From: Torpedo marmorata
Taxonomy: Eukaryota
Assembly (NCBI GenBank): GCA_977017645.1
Contig: OZ360222.1
Span: forward strand, 270,196,001 to 270,260,000
Length of the DNA stretch: 64,000 nucleotides
Reading direction: 5' to 3'
The notes below the pieces were generated by a model that had not been told where the DNA came from, did no database searches, and worked only from the letters and a program-made list of their open reading frames with translations. The position numbers were made by a program, and so were the translations under genes. Position 1 is the stretch's first letter; each line of letters opens with the position of its first letter. This document shows, one piece after another, positions 1 to 64,000 of the stretch.

Positions 1-745
1 TGTCTGCATTTGGAAAGTCAAGGACAGATTAGAGATAGTCAGCATGGGTTTGGGCATGGGAAATCATGTCTCACAAATTTAATTGAGTTTTTTAAAGAGA
101 TTGCCAAGACGATTGATGAGGGCAGGGCAGTGGATCTTGTCACGGGCTCTTGGAAATCAAGTTTCCACTTGGTAGACAGGTCAGGAAGATAAGATCACAA
201 GGTGAGCCAGCCCAAATGGATGCAAAATTGGGTTGGTGGTCAGAGTCAGTGGGTGGTGTGGAGGGTTGTTTTCGGATCGGAGGCCTGTGATCAGTGTTGC
301 GCCACGGGGATCAGTGCTGGCACTGCTGTTGTTCATATATATTAATGACTTGGTGGTATTGTGGACAGAGAAGAAGGTTACAACAAGATCTAGATCAACT
401 ACAAAAGTGGGCAAATGAGATAGAATTTGACTCAGACAAGTGCAAAGTGATGCATTTTGGGAAGCTAAACCAGGGCAGGACAGACACCATGAATGGGGAA
501 TGTTGTAGAACAAAGAGACTTAGGGTACATGTACACAGTTCCCTGTTAGCTTCGACACAGATGGAGAACATAGTGAAGAAGGCATGTGGCACGCTTGCTT
601 TCGTTAGACCAGACATTGTGGACATGAGTCATGTTACAGCTATACAAGGGATTGGCAAGACTACACCTGGAATACTGAGCATGGTTCTAGTCACCATACT
701 ATAGGAAGACTGTGATTAAACTAGAGTGGGTACTGATGTTGCCGG
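1..745 (+). mobile_element. Degraded CR1 LINE ORF2 (RT) fragment
   Basis: [31 protein letters not shown] and KCKVMHFG in shifted frames. Confidence 0.85.
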
Positions 746-749
746 AAAA

Positions 750-1470
750 GTGAAACACAGAAGTCTGCAGACGCTGTGATTATAGCAAAAACACACAGTA
801 AATGCTGGAGGAACTCAGCCGGTCTCGCAGCGTCCATAGGAGGTAAAATATTACCGCCTTTTCAGGCCTGAGCCCTTCTTCAAGGTATAAGCAAAAAGCA
901 GGCAGGCATCTGAATAAAGCCTGGGAGAGGAAGGTGGAAGAATGGCATGGGGAGGAGTCCAGACCAACAAACAAAAGGTGTTAATTGGATATGATAAGAG
1001 GAAAGGTGAGAATTGATTTTGGCTCTGTGAAAGGAGACAGAGGGAAAAGGGAAGAGAGAGAGAGAGATCTAGAGGAAAGGAGACAGGGGTCGAAGATGGG
1101 GGGGAGGGGGGTTTGGGAGGTTAACGGAAACCGGAGAAGTCAATGTTAATACCATCCGGTTGGAGGGTGCCCAGACGGAAGATGAGGTGTTGTTCCTCCA
1201 ATTGTGGGTGGTCTCAGTCTAGCACTGCATGAGACCATGGACAGACATGTCAGCAAGGGAATGGGGTGGGGAATTGAAATAGGTGGCCACTGGGAGATCC
1301 ACGCTATTGCAGTGGACAGAGCCGAGGTGCTCAACAAAGCGATCTCCCAGTCTGCGCCCAGTCTCTCCGATGCAGAGGAGACCATAACGGGAGCACTGGG
1401 TGCAGTAGATGACCCCTGCAAAAGTGGACAGAGCGGAGGTGCTCAACGAAGCGATCTCCCAGTCTGTACC
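750..1470 (-). mobile_element. Penelope-like element 3' fragment (GIY-YIG endonuclease + pseudo-LTR)
   Basis: ORF 1219..1446 [29 protein letters not shown]; terminal repeat 750-890 with a hammerhead-like motif. Confidence 0.85.
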
Positions 1471-2345
1471 CAGAACCTCTGGGACTGGAGGGCTTGAGTT
1501 ACAAGGAGAGATTCTGTCTATCTTGAAGCCTCTTGAATGCTACTCTTGTATCTCCTTCCATCACTACTTCTGGCAGCCTGTTCCAGTTTTGTGAAGCTGT
1601 TTGGTGGGGTGGTGGTAATGGTGAGCATTTTGCTCCAGTTTAAAGCAGCATGGACTAAAACGGGCTGTACATAAGTCAGGGCACTGTTCAATGCAGAGCA
1701 CCTGTCGGGAAATGGCCGCCATGAATGCCCATGGTCTAATTTTGTGTCTGAAATTATTTCACCCAAAAATTATCTCCAACCACAAAAATCAATTGCCATG
1801 GTGGAGTCTCAGTTTGCTCCAATCAGAGCCCGGTCTGTGCCACACTGCTCTCTCTCCGAGAGCAGAGGGACGATGACAAACAACAGAACATAGTCACGCT
1901 GGAGCTGACAGCTGAAGACACCAGCGTGGCCAACAGGAATCAGACCACTGCCATCCGGAATCGATCCGGTGTGTTGGCATGAGGGGCAGGTTGCGTTACA
2001 CCAGGTTATAGTCCCAGTGATGTTTGATCAAGGGATGACACGTGTGTCATTGTGAAGGTGGGAGTGTTCTGTCCTCTCTCATCTTTTCTCTTGCCACTGA
2101 GTGGGACACTGAGTGGGGCAGGCTGTACAAACCAAGCTGCAATGTTGACACAAACGGTGACCTCAAAGGTAAATAGCTCCGATGAGTATATACCTGTAGT
2201 TTGTAGCTTTTCATTGAGTGAGATAGTAAAAAATCTTATATATTTGAATAAAGTCATCCCAAATTCCAAGGTATGCAGACCCAAATTGTCTAGCCTCTCT
2301 TCAGAAGACAACCAGCCACATTTCCTTGAACAGGCTGAAGTGGTC

Positions 2346-2491
2346 TTTGCTTATACCTTGAAGAAGGGCTCAGGCCCAAAACGTCAGTAATATATCTTTA
2401 CCTCCTATGGATGCTATGAGACCGGCTGAGTTCCTCCAGAATTTCTGTGTTTTTACTACAATCACAGCGTCTGCAGACTTTCCTGTTTCAC
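2346..2491 (+). mobile_element. Penelope-like pseudo-LTR (inverted relative to 750-895)
   Basis: Near reverse complement of 750-895. Confidence 0.8.
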
Positions 2492-2773
2492 GCAGTGTCA
2501 CTTCTGCCAGCCAGAAGCCAGAAGTGGGAATTTGGTCCCAGATAATTTAAGGGCTGAAAAGGTTTCCATCAAGCTAAGGGGCATCAGGGATTTAGCATGG
2601 GAGCAACAAAATGCTTCAGTGAGATCTGTGCCACTGATAGGAATGGCTAGGAGGTTAGGAAGTCCAGGGTGACCTTGTCTACCATAGGTGGAGCTAAAAA
2701 GGCATGGACACAGAGCTCAGCCCGCAAGGTCCTGCCTCTGACACCTGTCTATTAGCTCATTAGTGGACCAGCC

Positions 2774-2806
2774 ATGGAAATTGGAAAAATAAACACCTCC
2801 ATCAAT
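2774..2806 (+). CDS. Candidate first coding exon (MEIGKINTSIN)
   Basis: Good Kozak context gccATGg, 11 codons, then a phase-0 donor AAT|gtatgt compatible with the phase-0 exon at 5213; lies in non-repeat sequence. No homology support. Confidence 0.35.
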
Positions 2807-3456
2807 GTATGTGAGAAACCTTTATAACTTGTCTCGTAAGTCTTCAGGATGCTTCTGATGTCCAGTTGAAGCAGACCACAGAAGTAAATGGAAAGTAACC
2901 CCTCAATTATTACAGATCTCAGAATGGATCAGTGGGAATATGAGTTTCCTGCTTGCTTTCCTTTTGCTCAAAGATTCTATGCAACGCAAATGGATTTTTT
3001 GGTTCTTCTTTCCTCCTTAAAACGGGTCAGATTGAAAGCATAGATCAGGAGAGCCTAGTTTACAGGAGGAACTGTTCTGGGTTAAAAGTGTCCGCTGGCT
3101 CTTGCAAGGGAGATGTATTAATCAGTATAACCATTGCACTAGTAAAGCCTCCGTTTAAGTTATTTACTTGGACAGGAGTCATGATGAACTTATTAGTCAC
3201 TATTTAAATGAAAAATAGCAAACTATTGACAGAAATGGGTGGGAAGATGTTAACACAGATCCCTTTGTTTTTAAGTGTTTGGCATTTAATTTTAGGTAGA
3301 GATAGAGAGATACAACATGGAAACTGGCCCTTCGGCCCACCAAATCCCTGCTGTCCATCAAGTACTCATTTTTACACTACTCCAACCCTAATCCATCTTA
3401 TTCTGACCAACACACCACCCTTCCTGTAACTCACCTACACACTAGAGGCAATTAGC

Positions 3457-3789
3457 ACAATGCTGGAGAAACTCACTGTTCAAACAGTGCACATTATGTA
3501 GCAAAGATAAAGATACATAGCCAACATTTCAGGCTGATCAGATCAGCCATGATCTTATTGAATGGCAGAGCAGGCTCGATGGGCCGGTTGACCTACTCCT
3601 GTTTCTACTTTCTTATGTTCTTATGTTCATTAAGGTATGGACAAAACCTTGATGAAGGGCTCAAGCCTGAAATGTTGGTTATGTATCTTTATATTTGCTA
3701 TATAAAGTACACTGTTTGACCTGATGAGTTTCTCCAGCATTGTGTTTTTACTTCAACAACGGTGTCAGCAGACTATCGTGTTTCACTCG
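3457..3789. mobile_element. Inverted pair of Penelope pseudo-LTRs with a nested CR1 3' tail (~3538-3628)
   Basis: 3457-3537 is the reverse complement of ~3665-3743; insert ends in (ttcttatg)n, matching the CR1 tail at 32561-32670. Confidence 0.75.
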
Positions 3790-5212
3790 AGGCAATTTAT
3801 ACTGGCTAATCAATGTACTAGCCCACACATTTTTGGGATGTGGGAGAAAACCGGAGCACCAGGAAGAAATCCACACAGTCACGAAAGGAGCATGCAAACT
3901 CCACACAGACAACACCAGAGACCAGGACTGAAGCCAAGTCACTAGAGCTGTGAGGTAGTGACTCTACTTGTATCACTGTGCCATCCTGTGTTTAAAGGAT
4001 GTCCTGCACTTACCTGAGCTTTACATTGGATTGTAGCAAGGGGTTAGGGAGCCAGGAATCCACAGTTCCCACCTCTCAGTCGCTGAGTGGGAATTGTGCT
4101 GTGGATGATGTGACTCCACTGGAATTTTATTCAAGTTAGATATAACCAAGATCAGCAATGAAGCAGCTCGGATGAGCGCAGGTGACAAAATGTCACACGG
4201 CCTATCCACCAAAGAGCAAACTCAACCAGACCACCTTCAACGTGTCCAATTTGGCAACTGGACTCCTGCATGAAAGGGTGAATTGTTCAGACTCCCACAT
4301 TTCTTTACTGTGTCCCAAGGCCAAAGACTTGCTTGGAAATGTCCTTCAGGCCTCAGATTCCGCCTGTCTAATTAGGTGGAGTCATTTGGGAGTTAAGTGT
4401 ATTTGTAGCAGAGGGAGTAAGAACCTGGAACCTTTTCTTCATCTTAACAATGCCTGTCCCGAATCCAAGAGGGATCTTCCAGCACCGTGCCCTGGAATTT
4501 GGAGACCAAGCATTATTCACTGCTCAGACCACCTTCCATCACCTGACGTAACTCTTTGCTTTTCGAAAATGTGGGGAGAAGTCTCAGAATCCTGTAATGA
4601 TTCATGTACAATATAATCTTTATTATCTGCCAATAAATGGGAAGCCATTGAGGACTAAGATGAGAGAAACATTTTTCACGCAGCGGGCAACTTGGAGAGA
4701 AAGCTTCCTGATTGTATCGGAGGTTCGGACCTGGGAGCTCAGGTTAGCCAATAGATCGGACTGGAGGCCATGTGACTGCAGTGGTTGCAGGAGCACTAGT
4801 GGCAGGCAAAAGTTGACGAATGTTGTGCTTTTTTACATGACAACAAAGGAATCTTGAATGAACCCGTGGAATTCTGAGTCCTCGTGTTTTTGTGAAAAGA
4901 GATCGATAAATTATTGGGCGTTTCAGGAACTAAGGGATATGAGGAGAGTGTGCAGGAAAATGGTGCTGAGATAGGAGATTAGTTGTGATGGTGAATGGTG
5001 GAGCAGGCTTGAAGGGTTGCACGGAGTTAAACAAGAAAGTCTGCAGATGTTGGTACACAAACGATCTGGAGAAACTCAGCAGGTCATGCAGCATCCACGG
5101 GAAGTAAAGGGTAACCAACATTTGGGCTGGGCCCTTAGTCAAAGGCCTCATACAGTCTGTGTGCTTTTATTCAGCTCTCAGCAATAATCACAACTAATGT
5201 TTTAATTTGCAG

Positions 5213-5311
5213 TTTCTGCAAAGGAACTTTTTCTTGTTCATTTTCGTGGTGGGAATCGGTGGGAGTTTCCAATTTGGGTTCAACGTATCTTCCATCAATG
5301 TACCGTCAGAG
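5213..5311 (+). CDS. SLC2A11: GLUT11-like exon, TM1 ([33 protein letters not shown])
   Basis: ttgcag acceptor, GAG|gtaagc donor, GGSFQFG motif. Confidence 0.9.
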
Positions 5312-8300
5312 GTAAGCCGGACATCCCCTCACGTGCACTCTTCCTGACACACTCCATGGTGCTTCCACTCTGCTGCTCCTGATATTGGGAAGGAAGGTTG
5401 CCTGTTGGTTATAACATATATAACAATTACAGCACGGAAACAGGCCATTAGGCCCTTCCAGTCCGCACCGAACCAAACATTCCTATCTAGTCCCGCCTAC
5501 CTGCACCCTGCCCATAACCCTCCACTTCCTTCTCATCCATATACTTGTCCAACTTTTTCTTAAATAATAAAATTGACTCTGCCGCCACTACTTCTCCCGG
5601 AAGCTCATTCCACACCGCTACCACTCTCTGAGTAAAGAAGTTCCCCCTCATGTTACCTCTAAACCTCTGCCCCTTAACTCTTAGCTCATGTCCTCTTGTT
5701 TCAATCTCTCCTATTCTTAATGGAAATAGTCTATCCACATCCACTCTGTCTATCCCTTTCATAATCTTAAATACCTCTATCAAATCCCCTCTCAACCTTC
5801 TACGCTCCAAAGAATAAAGACCTAATCTGCTCAATCTCTCCTTGTACTCTAGATTCTTAAACCCAGGTAACATTCTGGTAAACCTTCTGATATGCCTATC
5901 AATGACTTACGCAAGGCAAGAAGTACTGGAGATCAACAGGCTTTTATTAACAGTAATTCAGGCCAGGGCCAAGCTACATTAGACCTGTCCATACCTGCTG
6001 GACTGTCCCGGAACTGAGGGTGGAGTCAGTGGCTCAAGGCCTTTATTCCAGGGGAGAGGGGGAGGAGTCACCGGGACAGACAGACAGGACATGATCAGGC
6101 TTGCCCCTAGCCCATAGTATACAACATATACAACAGTGGTACAACAGTGGTTTACCACATTCACCCCTTCTTTTAAAACAAGTCCGAGGGGGGGGGGGCG
6201 CGAAGTGGCCACCGTAATTAATAAATCACACAGTTATCCCGCGTGCACACAAATATATACAAATATTATCTACATAGTAGGGTTGCCGCAACCATCACAT
6301 CTACAGGTTGAGTCTATCCGGCGGTCGGGCTCGCCGCTGCGACCTACGTAAGACCTGCGGTGACGGCGCGGGCGATGATGGTAGTTGTGGTTGTGGAACG
6401 AGGGTGGGGGGGTCCGGGTCCGGGTTGCCTCCTGCCTGGCTTGTGGCTCGTCCAGCTCTGGCTGAGGCGTTGTACCCGCCGTGCTGGGAGGCGGGGAGGG
6501 CGGAGGGAGCAGCTGTGACCAGGCGTTCCCACTGTCGGGGACCTCTTCCAACGCTCCTGCAGGCGCCAGGTCCCGTATTGATACCGTGTCTTCCCGCCCG
6601 TCAGGGAAGACCACGAATGCGTACTGCGGGTTCGCATGGGTCAGCTGCACCCTCTCGACTAAGGGCTCGTACTTGCTACTCCGAAGGTGTTTGCGGAGTA
6701 GCACCGGTCCCGGGGACGTCAGCCAGGCAGGGAGGGTAGTTCCGGTGGTCGATTTTCTAGGGAAGGAAAAGAGGCGTTCGTGAGGGGTAGTGTTTGTGGA
6801 GGTACATAACAGGGATCGTATAGAGTGGAGGGCGTCCGGGAGAACCTCTTGCCAGCGGGCCACTGGCCACCCTTTTGATTTCAGGGCCAGTAGCGTAGCT
6901 GTCCATACAGTGGCATTCTCCCTCTCCACCTGTCCGTTTCCCCGTGGGTTGTACCCCGTGGTTCTACTGGTGGCGATGCCTCGGGTCTGCAAGTACTGCC
7001 GCAGTTCCTCACTCATGAACGCGGATCCCCGGTCGCTATGGACATAGCAGGGGAACCCGAATAAGGTGAATACCTGGCGCAGAGCTTTAATAGCCGAGGC
7101 CGCCGAGGTATCGGGGCAGGGGATAGCAAAGGGGAACCGCGAGTACTCGTCGATAATATTAAGAAAGTACACATTGTGGTTCGTGGAGGGAAGGGGGCCC
7201 TTGAAGTCGATACTGAGACGTTCAAAAGGGCGGGTGGCCTTGACCAGCTGTGCCTTGTCGGGGCGGTAGAACTGTGGTTTGCATTCCGCACAGACTCGGC
7301 AGCTGCTGATCATGGTCCTGGCCTCTTCCAGGGAGTATGGCAGGTTCCGTGACTTCACGAAGTGAAAGAGCCTGGTAACTCCTGGGTGGCAGAGGTCGTC
7401 ATGTAGGGAGTATAACCGGTCGATCTGCGCGCTGGCGCACGATCCCCGGGATAGAGCATCGGAGGGCTCGTTGAGCTTCCCGGGCCGGTAAAGGATGTCG
7501 TAATTGTAGGTGGAGAGTTCTATTCTCCACCTCATGATTTTATCATTTTTGATTTTACCCCGCTGCTGGTTGTTAAACATGAATGCGACGGAGCTCTGGT
7601 CCGTCAGCAGGGTAAAATGTTTTCCGGCGAGATAGAGCCTCCAGTGCTGAATAGCCTCAACTATGGCCTGGGCCTCTTTCTCTACCGCGGAGTGCCGAAT
7701 TTCGGGGCCTTGCAGGGTGCGTGAGAAAAACCCTACCGGTCTTCCCACCTGGTTGAGGGTAGCAGCCAGTGCAAAGTCCGATGCGTCACTCTCCACCTGA
7801 AAAGGTACCGACTCGTCCACCGCGTGCATCGCTGCTCAGGCGATGTCCCCTTTTATGAGGTCGAAAGCCTCACGTGCCTCCGCTGCCAGGGGAAACTTGG
7901 TGGACTTGACGAGGGGTCGGGCTTTGTCGGTGTAGTTTGGGACCCACTGCGCATAATACGAGAAGAACCCAAGGCTTCGTTTAAGGGCTTTGGGGATATG
8001 GGGAATCGGAAGTTGGTCGGGGTCGGGTCCAATCACCCCGTTCTCCACGACGCACCCCAGGATAGCGAGTCGGGTAGTCCCGAACACGCATTTCTCCTTG
8101 TTATATGTGAGGTTCAGCGTCTTGGCCGCCTGCAGGAACTTCCGAAGGTTCCTATCATGGTCCTGGCGATCATGACCGCAAATGGTAATGTCGTCCAGGT
8201 ACGGGAAGGTGGCTGTTAGTTTGAACTGGTCAACGATCCTGTCCATCTCCCGTTGAAACACAGATACCCCGTTTGTTACCACGAAGGGGACGTGCAGGAA

Positions 8301-11300
8301 ATGGAATAACCTGCCGTCCGCCTCGAAAGCGGTGTACTCTCGGTCTTCCCGGCGAATCAGTTGCGTGAACCTGTTAATGGTTTGACTGTAGTCCACCACC
8401 ATCCGGCTCTTGGCCCCGTTCTTCACTACGACTACCTGAGCTCTCCAGGGGCTGTTACTGGGTGCGATGATCCCTTCCCCCAGTAGACGATGCACCTCCG
8501 CTTTAATGAATGCCCTGTCCCCTGCACTGTATCGCCTACTTTTAGTTGCCATAGGCTTACAGTCAGGGGTCAGGTTGGCGAAAAGTGACGGGGATTGGAT
8601 CTTCAGCGTGGAGAGACCACAGGTAGTTTGGGGCGTATTGCTCAAATACTGGGGGTTAGTCACTACGATCGAAGGGTGGGGCCCATCATAGTGCATGGTG
8701 ACGCTTCGCATGTGGCTTTGGAAGTCCAGTCCCAGCAATACAGGAGCACACAAACGGGGCATGACTAACAACGAAAACCCCCGATATTTCGTGCCCTGTA
8801 CCACTATGTTCGCCACACAACCCCCCCCGGATGTCTGTTGTGTGTGTTCCAGACGCCATGGCCACCCTTTGGCTTACCGGTACAATTGTGAGGCCACAGC
8901 GCTGGACGGTGTCCGGATGAATAAAACTTTCAGTACTACCTCTGTCGAACAGGCAGGTAGTCTTATGCCCCTCAACTAATATGTCAATCATCGATCTGGA
9001 CAGCTGATGGGGCGCGCTCTGATCCAGCGTCACGGATGCCAGGGTCGGGACGTAGTCTTGATCCGACGTGCCGTCTTGATCCGACGCTGACGAAGATGGT
9101 TGCCCCCGTAGGTCGCACGTGTCGCTGCAAGATGGCGGCGCCGGAAGTGCTGGAAGTGCCGCGGTGAGGCTATAAAATGGCCGCGCCGGAAGTGACGGTG
9201 TCGGAAGTGCCGGGGGCCAAGATGGCCACCTCCATTCCTCGCACGAGGTCACCGCCGGAAGTGACGACAGGTAAGATGGCCGCTCCCTTACTTCGCACGC
9301 GGCGCTGCTCAGACCCGCACGCGGCTTGGAGCGGCAGGCCTTAGCGTAGTGGCCTTTCTTGCCGCAGCTAGAACAAGTCGCGTCTCGGGCCGGGCAGCGT
9401 TTGCGTGGGTGTTTGTCGAGCCCGCAGAAGTAACACTTCTCGGGCTCCCGGGTAACGGCCGCGGCGGTTAACTCACGGATGGCGTTGGCGGGCTCCCGGG
9501 TAGCGGCGGTGGCGGCCAACTCACGGATAGCGGTGGCGGCGGCGATCGGGTCGTGGTAGACGGCAGCGGCAGTCACGTCGCTTGCAGAGCTGGCGGTTGG
9601 GGCGATCCACGAGGCAGGCTGCGCCTGCATAGCGTCAGAGTCCCTGAGCGCAGCCTCCAGTGTGAGGGCCGTCTGGACGGTAGATTTAAGGGTCAGGTCA
9701 GCTTGTTCCAGCAATCGCTGGTGAATGTAAACCGACCTGAGCCCCATAATAAACGTGTCCCTTGCCAACAGTTCAGCGTGCTGCTCAGCCGTCAGGGCTC
9801 GGCAATCGCACGCCCGCACCAGTAGCTGCACGTCCTGGATTTACTCGGAGATCGACTCTCCGGGTCGCTGGCGCTGTTGCGATAACCTGTGCCTCGCGTA
9901 GACCGCGTTCACAGGCGTCAGGTACAGTCTTTTAAGGGCTCCCAAGGCATCATTGTACGTTTGACAGTCTCTGACGGTGTTATACACCCGTGGGCTTACC
10001 CTAGACATGAGGATGTCGAGTTTGTCTTCGTCGCTGACCGCTCTGGTCGACCTCAGGAACAGTCTGAAGCAGCGTAGCCAGAGTTCAAAGGTACTTGCGG
10101 CGTCTTGGGCCAGGGGGTCGATGTCTAGCTTGTCTGGCCTCAAAAAATTCTCCATCAGACCTAAAACTGTTAATAAAATTGATATGCCTATCAATTACTT
10201 ACGCAAGGCAAGAAGTACTGGAGATCAACAGGCTTTTATTAACAGTAATTCAGGCCAGGGCCAAGCTACATTAGACCTGTCCATACCTGCTGGACTGTCC
10301 CGGAACTGAGGGTGGAGTCAGTGGCTCAAGGCCTTTATTCCAGGGGAGAGGGGGAGGAGTCACCGGGACAGACAGGCAGGACATGATCAGGCTTTCCCCT
10401 AGCCCATAGTATACAACATATACAACAGTGGTACAACAGTGGTTTACCACACCTTCTCTGCACTCTCTCCACTCTGTTGATATCCTTCCTATAATTTGGG
10501 GACCAGAACTGCACACAGAACTCTAAACTAGGCCGCACCAACGCCTCAAAATTTATACCTAAAGACTGCACCTTCCTAACTAACCTTCCATGAGGTACCT
10601 TATCGAAGGCCTTACTGGTCCATATAGACAACATCCACTGCGCTACCCTCATCCACATTCCTAGTCACCTCTTCAAAAAATTCAATCAGATTGGTCAAAC
10701 AGGACCTTCCGCTCACAAATCCGTGTTGAGTGTTCCTGATCAGACCCTGTCTATCCAGATATTTATAAGTACTATCTCTAAGAACTTTCTCCATTAATTT
10801 ACCTACCACAGACATCAAACTTACAGGCCGATAATTGCCAGGCTTCCTCCTTGAACCCTTTTTAAATAACGGAACCACATGCGCAATACGCCAATCCTCC
10901 GGCACTATCCCCATCTCTAATGACATTTGGAAAATCACCGTCAGAGCCTCTGCTATTTCCTCCCTTATTTCTCTCAAGGTCCTGGGGAAGATCCCGTCGG
11001 GTCCCGGAGACTTATCCACCTTTATATGCCTCAAAAGCCCTAACACTACATCTTTCGTAATCACTATATTCTCCATATTTACCCAATTTGCTTTTTTTAT
11101 GATCCAAGGCTCAGAGACATTGGCTCAAATCCACCCAACCACAAGGCTCAACTCATCTGTCCATGGTGGAAATTATTAAAATACTGTAACATCATAAAAA
11201 GACAGACAGTTGAATTATATCACTTTGGGACAGAAAGTTACTGTCTTAACCCATCTGGCCTATTTGTAACTCCAAGTCAATAATAACAATGTCAATTCTT

Positions 11301-14300
11301 AAGTACACCAAGGCAGCCTGCCGTCTGCTGATGAACTCATGTTAGACCCCACCTGGAGGAGGAGCTGAAGGCGAAAGGGAATGTTCCCTGAATGGGCAGA
11401 CGTCATCAATTTTAAAAACAATTTAGACATACAGGCCTTTCTGGCCCACGAGCCCGTGCCGCGCAATTACACCCAATTGACCTACAACGCCGGTACGTTT
11501 TGGAGGGTGGAAGGAAACTGGAGAACCCGGAGGAAACTCACACAGACACGGGGAGAACGTACAAACTCCTTACAGACAGCACCGGATTCGAACCCAGGTC
11601 GCTGGCGCTGTAAAAGCGTTGCACTAACCGCTACGCTAACCGCGCCAAGTGTGCTTCCATTTCAGCACCGCTGATTGAACTGACCTGCTAGACTTGGCCA
11701 GAGTCAGATAGTGAGAGAACATGAGATAAACCCCCCTGACCTGTCATCTCCAATTTCCCTGTTACATCTGTTCAAGATAGCATTGGGAGTGCTCGCAGTA
11801 AAGTGCTTGCATAGAGCATAGAGCACAGAACATTACAGCACAGTACAGGCCTTTCAGCCCACAATGTTGTGCCAACCTACAGAAACCTACTCCACACAAT
11901 CTAATCCTTCCCTACCTCACATCCAGAACCCTCTAATTTCCTTACATCATATGCCTATCTAAGAGTCTTTTAAATGTACCTATTGAACCACCATCCCCGG
12001 CAATGCATTCCAGGCACCCACCACTCTCTGTGTAAAAAACGTACCTCTGATCGCTCCCCTAAACTTTCCTCTATTCACCTTAAACTGGTGACCTCTGTGG
12101 AGAACAAGTCCCATCTTCACACTGAGTTTACCATCCATTTTGCTGTATGGCACCCCCTCCATGCTGAAGGGAACATAGAGGCAGATCTAGCATCTCACAA
12201 CGGAAGATCCGTGGCTTTGGACAGCAGTATAATTTTTTTTCCCCCAGGATCTGCGAATTCACCAATGAACAAAGAGAAGCTGGAGGGTCTTAGTGGGTCA
12301 GACAGCAACCATGAAGAGAAATGTTCGGTCAATGTCAGGACCCTTTATTGAGACTCCAATGTTTCTTCATTGCATCCCAGATGCATGCTCCCAGAGACAG
12401 ATATTTAAATTTAAATTTTAAAGTTAAAATTTTAAATTTAGGCATACAGCTCGGTAACAAGCCCTTTTGGCCTATGAGTCCACGCCGCTCAATTACACCC
12501 GATTAAGTTACAGCCCCAGTACGTTTTGAAGGGTGGGAGGAAACCGGAGCACCCGGAGGAAACCTTTGCAGACATGGGGAGAAACATAGAAACATAGAAA
12601 ATAGGTGCAGGAGTAGGCTGATCATCCAACTCAATACCCTGTACCTGCTTTCTCACCATACCCCCTGATCCCCTTAGCCACAAGGACCACATCTAACTCC
12701 CTCTTAAATATAGCCAATGAACTGGCCTCTACTGATTCCTGTGGCAGAGAATTCCACAGATTCACCACTCTCTGTGTGAAGAAAGTTTTCCTCATCTCAG
12801 TCCTAAAGATTTCCCCCTTATCCTTAAACTGTGACCCCTGGTTCTAGACTTTCCCAACATCGGGAACAATCTTCCTGCATCCAGCCTATCCAATCCCTTA
12901 AGAATTTTATATGTTTCAATAAGATCCCCCCTCAATCTTCGAAATTCCAGCGAGTATAAGCCTAGTCGGCCAAGTCTTTCTTCATATGAAAGTCCTGCCA
13001 TCCCAGGAATCAATCTGGTGAATCTTCTCTGCACACCCTCTATGGCAAGAATGTCTTTCCTCAGATTAGGAGACCTAAACTGTACACAATACTCCAGGTG
13101 TGGTCTCACCAAGGCCCTGTACAACTGCAGCAGAACCTCCCTGCTCCTGTACTCGAATCCCCTTGCTATAAATGCCAACATACCATTCGCCTTTTTCACT
13201 GCCTGCTGTACCTGCATGCCCACTTTCAAAGACTGGTGTACAATGACACCCAGGTCTCGTTGCACCTCTCCTTTTCCTAATCGGCCACCATTCAGATAAT
13301 AATCTGCTTTCCTGTTCTTGCCACAGAACCTCACATTTATCCACATTATCCTGCATCTGCCATGCTTTTGCCCACTCACCCAACCTATCCAAGTCCCCCT
13401 GCATCCTCTTAGCATCCTCCTCACAGCTAATACTGCCGCCCAGCTTCGTGTCATCTGCAAACCTGGAGATATTGCATTCAATCCCCTCGTCTAAATCATT
13501 AATATATATTGTAAATAACTGGGGTCCCAGCACCGAGCCTTGCGGTACCCCGTTAGTAACTGCCCGCCATTCTGAAAAGGACCCATTTATTCCCACTCTC
13601 TGCCTCCTGTCTGCCAAGCAATTCTCTATCCACATCAGTACCATACCCCCATTACCGTGTGCTTTAAGTTTGCACACTAATCTGTGTGGGACCTTATCAA
13701 AAGCCTTTTGAAAATCCAAATATACCACATCCACTGGTTCCCCCTTATCTACAAATTCGTTACAGACAGCGCTGGATTCGAACTCCAGTCACCGGCGCTG
13801 TAACAGCGTTGCGCTAACCGGTATGCTAACCCTGTCGCCCCTTTATTTCAAGTGTGGTAACAATATAGAGAGAACAGTTGGTCACCTGTTACAGAAATCC
13901 ACGCATAATACACCAAAGTTCTGGAGAAACTCAGCAGGTCACACAGCATCTATATAGGAAGAAAAGGGATATAACCAATGATTCGGGCCTGGGTCCTTCA
14001 TCAAGGTATGAACAAAAAGCAGGCGTCTGCCTGAGTAAAAGGTGGGGGGAGGAGAGGAGAGGAGAGGAGGGGAGAAGGGCAGGGGAAGGTGCACAGGCCA
14101 ACAGGCAAAGAGGTCATTTGGGTGGGAGAGCTGAAGAGAAAAAATCTGAGAAGTGAAAGGGGAGGGGGTGCAGAGCTGGAGGAAAGGAGACAGAAGGATA
14201 GGGAAAGAGAGAGGGGAGGGGCCTAATGCAAACTGGAGGTCGATGTTAATGGCATCTGATTAGAGAGTCTCCAGACGGAATATCAGGTGCAGTTCCTCCA

Positions 14301-17300
14301 ATTTGGGTAGCCTCTGTTTGGCAGTTCATGAGGCCATGGACTCATGTTGGTGTGGGAATGGGATGTGGAGTTAAAATGGTTGGCCACTGGGAGTTCCCAG
14401 TTATTGCAGTGGACAGAGCGAAGGTGCTCAACGAAATGACCTCCCAGTCTGCGCCCATTCTCCCCAATGTAGCGGAGGCTACAACGGGAGCACCGGATGC
14501 AGTGGAAGAGCCCTGCAGATTCACAAGTGAAGTGTTGCTTCACTTGGAAGGACTGTTTGGGAAACCTGCTGAGTTTCTCCAGCACTTTTGTGTATTGCAC
14601 TACAATCACAGTGTCTGCAGTTTTGGTGAGATGCCATTTAATGGTACCAATGATGCCAACATGATACCCAGACAAATAGGATTAGCTCAGGTGGGCAAAT
14701 TGGTTAGCATGGATGAGTTGGGCTAAAGGGCCTATTTCCATGTTCTATAGCTCAATGACTCTAACAATGCATTAACCACATGCGCTGCACTGGTGGGATG
14801 TTTCAACAGCATATGCACTTGAGTGACAACCAATGGGTCACCCTAACCATTCATTCCTACCAGATGCAGTGTTCCGTACCTGCAGAGTGTGCTTCTGGTG
14901 TTCTGCAATAAACGTTTCTTCACACAGCAGCACTCCCCGAACCTGCAGCTTCAGCACCTAGAATGATATGGACAGGAGTGTCATCTCCTACAGACTCCCA
15001 TTCAAGTCGCATGCTCTCCTGGTTTGGAAAAAGTATTGCTCTTCCAACATTTCTGCATCAACATCTCAGAACATCTGATCCAACAGCCCCATGGAGCACC
15101 ACAAAGTCTACAGCAGTCCAGCAAGGTCCATTGGGATGAGGGATAAATGCTGAGCTGGCTAGTCATACAGATATGCCAAAAATAACATAGAACATAGAAC
15201 ACTACAGCACAGTACAGGCCATTCGGCCCTCAATGTTGTGCCGACCCATATATTCCTTAAAAAAAATGTACTAAACCCTCCCTACCCCGTAGCCCTCTAT
15301 TTTTCTTCCATCCATGTGCCTGTTTAAGAGTCTCTTAAATGCCCTTAATGTTTCAGCCTCCACCACCATCCCTGGCAAGGCATTCCAGGCACCCACAACT
15401 CTCTGCGTAAAAAACTTACCCCTGATGTCTCCCCTACACTTCCCTCCCTTCACTTTGTACACATGTCCTCTGGTGTTTGCTATTCCTACCCTTGGAAACA
15501 GGCGCTGGCTGTCCATCCTACCTATGCCTCTCATAATCTTGTAGACCTCTTTTAAGTCTCCTCTCATCCTTCTACGCTCCAAAGAAAAAAGTACCAGCTC
15601 TGCTAACCTTGCCTCATAAGACTTATTTTCCAATCCATGTAACATCCTGGTAAATCTCCTCTACACCCTCTCCATAGCTTCCACATCCTTCCTATAATGG
15701 GGTGACCAGAACTGAACACAATACTCTAAGTGTGGTCTCACCAGAGATTTGTAGAGTTGAAACATGACCTCTCTACTCCTGAACTCAATCCCCCTATTAA
15801 TGAAGCCCAGCATCCCATAGGCCTTCTTAACTATCCTATCAACCTGCGAGGCAACCTTGAGCGATGTATGGATTTGGACCCCAAGGTCCCTCTGTTCATC
15901 CACACTCTTAAGTAACCGACCATTAACCCTGTACTCAGCCTTCTGGTTTGTCCTTCCAAAATGCATCACCTCACACTTATCCGGATTGAACTCCATCTGC
16001 CACTTTTCTGCCCAACTCTGCATCCTGTCTGTATCCTCTTGTAACCTTCGACAACCTTCAGCTCCATCCACAACTCCTCCAACCTTCGTGTCATCTGACA
16101 ACCTACTGACCCATCCTTCCGCCTCTTCATCCAGGTCATTTATAAAAATCACAAAGAGCAGGGGTCCCAGAACAGATCATTGCGGTACTCCACTAGTCAC
16201 TGACCTCCAGGCAGAATACTTTCCTTCCACTACTACTCTCTGCTTTCTACCTGCAAGCCAATTTTTTATCCACAACATGCGTATCAATATGATAATCCTG
16301 TGTATCCCTGCACTCTTTCTACTGCTTGCCTGCCCACTGATACCAATACTCCCTTTACCTTTTTTTTCAGACCTACAGCATGGTAACAGGCCCTTTTAAA
16401 ATTTTTTAATTTAGACACACAGCACGGTAACAGGACATTTCGGCCCACGAGCCCGTGCCGCCCAATTTACACCCAATTAACCTACAACCCCGTACGTTTC
16501 GAACAGTGGGAGGAAACCGGAGCCCCGGGGAAAACCCAAGCAGACACGGGGAGAACATATAAACTCCTTACAGACAGCGCGGGATTCGAACCCCGTCCCG
16601 ATCGCAGGCGCTGTAAAGGTGTTGCGCTATCCACTACGCCAACCGTGCCGCCCAAGCCCTTCTGGACCATGAGCATGTGCCACTCAATTACACTCAATTA
16701 ACCTACAATCTCCATACATTTTGAAGGGTGGGAGGAAACCAGAGCACCTGGAGGAAACCCACACAGACACGGGGAGAACGTACGAACTCCTTATAGACAG
16801 GGCCGGATTCGAACCCCAGTCACGGGCGCTGTAACAGCGTTGCACTAACCACTACGGTAACCATGCCGCTTCTTTTTGAGACTCTTCTAGAGCCCTAATC
16901 TTATGACAGCAGAGAGGAGGTTCTTCAGCCCATTGGGTCGATGCCAGCTCCCTAGGAAGCAATCCTATTTGTCCCATTTCTCTTCTCCTCATTTCCCTGC
17001 AGCCCTGCAACTTATTTTCTCTCCTACAAATTACCATCAACTCCCGTTTGGTTCCTTTTGCTACAAACTTTCACTGAAAAGCAATTTACAAGTAAATATC
17101 ACATTGGCCTGATATGTAGGTCATCCAGGTCTCATAGGAGGGCAGGGACCTCTGTGCCAGGTCTTGATCTACAAACATCCTTTTCCTCAATCAACCAAAG
17201 ACAGCACGAGCACATTGAAAGCAGTGGTCAATTTTATCATCAACGCCTGCCCTCAGTGGGCGGTGGTGCCTGAGATTTAGAAAGTGGTCCACATCTTCCA

Positions 17301-20300
17301 GGTTCTTGCCCTTAACTGTTGTTCTCAGAGGTTAGTGTGGCGTACTCGAGGCAGGTAGGTTCGTAGACACCGTTGTCATGAAGATGTCGTTCATACAATT
17401 TTATTGAGATTCGATAAATTTCATGAAAATTAAAAACTACAGATGTTGGAATAAAACTGAAAATGCTGGAAACACTCAGCTGGTCAGAAAGCATCTGGCT
17501 TTGACATCAGACTTAAACTCAGCTTCCGTTTTTACTGCACTTTCTAACGGTGATACTCCCATCAATAATCACAGTGGTCCTGAAATATATCTGAAATTAT
17601 ATTATAGTGTAACATTGAGTGTCATCTGCTCTGTCAATTAACTCTTCCAGTATATTAAGAACTTCATCAATGAAACTTGGATCCATCGATATGAAACACC
17701 ACTGCAGGAATATTCGTTAATGCTCCTCTGGTCCTTCATTGTATCTGTGTACCCAGTTGGAGGATTGGTCGGAGCACAATTTGCTGCCGTTCTAATTGTG
17801 AAGTATGGAAGGTAGGAACACTAGATTGTGGCCATGTCTCGAAAATGTGTGCTCTGAATTTGTATCACCTCACATCGTGGTTTAAACAGAAAAGCTATGC
17901 TCCCAATAGGAATGATGCGTGCATTTGGCAACTTGAGGACGAAAACAGTACAATAGAAGGTAAGATGGCAATAATTCAGGAAGGCAAATGAAGAATTGAT
18001 GTCAAAGTATTAGATGGAATTGACAGACTGAATCCTGCAGGGACAATCATGGGGCGTCAGTAGCAAATACCAGTGGACATCTCTTTAAGGTGAGGGAAGG
18101 AAAGTTTAGGGGAGATGTCAGAGGTAAGTTTTTTACACAGAGAGCGGTGGGTGTCTGGAGTGCATTGTCGGGGGTGATGGTGGAGGTTGGTACGATAGGG
18201 GCATTTAAAAGAATTTTAGACAGGCACATGGATGTAAGAAAAATAGAAGGTTATGGGTGTGATGTTGGGGATTAGATTGTTATAGAGTAGGCTTAAATAG
18301 GTCAGCACAACGTCATGGGCCAAAGGACCGGTACTGTACTCTATGTTCTCTGTTCAATTTAAAAGACTTTGAGATAGGCACATAGGTGTAAGGAAAATGG
18401 AGGGTCGTGGTCTGTGAAGGAGGGAAGGGTTAGATTGATGTGGAGTAGGTTATATATCAGCACAACATTGCGGGCCGAAGGGCCTGCACTGTGCTGTACT
18501 GTTCTATGCTTGTAATTGGGGACGGAGTTAAAGTAGATTGGTTTGGAAGAGTAGATTCATCAAGGAGATTGAGACGAGTGATATATACACTTATAGACAG
18601 AGGGAATCACTGATGAACCTGTCTGTGGACAGTCAGATTGAGGGATTGGAGATGGGGGTTCACTGATAAACTGATGGGGCAATGGATACATTGAGGGATT
18701 GGAGATGGGGGATGATTAGAGTTGGAGGGGTAAACTGTTAGACCATCTGAGAAATTGGTGGTGCAAAGAGGGATGGATGTGTGAAGTTGACAAGAATTCT
18801 AAATTGAAGGTAGATGTGCCAGCTGTCCAGGTCCATCTGATCAGAGGAAAACAACAATGTTGTAGGCAGACAGGAGGCTGCAGATGCTGGTGACTGAAGC
18901 CAAAACACAATCTGCTGGAGGAACTCAGCGGATCGAGCAGCATCCGTGGGAGATGAAAAATGGTCGACATTTTGGGCTGGAACCCATGGGGGAGGTTTGT
19001 GGGTCTGTAGAATGTTACTATCTCTGGCTAACTGAATTAATCTTGTTTTCAAGTGAATTTGAAGATAGAAGATGATTAAACAAATATCGCAAAAATTTTT
19101 GTTATCAAGATCAACACGACAGGGATGTCCTTTGTCACCTGCTTTGTTTGTTTTGGTAATAGAACCTTTAGCAGAAATGATTAGAGAAGATATGAATATA
19201 ATGGGAATAAAAGTGGGTAGGGAGGAACATAAGATTAGTTTATTTGCAGATGATGTATTAATATATATGACGAAATCTGTTACATCACTTCAACAATTGG
19301 CCACTATATTGACAGAATATGGTGAGATATCAGGATATAAAATTAATTCGGATAAAAGTGAGATTTTGGCTTTATCTCAAGGGGATTATACTAGATGTAA
19401 AGAAGTTACGGACTTTAAATGGACCACAGAGAGTATTAAATATTTGGGAGTTAAAATTGATACAAAATTAGAGAATTTGTATAAATTAAATTATATTCCT
19501 TTATTTATGAAAATAAAAAAAGATTTAGAGCTTTGGAAAGATTTACCTATAACTTTGATGGGAAGAGTAAATTGTATTAAAATGAATGTTTTTCCAAGAA
19601 TTCAATATCTTTTTCAATCGATTCCTTATGGTATTCCAAATAAATTTTTTAAAGATTTAAAATTTATTATCAGGAAATTTTTATGGAAAGGAAAGTTGGC
19701 AAGAGTAAGTATAGATAAATTAACATGGAATTATGAGATGGGAGGGTTACAACTTCCCAATTTTCAGTATTATTATAAAGTAGCTCAATTAAAATTTATT
19801 AATGAATTCTTTGATTTAAATAAATCTTCTGCTTGGATTAATATAGAATTGAATAATATGGGAGAAACACATAAAGAAGATATTATTTATAAATGGAATT
19901 CTAAATTATTATTACTTAAAAAGAAAAATACACCAATTATTAAACATCTGTTGGAAATTTGGTCACAAGTAGACAAAGAGATAGGTCAAAAAGGATTAAT
20001 TTCTTTAAATACACCAATATATCAGAATCCGCTTTTACCATTTTCTATGGATAATCAGTTACTTAAGTTATGGTTTTTAAAGGGAATTAAGACTTTAAAA
20101 GATTGTTTTGAAGCAGGTAGATTTATTACTTTCCAGAGGTTAAAAGAAAAATTTAATATATTAGATAATACAATGTTAGTTTATTTTCAAGTTAAAGCTT
20201 TTTTGATTGAGAGATTAGGGAATGAATTAACAGTACCAAGACAAAATGAATTAGAATTATTAATTACTAAAGTCAATGTTAATAAATTTATATCACAAAT

Positions 20301-23300
20301 GTATAAGTTGTTTCAAAGAAAGATGTCTAAAGTAGGAGTACATAAGTCTAGATTGAAATGGGAATTAGATTTGAATGTTAATATAGATGAAAATCATTGG
20401 AAAGATTTATGTAAATTAAGTATGACAAAAGTCATTAATGTGAGATATAGATTAGTACAATATAACTTTTTTCATCAATTGTATTTGACACCTAAAAAAT
20501 TGAAGAAATTTAATCCAGCGTTATCAGATATGTGTTTTAGATGTAAAACTGAAATAGGATCTTTTGTACACTGTACAAAAATTCAAGATTTTTGGTTGAA
20601 AGTTAAGAATTTTTTAGAAAGAATTTTTAATGTTGAAGTTGCAATGGATCCTATGTTATTTTTATTTGGAGATATTAAAAAATTTAGTATTAGACATAGA
20701 TTAAATATGTATCAAGTAGAATTTTTACGTATAGTATTAGCAGTTTCAAAAAAATGTATAGCTATTACTTGGAAATCGGATGTTGATTTAAATCTAGAGC
20801 GATGGCATGCAGAGTTACGGTCATGTATACCATTAGAAAAAATTACTTATAATTTACGAAATAAATATCATTCTTTTTTGAAAATTTGGGGCCCATATAT
20901 GAGGACTATGGGTTTAACATTGTAAATTCTCTGGATATCAGATCCGCCGGCGAAATAACCTCTAAGATATATTAGTTTTTAAACTTACTGACTCCTCACT
21001 CTATTTATCTATCTTTTCTTTTCTTTTCTTTTATTATTTTATTATATTTTAAAATTAGAATAGGGGGATATAGGGGCTAGGGAGGGGAGGGTGGGAAAGG
21101 GGGGGGAGAAAATGTAATCACATGTATTTTTTAAGAATTATATGCAAAATTATTTTATGTAATGTGTGATTTAAAAATTTAAATAAAATATTTAAAAAAA
21201 AAGATAGAAGATGATTTTTATAAGTATGTCTGGCAAAATAAAGATAAAAGCATTAGGTTCTTTAAATAGCATTTATTCTAACTGGGACCATTGAAGAGAT
21301 GTCTAATGTGAGAAAGATTCAGCCAATTCTGTATAACTCCCGGACATTTCTCTCTATTTCAACTCAGCGAACTGAGCCTGTCCAGTCTTCCGAATGCAGA
21401 GACTAAATTGCTATTACTGCACATAGCAAACCTTGTAATTATTTAGTATGTATCCACCATGCATTTGTGTTTCAGGAAGAAGTCCCTGATGTGTAATAAT
21501 GTTGTGGCAATTGCAGCTGCACTAATAATGGGATTCAGCAAGATGGCAAGATCATTTGAGATGATTGTGGTGGGAAGATTCCTGTATGGAATTAGCATAG
21601 GTAATGGTGTATTTTATTTACAGCTCTAAAGTGTTTTGTTTGCAGAAAGCAAAAATAATGCCTATTAAATGTTGGGAATAGAGACAGAAAATTCTGTCTC
21701 AACCATCACCTAAATCCTCCAGGTTCCAGCATCTGCACTCTCTTGTGTGTTCCTAGTTGCTACTTCTTTTCAGGGCATGCAGAGTGCTTCCTCTTCTCAT
21801 CAGCAGGAATCCTGTGATCAGCCCTTTCTCACTTCTCCCCCCTCTGTGGTTTCTATTTATCTTTCTTCACCTGATCCCTTTTTTTAAATCTTCTTTCTCT
21901 CTGTATCTCTCTCTCTCTCTTTTTGTCTCTCCCTTTCGTCTGCCACCTGCCAATCAACTGCCTCTGTTTATCATCCTTCACCCCTCCTTGGTCCACCAAT
22001 CCCTTACTGGCCCCTGTCCACACCCCCCCCCCCACCCGCTCCCCCTCACCCTGCTATCTCCCCTCTGCCCTCGATGAAGGGTTCCAGGCCGAAACATTGA
22101 CAATTCTTTTCCTCCCACTAATGCTGCCCGACCCGCTGAGTTCCTCCAGTGGACTGCTTTTTGTTCTGGATTCTGTAGCCTCTCCCAAGTCAACGGAATC
22201 AGGATGCTGCCTCACGACATGGTGGTGAATAGCTCCAAGCTCTCTGCCTAATGACACCATTAAATGGACTCAAGGAGCTCATTGACGTCACGTCAAGTTC
22301 CTCCTGATATCTGGTGCTAATCATTTGAAATCGCCAACCTAAGTGGTCACAGTGCAATCATATATACAGCAGAGAAGGAGATGATTCCGTCTGTCAGTTA
22401 CCCCACTAGTCCTGCTTTTTCCCCATTACTTTGTAAATCGTTCCCCAATGAACATATTTCAAGATTCCTTTATTGACATGTAATAGTATAGAACATGTAA
22501 TATTACACAAAATTTCCTTCTGCCTGCCGTGAGGCACTAGTGTTGTCGATGCCCCTTACAGTACGAGAGAAAGAGAAGCAAAAGAGAGTCCCTTCAGAGT
22601 CACTGAGTGTCCGTGGATTTACCTCCAGCGCTTCCACAACCTCTGCAGCCGCACAGACCTCTGTTCAATTCATCGGCAACCCGAGCTCCAGATCCAAACC
22701 TCTGACACGATCAGGAAGCCTTCAGCGCCCGAGACCTTTCTGGAGCCCATCTTGCCCTCAGCGCCCTCTCAAATCCCTGCTCCGTTACCTGGTTCCCGTG
22801 AGCCAGTCTCCAGCAGCCCGCAGCCCGTGTGGGTCCCCCGACCACAAGTCGCCCGCAGCCTGCGTGGGTCCCGCAGCCGCTGACCTCCTCGCTGGTTTGC
22901 TGCTGTGGTCACCGTCCTGAAGGGTCGTCTCCTCTGCTTCTCCTTCTCAACGGCAGATGTTCTTCCCATTTCTGGTGTCCTGCTGCTCCCCGGAGTCTGC
23001 AACCCATCGTGGCCGCTGCCGCGCACAGGCACTGCCATCTTGGGCACCGACCTCCACGGTTGCATGATTTTACTTATAAATACTGTTGGCTCCTTTAAGA
23101 GGACGGTTAAAGCCTGTACGAAGCCGTTGGCATTAGGACTGGGTGGCTGAACCCTTCGGAGGAGCGCTGTGTCTCTGCTTCCCCACGTCTGCACCAGCGG
23201 CAGCACTGCCATTACAGCAGCTCCGGCAGTGTCGCTATTTTAAAAAATTTAACATCCATTTGAATCTTGGCAAGGAGTTTGTATCCGCCACCCTTTTATA

Positions 23301-26300
23301 AAATGCACCCCAGATAATAGGAACCAGATGCAGAAGAAAACTATTAAATTCTTCCCTGTCACTTTGCCACTTATCGTGAGTCTCATGTAGCTAGCACTCC
23401 ATGGTTAGCTTGTGGTTCCAAACCTCAGTTTTGTTGACTTGGATGATAATAGAGTATCCATGAGAGATCGAACATGCACCCAACAAAAGGGAGGATGTTT
23501 AACCTGTATCATCAGGAATACATTTCTCCCATCTTACTTTCTTTTCTTTCTTTTTAAAATATTTTTATTGAGTTTCAATAATAAACATGTATACAGAGTA
23601 ACAAGATTAAGAAAAACATTCAAAAAATCAGCTGGTATTCATACATGTATATAAAAAAACGAAGTAAATTGTCGTAACTAAATTCTTAATATAGGTTAAA
23701 ACTCTAGTTCCTTATAATTATCTTAATTTAAAAAAAACACTTAAAATAAAATAAAAAGAAAGAAAAAAAGACAAAAAAAACACTAAAAAAAACTAATCTA
23801 TTCTACCCCCCCCCCCCACCCCCTAAGCGGGTATGGATCCTGTAGCGATCTCCAAGCATCGGACAGAGAGTCCTCGGGATAGTCACTTTTGTTAATTCTT
23901 CCAATCATGATAGTATTCAATGAATGGCCCCCAGATCTTTAAAAATTGAAACTTTCTATCTTTAATATTATATCTAATTTTCTCCAAACACAGATAGGAC
24001 ATTACATCTAGTAACCACTGTCTATGTGTCAGTGATAGTTTAAGGTCCTTTACAATTTAAAGTGGTACATAGAATTCATATGTCTAAACTTAAACTATCA
24101 CGTTTTTACACTGACATAGATCCATTGTGTGAGAGATGTAAAATTTTTGAAGCTTCACTGATACATATGTTTTGGGAATGCCCCAATTTGGAGAGATTTT
24201 GGAAGGATATTTTTAAATCTTTATCATTGATTTTTAAGATTAATATTGAACTATGTGCTATAATTACTCTGTTTGGTTTTTCACGTGAACTTAACATATC
24301 TTTGTCTGCATCACAAGAAAAAGTTTTAGCTTTTTCCACGTTGATTGCCAGATGAGCAATTTTATTGAAATGGAAAGATGAGTTATCACCAACGTCTTAC
24401 TTTCTTGAAATTCTTTCAAACATGAAATGCTTCAATGGAATGTGGAGCAACTTTAATGAAAACCCACCAATACCCTGAGTCACTCACCTCCTCCTCTGCC
24501 TGAGCTTTCTTTGCTTAAGGTGCATGTCGAGGTGACAAAGATCAGTTTGAGATTTGGAGTAAAAGTGAGGTAGCATCTGTGGCTCATTGTCCATTCAGAA
24601 ATCTGATGGCGGAGGGGAAGACGCTGTTTTGTACCGTTGGGTGTTCGTCTTCAGGCTCCTGTACCTCCTTCCTGATGGTAGCAGTGAGAAGATGGCATGG
24701 CCTGGGTGGTGAGGGTCCTTGATGATAGAGGCTATGTGTATAAGTTGGTATCCTTTAATACCATATTGTCCATATTGTCCAGCGCCTCTTGATATATAGT
24801 TGTGATGCATGCACACTAAACAACCTTCCCACAGCTCCTCCAGCCAATCGACCCCTGGCTGAGTTGGTTTACTCACTTGGTCAATCACTAGAAGAAGCAA
24901 CCCACATCATTTGCTCTAATATTCTCAGGGTTTCACCAGAATATTATCAACTTTAATACACTTCAGCTAATAGCACCTCACAAACATCTGGTTATACATA
25001 TCTCTTCCCACGATGGAATAGTCTGTGTTAATATTCTCATCAATGTCTTGCTTATTAACCTTTACATTTGAAATTGTTGATATTTTAAATTATGACTGCC
25101 TGCAGATATAGTACGTACCTAAAATGTGTGCCTCACCTTGCTCCTCGATGTTATACAAGCCCCCTTTTGTCGTTTTCTGCTGCCATTATGTCGAGACACT
25201 ACTTGACTGACACAACTTTGGCTTGCTGTATTTTGCTGAACCTTGCCCACAAAGGCTGCGTGCCCTTGCTTTCTATCATGGAAGCATTTGCAACTCTGAA
25301 GTGATGCACTTGTGTCAAGCAATTCCTATTGCGGTTGGAACAGGTTTCCTACGAGATCTGCTCACTATTGTCACACATGCTCAAATAACCCAGACTCCAT
25401 GTCAAAGACTCCACCATTATTCTCTTCATTGCTTTGCATAGTATCTATTAGCAGTAACTAAGAGGACACTGGGGTGCTTACAAAATTAGAATGAAACATG
25501 GATTTGGACTTCCAATTGTCTGCGGAACATAAAAATAGACTTTGGCATTTCACTGTGGGCTTGAAATTACAATGACTGGTTGACTTCACCAATGAGTGTT
25601 CTCTCCAGTGGCCAGTTTACACCTGGTTGGACAATTGAACATCTACCCCAATCACTGTGATAACATTGAACTTCTCTGAAAGCTTTAAACACAAATAAGC
25701 TGGTGGCACCGACATGCATTGTTGCTGATGTACCATTTTTTAATTTGGTTTCTTTTTCAAAGGCATTGGATTGGTTGCTCACGGCTTGTACCTTGGAGAA
25801 ACAGCGCCGAAGGAATTGCGAGGAGTCGTGTGTCTGACCCGCGCTGTATTTAATGCCTTTGGGAAGTGTATGGGTTTAGTAGTTGGACTCAGGTAATCCA
25901 CAAAAACTTCTCACAATGTGTTCACTTGCAACTCCAGCAATGAAGATCCCTCATCGTGAACAGCACACTTTCAATGTTTAATATTGAATGGGATGGGAGT
26001 CCACATGTCAGGTGTGGAGGTCACAATAAAGAGTGGTGCTGATCAATAAATTTACTATTAGTCTTATTTACACACCTGTGAATGACAGAGAAATAACATT
26101 TAATAAGTTAAATTTAAAAAAATATTAAAAATCATTAAATTAAAATTTATTTTTTAAAATATATAAAATTAAATTAAATTAAATTAAAAGAACAATTTTA
26201 TGTTCCATAGTTATGGTCTTATGTTTAAGATGAATGTATTTTTTGAGAAATTGCTTTGCTTCTTTTGGACAACTTTTTTATTGTTTCTATTTCCTCCATT

Positions 26301-29300
26301 CTTTAACTTGATTCTGTTTTCTGATTGTGTTTGTGGTGTTCCTACGCAAGGAATCATACACTCCGCCCCGCCCATGGCACAGAGCTGTCTGTTCTCGACA
26401 CAAAAGCTTATTTCTTCCTATCATGATTCTCTTCTTTATCCCTTTGAGATAACAGCTCCCTTCCCTCCTGAGCCTTGCTTTAATGAAGATTGCCGTATAA
26501 ATGGGCAAACATGATGAATAGGGACTTGTGGTATCATGTAACATTTTAGTGAGAGTACTGATGACTGGAATATAATTCCAGTAGAGAGATCCTAAAAATT
26601 AAGACGCACAATTACTTCACAAGAAGCCATTTTTAAATGCTAGGAAGGATGGAACTTTAATTTTTTTTTTAATGTATACACTAGAAATCAAATATTAGCC
26701 TCAATTTAAATTGAAGAAAAGAGCCTCTGCATGGGACCTGTAATTAATTCATACACTTCAGGGATTTTCAGAAATCTAAGACTTGCATTACATTATCCCT
26801 CTAAATAGAAGTGACAAGTAAACCTCTAAATATTATTGCTTGAATTAAGAATATGGAATTACGACCAAGATATTCTTGATTATTCACCATAACTTGGGAG
26901 GGAGACCCAATTCAGGAATTCCTCAGATTCCACTGTAGTTATAGTGGACAATTGGGAGTATCTATTAATGGAAAATGTGTCTTACCAATTTAGTGTAAAT
27001 CCAATAAAATTTACAAGCGTGTTTTAATTGTTAATTTTGCCTAAGGTCCTTTGTAAACTGACTGTAGTCGAAACAATAAAAGTATTCCTGAAAGCTGTTA
27101 GAACAATAGGGAAAAGGGTCTTTAATAATCTGGATCAGGAAGGTTTTCATCAAAGTACAGAAGCAGCAAATGTGTACCACCACCTTTCAGAAGAAGTCAG
27201 CATTTACTTGGATCATTACATTGCTAAATCTATTAATGTGACTTAGAAGGTTTTCCATTCAAATAGATAATTCCAAATTTCTACTCAGATAAAAATCTTT
27301 CAGTGAGTGAAGTTTATTCTCCATTAATCTCAAAATATCAATTCAGTACTTGGGTCTGATCACCCTGAGACATCAAAACAATCAATGTTTAGGGACCACT
27401 TGTGTGGGGTTCTGGATAGGTTGTCCCAGAGACAGGGAAAAGATGGTAGGATAAGGGAACTGTGGCTGACAAAACAGATAAGACTGCTAGTTAAGAGAAA
27501 GAAAGAACAATGAGAGTTTAGGAAGAAATAGTCAGGAAGAGCTCATGAAAATTATATGGTAGCCAGGAAGGAACTTAAGAAAGGACAGGAGAGCTAGAAG
27601 GGAGCACGAGAAGGCCTTGGCAATTAGGATTAAGGAAAACCCTAAGGCGTTCTGTGCATTCATGAAGAACAGAAGGATGAGTAGACTGAAGGTAGGGTCA
27701 CTTTAGGATAAAGGAAGGAACATGTACCTGGAGGCAGAGGAGGTAGGGAAGATCCTAAATGAATACTTTGCTTCAGTGTTCACCAGAGAGAGGGACCTTG
27801 GTCGATGTGAGGTCAGTATAGAACAAGCTTATGTGCTGGAGCATTTTGTGGTTAAGAAAGAGGAAGTGCTGGATCTTCTTAGAAACATTAGGATTTCAAA
27901 ATACCTGGGACTGGACGAGATATACCCCATGTTACTACAGGAAGCGAGGGAAGAGATTGCTGGGGAGTTGGTAATGATCTTTGCGACCACCAAGGCCACA
28001 GCGGAGGTATCCGAGGATTGGAGAATGGCAAATGTAGTTCTCTTGTTTAAGAAAGGTAAGAGGGAAAATCCTGCGAATTATAGATCAGTGAGTCTTACGT
28101 CAGTGATGGGCAAACTATTGGAGGGGATCCTTAGGGTCAGGATATACGAGCATTTAGAGAAGCATAGTCTTCTCAGGGATAGTCAGCATGGCTTTGTGAG
28201 GGGCAGGTCATGTCTCACGAGCCTAATTGAGTTTTTTGAGGAAGTTGCAAAAGAAATTGATGAGGGTAGGGTAGTAGATGTGTTGTATATGGATTTTGGT
28301 AAGACATTTGACAAGGTCCTCCATGGGAGACTCATTCAGAAAGTCATGAGGCATGGGATCCATGGAACCTTGGCTGTGTGGATTGAGAATTGGCTTGCCT
28401 GTAGAAAACAGAGAGTAGTAGTGGATGGGAAGTATTCTGCCTGGAGGTCAGTGACTAGTGGAGTTCCACAGGGATCTGTTCTGGGACCCCTGCTCTTTAA
28501 TTTTTATAAATGACCTGGACGAAGAAGTAGAGGGACGGGTCAGTAAGTTTGCGGATGATACGAAAGTTGGAGGAGTTGTGGATAGTGTTGAAGGTTGTCG
28601 TAGGTTACAACAAGATACAGACAGAATGCAGAGTTGGGCGTAAAAGTGGTAGATGGAGTTCAATCTGGATAAGTGGGAGGTGATGCATTTTGGAAGGTCA
28701 AACTTGAAGGCAGAGTACATGGTTAATGGTAGGATACTTAACAATGTGGAAGAACCGAGGGACCTTGAAGTCCAAATCCATAGATCTCTCAAGGTTGCCA
28801 CGCAGGTTGATAGGGTTATGGTATGCTGGGCTTTATGAGTCGGGGGATTGAGTTCAAGAGCTGTAATGTAATGTTGCAGCTCTATAAAACTCTGCTCAGA
28901 TCATACTTGGAATACTGTGTTCAGTTCTGGTCGCCTCATTACAGGAAGAATGTGGAAGCTATGGAGAGGGTGCAGAGGAGATTTACCAGGATGTTGGCTG
29001 GGTGAGAAAATATGTCTTATGAGGCAAGGTTGTCAGAGCTAGAGTTTTTCTCTTTGGAGCGAAGAAGGATGAGAGGTGACTTAATTGAGGTCTAATGTTA
29101 TGAGAGGCATAGATAGGATGGACAACCAGCACCTTTTCCCCAGGGTGACAGTTCAAAACACCAGAGGACATCTGTTAAAGGTGAAGGGAGGAGAGTTTAG
29201 GGGAGATATCAGGGGTGTTTTTTTATCTGGAGACTGGTGGGTGCCTGGAATGCCTTGCCAGAGGTGGTGGTGGTGGAGGCTGGTACAATTGGGACATTTA

Positions 29301-32300
29301 AAAGAGACAGGCATATGGATGCAAGAAAAATAGAGGATTATGGGTATGAGGTCATGAAGGTTTAGATTGTTGTGTAGGTTTATGTAGATTGGCACAACAT
29401 TGTGGGCCGAAGGGCCTGTAATGTGTTGTAATATTCTATGTTCAATGTTCCAATCACGGAGTCCTTAAGTTTATGATTGCTGAATATTTCAATGGGAACT
29501 GATCTTACAACCCAGTAACCCATGAACGGAGTGCCCAGCTTTGAGACCAATGCATATGGCATTGGTTTGAATGACTTCAATCTGAGTACAGGTAGGACAT
29601 AAACCCATCTGTTGTATATGCTGCCACCATGGAGTTTTGAAATGAGAATTCACTTGGAGAATTTAGATTCTCTCACCTCCAAAGTGCAGAGACAAAGGAA
29701 GTGCACTCCCTGTAAACAAGAGATCCCCAGTAGGCCAAGGTGATGGCAGTTATGTTCAGTAAGAACCAATTCTTCATCCTTTCGTATAGAATACTTAGGC
29801 AACTGTAATTTATTATAGTTAATGCACAAAAGTGCTGGAGAAATTCAGCAGGTCCCTCATCGTCCAAAAGGGGCAAAGATATATTACTAACGTTTCAGGC
29901 CTGAGGCCTTCGTCAAGGTATGAGCAAATGCTATAGGACCTGCTGAGTTTCTCCAGCATTTTTGTGTATTAACTACAATCACAGCATCTGCAGAATTTCT
30001 TGTTTCACTGTAATTTTTAAAAATTGTTTAATCGATAAAGTTCACTGATTTATCAATCGGGCCTCGAGAGGACCCTGGTCCCTGCTCTGTGCTGCCATTT
30101 CCCCAGCGCTGAGGTGGCCACTGGGTATTTGAGCCACTGTTCGCTGGTCTCAGGACCAGAGTGGCAGCGGATCAGAGTATGTGCATCCACCAAGATGACA
30201 CAGTTCGATGCCATGTGTGTCAGCCTGACACCGTGACTGCTTCCTCAGCCTGGATTGTTCCTCCTTCCTCCGCGTTGTTACCTGGAATCCTAGCCCACCT
30301 CCAATTGCAGTCGTTAATAAAGGGGAGACTGTGGATGAATGTTGTCAGAAGCCCCCACAGCATGCCCTGCGGCTGTCTAACCTGCTCAGCAACAAGACAG
30401 AGCTGAAGATGGTGGAGGCTGGTACAATTGGGACATTCAAAAGACTCTAAGATAGGCACTTGGATGTAAGAAAAATTGAGGGTTATGAGTGTGAGGAAGG
30501 GAAGGAGTAGATTCCTGTGGAGTAGGTTTATGTGGGTTGGTACCACATTGTGCACCAAAGGGCTTGTACTCTGCTGTAATGTTCTATGTAAGAATGAACC
30601 CAATTCTCTGGCTCTGACACCTATATTTACCAGCTCAGATACGTAGCAGGGTATTGAAGCAGAGTTGCTAGCAGTTCCATTTGGTACAGAATCCTTTGTA
30701 CCTGAAGAGAATGTTGGCTGTCCCTTTGACATTGATATGATCACCTGTCTTCCTATAAACCAAAAGAGATCCTGTGAGGAGTGTGTCCAAGGCCTGTTAA
30801 ACATAACAGGCAGAGGTGCAACAAGCATCCATAGAAACCCAGCACCATGCAGTGACTGAAGGTGGCAGCAGGAGACTGAGGATCTGAGTAAGAACTCTTC
30901 CTTCCTGCTACCTGTTCCAACCCTACTGTCCACCGGATATTAACCTGCGATCAGTCCCGATCGAAGCCCCAGTGATCAATGGGTCCACGGCTAAGGATCA
31001 GGGACTTGACACTGCCCCCTCCCCCTCCACCCCACAGATAATCCTGCTGCACACCAGCGCGTAGCAATTAAACACGTCGTTAGGATATGGAAGGTAAGCT
31101 GAGGTGCTAGGTGAAACCCAAGCAATCACAGGGAGAACATGCAAACTCCGCACAGGCAGTACCCAAGATCAGGGAATGGAGCTTGGTGGCCATTGCACAT
31201 CCAATTGTCCCACGGTGCCACTGAGGTAGAGATCAGTTTCGTACATGAGGAGGGAATATAAATAAATGTTCATCAGTTTAGGCAATGAAGGGGGGAAGAG
31301 GTCTTATTTGGAACTGACCAGATCTGTCCAATGGCGTGCTTCCCCTCTCTGAATGATTTGTACATCTTCCATCACCTTTCCCCGAAGGAGTTGCTCGATC
31401 TCCTTCTTTCCTGCCCAACCTTCTGCACAGTCCTGATCTCTCTCCAGCTGTTCTGCTTCTGCATCTCCACGAAGTGGCAGGGAGGAAACATCTGCCTTTC
31501 GGATGACACATCAAGTGGAGCCCAAGTCAGATCTCTCGGCGTGAGGAAGAATAGGAGGTTCCGAGCCAATCTTTAGCTTTCATTGTTGGCACTGGGACCT
31601 TACTACCCCCACCTTGGCAGCCTTATAGCAGTGGCTATACTTCATTGGTTGTAAAGTGCGATGGGACGATCTCAGGTGATGAGAGATGCTCTGTTAGTGG
31701 ATTAATTGAGGTAGTGGATCAGGAGAGTGGCAATGTTAATCATCCCCTCTTATATTTTATACCAGGGAAATTCTAGGCGATGAAAACAAATGGCATTTAT
31801 TGCTGGCCTTCAGCGGATTGCCTGCCATGATTCAACTCATCATCCTGCCCTGGTTTCCAGAGAGTCCCAGGTATCTTCTCATGGAGAAAGGAAACAGAGC
31901 TCTCTGCATAGATGGTAAGTGAAAATGCAGCAGACTAGACCATATAGGCCATGACGGCCAAACATCCATCACAAATTCTCCTTGAAGGAGCAGCCTGATC
32001 TTTTCCTGTGTATTAAGAGCGTGCGGTGGTGTAAGATGTTTTCTTGAAGAAGCACATATATTTCTGACATCATTAGACGAATAGGCCCAGTTGGTGCCAA
32101 GTCAGTAATGCAGAAACAGGCCATTTGGCCTGACTAGTCCAGACTGGTATTTATGTTCAGCGCGAGGCTCCTCCCATCTTTCCTCACCTGACTGGATCAG
32201 GAGGGAGGTTTGTGGGTTTGACCAGCTCCAGAGGTTTGAGCACAATGTCCAGGCTGGCACGCCAGGATGGTCCTGAAGAGGGTGTTTCACTTTCGGCACT

Positions 32301-35300
32301 CAACTTTCTTCAAGATCCCCTGCCGCTCCTTCCAAAAGGAACTCTCCCCACTGATGACCAACATTCAACTAGTAGCTGCAAAAAACATTATTGCTGTTGG
32401 TGGAGATTCCTGGATATGCGTTCACTGCTGTTGCCTACATTGTGACATAGTGCAAAAAGTACTCCATTATCTGTATAGTGCACTGGCACATCCGGATATC
32501 AAGTGAGGCACTTCCAAAGGTTACACAAATGCACTCAACAATGCCTTTAAGCAAACAAATATTAGAACATAAGAACATAAGAACATAAGAAATTAGGAAC
32601 AGGAGTAGGCCAACCGGCCCATCGAGCCTGCTCCGCCATTCAATAAGATCATGGCTGATCTGATCAATCACCTAACTCCACCTACCTGCCCTTTCCCCAT
32701 ATCCCCTAATTCCTTTTTTATGTAAAAATCTATCCAACTGAACCTTAAATATGTTCAATGAAGCAGCCTCAACCGCTTCCCTGGGTAGAGAATTCCACAA
32801 ATTCACCACTCTTTGGGAAAAACTGTTTTTCCTCATCTCTGTCCTAAATCTACTCCCCCGAATCTTGAGGCTGTGTCCCCTAGTTTTGGTCTCACCCGCC
32901 AGTGAAAAAAACCTTCCTACCTCTATCCTATCCATCCCCTTCATAATTCTATATGTTTCTATAAGATCTCCTCTCATTCTTCTGAACTCGAGCGAGTATA
33001 ATCCCAGATGATTTAATCTTTCATCATAAATCAACCCCTTCATCTCAGGGATCAACCGAGTAAACCTCCTCTGGACTGCCTCCAAGGCCAGTATATCCTT
33101 CCTCAAATATGGAGACCAGAACTGCACACAGTACTCCAGGTGCGGTCTCACCAGTACCTTGTACAGTTGCAACATTACCTCCTTGCTCCTGAATTCAATT
33201 CCTCTAGCGATGAAGGCCAACATTCCATTTGCCTTTTTAATAACCTGCTGCACCTGCAACCCAACTTTTTGCGATTCGTGCACAAGCACTCCCAAGTCCT
33301 TCTGCACAACAGCATGCTGCAGTTTTTCACCATTTAAATAATACTCTGCTCTTTTATTTTTCTTGCCAAAGTGGATAACCTCGCACTTACTAACATTGTA
33401 CTCCATCTGCCAGACCTTTGCCCACTCACCTAACTTAACTATATCCCTCTGCAGCCTCTCCACATCCTCAGTACAATTTACTCTTTCACTCAATTTAGTA
33501 TCATCCGCAAACTTGGCTACACCACATTTTGTCCCCTCCTCCAAAACATCAATGTAAATGATGAACAGTTTTGGGCCCAGCACCGACTCCTGCGGCACCC
33601 CACTTACCACAGTCTGCCAATCAGAAAAACACCCATTTATCCCGACTCTCTGCCTCCTGTCAGACAACCAATCCTCAATCCATGCCAATATACTTCCCTG
33701 GACTCCATTCACCTGTAACTTACTGATAAGTCTCTTATGCGGCACCTTATCAAACGCTTTCTGGAAATCCAAATATACAACATCAACCTGTTCCCCTCTA
33801 CTATCGCACCCATAATGTCCTCAAAGAACTCTAACAAGTTTGTCAAACAAGATCTGCCCTTCCTAAACCCATGCTGCGTCTGCCTGATTGAACCCTTTCG
33901 TTCTAAATGTCTCACTATTTCATCCTTAATGACAACTTCTAGCATTTTCCCAACTACAGACATTAAGCTAATTGGCCAATAGTTCCCAGTCTTCTGCCTA
34001 CATCCCTTCTTAAAAAGTGGCGTGACATTTGCTGTCTTCCAATCTGCCGGGACCTGCCCAGAATCCAGAGAATTTTGGTCTATGACCACCAATGCATCGA
34101 CTATAACTTCTGCCATTTCCCTCAGAACCCTGGGATGCATTTCATCAGGACCAGGGGATTTGTCCGGCTTTAGTCCCATTAGTTTATTCATCACTATCTC
34201 CTTTGTAACAACTATTTTATCAAGGCCTTCACCAACATTGGCATCCCTATCTCCACTCTTTGGCATGCTGGACGTGTCTTCCACTGTGAAGACTGACACA
34301 AAATATTTGTTCAAGGCCTCGGCCATTTCCTCATTATTCAATATCAATTTCCCCTTCTCATCTTCCAAGGGTCCTCTGTTAACTCTAGCCACCCTCTTCC
34401 GTTTTATATATTTATAAAAATTTTTGCTATCTGTTTTTATATTTTGTGCCAATTTACCTTCATAATACTTTCTCCCCTTTCTTATTACCTGCTTTGTTGT
34501 CCCTTGTTGTCTTTTAAAGTTTTCCCAATCTTCCAGTTTCCCACTACTCTTTGCAACTTTGTACACCTGAGCTTTTAATTTTATACTCTCCTTTATTTCC
34601 TTAGTTAACCACGGCTGACTCTTCCCTCTCTTGCTGCCCTTATTCTTAACTGGAATATATTTTTGTTGAGCATTGTCAAAATCTCCTTGAAAATCTTCCA
34701 CTGTTCCTCAACTGTTCTACCAACTAGCCTGTGCTCCCAGTCCACGCTGACCAATTCCTCCCTCATCCTGTGATAGTCTCCCCTGTTTAAGCATAATACA
34801 TTAGTTTTAGATCTAACTATTTCTCCCTCCATCTGTATGAGAAATTCAATCATACTATGATCGCTATTTCCAAGAGGGTCCCTAACTATTACATCATTTA
34901 CTCTACCTATCTCATTGCACAATACTAGATCCAAAATAGCATTCACTCTTGTTAGTTCCTTAACATGCTGCTCAAGAAAGCTATCACGGATGCATTCTAT
35001 GAAGTCTTCTTCCAGACTCCCGCGGCCAAATTGATTTTACCAATCTACGTGGTAGTTAAAGTCCCCCACGACAACTGCCGTTCCATTCTTACATGCATCA
35101 CTTATCTCTCTGTTTATTGCCTGTGCCACTGTACTATTGTTATTTGGTGGGCGATAGACAACACCCACCAGTGATTTTTTTCCCTTTGTTATTCTTAATC
35201 TCCACCCAGATGGACTCAACATTATGTTCCTTAGAACTTATATCATCTCTCACTATTGCCTTGAGCTCATCCTTGATTAAGAGTGCCACACCTCCTCCCT

Positions 35301-38300
35301 TACCATCCTGTCTATCCTTTCGTACTACCTGATATCCTTGAAAGTTTAATTCCCAATCATGGTCATCTTGTAGCCATGTTTCTGTGATGGCCACTAAATC
35401 ATATTGCTGGGTACCGATTTGCACCTCAAGTTCACTAACCTTGTTTCTAATACTGCGGGCATTCAGATAAAGTGCCATTATGCTCATTGACCTTTTAGAA
35501 TCTAGTGACTTCTGTATCCTTTGCTTTTGTTTTTGATTTTTCTGCCCTCTATTTCTGTTTGTCTTTTTCCTAACACTTTCTTTGGTCTCTGTACCACCTT
35601 CCTCATTTTTTCTGTGTAGGTTCCCATTCCCCTGCCCCACTAATCTTATTTCCTTCAGCTTGCTTCAATGCAAACAAGTGAGAAACGGGTATAGTTCCCG
35701 TTGCGGAAGGTTTGGGGCGGCACGGTTAGCATAGCGGTTAGCGCAACGCCTTTACAGCGCCAGCGATCGGGACCGGGGTTCGAATCCCGTGCTGTCTGTA
35801 AGGAGTTTGTACATTCTCCCCGTGTCTGCGTGGGTTTTCCCCGGGGGCTCCGGTTTCTTCCCACTGTTCAAAACGTACCGGGGTTGTAGGTTAATTGGGT
35901 GTAATTTGGGCAGCACGGGCTCGTGGGCCGAAAGGGCCTGTTACCGTGCTGTATGTCTAAATTTAAAATTTAAAATTCCTTTTGGAAAGAGTGGCAGGGG
36001 ATCTTGGAGAAAGTTGAGTCCCAGAAGTGAAACACCCTCTTCAGGACCATCCTGGTGTGCCAGCCTAGACATTGTGCTCAAACCTCTGTGGCCAGTCATT
36101 ATGCGATAATTGTTGTTAGATTTAGACATACAGCTTGGTAACAGGCCTTTCCGGCTCATGAGCCTGCCCAAATACACCAATTAGCCTGCAAAGCCGTATA
36201 TGTTTTGAGGGTGGGAGGAAACCAGAGCACCTGGAGGAAACCCACAGGGAGAACTAACAACCTCCTTACAGACAGCGCCGGATTCAAACCTGGGTCACTA
36301 GTGCTGTAATAGCATTGCACTAACCACCACCCTGACCGTGCAGCCCGTTAAATCATCAAATCTTCCAATCCATGAGCCATTCTGCCATCACACCTGTGCT
36401 GGTTATTTTAAAGAACCACTAGGATTGGTTTGAGAGGCTGGTCATGGCCAGAATTAACACATACCTAAGCAAAGATCTGGACCCACTGCAATTCGCCTAT
36501 CGCCACAATCGCTCCACAGCAGATGCAATATCACTGGCTCTCCACTCAGCTCCGGATCACCTCGAAAACAGCAATTCATACATACGGCTGCTCTTCATCG
36601 ACTACAGCTTGGCCTTCAATACCATTATTCCCTCAGTGCTGGTCAAGAAGCTACAAACTCTAGGCCTCTGTACCCCACTCTGCAACTGGATCCTTGACTT
36701 TCTCATCGGAAGACCACAGTCAGTACGAATTGGAAACAACGTCTCCTCCTCACTGATTATCAACACAGGCGCACCCCTAAGGATGCGTGCTTAGCCCACT
36801 GCTCTACTCGTTATACACCCATGACTGTGTGGCCAGGCACAATTCCAATGCCATCTACAAGTTTGCCGATGACACCACAGTTGTCGGCAGAATCACAAAC
36901 GGCCATGAGGAAGCGTACAGGAGGGAGATAGATCAGCTCGTTGAATGGTTTAACGACAACAACCTTGCGCTCAACGTCAGCAAAACCAAGGAGATGATTG
37001 TGGACTTTAGGAGGAAGTTAGGGGAACACGACCCAGTCCTCATCGAGGGCTCAGTAGTGGAGAGGGTCAAGAACTTCAAATTCCTGGGTGTCAACATCTC
37101 CGAGGATCTGTCCTGAAGCCTCCATGTTGATGTAATCACAAAGAAGGCTCGCCAGCAGCTATAATTTGTGAGGTGTCTGAGGAGATTTGATATGTCACCG
37201 AAGACTCTCGTAAACTTCTACAGGTGTACTGTGGACAGCATTTTAGCTGGTTGCATCACTGCCTGGTATGGAGGCGCCAACTCTCAGGACAAGAATAAAC
37301 TCCAGAGGGTTGTTAACTCGGCCTGTGACATCACAGGCACCAGACTTCACTCCATAGAGGACATCTACATGAGGCGGTGTCTTAAAAAAGCAGCCTCTAT
37401 CCTCAAAGACCCCCACCACCCAGGCCATTCCCTCTTCACTCTGCTACCATCGGGAAAAAGGTACAGGAGCCTAAAGACGAGCACTCAATGGCACAAGGAC
37501 AGCTTCTTCCCCGCTGCCATCAGATTCCTAAATAATCAATGAACCAAAGACACTGCCTTACTTTTCGTGCACTATTATTTATATATTTTTTTATAGTAAT
37601 GTCGTAAGATGGTTATAATATGAATGTTTGCACTATGATGCTGCCGCAAAACACCAAATTTCATGACTTGTTCATGACAATAAATTCTGATTCTGATTCT
37701 GATTAGCAGATGATATAGGGACTGACATCTGGAAGTGCATTTACAACTCCTGAAATGTTAACGCTGACACTCATGATGACTTTCACTGCTTTGCATAGAA
37801 AAATTGTGATAATTCTTGATGGTCTAAACAAGTGTTTATTCCGCATGTGATCGGAGAAATGGATGCATGATAAATGTTCAGCACTCCACAGAATTGTAAA
37901 ACGGACTTGTTATTGAGCAGGTTGAGGCAGACCTTGACCAGGAGGTGAAAACCCCCCCATTATGTATCAGTATAGTGTGGATGGTTGCTTACTCCTGGAG
38001 AAAATGATCTACCACATGCCGCAGTTCAGTTGCAGCCCTCACTGACGAGGCTCAGCCTTGTCATCCACTGGCTCCTCTGTCAGGTCCTTCTTTCAGGTCC
38101 ACGAAACAGCTCTTCCGCTGTAGCTGCACAATCAGGGATGCTTCAACATCCCAGTGAATTTCAGAAGTGCTCTTGTCGCGGCCGCGTACTTACCTTCGTC
38201 GGGAGCGGTGCCAGCCGCCACTGATGATGTAAGCGATGTGACGCGCGGGGGTAATAGCGCGCATGCGCGGGTGTGTTAAGTGTCAGTATACGGGTGATGA

Positions 38301-41300
38301 ATCTCAGATGCAGGAGGAGGAGAGTGAGAGTGTCAGGATCACCCGTGTGGCAGTGAGACAATGAGAAGGTCAGAGGAGTTTAGCTGGGTGGTGTTTGGGG
38401 AGTTGAAGAATGCAATGTTGTGTCTAGTGAATAATAAAAAGAAAGTTGACTTCATGGTGTGCTGAAAGAAACGAGTGAGTGCATTCTTTATTTGTTTGTA
38501 AGCCGTGGTAAATCAGTGCCGTTACACTCTCATAACTTTACTTTGGCCATCTCCTGTAATATAAACAGAGCTCCACCTGAACTGTGACCATGACACTGCA
38601 GCCACCTAATTCACTCCCGTTAACACTTCGTTTCAGTACTGAGACATACAAACAATGAACTCAAAAATCTTTGTGCTAAATTAAACAAGTTTTTTTATCA
38701 TTCTTTTTTTTTAGGAAATAATTAAAAGTGTAGGGGCTTCCCCTCAGTTCCCGTGAAATTATTATTGGCGGAAGATAAACAACCAGATTACAGACAATTG
38801 TCAAAGAAACTTCCTGTGATCTAGAGTATTCTGTCAGAAATCATACCATTTTAATAGTGTAACACAAGGAACAGGGGAAGGCCATACCACCTCTCAGGCC
38901 TGTCCACCATTCAGTTGGGAGAGAGGCGGTACAGATATCGGGTTCTGTGTTAAATGATTTTACAATCTTCCATTAACATGTCTTAGCTGTAACAGCTTGC
39001 CGTGCGCATGTACTGCAAAAGAAGGCTTGTGGTACTCCATTGTACTCCACTACAAATGGCGGCGCTGCCGGAGCCACTGTAGCGGCAGCGCTGCCGCTGG
39101 TGCGGACCCGCGGGGAGCTACAGAGCGGAGATGCAGCGCTCCTGCGTGGTCCAGCCGCCCAGTCGACTGCCGTCGGCTCTGCACAGGCTTTGAGCCTGTT
39201 GAGGGAGCCGACGGTGGTTTTATTTGAGATCCCGCGACCGCGGGGTCTGCGCCCAAGATGGCAGCGCCTATTAATCGGCAGCAGCCACGAGGGGCTGCAG
39301 ACTCCGGGGAAGCAGAGGACTGGAGCAGGGCACCAGAGGACGTAAATATCAACCCCCCATCTGAGAAGGAGAAGCAGAGGAGACGACCCACGGGACGGTG
39401 ACCACGGCGGCAGAACAGTGAGGAGCTCTGAGGCTGAAGGACCAGTGCATGCGGCGGGCTGCTGGCGACTCGAGGCAAGGAACCCATGGAGGCTGTGGGC
39501 TGCTGGAGACTGCTGTTGGGAGACTCACGCCAGGCTGCGGACTACTGGAGACTGGCACGAACTGGCTGGAGGAGTACCAGGTATCAGAACCTGGATGCGA
39601 GGGGGTGCCGAGGGCGCCGAAGGGTTCCTGACCGTGTCGGAGGTTCGGACGCCGAAGGGTTCCTGACCGTGTCGGAGGTTCGGATCTGGAGCTCGGGTTG
39701 CTGATGGTTTGGACTGGACTCTGTGTGGCTGCGGAAGCGCTGGAGGCGAATCTATGGACACTCGGTGACTCTGGGGGGACTCTCTTTTGCTTCTCTTTTT
39801 CTGACTGTAAGGAATGTTAGAGGCGCTTAGGCGAATCTATCTGCTTATCAGCAGGCAAAAAGGAATTTCATGGAATATGACACTGCCTTATTACTATGAC
39901 AATAAATTGAATCTTGAATAATTCTTGAAAAAAATTTTGAGGTATTAAGATAGGTAATGTTTGAAAAAGGTATTGTGTTCTTGGAAATATATTCATCTTT
40001 ATACAATTAACTCTTCCAACTAAAGTTAAAGGCAGATTAATCCATTTTTAAAAATCTTCATCAATCTTTTTAAGTAATGGTAAATAATTCAATTTACATA
40101 ATTTTTTCAAATTACTATCTGTACGTATACCTAAGTATTTAATACCTTCTTTTGGCCATTTAAACTGAGTACCTCTCTGACAATGTGTATAATCTCCTTT
40201 TGTTAATGACATAATTTCACTTTTATCCCAATTTATTTTATAGCCCGAAACTTTTCCATATTCCTCCAATTGAATATATAGTCTTTGTAAAGATATCTCA
40301 GGGTCAGTCAAATATATTAGGACATCATCTGCAAATAAACTAATTTTATGTTCTTCTTAACCTACCCTAAATCCCTTAATTTGTAAATCAGAGCGAATTA
40401 TCTGGGCAAGTGGTTCTATTGGCTAAAACATATAAAGCAAGATAAAGGACACCCTTGTCGACTAGATCTTGACAAATTAAATGGCATAGACACTTGTCCA
40501 TTAGTTACTACTTTGGCTTTAGGGTTATTATATAATGCTTTAATCCAATTTAGAAAATTAATCCCAAATCCAAATTTCTATAATACCATAAACAAAAAGT
40601 CCCACTCTAATCTATTAAATGCTTTTTCTGCATCTAGAGCAACTGCAACACTCAATTCACCTCTTTTCTGAGCTAAATGGATAATACTTAATAATCTAGC
40701 TACATTTTCTGAAGCTTGCCTTTTTTTTTTACAAAGCCTGTTTGGTCCATATTTATTAGTTTAGGTAGCAATTTGTTCATTCTATTTGCTGAAATTTTTG
40801 CAACAATTTTATTGTCTGCATTTAATAATGAGATAGTGTAGCGGCTGCAAACGGCAGCGCTATCGAAATAAAGTACAACCACACGGTTGGAGGGTGAACC
40901 ATTAAGTGCTTTATTATTTGAATAGCTCACGCTGTTTGCCTTGGGACGACGCACTTCCGGTAGCCCGGCGCGTCGGTGCCAGGAAGTGACGTCAGCACGC
41001 TGTGGAGCCACTGCCTGCCCAGCGTGGTGACATCCCCTAGGCAACGCGCGTCGCTAAATGCGGGCTTCTCCTGAGAATGGAAGGGGGGCCCGCGCCATCT
41101 TGTGCCGACCAATTGGGGCGGCGATTCGGCTCGTCTAACCGCGCGGCCGCTCGGCCCGCTACACCACCCCCCCCCCCCCAGAATCGCTGCCACACTTTGA
41201 GCCAGTTCCCGTACTGTCTTTAGGCGGGTGGTCTCTGTGTCTGACTTGGGGAAAGGGGACTGGTTGACCTGAGTCCAAATGTGCTGCCTTATGGCGGTCA

Positions 41301-44300
41301 ATGGTAAACATGTCCTGCCGCCCGCCAATGTCCAGGGTAAAAACGACGCCGTCGCGATGTAGTACCTTGAATGGGCCTTGGTAGGGGCATTGCAGGGGTG
41401 TTCCTTGCTGTCCTCTGTGGACAAAAACAAAATTGGTGGACTGTAGGTCCGCGGGGACGTGACAGGGCAGAGCACCGTGCCGGGAAGGTGGCGGAGGTTT
41501 AGGCTTACCCATCTGCTCCCTCAAGCGGTGGAGGACATCTAAAGCACTGGGTTGCGGGCCTGGAGGGTTGAAGTGAATGTCTCCCGGGATGGTGAGCGGG
41601 GAACCGTAAACTATTTCGGCGGACGATGCTGGTTGGTCTTCTTTCGGTGCTGGGCGGATTCCCAACAACACCCATGGGAGTTCGTCCATCCAGTTCAGGC
41701 CTTGTAGTCGGGCTTTCAGGGCTGCTTTCAGATGGCGATGAAAACGTTCGACAAGTCCGTTTGCCTGAGGATGATAGGCCGTGGTGTGGTGTAACTGGCT
41801 GCCGCAGAACTTGGCCAGGTTGGACCAGAGCGAGGACATGAACTGGGCTCCTCGGTCTGAGGTGATGTGGGTCGGGACGCTGAAACGTGCGACCCAAGTG
41901 GACATAAAGGCTCTGGCACATGTCTCTGTGTCACACGTGGGCAGGGGCACGGCTTCTGGCCAACGGGTAAAACGGTCATCTATTGTGAATAAATAGCGCA
42001 TACCTTGGCTCATGGGGAGTGGACCCACGATGTCCACGTGCACGAGGTCGAAACGGCGTTGCGTCGGGGCAAAGCTCTGGAGCGGGGCCTTGGTGTGCCT
42101 GTGTACTTTGGCACGTTGGCAGTCCAAACAAGTCTTAGCCCATAGGGTTACGTCGCGGCGGAGACCGTGCCACACGAACTTGTCGGACAGCAGGCGGACC
42201 GTGGACCTTATCAAAGGGTGCGATAGGCCATGAATTTGGTCGAACACCCGCCGTCGCCAGGTCGCGGGTAGGATGGGTCTGGGGAAACCTGTGGATATGT
42301 CGCACAGCAAAGTCGGGCTCCCCGGCGAAGGACAGAAATCGCTAACCTTCAGGCTGGTGATGGCAATCCGGTAGGCCTGGATGTCCGCATACCCGCCTGG
42401 TCTTTTGCCATTTGGGCAATGTCGAGTCCTCCGGAGGTGGTGGAAATGGCCGGTCTGGACAGAGCGTCGGCCACCACGTTGGACTTTCCTGCGATGTGGC
42501 GAATGTCCGTAGAATACTCTGAAATGTAGGAGAGGTGTCGTTGTTGTCTCGTGGACCATGGGTCTGAGACCTTGTTGAGGGCATGCATCAGTGGCTTGTG
42601 GTCTGTGTAGGCGATGAAAACCCTTCCCTCTAACATGTACCGGAAATGTCGTATTGCCAGGTACAGGGCCAACAGCTCACGGTCGAACGCGCTGTATTTG
42701 AGTTCTGGCGTTCGAAGATGTTTGCTGAAGAAGGCCAGGGGGCGCCACTGCCAATCGACCCACTGCTCAAGCACTGCGCCGACCGCTCTGTCCGAAGCGT
42801 CTGTTGTAAGGGCCAGTGGGGAGGAAGAGTCAGGATAAGCAAGAAACGTGGCCTCCGCCAGTGCCGCTTTGGTTGCCTGGAATGCTTCAACGGCTTGGAT
42901 GTGTGGGATGGGATATCTGTCGGGGACCGTGACGTCATTGAGTCGTCTGTAGTCACCACACGGGCGCCAACCGCTGGATTTCTTCTGGACCATGTGAAGC
43001 GGGGACGCCCAGGGGCTATTTGAACGGCGGACAATTCCCAACTCTTCCGTGGCGGCAAACTCGGTCTTGGCCAGGAGAAGTTTGTCCTGCGGGAGGCACC
43101 ATGCCCGTGCGTACACTGGTGGTCCGGTGGTTTCGATGTGGTGCTCCACGCCATGTGCTAGCTTAGTGTCGTGGAAATTGGGGGCCAACAGTGACGGGTA
43201 CCTGGCCAGTAAAAGGGCATATTCATTGCTGTCTGGAGTGTGGATGCCCAACATCAAAAAGGAACGTTGCCGTAGTGTGAGGGGGTACGACTGGAACGTG
43301 GTAGCGTTGACCAAACGGCACCTGATCATGTCTACTAAAAGCTCACGTGCCCGGAGGAAATCGGCTCCGAGTAGCGCTTGTCCAACGGACAAAATTGTAC
43401 ACTCCCAGTGGAAAATAGTTTTGGCGGCATGGATTTTGACTAGACGGGTGCCTAAACTTGGGATGGAAGAACCGTTGGCTGCCTGTAGGGGGAGGCCCTT
43501 GGCGTTGTGCTTGAGCTTGAAGTACGTCGGCGGGATGAGGCTTATCTCCGCACCCGTGTCAACTAGGAAATCTCTCCTTGTCCGCTGGTCTCTTAGATAA
43601 AGTAGGCCCTTATGTGTGCCAACCGTTGAGGCCACTATCGGCGGCTGGCCTGTTCGTTTCCCGTCGCCGCGCTCGACTTGGCATTGGGGTACGAGCATGG
43701 GGGAACGCACCGCCAGGCGTTACAGCCCCATCTGCGGTGGTAGAAACAGTAATCGCTCCGCTTGTCTGAGCGCTCGTGGCGCTGTGGTTGGGCCACGGCT
43801 ACTGCTGGCGGACCCGGCGGGGAGGCCAACCCTGGTACCTGGGTTGAACTGGAGGCACCGACGGCGTAGATCGGTTGCGCATGTATGGAGCTCTGCTGCG
43901 GGGTGCGGAAAAGTCTGTCTGCTTCCTTGGCTACCATGCTCAATATTGCCGAGGAAACGTGCACTGGTAGCTTGGAGAAGAACAGGGCCTCGAACAGGAA
44001 ACAGTTTGTGTGCCCGTCTGCTAAAGCCACCATTTCATGCATGAGCTCGGAGGGGTTTCTGTCGTCCAGGCCTTGCATGTTTAGGATGCGGACGGCATGC
44101 TCGTGCCGGCTGAGCTCTAGGGAGTCGAGGAGGAGACGCCGGAATTGTTCGTACTTACGCTCCATTGGAGGATTTTCCACGAAGGAGCTTACTTTGGCTG
44201 CGGTGGCGGCGTCCAAGGCGCTGACGACGTGCCAGAACTTGGTGTCTTCCGAGACAATGCCTCTGAGCTGGATCTGTGACTCGGCCAGATGTAACCAGTT

Positions 44301-47300
44301 CTTGGGCTGGTTGGCCCAGAAGGGCGGCAAATGTACGCCCACAGCGTTGGTCGCAGCCGTTGCGACTGGAGCGGTAGCAGCATTCTGCATTTCGATGCGC
44401 TCGAGGTGGGTTCCAAAAACGTTGGAACCGGCTGCAAACGGCAGAGCTATCGAAATAAAGTACGTCCACACGGTTGGAGGGTGAATCAGTAAGTGCTTTA
44501 TTATTTGAATAGCTCGCGCTGCTTGCCTTGGGACGACGCACTTCCAGTAGCCTGGCACGTCAGTGCCAGGAAGTGATGTCAGCACGCTGTGGAGCCACTG
44601 CCTGCCCAGCGTGGTGACGTCCCCTAGGCAACGCGCGTTGCTAAATGCGGGCTTCTCCTGAGAAGGGAAGGGGGGCCCGCTCCATCTTGTGCCGACCGAC
44701 TGGGGCGGCGATTCGGCTCGTCTAACCGCACGGCCGCTCGGCCCACTACAATAGGTCTATAAGATGAAGGTTTTAAAGGATCTCTATCTTTTTTAGGGAT
44801 CACTGTAATTATTGCCATCGAAAATGTTTCTGGAAGAGTATGGTTCTCCATAGCCTGATCTAATACTTGCATAAACATAGGAATTAATAAATCCTTAAAT
44901 TCTTTATAGAATTCAGGTGGAAATCCATTTTCTCCAGGTGATTTATTACTCTGTAAAGAAACCATAGCTTCCCTTACCTTTACCTCAGTAAATGAGGCAT
45001 TAAGTTCTGTCTGTTCTTCTAAATTTAATCTAGGCAATGTTATCTGTGATAAATAATTATTTATCTTATTTTCATCTCTTAGAGACTCTGAACTGTATAA
45101 TTTTGAATAAATTTTTTTTAAAGATTCATTTATTTATTGAGGTTTATATGTAGCTACATTATTATCTTTTTTAATTGCATTAATTATTTTTGAAGTCTGT
45201 TCCGCCTTTAATTGTCAAGCTAATACCTTTTGTGACCTCTCACCTAATTCATAATATCTTTGTTTCGTTCTTACTATTGCTTTCTCAGTTCTATACGTTT
45301 GTAATGTTTTATATTGAAATCTTTTATTAATAAAATGTTTACGTTTATCTTCAGAAGTACGGATTTGTAGGTCTTTTTCCAATACTGTAATTTCTTTCAA
45401 CCCAATTATAAAGTTAGAATAAAAATCAAGAAAATAAATCATTGCAACAAGTCCGAAGCAGCTGCAAGTGACTGGGCTTCAGGAAGATTCCGAGCGAATT
45501 CCTCTGCTTGAGCAAAATTGGTGAAGAATTTATTCTGCTCTCCTGGGACAAAAATCTTCAAAGTTGCAGGGTGTCGAAGGACAAATTTATATCTTTTATC
45601 ATAAAGAATCTTCTTAACTGGATTAAATTCTTTCCTTCTCCTCAAAAGATCTTCACTCATATCGGGATAGAATAAAATTCTATCCCCTTCCCATTCCAAT
45701 GGACCATTTCTATCCCTCGCTCCTTTCAACGCCAAACTTAGAACTTTCTCTCTGTCTTGATAACGCAAGAACTTTATCAATAAGGAACGTGGCTTTTGGT
45801 TAGGGAGAGGTTTTGGTCTCTTTCCACTTCAATTGGATTTTTTTTTTTTTTTTATATTTTATTTAAATTTTTAAATCACTGATTACATAAAATAATTTTG
45901 CATATAATTCTTAAAAAATACATGTGATTACATTTTCTCCCCCCCCCTTCCCACCCTCCCCTCCCTAGCCCCTATATCCCCCTATTCTAAATTTTAAAGT
46001 AAGATAATAAAAAGAAGAAAAAGAAAAAGAAAAGATAGAAAAATAGAGTGAGGAGTCAATAAACTTAAAAACTAATATACCTTAGAGGTTATTTCGCCAG
46101 CGGATCTGATATCCAGAGAATTTACAATGTTAAACCCATAATCCTCATATATGGGCCCCAAATTTTCAAAAAAGAATGATATTTATTTCGTAAATTATAA
46201 GTAATTTTTTCTAATGGTATACATGACCGTAACTCTGCATGCCATCTCTCTAGATTTAAATCAACATCCGATTTCCAAGTAATAGCTATACACTTTTTCG
46301 AAACTGCTAATACTATATGTAAAAATTCTACTTGATACATATTTAATCTATTTCTGATACTAAATTTTTTAATATCTCCAAATAAAAATAACATAGGAAC
46401 TTCAATTGGATTTTGAAATTTTTCTCCTAATACATTAGGAATCCATTGTTGAAAGAAGTTAATCACATTCAGACCTTCTTTTCCTTCTGAAAGACCTACT
46501 ATTTTAATATTATTTCTTCTACTAAAATTCTCCAAAATATCAATTTTTTCAGTTAGTTTTTGATTTACTGTAATTAAGCCAGTAATTGTATCTTCAGTGT
46601 TAGTTACCCTGTCTTCAATATATTGTACTTCATCCTGTAGTCCAGTAATTCTTTCTTCTATTTTCTCCAGTTTCCTCTTCATTTAATTCACATCTTCCAG
46701 TACTTTATTAGTTTCTGCTTTCATTTCTACCTTTCCACCTTTATATCCTTTTTTCATTTCTCTTTCCATTACTTTAATCTGCTGCATTATCATTATGGAT
46801 AATTCTTCTATCTTAGTTTGAGGATTAAATTTAATTTCTTCCATTACCTCCTCTTCCTGTATCTCTTCTTCCTCTTCATCTTCATCTTCAGCTGATGAGC
46901 CTCTTCTGGAACCCGACTCTTCCTCCGGTGTTGGTCGAAGACCCCGACTTTTCAGTCGGTTGTTGCACTCCCAGTGGTGCGTTGGGTTTCGTAGTGGCGG
47001 TTTCTCACGCATGCGCGGTTCACTTCCTGGTTCCCCTCCGACGCCATCTCTCCGCAGTTGCGGTTGGGAGACGCCGGTAGAGGTCCCTTCTAGAGGATCA
47101 CCAAGTCGGGAGGCAGCATGAATTCCAGCTCCATGTTTTGATGTCGAGGTAGGCCTCACTTCTTTTTCTCTTCCCGTCGGGTTCCATAAGTCGCTGTAGT
47201 CACTTTTTCTTTTTTTGGAGGCATTTTGGAAGTAAAGTAAATATGTTTAAATATTGTTTAAAGATATTTTTAAGGTTAGAACAGTACTTATTTAGAACTT

Positions 47301-50300
47301 TTTTAAAACTAATTTCCCAAGGGAGTCAGGAGCCTACGTGTTGATCCTACGGCATCACGTGACGTCCCCCGGGCCCTGATACTCTACTGATAGAGATTTT
47401 TTATTTCACCTTGCAGCAAGATTATCAGTATTCTGAATGTTAAAGTGCAGGTGTTAAGGCATTACATCAGTGAAACAACTGGCTTAAGACATGGGGATGA
47501 TTAAACTGTGTCTATAACCCCCCCATGGCAGCACGGTTACAGTCGCATAGCGGTTAGTGCAACACTATTACAGCACCAGCGACCCAGGTTCGAATCCGGC
47601 GCTGTCTGTAAGGAGTTTGTCCGTTCTCCCCGTGACTACGTAGGTTTTCCCCGGGTGGCTGCACTTTCCTCCCACCCTCCAAAAATCGTACAGGGTTGGT
47701 AATTGGGTGTAATTGGACAGGATGCTTTCAATGGCCAGAATCGGCTTCTACTGAGTTGTATTGTTAAATTTAAACATTTAAATTTCAAAAAACTTTAAAA
47801 AGGCACCAGCAATTTTCAAACCTGCTTCAGCGCAGTGTTCAGATATTGAAAATTTGTAAGCCTATGTACTAATTCACTTCTATTTTGTAAATACCATGCT
47901 TGATTTGCCCGTTGTGTGTTACTGTGGGACTGATTTCCCATGTCCTGCCCAAATTGTACGAGCACCAAGGTATTTAGGCCACCAATATGCAAAGTAAACA
48001 TGTGAGGAAACTGCATCAATTGCTGCCAATCACCTCACTAGTTTATGGTTCAACATCCAACTGCCTCGTTAGATGAGCATTTGTTCTAATTTGTTGACTC
48101 CACGGTTTCTGCCCCCAAAAGCTCTGCGAAGATTGTGGGGTCCAGGTGATTTCACTGAGGAGGTGAAGGAAATGATGGCCGAGCGGGCTCAAGAACAAGG
48201 GGCTGTCAAAAACAATCTCCTGCAGCTCTTCTTGGACAAAACAGTACGGTGTCAGCTCCTAACTGGTGTGATCGTCAGTGCGGGTCTGCAGCTAAGCGGC
48301 ATCAATATTGTAAGTAGTTCACCAGGTTTAAGCAACAAGCAAAAGTCCCCAGTTCTGTCACTTCTGATTAGAATGAATGATCAGGGAATTTCCAATTGAT
48401 CCAACATGCGGAATACTTAAAGATGATTTGCTGTAAAACTTTCACCTTATTCCAGGTTAGAGAACAGAAAGCAGTTTTATAATGAAATCTGTGGACAGAA
48501 CCTAGTACAGTAAAACCCCTGGTATCTGGGACCTTTGGGGATTGGTAGATGCAGGATAAGTGAATTTGCCAGTTGCTTGAGATTGCGTGTTGCGCGATTG
48601 GCAACCTAACTACAAGGGGGTTCCAATTTTAAACTTTCGTTTTTTAACTATTTATTTTCCGCGATTTTTTTGCCAGTTGCTTGAGGCTACCGGTTGCTTG
48701 AATTGCGGATAACGAGCATTTTACTGTACATCAATCTGAAACAAAGTCATGAGGAACCCAAAGTGTCAACGCTGTTGAACAGACCACAGCATCCCTCTAC
48801 GCTACGCCCGGGTGGGGTACAATCTGAGCCTGTGTCTGTAATTTCCCAGAGAGGGGCTTTGTGATTGCACCATTGAAATGGCTTCATTTTCGGAAGAACA
48901 AAACTGGGGGAAGAGTGTTTGCCTCTTCGGCTGCTGTATGGCTGGTTTTTGGAGTGGCGGAGATTCGGGAACAGGCTTGTTTTCCACTGGTGTTTTCACT
49001 GGACCGCTGAAACAAAACAGAAACTGAGGCTGAGACTTTCATATGCTGCCTGACAATGAAACCCCAAATCTGCCAAATCATTCACTAAAGAATATGCCGT
49101 GTTCTTTGCCATCTGCGTACAGGCTAAAGCCATTGGTCAACCCGCTAACCCAAGAAAACGAGTTGACTTACAATGGGGCTGCAGATAGAAGCCCCCCCTC
49201 AATCCATCATGCCCACCTAGTGGTGAAACTGCCCCAATGGGTCCTCAAGCCATTGTACCTGACCCAGTGTCCAATGCTTCAAATTCACGATAGGCAATTT
49301 CTGCATGGCAAATGGAAATGTTCAGGCCAGAGAAATATATTTGGAGTTTAATGACATTTTCTTAGAAGTTTAAGATTATCCCTTGAAGATATGCTACTCA
49401 CAAGGTTTAAATCCATTTGACATCAAAGCAACATTGACATTTATCATGATTTCTGTGGCTAGCCCACAGAAGACAGAGGGTGGTGGTGGAAGGGTGTTAT
49501 TCTGCCTGGAAGCCTGTGATCAGTGGTGTTCCGCAGGGATTGGTGTTGGGACCCTTGTTGTTTGTGATGCATACAAATGACTTGTGTGAGAAAGAAGGTG
49601 GGTGGGTTGTAAAAGTGCAGGTGACACAATGATTGGTGGAACTGTGGACAGTGTCGAGGGCTATCAAAGAAACATAACAGGATATATATCAGTTGCAGAT
49701 ATGGGCAAAGATATGGCAGGGGCAGTTTAATCTGGACAAGTGTGAAGTGTTGCATTTTGGGAGGTCAAATGTAAAGGGAAAGAATACAGTTAATGGCAGG
49801 GCCCTTAAAAGCATTGATGTGCAGAGGTATCTGGGGGTTAAGGTCCTTGAAAGTGGCCCCACAAGAAGTGGTAAAGTATGCTTGACTTTGTTGTGTGTGG
49901 CACTGAATACAAAAGTCAAGAAGTTATGTTGCAGCTGTTATTAAACTTTGGTTGGGCCGCACTTGGAATACAGTGTGCGATTCTGTGTCCCACATCACAG
50001 GAAGAACGTGGAGGCTTTGGGAAGGAGAGAAGAGATTTACCAGGATGTTGCCTGGTTTAGAGGGTATGAGTTATGGGAACAGGTTGGATAAACGTGGGTC
50101 ATTTTCTCTGGACCATTGGAAGCTGAGGGGAGACCTGATAGAGGTTTATAAAATCAAGGAGAAGCAAAGATAGTGTGGACTGTCAGAATCTTTTTCCCAG
50201 GGTAAAATGTCATATATTAGACATGCGTTTAAGGTGAGGAGGCGGAAGTTTAAGGGAAATGTGTGTAGAATTTTTTTAATTTTTTTTTTTACAGAGTGGT

Positions 50301-53300
50301 GGGTGCCTGGAACGGGCTGCCAGGAGTAAAGGTAAAGGTTCCATTATTGTCACGTAATACTACTTTTAGAATGTAACATACATAAGGCAGACAGAGAGTC
50401 GCTACTTTGTCCAGCGCCCCTCACAGAAACCTACAGCACCTGGCGTTCCTAGGTGGTCTCCCCTCCAAGTACTGACCAGTCCTGTGCCTGCTTAGCTTCC
50501 GAGATCAGACAATCCCAGTCGTATTCAGTGAGTGGTGGAAGCAAATACAATCGTAGCGTTTAAGAGGCTTCTAGATAGACATGAAAATGGAAATGGAGGG
50601 AATATTTATCATATCCAAGCAGTAGAGTTTTAGTTTGATTTAGACATCATGTTCAGCACAGACATGTCAGCTGAACTGTTCGATATTCTATGTTCATGTG
50701 TAATTACATAACAGCTGGAGGTTCACTTCATTCCCTCAGTATTATTGTTTGCCACATCAACTGCTAAAGAAATTCCTTTTCCTTGTGACTGACACCGAAA
50801 CAATAATTCGAAGGATACTCTAAAACTGTTTTAGGATCCAGAGAGTACTTCTTTTCATTGATTTAAAACCCTTTAGAGCTGTAAATGTTGTCAAGAAAGA
50901 TGGATGCACCCAATTGCTGGGAAGTGTGGGAAAAATGTGGTCACAGGAAGAAGACATTGGATGTAAATACAAATCGCCAACAGGGATCAGGTACAATCCT
51001 GGGCCATCTCGCCCAGCCATTCTCAACTATGGCCCCCTTAGAACTCTGCTTGTCTGTGAAGCAATCAAGTTTAGTTGGTTTCTTCCGTAATTCTCCACTA
51101 CATAAAAAACAAAAATATTTTATGATTTCAGTCCGTGGCCCTCCTTAAATGTGCTGTGACCCCCATTTGGAATGCCTGATCTAGCCCAATGACACTGGGT
51201 AAAAGCAACCCCAGGATACTGACAGCACAACCCCATGGAGAACAGAGTCCTGATCTGTGGACAGTACACAAAAGAAGTGTGATCACCTTTGATCACCAGG
51301 AAATCAGACACTGAAGTTAGTCATGTTAAACCCTAAGGTTGTATGGGGATAATGGGATCCATTATCAACTAGCTGCCCCGGACACAAACTTGGTGAAGTG
51401 GGTATCGCTAGATCAAAAACTTAAACAGTTTGCGGAAGTAATAGTCGATCTGAATCCTCAGCCAAATTAAAAATGTAACCAATGTGTACAGAATGTGGTT
51501 ACACGTACAGTACAGGTTCGACCCACATGTCTGCGCTGAACACCTGACCAAACTAAACTAATACTCTGCTGCTTGCATTTGGTAGATATCCCTTGACTTC
51601 CTTGATATTCATTGGTCTGATATGTTTTTGTTTTAATGAATGGACCAAAGGTAACTTTTCTTAAGTAGATCATTTCTGAACAAAATCTGACAATTGATCT
51701 TCCTGTTTTCCAGATCTATTTTTATGCAAATGACGTTTATCAGCAATTGGGAATTACGAAGGACAAGATTGTGTACGTGGGGATTAGTGCAAGTGGAATT
51801 GAAATATTGACTTCAGTGATATGCGTAAGTTCGGTTTCCAGCGATTCGTGGCTCGTCAATGATTGAAGAGTAACTATCATTTTGTTTATAATACCCCCTA
51901 CTCCTCAGAAGAAACTCCAAATAGAGGAGTCTCCGAGCAGAGAGATTGTCCTCTGTCTCCCCAGCCTGAGTAAATGTCGCCCACCACCACCCCCCCCCGC
52001 TCCCCCAACCTCCCACAAAGGGGTTTCACCTCCCTCTCACACGTGCTGGCTGTGATCCTTACCTTTCGATCCACTGATTCACAGCAATACAAGAAAACCA
52101 GAGCACTCAGTCTGCTCCACCATTCAACATGATCATGACTGATCTATCTGGTCTCAGCTCCGCTTCTCTGCCAATTCTCCATAACCCTTAATTCCTCAAT
52201 CTCTCAAACATTTATCTATCTCCACCTTATATCAAACGATCTGGCCTCTGCCTCCTTCACGACAATAGAATTCCAGAGATTCGCTACCTTCTGAGAGAAG
52301 TTTCTATGTCTCTCAGCTTTAGATGCTGGAGAAACTCCGCACGTCACGCAGCGTTCAGGAATCCGGATGAAGGGCTCAGGCCCGATACGCTGGTTCCCCT
52401 TTCCTTCCTATAGATGCTGCGTGTCCTGCTGGGTTTCTCCAGCACATTTGTGTACTGTACTCGACCACAACCTCTGCAGATTTTCTTGTTTAACTCCATT
52501 TGACCCCTTATTTTGTAGTTACATCCCCTTGTTCATGATCCCCCGAGAGTGGAAATATCTTCTGCCTATTCCAAAGGGAAATCAGAAATCACCTTCGGAA
52601 ACAGCATGTGCCCAGGAACAAGAAGGGGAGAAGGCCAGGCCTGCATTCAGGGTCATGGCTTTGGGGTTTGACCCTTTTGGTTCAAGGTTCAAAGTTCAAG
52701 ATTCCTTTTATTGTCACAAAATAATACATAAAAATGTCCGCATCAGTGCCAGGGATCTCCCAGTGGACAACCACTTCAATTCCGTGCCCCACTCCCGTGC
52801 TCGCATGTCTGTCCACGGCCTCATGTACTGTCCCACCAAGACCACCCGTAAAGTGGAGGAACAACACTTGATTTTCCATCTGGGCACTCTCCAACCGGAT
52901 GGCATTAACATCGACTTCTCCGGTTTCTGCTAGCCCACTCTCCGTTCTCCCACCTTTCCCTTTCCCTTTGCCTTCTTTCCTCCAGCTTTCCACTCCCTTC
53001 CCTCTCCATTCACAGAGCCATCCCCCCTCCCCCTGTTTGCTGGTGTGCCCTCCTGCCTGTGGGACTGTGCTCCACCCCCCCCTCCACCATTTTGTTCAGG
53101 CACCTGCCCACATTTTTTCATACCTTGATGAAGGGCTCAAGCCCGAAATGTTGGTTATGTAACTTTATCTTTGCTATATATACTGTTTGACCTGCTGAGT
53201 TTCTCCAGCATTGTGTTTTTACTTCATCCACAGTGTCTGTAGACTTTCATGTTTTACTAAAAATGCAATATACAGGATATATTTCAACTTTTGTCTGCCG

Positions 53301-56300
53301 TCAGGCAAACAAAGAGTTGCCATGAGCATTGCCCGGCACCCCTAACAATAAGAGAAAGGGAAGCAAAAGAGAGTCCCTTCAGAGACACTGAGAGTCTGTG
53401 AATTTGCCTCCAGCGCTCCCGTAGCCTCACAGATTCCTGTTCAAACCATTGGCAGATCCAAACCTCCGATACGATCGGGAAGCCTACAGCACCCAAGGAA
53501 CTTCGGGAGCCCTTTCTTGCTCTCAGCGCCCTCTCGAATCCTGGTTACGATACCTGGTTGCCATGAGCCAATCTCCAGCAGCCCGCAGCCTGAGAGAATC
53601 CTTCGACCGCAAGTCGCCAACAGCCCACAGCCTGTGTGGGTCCTTCAGCCGCTGATCCCCTCGCTGGTCCGCTGCCGTGGTTACATTCGTGTACGGTCAT
53701 CTCCTAATCTTCTCCTTCTCAACGGGGGAGGGGAGGGTGGGATCAAGTGTCACAAGTGCCAATAAATCCCCTGGCTGGACCATTCGGCAAATAAAGCTAA
53801 TCTCCCCGAGAGAAACAAGAGGTGGGTACTGGACTACTGAGTATGAAGTTCCAATTAAACTCAGACGTCCTTACCTATATCAGATCAGCCATGATTCTAT
53901 TAAATGTGAAGTGTGCATAGCTCTTCTATGAAATCTTTGGATAAAGTCACATACTCCTGCATTAATGTCTAATGTTCTTGAAATAGATATTGGGATCTGT
54001 ATGAGGACTCATTTCTTGCTACAGTTGAATGGCCTGGTCTTGGGTAGAGGAAATAGAGTTATAAAGTTTGCAACTGATGTAACAGTTGGCAGCATAGAAT
54101 GTGCCAAGCAGTTAAACAAGAAAGTCTGCAGATGCTGGGCTCGAGTGTAATACACTGGAGTGTTGCAGAAACTCAGCAGGGTACACAGCATCTATAGGAA
54201 GTAAAGGGTAACCAATGTTTCGGGCCTGAGCCCTTCATCAAGGTATGAACAAACAACAGGTTGGCACCTGAATAAAAAGGTGCGGGGAGGAGGGAGGAAG
54301 AGGCAAGGGGAGGAGCACAGGCTAACAGGCAAGAGGTCATTGGTGGATACAGGTGGGAGGGGAGAAGAGAAAAAGCTGAGAAGTGATGGGGGTGTAGTAG
54401 CTCTCTGAATGGAGAGGGAAGGGAAGTGGGTGGGGAGCTGGAGGAAAGGAGACAGAGGGATAGGGAAAGAGAGAGACCAGGAGGAGGGGTTTAATAGATA
54501 TTGGGGAAGTCGATGTTAATGCCATCTGGTTAGAGATTGCTCAGACGGAATATGAGGTGTTGTTCCTCCACTTTGCAGGCACCCTTGGTTTGGCAGTGCA
54601 TGAAGCCATGGACAGACATGTCGGTGTGGGAATAGTGTGCGGAATTAAAACGGTTGGCCACTGGGAGATCCCCGCTATTGCGGCAGACAGAGCCGAGGTG
54701 GTCAACGAAGCGATCTCCCAGTCTGCATCCAGTCTCTCCGATGGAGAGGAGGCCACAACGGGAGCACTGGGTGCAGTATATGACCACCGCAGATGCACAG
54801 TGAAGTGTTGGTTCACTTGGAAGGACTGTTTGTGGCCCTGAATGGCGGTGAAGGAGGAGGTGTGGGTGTACCTACCCCTGTGACCGGAAAAAATGCTGCA
54901 CTTGCGGCCTCACTTCCTCCCGATGCTGGAGGGGCAATGAAGATAGTCAACCCAGTGAAATCAAACTCCATACAAAATCATTGGGTCTAAACCCTCCCAA
55001 GCAGCAGTGTGGGAGTACTTTCACTGAACAGACAGCGGCGGTTCAAGAAAGAGGTTCAGTACTTTCTCCTCATGAGGGATAACAGATGGGCAGAGATGCT
55101 GGACTTCCCAGATCCCAATCATGATAACTAAAGAAGCAATTGAACATGTGGCAGAGGAGTTTTCACTTGCAGGGATAGGGGGAGAAATCATGGACGTGGG
55201 AATAAATTGGACAAGCCTTTCAAATATTCAGGGCAGCCACACAGGCCAAATATGTAAGATTTTCGTCTTTATATTGAGAACCTCGTGAAATGCTTGGGAT
55301 TCACACAGGACGTGTGTTTAACGGAGCTCTGTGCAGACTCAAACTCTGAATTGATTGCTCTGGTATGAGGGCCTCGGAATGAAACTCACTCTTTTTAAAA
55401 ATCCTATTGCACAGGGATTCATCATTGAGCGAGTTGGAAGGAAGATCCTGCTGTGGAGAGGGTACTCCTTCATGGCATTGTGGATGCTCCTACTGATTAT
55501 TACACTCTCTCTCAAGGTGAGCTTCATAGAAGGCCTGTCCAACATTTGTCAGTATGATGACATGGAGGTAAAGATTCACAGACGCTCTCTCTCTCTGGTG
55601 GATGTGCATGCCTGTGTGGGAAATTATTAACTTTAATGAATGTGATGATGTGACACCAGGTTGCCATCATAGTCCACCTCATGATGCCCTGCAGAGATTT
55701 CAGGTGCTTGTTCTCAAAGACCTCTGTTGGTGTAACATAATGAGATCCCAGTTAAGGTACAAACCATGATGTGGGCTCCACACTATAGGATGGAGAATTA
55801 CACATCAACTCAGCAGGGCGCTGAAATACAAACAGGAGAGTGTGTGGATAATCAGGCATTCCTTCATTGGAATTGTGCATTTTGATACCATGGGGACCTT
55901 TAAAAGCATAGACAGAAGATCCATTCTTGTCATCAGTAGGTCTCGAACATGGAGTTGAAAATCCAATAATAACCGTGAGCAATCTAGAACAGTGAAATGC
56001 GAGGAATTGAAACCCTGTGAAAGAGATTGAAGTAACACAGAACCTGAATGGATACCTTACCGTGATCTTTTCCCGGGATTCCCCCTTAAACTATGCCTCG
56101 GACATTATTCTTCCTGTTTTCTCTCAGAGACACAGAGCGTTCTGCCCATTGTGCTGTGCCATTGCTTTGAAAGAATCCACTCCTACGTCACTCACATGCC
56201 TCACCATGTGAAATCCAGAGACTGAAGCTCCAGATGCATGATTGGTTGAAAGCAAAATGTTGTCACTTTCATGGTAACTGGGGTAAACCAATGGTTATGA

Positions 56301-59300
56301 ATTCAGAATCAGAATCAGAATTTATTGTCATGAACATGTCAAAATATTGCTATAAATTACATTTCAAAATAAATAATAGTGCAAGAAAATAGGAGAAAGT
56401 CTGTGGTTCATTGTCCGTTTAGAAATCTGATGGCAGAGGGGAAGAAGCTGTCCTTGTGCCGCTGGGTGTTCGTCCTCAGGCACCTGTACTTCCTTCCCGA
56501 TGGTAGCGGAGTGAAATGGATCATGAGGGTCCTTGAGGATAGAGGCTGCTTTCTTAAGACACCGCCTCTTGTAGATGTCCTTGACGGATTGGAGACTGGT
56601 GCCTGTGATGTCGCTGGTCAAGTTAACAACTCTCTGAAGTTTTTTTCCTGTCCTGTGCATTGGCACCTCCATATCATGAGAGCTTCAGTCTCAAAGGATA
56701 GAAAATCAGCCCACACTGAAACATGTGCAGGCTGCCTTCAGGTGCTAGGAACTATTTGTTCTGTTTAGCCAATGACTGAAATGTGTGTAACTTCACTAAC
56801 ATTCTCCCCTTGCTCACACATCGAATGGGTCTCTTTCAGGAATATTTCACCTGGATTCCATATTGTAGCCTGGTCCTCATCTTTGCTTACATCTTCACTT
56901 TTGGGGTAGGTCCAGGTGGGTACAAGCTCTACTGATTTGCTTTAAACCCTGAGACATGCTCTAGTTTTCTTACAGATAGTGAATTTTCTTCCTGTTGCTG
57001 AGATTTACATTGGTGAAAAGCAAATTTCATCTTTGTTCTTGCACCAGGCACTAAGGTCAACTTCCTTTGTCCCAGGACATGTTGTGACACTGTAGCTGGA
57101 ATTATTAGGTCATTCGGTCACAGAGTGATCTTCCATTAAGACATACAACACAGTAACAGGCCCTTCCGGCCCACGAGTCCGTGCAGCCCAAATACCTCAA
57201 TTAACCTACAACCCCTGGTATGTTTTGAAGGGTGGGAGGAAACCGGAGCACCCGGAGGAAACTCATGCAGACACGGGGAGAACGTACAAACTCCTTACAG
57301 ACAGCGGCGGATTTGAACCCGGGTCACTGGCGCCGTAATAGCATTGTGCTAACCGCTACGCTAACCGAGCCGCCTCTAGACCAGCCATTCTCAACCGGTT
57401 TTTTTTTTGGCTATGGCCCCCTTAGGACTCTGCTCAAAGTTTATGGGCCCCTTTCCCTGTGAAGCAGTCGTTTAGTTGGTTTCTTCCATACTTCTCTCCT
57501 ACCGACTGCATGAAAAACATAAAGAAAATTTATGATTTCACTCCGTGCTCCCCCTTAAATGTGATGTGTCTCCCGTTGAGAACGGCTGCTCTAGATGCTG
57601 GTCTTGGGCAATATGATACACACAGCAACAACGAGTGTGATTGCCTTATCTGTGAGTAATTTCAGGTGAACGCAGAGAGTAACCAGAGGATATAGGTTTA
57701 AGGTGAGGAACCTGAAAGGTGACTTTTTTTACACAGAGGGTGGTGGGTGTATGGAACGGGCTGCCAGGGGAGGTGGTTGACGCAGGTACTATTGAAACAT
57801 TTAAGAAAAAATTGGACAGATATATGATAAGTTTAGAGAGATATGGGCCAAACGCAGGCAGATGGGACTGGTGTGGGTGGGACATTTTGGTCAGCGTGGG
57901 CAAGTTGGGCCGAAGGGCCTGTTTCCACGCTGTGTGGCTCTGTAACTAACATGTAAAGGAGCAAGCATACAGAGGCATCGCACGTCACCTCTCCCAAAGT
58001 TGGAGACATTTTTACGCAGTTCCCAAGGGTTAATGGTTTGTTTCGATTTCACTCAGCTGAACAAAAACGTTCAAGATTCAAGATTCAATTTATTGTCACA
58101 GCAATAAGACAGTGTCATATACCACGAAATTTCTTTTTGCCTGCTGCAAGGCAGACAGATTCGCCATCGGCAGAAATTGCCTAAGCGCCTCTAACATTCC
58201 TTACAGTCAGAGAAAGAGAAGCAAAAGAGAGTCCCCCCAGAGCCACCGAGTGTCCATAGATTTGCCTCCAGCGCTTCCGCAGCCACACAGAGTCCAGTCC
58301 AAACGATCGGCATCCCGAGCTCCAGATTCGAACCTCCAACACGGTCAGGTCGCCCTCGGCACCCCTTCACATCCCGGTTCCGATACCTGGTACTCCTCCA
58401 GCCAGTTCGAGCCAACCTCCAGCAGTCCGCAGCCCGTCGTGAGTCCCCCGACAGCAGTCTCCAGCAGCTCACAGCCTCCACGGGTTCCTCGCCTCGAGTC
58501 GCCAGCAGCCCGCCGCATGCACTGGTCCTTCAGCCTCAGAGCCCCTCACTGGTCCGCCGCTGTGCTCACTGTCCCATGGGTCGTCTCCTCCGCTTCTCCT
58601 TCTCAGACGGGGGTGATCTTCCCGTCCACTGGTGCCCTGCTCCAGTCCCCCGCTTCCCCGGAGTCTGCAGCCCCTCGTGGCTGCTGCCGATTAATAGGCG
58701 CTGCCATCTTGGGCGCAGACCCTGCGGTCGCAGGATTTCAAATAAAACCACCGTCGGCTCCTTTAACGGGCCGTTCAAAGCCCGTGCGGAACCGACGGCA
58801 GTCGACTGGGCGGCTGGACCCCGCGGGAGCGCTGTATCTCTGCTCCCTCGCTCCTCGCGGGTCCGCACCAGCGGCAGCGCTGCCGCTACAGCGGCTCCGG
58901 CAGCGCCGCCATTTTGGAATGGCTAGTTCTGAGATTGATGAATCAAATAAGGCACCCTCTTCAATATGAATTGCTGAGCTGGATGAGCGTAGTATTCTGG
59001 AGAAAATCCTAAAGGAAAGGTTGTACATATGTTTGGAAAGAAAGGGACGACCAGGGGGAGTTAGCGTGCCTTGGTGTGGGGAAGATCCCGCCTCACTCGA
59101 ATGACTGAGTCTTTTGAGGAGTTCACAACCTCCCCGTAAACTGGCTTGGAGTTTACTTCTGAATACAGTAAATCCACTGGTATCCGGCACCTATGGGGAT
59201 TGGTAGATGCCGGATAAGTGTATTTTCCGGTTGCTTGAGACTTGCTCATACAATGCCCAACTAATACACCTGCATTAAGAATAAACAGTTAAAGAAACAA

Positions 59301-62300
59301 AAATACGACAGTAAAAGCCCTAAAATCCGGACTGCTCAGGGATTGGGTCGGTCCCAATTTTCCGATTTTCGGATTTTCGATCAGTTCTTTTAAAATTCAA
59401 ATTTAAGGAGAATAAACAGATACATTTTGATAGTTTATTAACGAAACATTTTTTCATATAAAATACAAAGTACAAAAAAAAACAAATAAATATTTTTTTC
59501 TCACATTTCCATGGTCGCTTGTTGTCACTATGTATCTGTGGCGCTTACGCACACAAAAGCCGAGAGTTTTCGAAAAGTCCGGATTCTTGGTTGGTCTGGA
59601 TTTCTGGTGTCCAGGTGTTCTGTACTTACACTGAACAAACTTCACTTGCATGAATACATAAACCTTAAAGCATTTTACTTTATTTTCAGTCACATTCTTT
59701 GAAAACATTTAACCGTCACTGCATCTGCAGGTTCCTCCCCCTCCACGGAGCCACCCGAAAGACGAACAATAACATTATAGATAATTAATCCCCCCTCCCC
59801 CAAGTTTACAGATAGAGCCTCTGACTGGGGCGACTCTTACTAAGCAGGGATAAGGAGACACTTTAAGAGAATCACCCCAACGGCGAGCGGCATCAACCAG
59901 CTCTTCATCCTGGGCGACACCATTGCTGTTTCACACAACTTTATTCAAACAGCTGTTATGAGCAAAGCACGACCAAGGCACTCCACTGGCTGAATATTTG
60001 CTCCCATCTTCACCAAAGGTTTATGTTTTACTTCAGAGAACATTTACTTTTACAATTTTAAACTTACGTATTTTTTACCTATTATTTTATTCTTATTTAT
60101 TTAAATATTTAAACATTTATTTTCCTCGATTTTTTTGCCGGTTGCTTGAGACTGCCAGTTGCTTGAATTCCAGATACCAGGGGTTTTACTGTAGTCATTG
60201 TTCAAAAGGTAAAATTTCTGTAGCAGCCAATTCACCCCATACCTTTGCCATCGCTTCAGAAAGTCAGCTCTCCAAGGAAGCATAGAAAACTAGTGCAGAT
60301 TCTGGGAATCTTAATACAAAAAGCAGGGCATGAGGGAAATCCTCAGCAGATTGGCACTGAGAAAAACACAGTTAATATCGCAGGCCAACATGGTGCCAGA
60401 AAAAGATTGTCCAAGTCCCCTGAGCTCCAACAATAAGACAATGAATGATGCTTTGTTCTTTCCCCAGGTAGTGTCAGTGGAGTTTTGCCTTTGGAAATAT
60501 ACACTCAGTCTAATCGGTGTATTGCTTTGGTAGCAGCAAACAGCCTGCAGTGGCTGTCTCTCTTCGTCCTCGGTCTGGTGTTCCCTTTTGTTGTTGTAAG
60601 TAGTTTGAATCTTAATAGTGAGCAGGTCGATCCGCATGGCTCTGCGACGCAGAGAGGAGGGGTGGGGGTGGGAGGGGCTGGGGGGGACTCAGTGACTTCA
60701 TCTGGTGAACTTCTTCACTTTTACTGCTGTGTGCTTACGTTAACTGAGGTTGAATACACTCAAATGCTTCTTCTTGACCAGACACACACAGGAGACTGCA
60801 GTTGCTGGAATCTGAAGCTAAACACAATCTGCTGGAGGAACTCAGCGGGTCACGTGGCATCAGTGGGAGAAAAAGAATGGTCAACGTTTTGGGCCGGAAC
60901 CCTTTATCGAGACATTCAACAGTTTATAAGTAACCAATACTTTGAGATTTCTCCTTCAGGTGTCGCTCTGCTAAAGACCATGGTCAATATATTGGGATTA
61001 AGGGAGACATGTCTCGACCAAGGGTTTGGCCTGAAACATTGGCCATTCTTTTGCTGCTTGATCTGCTGAGTTCATCCAGCAGAGTGTGTTTAGATTCATT
61101 TTGACGATTCTACACTATCCTGTGACATTCACAAACATTAATAACATAAAAGGAACCTGGCTATAGCGATGGAATTATTCCGAAACTGTTCTCACTTTAT
61201 CTATCGGAGTATTAGTGTTCGATGCATAGCATTGCACTATGCATACAATTCATCTGTTTGTAATGTAACTGTTTTCCAATTTTAATGAAGAAGCTTTGTG
61301 GTTCATGCAATTAGATTGTCTCAGCTTTCTGTGCCCTTCTGACACTTAATATTCTCCCATCCCCAACCAACAAATGATCTCCAGCAGAGTGACACCTGAA
61401 GGAGAAATCTCAAAGTATTGGTTGCTTATAAATTGCTGAATTATTGGCCAATGTTGATCAGGGAAACATCCTTTCAATGGGACGGTAATTTGTTGATTTA
61501 TTGTTCCTGATACAGTATACCAATATTCAGTGAAAGTCTGCAGTCACTGTGATTGTATTAAACACAGAAACGCTGGAGGAACTCAGCCGGTCTCACAGCG
61601 TCCATAGGAGGTAAAGATATATTACCGACGTTTCGGGCCTAAGCCCTTCCTCAAGGTATCAGGCCCAAAATATCGGTTATATATCTTTACCTCCTGCTGA
61701 GTGCCTCCAGCATTTCTGTGTTTTACCAAAAATATTCAGATACAGAATCAATTCCAGAATTTACATGCAATGAGTTGTTAAACGCAGCTAAACTGGGCAG
61801 TAGGAATGGCAGACATAGTAATCTCATCGTATCCAGCAGCAGGGAATAAGAGCAGTCCACACCTACCTGTGATATATTTCAATGTGACGGAGGTGAACAG
61901 GAAGACGGATGGAGCAGGATGCAATGCATTCAGGAGCCCATGGTCTGAATGTGTGGGACTTTAATTTATTGCATTTAATGCACTTGTGCTGGAGCATTTC
62001 AGGCACAATGGTGAGAAAATCACCATGGCTGCTGTTTCTTAAGAAAACAGCAGAGATTTAATTTAATTTTTAATTTAAATTTAGATATTAGGCACGGTAA
62101 CAGGCCCTCGAGCCTGTGCCGCCCAATTACACACAATTGACCTACGCTCCCGGTACGTTTTGAAGGGTGGGAGGAAACCGGAGCCCCCGGAGGAAACCCA
62201 CGCAGACAACGTAAAAACTCCTTACAGACAGCGCCGGATTCGAACTCCGGTCGCTGGTGCTGTAACAGCGTTGCGCTATCCGCTACGCTAACCGTGCCGC

Positions 62301-62713
62301 CCTGATGATAAATGTTATTGTATCTCACCCAACTTGCAAATGTCTGTAGTTCCATTCCCAGCACTTAACGCACTGCTGCTTAAACACATGCTTAACCTTT
62401 TCAAACATCTCTCCTTAATCTCCTTCTAATGCTTCAGTACACAGGAAGTAATTAAAATATACACAAATTCCTCTCAGACAGACTGTTTTCCTTGCAGGAG
62501 GTGTTGGGTCCATTCGCCTTCTTCCTGTTTTTTGGAAGTTGCACGTTTGCCTCACTCTTCATGTTTTACATCCTCCCCGAAACAAAAGGAAAAACACTTC
62601 TTCAAATCAACGAGGAGTTTAACAACTTAAACAAGGCAAAAAGTGGAATGTGTCCTGTTTTCTGCATGGGACCCGTCCCAGACCAGACAGTGGTTCTATC
62701 TACAAGACTGTGA
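5213..62713 (+). CDS. SLC2A11: Spliced gene: class II facilitative sugar transporter, GLUT11/SLC2A11B-like (11 coding exons; start exon uncertain)
   Basis: Exons 5213-5311, 17651-17811, 21476-21600, 25763-25892, 31766-31914, 48122-48309, 51714-51824, 55415-55516, 56840-56915, 60468-60595 and 62498-62713 join in one frame (1485 nt, 494 aa + TGA), all with GT-AG sites. Sugar-porter motifs: [14 protein letters not shown] sequon, GRK, GRFLYG, YLGExAPKELRG, [30 protein letters not shown]. Confidence 0.9.
5888..6159 (-). repeat. 3' LTR of Gypsy element 1
   Basis: About 3 differences from 10180-10451 by eye. Confidence 0.95.
6270..7829 (-). CDS. Gypsy pol: RNase H + integrase (retrotransposon ORF)
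   Basis: 519-aa ORF with ESDASD, HPGV..CRVC, DFKGP, HSDRG, ERENAT motifs. Confidence 0.85.
   Translation of the reverse strand: MHAVDESVPFQVESDASDFALAATLNQVGRPVGFFSRTLQGPEIRHSAVEKEAQAIVEAIQHWRLYLAGKHFTLLTDQSSVAFMFNNQQRGKIKNDKIMRWRIELSTYNYDILYRPGKLNEPSDALSRGSCASAQIDRLYSLHDDLCHPGVTRLFHFVKSRNLPYSLEEARTMISSCRVCAECKPQFYRPDKAQLVKATRPFERLSIDFKGPLPSTNHNVYFLNIIDEYSRFPFAIPCPDTSAASAIKALRQVFTLFGFPCYVHSDRGSAFMSEELRQYLQTRGIATSRTTGYNPRGNGQVERENATVWTATLLALKSKGWPVARWQEVLPDALHSIRSLLCTSTNTTPHERLFSFPRKSTTGTTLPAWLTSPGPVLLRKHLRSSKYEPLVERVQLTHANPQYAFVVFPDGREDTVSIRDLAPAGALEEVPDSGNAWSQLLPPPSPPPSTAGTTPQPELDEPQARQEATRTRTPPPSFHNHNYHHRPRRHRRSYVGRSGEPDRRIDSTCRCDGCGNPTM
7836..10194 (-). pseudogene. Gypsy gag-protease-RT, frameshifted with internal RT deletions
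   Basis: ORFs 9841..10194, 8686..9831, 7836..8816; RT jumps INRFTQL|IRREDRE, losing the first catalytic Asp segment. Confidence 0.85.
10180..10451 (-). repeat. 5' LTR of Gypsy element 1
   Basis: Direct repeat of 5888-6159. Confidence 0.95.
11407..11646 (-). mobile_element. tRNA-derived V-SINE (HE1-like)
   Basis: A/B boxes (TAGCGTAGCGG, GGTTCGAATCC), V-core TTCTCCCCGTGTCTG..GGTTCTCC, AT-rich tail. Confidence 0.85.
11815..12100 (-). mobile_element. CR1 3' end fragment
   Basis: [14 protein letters not shown] and catagaa-like microsatellite tail. Confidence 0.8.
12404..13840 (-). mobile_element. HE1-like SINE split by a CR1 insertion (SINE parts 12404-12582 and 13751-13840)
   Basis: SINE consensus ...GGGGAGAA|CG|TACAAA... 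is broken exactly at the CR1 boundaries. Confidence 0.8.
12583..13750 (-). mobile_element. 5'-truncated CR1 LINE (RT C-terminus)
   Basis: [30 protein letters not shown]; (aaacatag)n tail. Confidence 0.92.
13890..14625 (-). mobile_element. Penelope-like fragment with GIY-YIG remnant and short inverted terminal copy
   Basis: ORF 14283..14675 [30 protein letters not shown]; pseudo-LTR 13915-14010; inverted piece 14565-14622. Confidence 0.82.
15180..16273 (-). mobile_element. 5'-truncated CR1 LINE
   Basis: ORFs 15661..16152 and 15271..15645; (aacatag)n tail. Confidence 0.92.
16364..16870 (-). mobile_element. Tandem HE1-like SINEs (tail fragment + two copies, ~16397-16652 and ~16657-16870)
   Basis: Repeated SINE head/core sequences in the same orientation. 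Confidence 0.85.
17651..17811 (+). CDS. SLC2A11: GLUT11-like exon, glycosylated loop + TM2 ([10 protein letters not shown]...KYGR)
   Basis: ttccag acceptor, AG|gtagga donor, 161 nt, NET sequon, [13 protein letters not shown]. Confidence 0.93.
18020..18510 (+). mobile_element. CR1 3' fragments (two adjacent tails)
   Basis: [15 protein letters not shown]; second tail starts at ~18357. Confidence 0.78.
19078..21200 (+). mobile_element. Young 5'-truncated L1-clade LINE (ORF2 RT to C-terminus, 3' UTR, poly-A)
   Basis: Stop-free 617-aa ORF ([19 protein letters not shown]), G-rich 3' UTR tract, AATAAA + A tail, 16-bp TSD AAGATAGAAGATGATT (19062-19077, 21201-21216). Confidence 0.95.
21476..21600 (+). 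CDS. SLC2A11: GLUT11-like exon, TM3-TM4 (KKSLMCNN...[15 protein letters not shown])
   Basis: tttcag acceptor, G|gtaatg donor, 125 nt. Confidence 0.93.
21725..22180 (+). mobile_element. Penelope-like 3' UTR / pseudo-LTR, second subfamily
   Basis: Pyrimidine-rich UTR, CTCGATGAAGGG..GAAAC motif, CTGAGTTCCTCCAG terminus. Confidence 0.65.
22458..23240 (-). mobile_element. GC-rich non-coding retroposon, diverged copy
   Basis: Homologous to 39054-39919 and 58070-58917. Confidence 0.75.
23544..24394 (-). mobile_element. L1 3' fragment with 5' inversion
   Basis: Minus-strand 3' end 23544-~24028 ([22 protein letters not shown]-rich tail) joined to a plus-strand upstream segment ([19 protein letters not shown]); 12-bp TSD TCTTACTTTCTT. 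Confidence 0.85.
24585..24735 (-). mobile_element. Rex1/Babar LINE 3' fragment
   Basis: [24 protein letters not shown]. Confidence 0.75.
25763..25892 (+). CDS. SLC2A11: GLUT11-like exon, TM4-TM5 ([12 protein letters not shown])
   Basis: tcaaag acceptor, AG|gtaatc donor, 130 nt. Confidence 0.92.
27420..29450 (+). mobile_element. Degraded CR1 LINE ORF2
   Basis: ORF 27722..28513 and following frames; ctatgttcaatgttc tail. Confidence 0.92.
29815..30010. mobile_element. Inverted Penelope pseudo-LTR pair (palindromic mini-element)
   Basis: TGCTGGAGAAATTCAGCAGGTCC...GGACCTGCTGAGTTTCTCCAGCA arms. Confidence 0.75.
30405..30590 (+). mobile_element. CR1 3' tail fragment
   Basis: Matches 29270-29445. 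Confidence 0.7.
31766..31914 (+). CDS. SLC2A11: GLUT11-like exon, TM6 ([12 protein letters not shown])
   Basis: taccag acceptor, G|gtaagt donor, 149 nt. Confidence 0.94.
32561..35640 (-). mobile_element. Long CR1 LINE with near-complete ORF2 (APE endonuclease + RT), frameshifted
   Basis: [36 protein letters not shown] in consecutive ORFs; (aacataag)n tail. Confidence 0.95.
35716..35977 (+). mobile_element. Full-length HE1-like V-SINE
   Basis: tRNA head with A/B boxes, V core, CR1-like tail ending AAATTTAAAATTTAAAATT. Confidence 0.9.
36113..36347 (-). mobile_element. HE1-like V-SINE
   Basis: Reverse-complement copy of 35716-35977. Confidence 0.82.
36428..37703 (+). mobile_element. Rex1/Babar-clade LINE, 5'-truncated
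   Basis: [54 protein letters not shown]; tail TGACAATAAA(TTCTGA)n. Confidence 0.9.
38174..38526 (+). mobile_element. Solo LTR
   Basis: TGTCGCGGC...GCCGTTACA imperfect terminal inverted repeats, 4-bp TSD CTCT, CpG-rich 5' part, AATAAA at 38433-38438. Confidence 0.75.
39054..39919 (+). mobile_element. GC-rich non-coding retroposon (~0.87 kb) with YY1-like head and Rex-like tail
   Basis: Begins AAATGGCGGCG, ends TGACAATAAATTGAATCTTGAAT; close match to 58070-58917; internal 35-bp tandem duplication 39616-39684. Confidence 0.8.
41159..43662 (-). pseudogene. CsRn1-type pol (PR, deleted RT, RNase H, IN), frameshifted
   Basis: ORFs 42349..43710 and 41159..42559; RT jumps YPIPHIQ|AVEAFQ. Confidence 0.85.
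43635..44390 (-). CDS. CsRn1-type gag
   Basis: MQNAA..VHLPPFW..CHCC finger, within ORF 43635..44585. Confidence 0.8.
45842..46398 (-). mobile_element. Young L1 3' fragment inserted in ORF1 of the older L1
   Basis: Nearly identical to ~20649-21200; poly-A; TSD ACTTCAATTGGATTTT (45826-45841, 46399-46414). Confidence 0.93.
47528..47790 (+). mobile_element. HE1-like V-SINE
   Basis: B box GGTTCGAATCC, V core, AT-rich tail. Confidence 0.8.
48122..48309 (+). CDS. SLC2A11: GLUT11-like exon, cytoplasmic loop + TM7 (LQLSGINI)
   Basis: aaag acceptor, ATT|gtaagt donor, 188 nt; lies within ORF 48073..48399. Confidence 0.9.
48508..48726. mobile_element. pogo/Tigger-like MITE
   Basis: TA|CAGTAAAA...TTTTACTG|TA; shares ends with 59166-60191. 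Confidence 0.85.
49460..50697 (+). mobile_element. Degraded CR1 LINE with nested 5S-derived SINE
   Basis: [18 protein letters not shown]; CR1 resumes at ~50530. Confidence 0.85.
50328..50529 (-). mobile_element. 5S rRNA-derived SINE (SINE3-type)
   Basis: 50427-50528 resembles 5S rRNA (TCTGATCTCGGAAGCTAAGCAG..GTACTTGGA..GAGACC..GTGCTGTAGG); followed by a ~100-nt tail ending TGACAATAATGGAACCTTTACCTTTAC. Confidence 0.8.
51714..51824 (+). CDS. SLC2A11: GLUT11-like exon, TM7-TM8 (IYFYANDVY...[10 protein letters not shown])
   Basis: ttccag acceptor, TGC|gtaagt donor, 111 nt. Confidence 0.92.
52322..52497. mobile_element. Inverted Penelope pseudo-LTR mini-element
   Basis: ATGCTGGAGAAAC...GTTTCTCCAGCA arms around a hammerhead-like core. 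Confidence 0.7.
52737..53257 (+). mobile_element. Penelope-like 3' fragment inserted into the tail of a GC-rich retroposon copy (52681-53730, minus)
   Basis: GIY-YIG C-terminus [21 protein letters not shown], pseudo-LTR, 8-bp TSD TAAAAATG (52729-52736, 53258-53265). Confidence 0.85.
53122..53155 (+). ncRNA. Minimal hammerhead ribozyme motif (U3 variant)
   Basis: ACC-UUGAUGA-A-GGGC(UCAA)GCCC-GAAA-UG-UU-GGU. Confidence 0.6.
54110..54885 (-). mobile_element. Penelope-like 3' fragment (GIY-YIG + pseudo-LTR)
   Basis: ORF 54530..54787 [26 protein letters not shown]. Confidence 0.87.
54211..54244 (-). ncRNA. Minimal hammerhead ribozyme motif (U3 variant)
   Basis: ACC-UUGAUGA-A-GGGC(UCAG)GCCC-GAAA-CA-UU-GGU. 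Confidence 0.6.
55415..55516 (+). CDS. SLC2A11: GLUT11-like exon, TM9 ([12 protein letters not shown])
   Basis: gcacag acceptor, AAG|gtgagc donor, 102 nt. Confidence 0.93.
56302..56675 (-). mobile_element. Rex1/Babar LINE 3' fragment
   Basis: [20 protein letters not shown]; same (TTCTGA)n tail as 37680-37703. Confidence 0.85.
56840..56915 (+). CDS. SLC2A11: GLUT11-like exon, TM10 (WIPYCS...FGVGP)
   Basis: tttcag acceptor, G|gtgggt donor, 76 nt. Confidence 0.92.
57138..57375 (-). mobile_element. HE1-like V-SINE
   Basis: Reverse-complement SINE copy. Confidence 0.82.
57675..57948 (+). mobile_element. CR1 3' fragment
   Basis: [23 protein letters not shown]. Confidence 0.8.
58070..58917 (-). 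mobile_element. GC-rich non-coding retroposon
   Basis: Reverse complement of 39054-39919; (TTGAATC)n tail. Confidence 0.8.
59166..60191. mobile_element. pogo/Tigger-like non-autonomous DNA transposon, probably with a nested MITE (~59309-59622)
   Basis: TA|CAGTAAA...TTTTACTG|TA; subterminal sequence shared with 48508-48726. Confidence 0.8.
60468..60595 (+). CDS. SLC2A11: GLUT11-like exon, TM10-TM11 ([11 protein letters not shown]...LVFPFVV)
   Basis: ccccag acceptor, GTT|gtaagt donor, 128 nt. Confidence 0.92.
60783..61097. mobile_element. Inverted Penelope pseudo-LTR pair (subfamily 2) enclosing captured local DNA
   Basis: Arms 60820-60913 and 61011-61095 are reverse complements. Confidence 0.7.
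61530..61727. mobile_element. Inverted Penelope pseudo-LTR pair
   Basis: GGAGGTAAAGATATAT..CCGA / TCGG..ATATATCTTTACCTCC arms. Confidence 0.8.
61623..61658 (-). ncRNA. Minimal type I hammerhead ribozyme motif (U3 variant)
   Basis: UACC-UUGAGGA-A-GGGC(UUAG)GCCC-GAAA-CG-UC-GGUA: stem I UACC/GGUA, stem II GGGC/GCCC, GUC cleavage triplet. Confidence 0.7.
62056..62302 (-). mobile_element. Full-length HE1-like V-SINE
   Basis: Reverse-complement copy with AT-rich tail. Confidence 0.87.
62498..62713 (+). CDS. SLC2A11: GLUT11-like terminal coding exon, TM12 + C-tail (LPETKGKT...STRL*)
   Basis: ttgcag acceptor, PETKG motif, TGA stop. Confidence 0.94.
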   Translation, partial: EVLGPFAFFLFFGSCTFASLFMFYILPETKGKTLLQINEEFNNLNKAKSGMCPVFCMGPVPDQTVVLSTRL

Positions 62714-62908
62714 CCAAATGCGAGGCGACTTCTGAATAATGGTAGCCCAAGGCTGCTCTACAGATGTCCCACACTCAGCGGCCACGTTGGCTAATCCTCA
62801 GATTTAGCTTGTTTCTTATCAGTGGCTAAACTCAGGAAAAGAGACTTCTTCAACATTACAGGTTAAATGACAGCTGAAAATCATTACTGTACTATCGTCA
62901 CCTGAACC

Positions 62909-62914
62909 AATAAA
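62909..62914 (+). terminator. Putative polyadenylation signal of the transporter gene
   Basis: First AATAAA, about 195 nt after the stop codon. Confidence 0.55.
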
Positions 62915-64000
62915 ATAACTCTTATTTACTTAAGCATGACCCACCTTTATCACGATACAATTGCTTTCATTGCTTCCTCCGTAATTGACCAATGGAAACA
63001 GTTGATTCGAAGGAACTGAAGCCAACGGTTCGAACTCCACTTTAGCAAGCCACCTTTCTGCGCATTTGGAGTCGAGACATGTTCACAGAAATAAGAGAGG
63101 ACTTTGATTCTGACACCTGCATGAACCATTCCTGATCATTGGACAGTTAGTGCCTTTGATTACAATCCAGGCAGTTAACGTCACAAAGCAAACCTCCAGT
63201 GTTGTTCACACTGCTGCTCGGAACCAACGTACACATTCCGCTGGAGTTTGACCTGCTGTTCAAACGTGGTGCAGAGGATAATTGAACCTCCCACCCCTTC
63301 CCTGAATGGGTAGGGTGGGGTACACCAAACATTGTGAACAGCTCACCTTCACAGGAATTCCTTTTTGGGAAGCTCCCTCGATAGGAGTTGGCAGAGGCCC
63401 AGGGGTAGGAAAGAAGGCAGAAGGCATCCAGAGAAGGGGTAGGAATTAAGAAGGTGGGGAGGGGGGTGGGTGGGGAGGCAGCAACTGGGAAAGTGGTATC
63501 AACCAGGTGTGGGAGAAGAGATCAGTAGAATGAGGGGCAGGGTTGGCAGAAGAAGAGAACAATAGATGGAGATGAAGAGTGGTGATTACAATGGAGAGCA
63601 TCAATGAAGAGAGGGAGGAGGAGTCAGGGTAATGTACACAGAGAAGAAGTAGAAAGCAGGATGATCGAATCAATGTGTACAAAATGGAGAGGATGGTGTG
63701 TGCAGTGGGATCGTGTCAAAGAGAGAAATAGGCTGTAAGAAGGGAAGGAACCATGAGCACGTTGGACAGTTAGGATGAAGGGATTGGTAAATACACTAAA
63801 GTGCTGGAGAGTCTCAGCAGGTCCCACAGCGTTAATAGGAGGCAGAGATATATCACTGATGTTTCAGGCCTGAGCCCTTGACGAAGGACAGTTATTCAGC
63901 AGATAGCTAAGTGCTGGGAGAGAGAGAGGATCAACAATTAGAATACAGGCGAGGAAGATGAGAGCAGAGAAGGAAGGAGGGCAATGTGCCGGGAAAGAAC

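Follow-up and report, generated by a model that had tools for sequence, protein, structure and literature searches.

A conserved LTR-leader duplex points to Tf1-type self-priming in an animal Gypsy lineage placed outside the sampled chromoviruses

In the window (the whole 64,000-nucleotide stretch of Torpedo marmorata DNA that was analysed, in whose numbering all positions are given), a decayed Gypsy LTR retrotransposon was distinguished, the leader of which carries the exact complement of a segment of its own LTR. The resulting duplex is retained, in the same register and with different letters, in 37 of 41 relatives from public contigs and in all 30 host copies compared, and it very probably serves Tf1-type self-priming throughout this Gypsy lineage, with the transcription start and the primer cut predicted from its position. 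The original prediction had read the junction as Tf1-like, and that reading is strongly supported by the lineage-wide covariation in the register of a primer site.

The element (4564 bp, 4.56 kb) lies on the minus strand, as do all of its features given below. It interrupts a LINE fragment, presumably CR1-like by its motifs, and is flanked by a 5-bp target-site duplication, GAAGG (10452..10456 on the 5' side and 5883..5887 on the 3' side). The 272-bp 5' LTR (10180..10451; TG...CA) shows 3 differences from the 272-bp 3' LTR (5888..6159). The gag-pol remains (6270..10155) comprise Gag with two CCHC knuckles, protease, reverse transcriptase (RT), RNase H and integrase, with no chromodomain; they are broken by stops at 9841-9843 and 7836-7838, a frame change in the protease region and a gap of about 35 residues in RT. 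A polypurine tract (6160..6174) ends in AA directly before the TG of the 3' LTR, and relatives have the same ...GAA/TG end.

A search of the host genome (6.2 Gb) with the LTR-leader junction returned 1652 candidates, of which 40 were scored and found to be 99-100% identical. The closest named proteins are from rays and sharks, and relatives at about 60% occur in whipworms, crustaceans, a sea anemone and corals; no relative turned up when viral contigs were scanned with the element or with its alignment. The relatives carry one ORF of about 1200 aa, the LTRs of the lineage measure 150-270 bp, and 69 of 79 full-length relatives have two CCHC knuckles. Several further observations were made on these sequences: (i) in members of the clade, the first residues of Gag resemble the last residues of the polyprotein, with a P-D-R-L-D-L-like motif at both ends (P0002, P0004, P0001 and P0104); (ii) some members are inserted within Gmr1-type elements with a TGG primer site (L041, 3094-10696; L076); (iii) in L046, L050 and L073 the 3' end is followed by LTR, leader and Gag start, as from one-LTR circles or collapsed tandem copies; and (iv) nine contigs in bacterial genome bins (L110-L118) carry these animal retrotransposons, probably as host contamination.

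The leader arm of the duplex, the putative primer-binding site (10166..10178, 13 nt), begins 1 nt past the LTR end, after a single spacer nucleotide (A, 10179). Read from 10178 to 10166, it is the exact complement of 10246-10234 in the LTR, and the coordinates given for both arms in the original prediction were confirmed exactly. The leader had also been described as lacking a TGG-type site, and TGG is indeed absent from the first 24 nt beyond the LTR. For the 13-mer the expected number of chance matches in the LTR is 2.5e-6, and 0 of 5000 shuffled LTRs gave more than 11 bp with the leader, so none attains 13; a chance origin of the duplex is excluded. Folding of the minus strand of 10160-10260 gave -28.8 kcal/mol (z -4.26; none of 200 shuffles was as stable) and left the LTR end unpaired, as had been foreseen. 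The LTR arm (10234..10246) is the predicted self-primer and RNA 5' end, a role suggested by register and covariation, which also place the putative primer cut between 10234 and 10233.

In the same fold, an inner R/U5 stem-loop (10186..10233; 10233-10224 pairing with 10195-10186) is stacked on the duplex at the predicted cut. The self-pairing claimed for U5 holds in part: the inner stem is kept with G-U pairs in the host families, and it is not a lineage-wide feature. The last of the UACUU/AAGUA pairs fails as a family feature, resting on an A at 10196 that is private to the 5' LTR (the 3' LTR has C), with C in 28 and T in 1 of 29 sister copies at the matching position. Both arms of the duplex are common to all 29 of these copies, which were selected by similarity to the junction and hence provide no test of its conservation. 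The LTR arm includes an AATAAA (10235..10240), which in the 3' LTR likely acts as the poly(A) signal. A second AATAAA (10334..10339) precedes the arm by about 90 nt, in what is predicted to be U3. An extra AATAAA is also seen in host families (L192 and L203 among them) about 85-100 nt upstream of the duplex, and in two host sister subfamilies the distance is 84 nt. Such an upstream signal, if used in the 3' LTR, would cut off R, and it is presumably skipped.

Conservation was examined in 88 relatives fetched from public contigs, 41 of which extend upstream of the Gag match. When the longest inverted repeat was sought blindly in these 41 loci, 31 yielded a perfect duplex of 11-19 bp, 3 yielded one of 9-10 bp and 7 yielded none. 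Inspection by eye shows 11 bp with one G-U in three of those seven, which belong to a single family, and nothing in the other four. Among random windows from the same loci, 13 of 600 attain 11 bp, some of which may be the duplex itself. The LTR ends are set by target duplications in 11 of the 41 loci. Two more families, on circular-looking contigs, have duplexes of 13 and 11 bp. In L042, scored as duplex-free, the end and the start of the contig share a 12-bp inverted match by eye, which may be a truncated further case.

For comparison by position, 23 family representatives were anchored on the longest inverted repeat (two by hand) with the four duplex-free loci left out, and the per-position counts therefore lean towards pairing. 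On this basis, 251 of 253 cells in the 11 innermost pairs are Watson-Crick, and pairs 12-15 are Watson-Crick in 20, 20, 18 and 11 of the 23 representatives. The leader begins in the register CA+1 in 22 of the 23. The arm ends in ...AAA/RCC, with RCC after the arm in 20 representatives, and a helix begins at the predicted cut in 15 families. Of the 23, 17 carry A at position 11 and 20 carry G at position 10, within a TT-AG-TT motif that we take to resemble the initiator element consensus; the family of the window's element departs from this at position 11, where it has T. Most families begin Gag only 16-50 nt past the LTR. In the host's Gmr1-type elements, which served as a control, a TGG site is present and such pairing does not exceed 6 bp.

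Within the host, 30 copies of sister families were picked from 150 scored loci by Gag protein alone. Perfect duplexes of 14-15 bp are present in 26 of them, and the remaining 4 have one mismatch or wobble. In an alignment that includes the window copy, 99% of duplex cells are paired, with 47 two-sided changes vs. 1 one-sided change, where cells count sequences and not events; pairing ends sharply outside the duplex, and the inner U5 stem has 1 two-sided vs. 17 one-sided cells. Placed on a gag tree, the duplex changes among the 30 copies amount to 9 two-sided events, some on branches only 0.01-0.03 long, and 4 one-sided events, all private to terminal branches. Nine events over seven outer positions correspond to about 1.3 two-sided changes per site, and the tree length is 1.3-1.4 (1.8 if one long, probably spurious end branch is counted). 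Arm and primer site seem to change together at about the rate of single substitutions, a rough comparison because gag is under selection.

Ten copies were fetched whole, eight of them with a readable LTR pair. Two-sided variants stand in both LTRs of L190, L202, L201 and L187, and also of L208, where the 3' LTR bears one additional private change. In L197 the mismatch in the arm is confined to the 5' LTR, and in L181 and L195 only the leader differs. Inherited two-sided and private one-sided changes are, we infer, what re-copying of the primer site from a retained self-primer would produce. Strong selection on the RNA helix in very large families could alternatively have fixed the two-sided changes. 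Retroviral primer sites are restored by copying of the tRNA, and the Tf1 primer is reportedly not removed, according to the title of a paper. The base 3' of the 14-bp leader arm was also seen to vary (L180-L209), being C or T, or G with a matching C in two copies; start-site heterogeneity or a cap-templated base may possibly account for it.

In the self-priming cycle that we propose, the RNA would start at the arm, near 10246; this start is predicted from the TT-AG-TT motif, by which, in most families, +1 would lie eleven bases upstream of the cut. The first 11-14 bases of the RNA would pair with the leader, and cleavage by the element's RNase H just past the A-run (10234/10233) would release the primer. 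RT would then copy U5 and the remaining R and jump to the RNA 3' end, strand transfer being mediated by the part of R past the cut. Plus-strand synthesis would re-copy the primer site from the retained primer, so that one mutation would suffice for arm and leader to change together. Since the window's own family has T at position 11 and covariation in the host families reaches positions 13-15, the predicted primer need not always be 11 nt long. A primer taken from the arm in the 3' LTR was dismissed on theoretical grounds: a cut there would remove the R needed for strand transfer. Under self-priming, the duplex would predict the transcription start to within a few bases.

The duplex could instead hide the poly(A) signal of the 5' LTR while something else primes, a function that the original prediction had named as an additional or alternative one. 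A canonical hexamer does lie within the arm in 13 of the 23 families, the window's included, and the leader adjoins only the 5' LTR copy of it. However, the other 10 families keep the duplex with neither AATAAA nor ATTAAA in the arm (3 of them have a hexamer downstream, in the loop), and therefore masking is at most secondary. It also needs neither the CA+1 register nor the near absence of G-U pairs, and it leaves the lineage with no primer site at all. We regard masking as the sole function of the duplex as very unlikely; as the general reason for the duplex it falls away, and in the 13 families with the hexamer the self-priming duplex may, as a by-product, conceal the 5' signal too.

It is highly improbable that the leader binds a host RNA in trans (a tRNA half, an internal tRNA segment or another small RNA) and that its match to the LTR is secondary. 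Seven leader bases could, we presume, match the anticodon loop of tRNA-Asn, and half-tRNA priming exists in Copia lineages, as given in the sections available of PMC6317226. Against this, a leader free of TGG offers no match to a mature tRNA 3' end, and the leader varies freely between subfamilies of one genome, each time in step with its own LTR, and no fixed host RNA could keep pace with it. In a comparison with host tRNAs, the best match among those of normal length was 5-6 nt, the set being small (33 tRNA calls, 9 anticodon types, with the tRNA of the control missing). We likewise give little credence to the duplex being a packaging, dimerisation or translation-control structure with no part in priming: the Gag start is so near the LTR in most families that start-codon accessibility could depend on the helix, but such a role leaves unexplained the fixed register at the LTR end, the AAA/RCC junction and the absence of any other primer site.

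The position of the self-priming candidates among Gypsy elements was studied with 65 extracted RT-RNase H rows, 48 of which entered a quick tree and 32 a mixture-model tree after near-duplicates and partial rows had been dropped. Chromoviruses were labelled by a Pfam chromodomain or kinship to rows with one, Gmr1 by an integrase preceding RT and CsRn1 by a Gag with the CHCC motif; the labels Mag-type and errantivirus were given from sequence motifs, and the trees hold no named reference elements (Tf1 and sushi-ichi are absent). The lineage forms one RT-RNase H clade (100/100) on a long branch at an unresolved base, and it is excluded from the chromovirus rows (100/99). Grouping inside Tf1/sushi, which would have made the priming a known mechanism, was addressed by topology tests: nesting with 7 fish, amphibian and fungal chromovirus rows was rejected (p-AU 0.015), and a sister position to chromoviruses was compatible with the data (p-AU 0.51). 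Nesting in the Mag-type sample (four rows of one subgroup, labelled by sequence motifs) was rejected as well (p=1e-5), and the best tree places the lineage sister to the Mag-type rows at 28/74.

The assignment to a Mag-type lineage made from the window alone stands for Gag, the median profile score of which is 106 bits vs. Mag-type proteins and 14 vs. chromoviruses. It does not extend to RT-RNase H, which forms a deep clade of its own, or to the protease, which scores 24 bits vs. chromoviruses and 5 vs. Mag-type. The double zinc knuckles described in Gag are visible, and the window's ORFs are free of a chromodomain: a Chromo domain search found no match in them or in three full-length relatives, with a positive fish control, and none is listed for 120 relatives. 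A search for DUF7083 gave no match. The CsRn1 clade was rejected as a home for the element, which has CCHC knuckles instead of the CHCC Gag motif and is separate from CsRn1-type rows in the trees. By its predicted mechanism the lineage works like Tf1, but it is not a member of Tf1/sushi as judged from these RT-RNase H sequences.

Host searches by chromovirus-domain families returned Gmr1-type elements, and those with a fish chromovirus RT query returned CsRn1-type elements; chromovirus-type elements were absent among the best-scored host matches, where Gmr1, CsRn1 and this clade are abundant. The window itself holds a CsRn1-type LTR element (40840-44751, minus strand; CHCC Gag, DUF7041, 4-bp duplication CTAT), in which a short palindrome (about 44410-44430) replaces the 5' LTR end and the primer site, the 3' LTR end being normal.

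Self-priming is treated as a hallmark of Tf1/sushi chromoviruses, and Repbase entries are said to call some animal Gypsy families self-primed. Among the parts available of PMC6317226, PMC4600332 and PMC2864245, it is described as proven for Tf1, proposed for Tf1/sushi and Tcn1, and predicted for the plant Copia lineage TAR. Our literature search, with subscription papers and Repbase outside its scope, returned no report of self-priming in the present clade; a term search of PMC2774666 gave no match, and the clade is not named in the portions available of PMC8220671 and PMC2678813. Tf1 and Tf2 of Schizosaccharomyces pombe and the Tf1/sushi chromoviruses (Tj1, Tosmo1-3, sushi-ichi and Tcn1) share with the lineage an LTR-complementary primer site beside the LTR CA and the lack of a tRNA site (PMC7175516, PMC4600332 and PMC10085805, in the parts available). 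The Tf1 primer, according to the accessible text of PMC7175516, is 11 nt long and is cut by RNase H; the lineage resembles it in a core of about 11 bp and, in 15 of 23 families, in a helix beside the predicted cut. The lineage differs from Tf1/sushi in lacking a chromodomain, in its Mag-like two-knuckle Gag, in an RT-RNase H outside the chromoviruses, in a putative primer that, in roughly half of the families, shares sequence with the poly(A) hexamer, and in a mechanism that is here only predicted. The Tf1 'pretzel' includes a third helix (PMC10085805, part of the text); its counterpart, formed with sequence 3' of the primer site, reached p<0.05 in 1 of 23 families and is unsupported.

Mag elements use tRNA sites. 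The lineage is like the Mag lineage (A, B and C clades: Mag, Gulliver and SURL) in its Gag, the two CCHC knuckles, the 5-bp target duplication and the lack of a chromodomain, and unlike it in an RT-RNase H not nested in the sampled Mag-type proteins and in its protease. Cigr-1 has 245-bp LTRs, one 3.6-kb ORF, a capsid like that of sea-urchin SURL/Tgr1 and an RT nearer to gypsy/sushi, to which the short LTRs, the single ORF and the mosaic domains of our lineage conform. On this general description the lineage is probably the Cigr-1 clade. The Cigr-1 clade is known from Ciona intestinalis and also from molluscs and annelids, as far as the available parts of PMC6238403 and PMC8556966 tell, and one published supplement files Cigr-1 under 'Mag' with no subclade. 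For the plant Ty1/copia TAR lineage (Houba and Osr-1), self-priming outside Tf1/sushi has been predicted in PMC6317226 from LTR complementarity of at least 10 bp starting 0-5 nt past the LTR; our lineage has such complementarity, and TAR belongs to another superfamily and kingdom. TAR shows that repeated origins of self-priming have already been proposed.

A more far-reaching interpretation, which we put forward only tentatively and hold to be rather doubtful as a whole, is that this Gypsy clade, widespread in animals from corals, sea anemones and whipworms to crustaceans, sharks and rays, is non-chromoviral and undescribed as a self-priming one, and that it acquired self-priming independently of Tf1/sushi on a Mag-type capsid; its primer site would be rewritten from its own primer each generation, and thereby be free to drift and to escape control by tRNA fragments. 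The many young subfamilies of the host would offer a population-level test of primer inheritance. Programs for which a tRNA site is obligatory will overlook this clade or label it wrongly. A second Gypsy clade with self-priming across many animal phyla would mean that this mechanism arose again or is older than the chromoviruses, and the clade would bear on the proposal, made in the part available of PMC3601003, that hairpin priming preceded tRNA priming.
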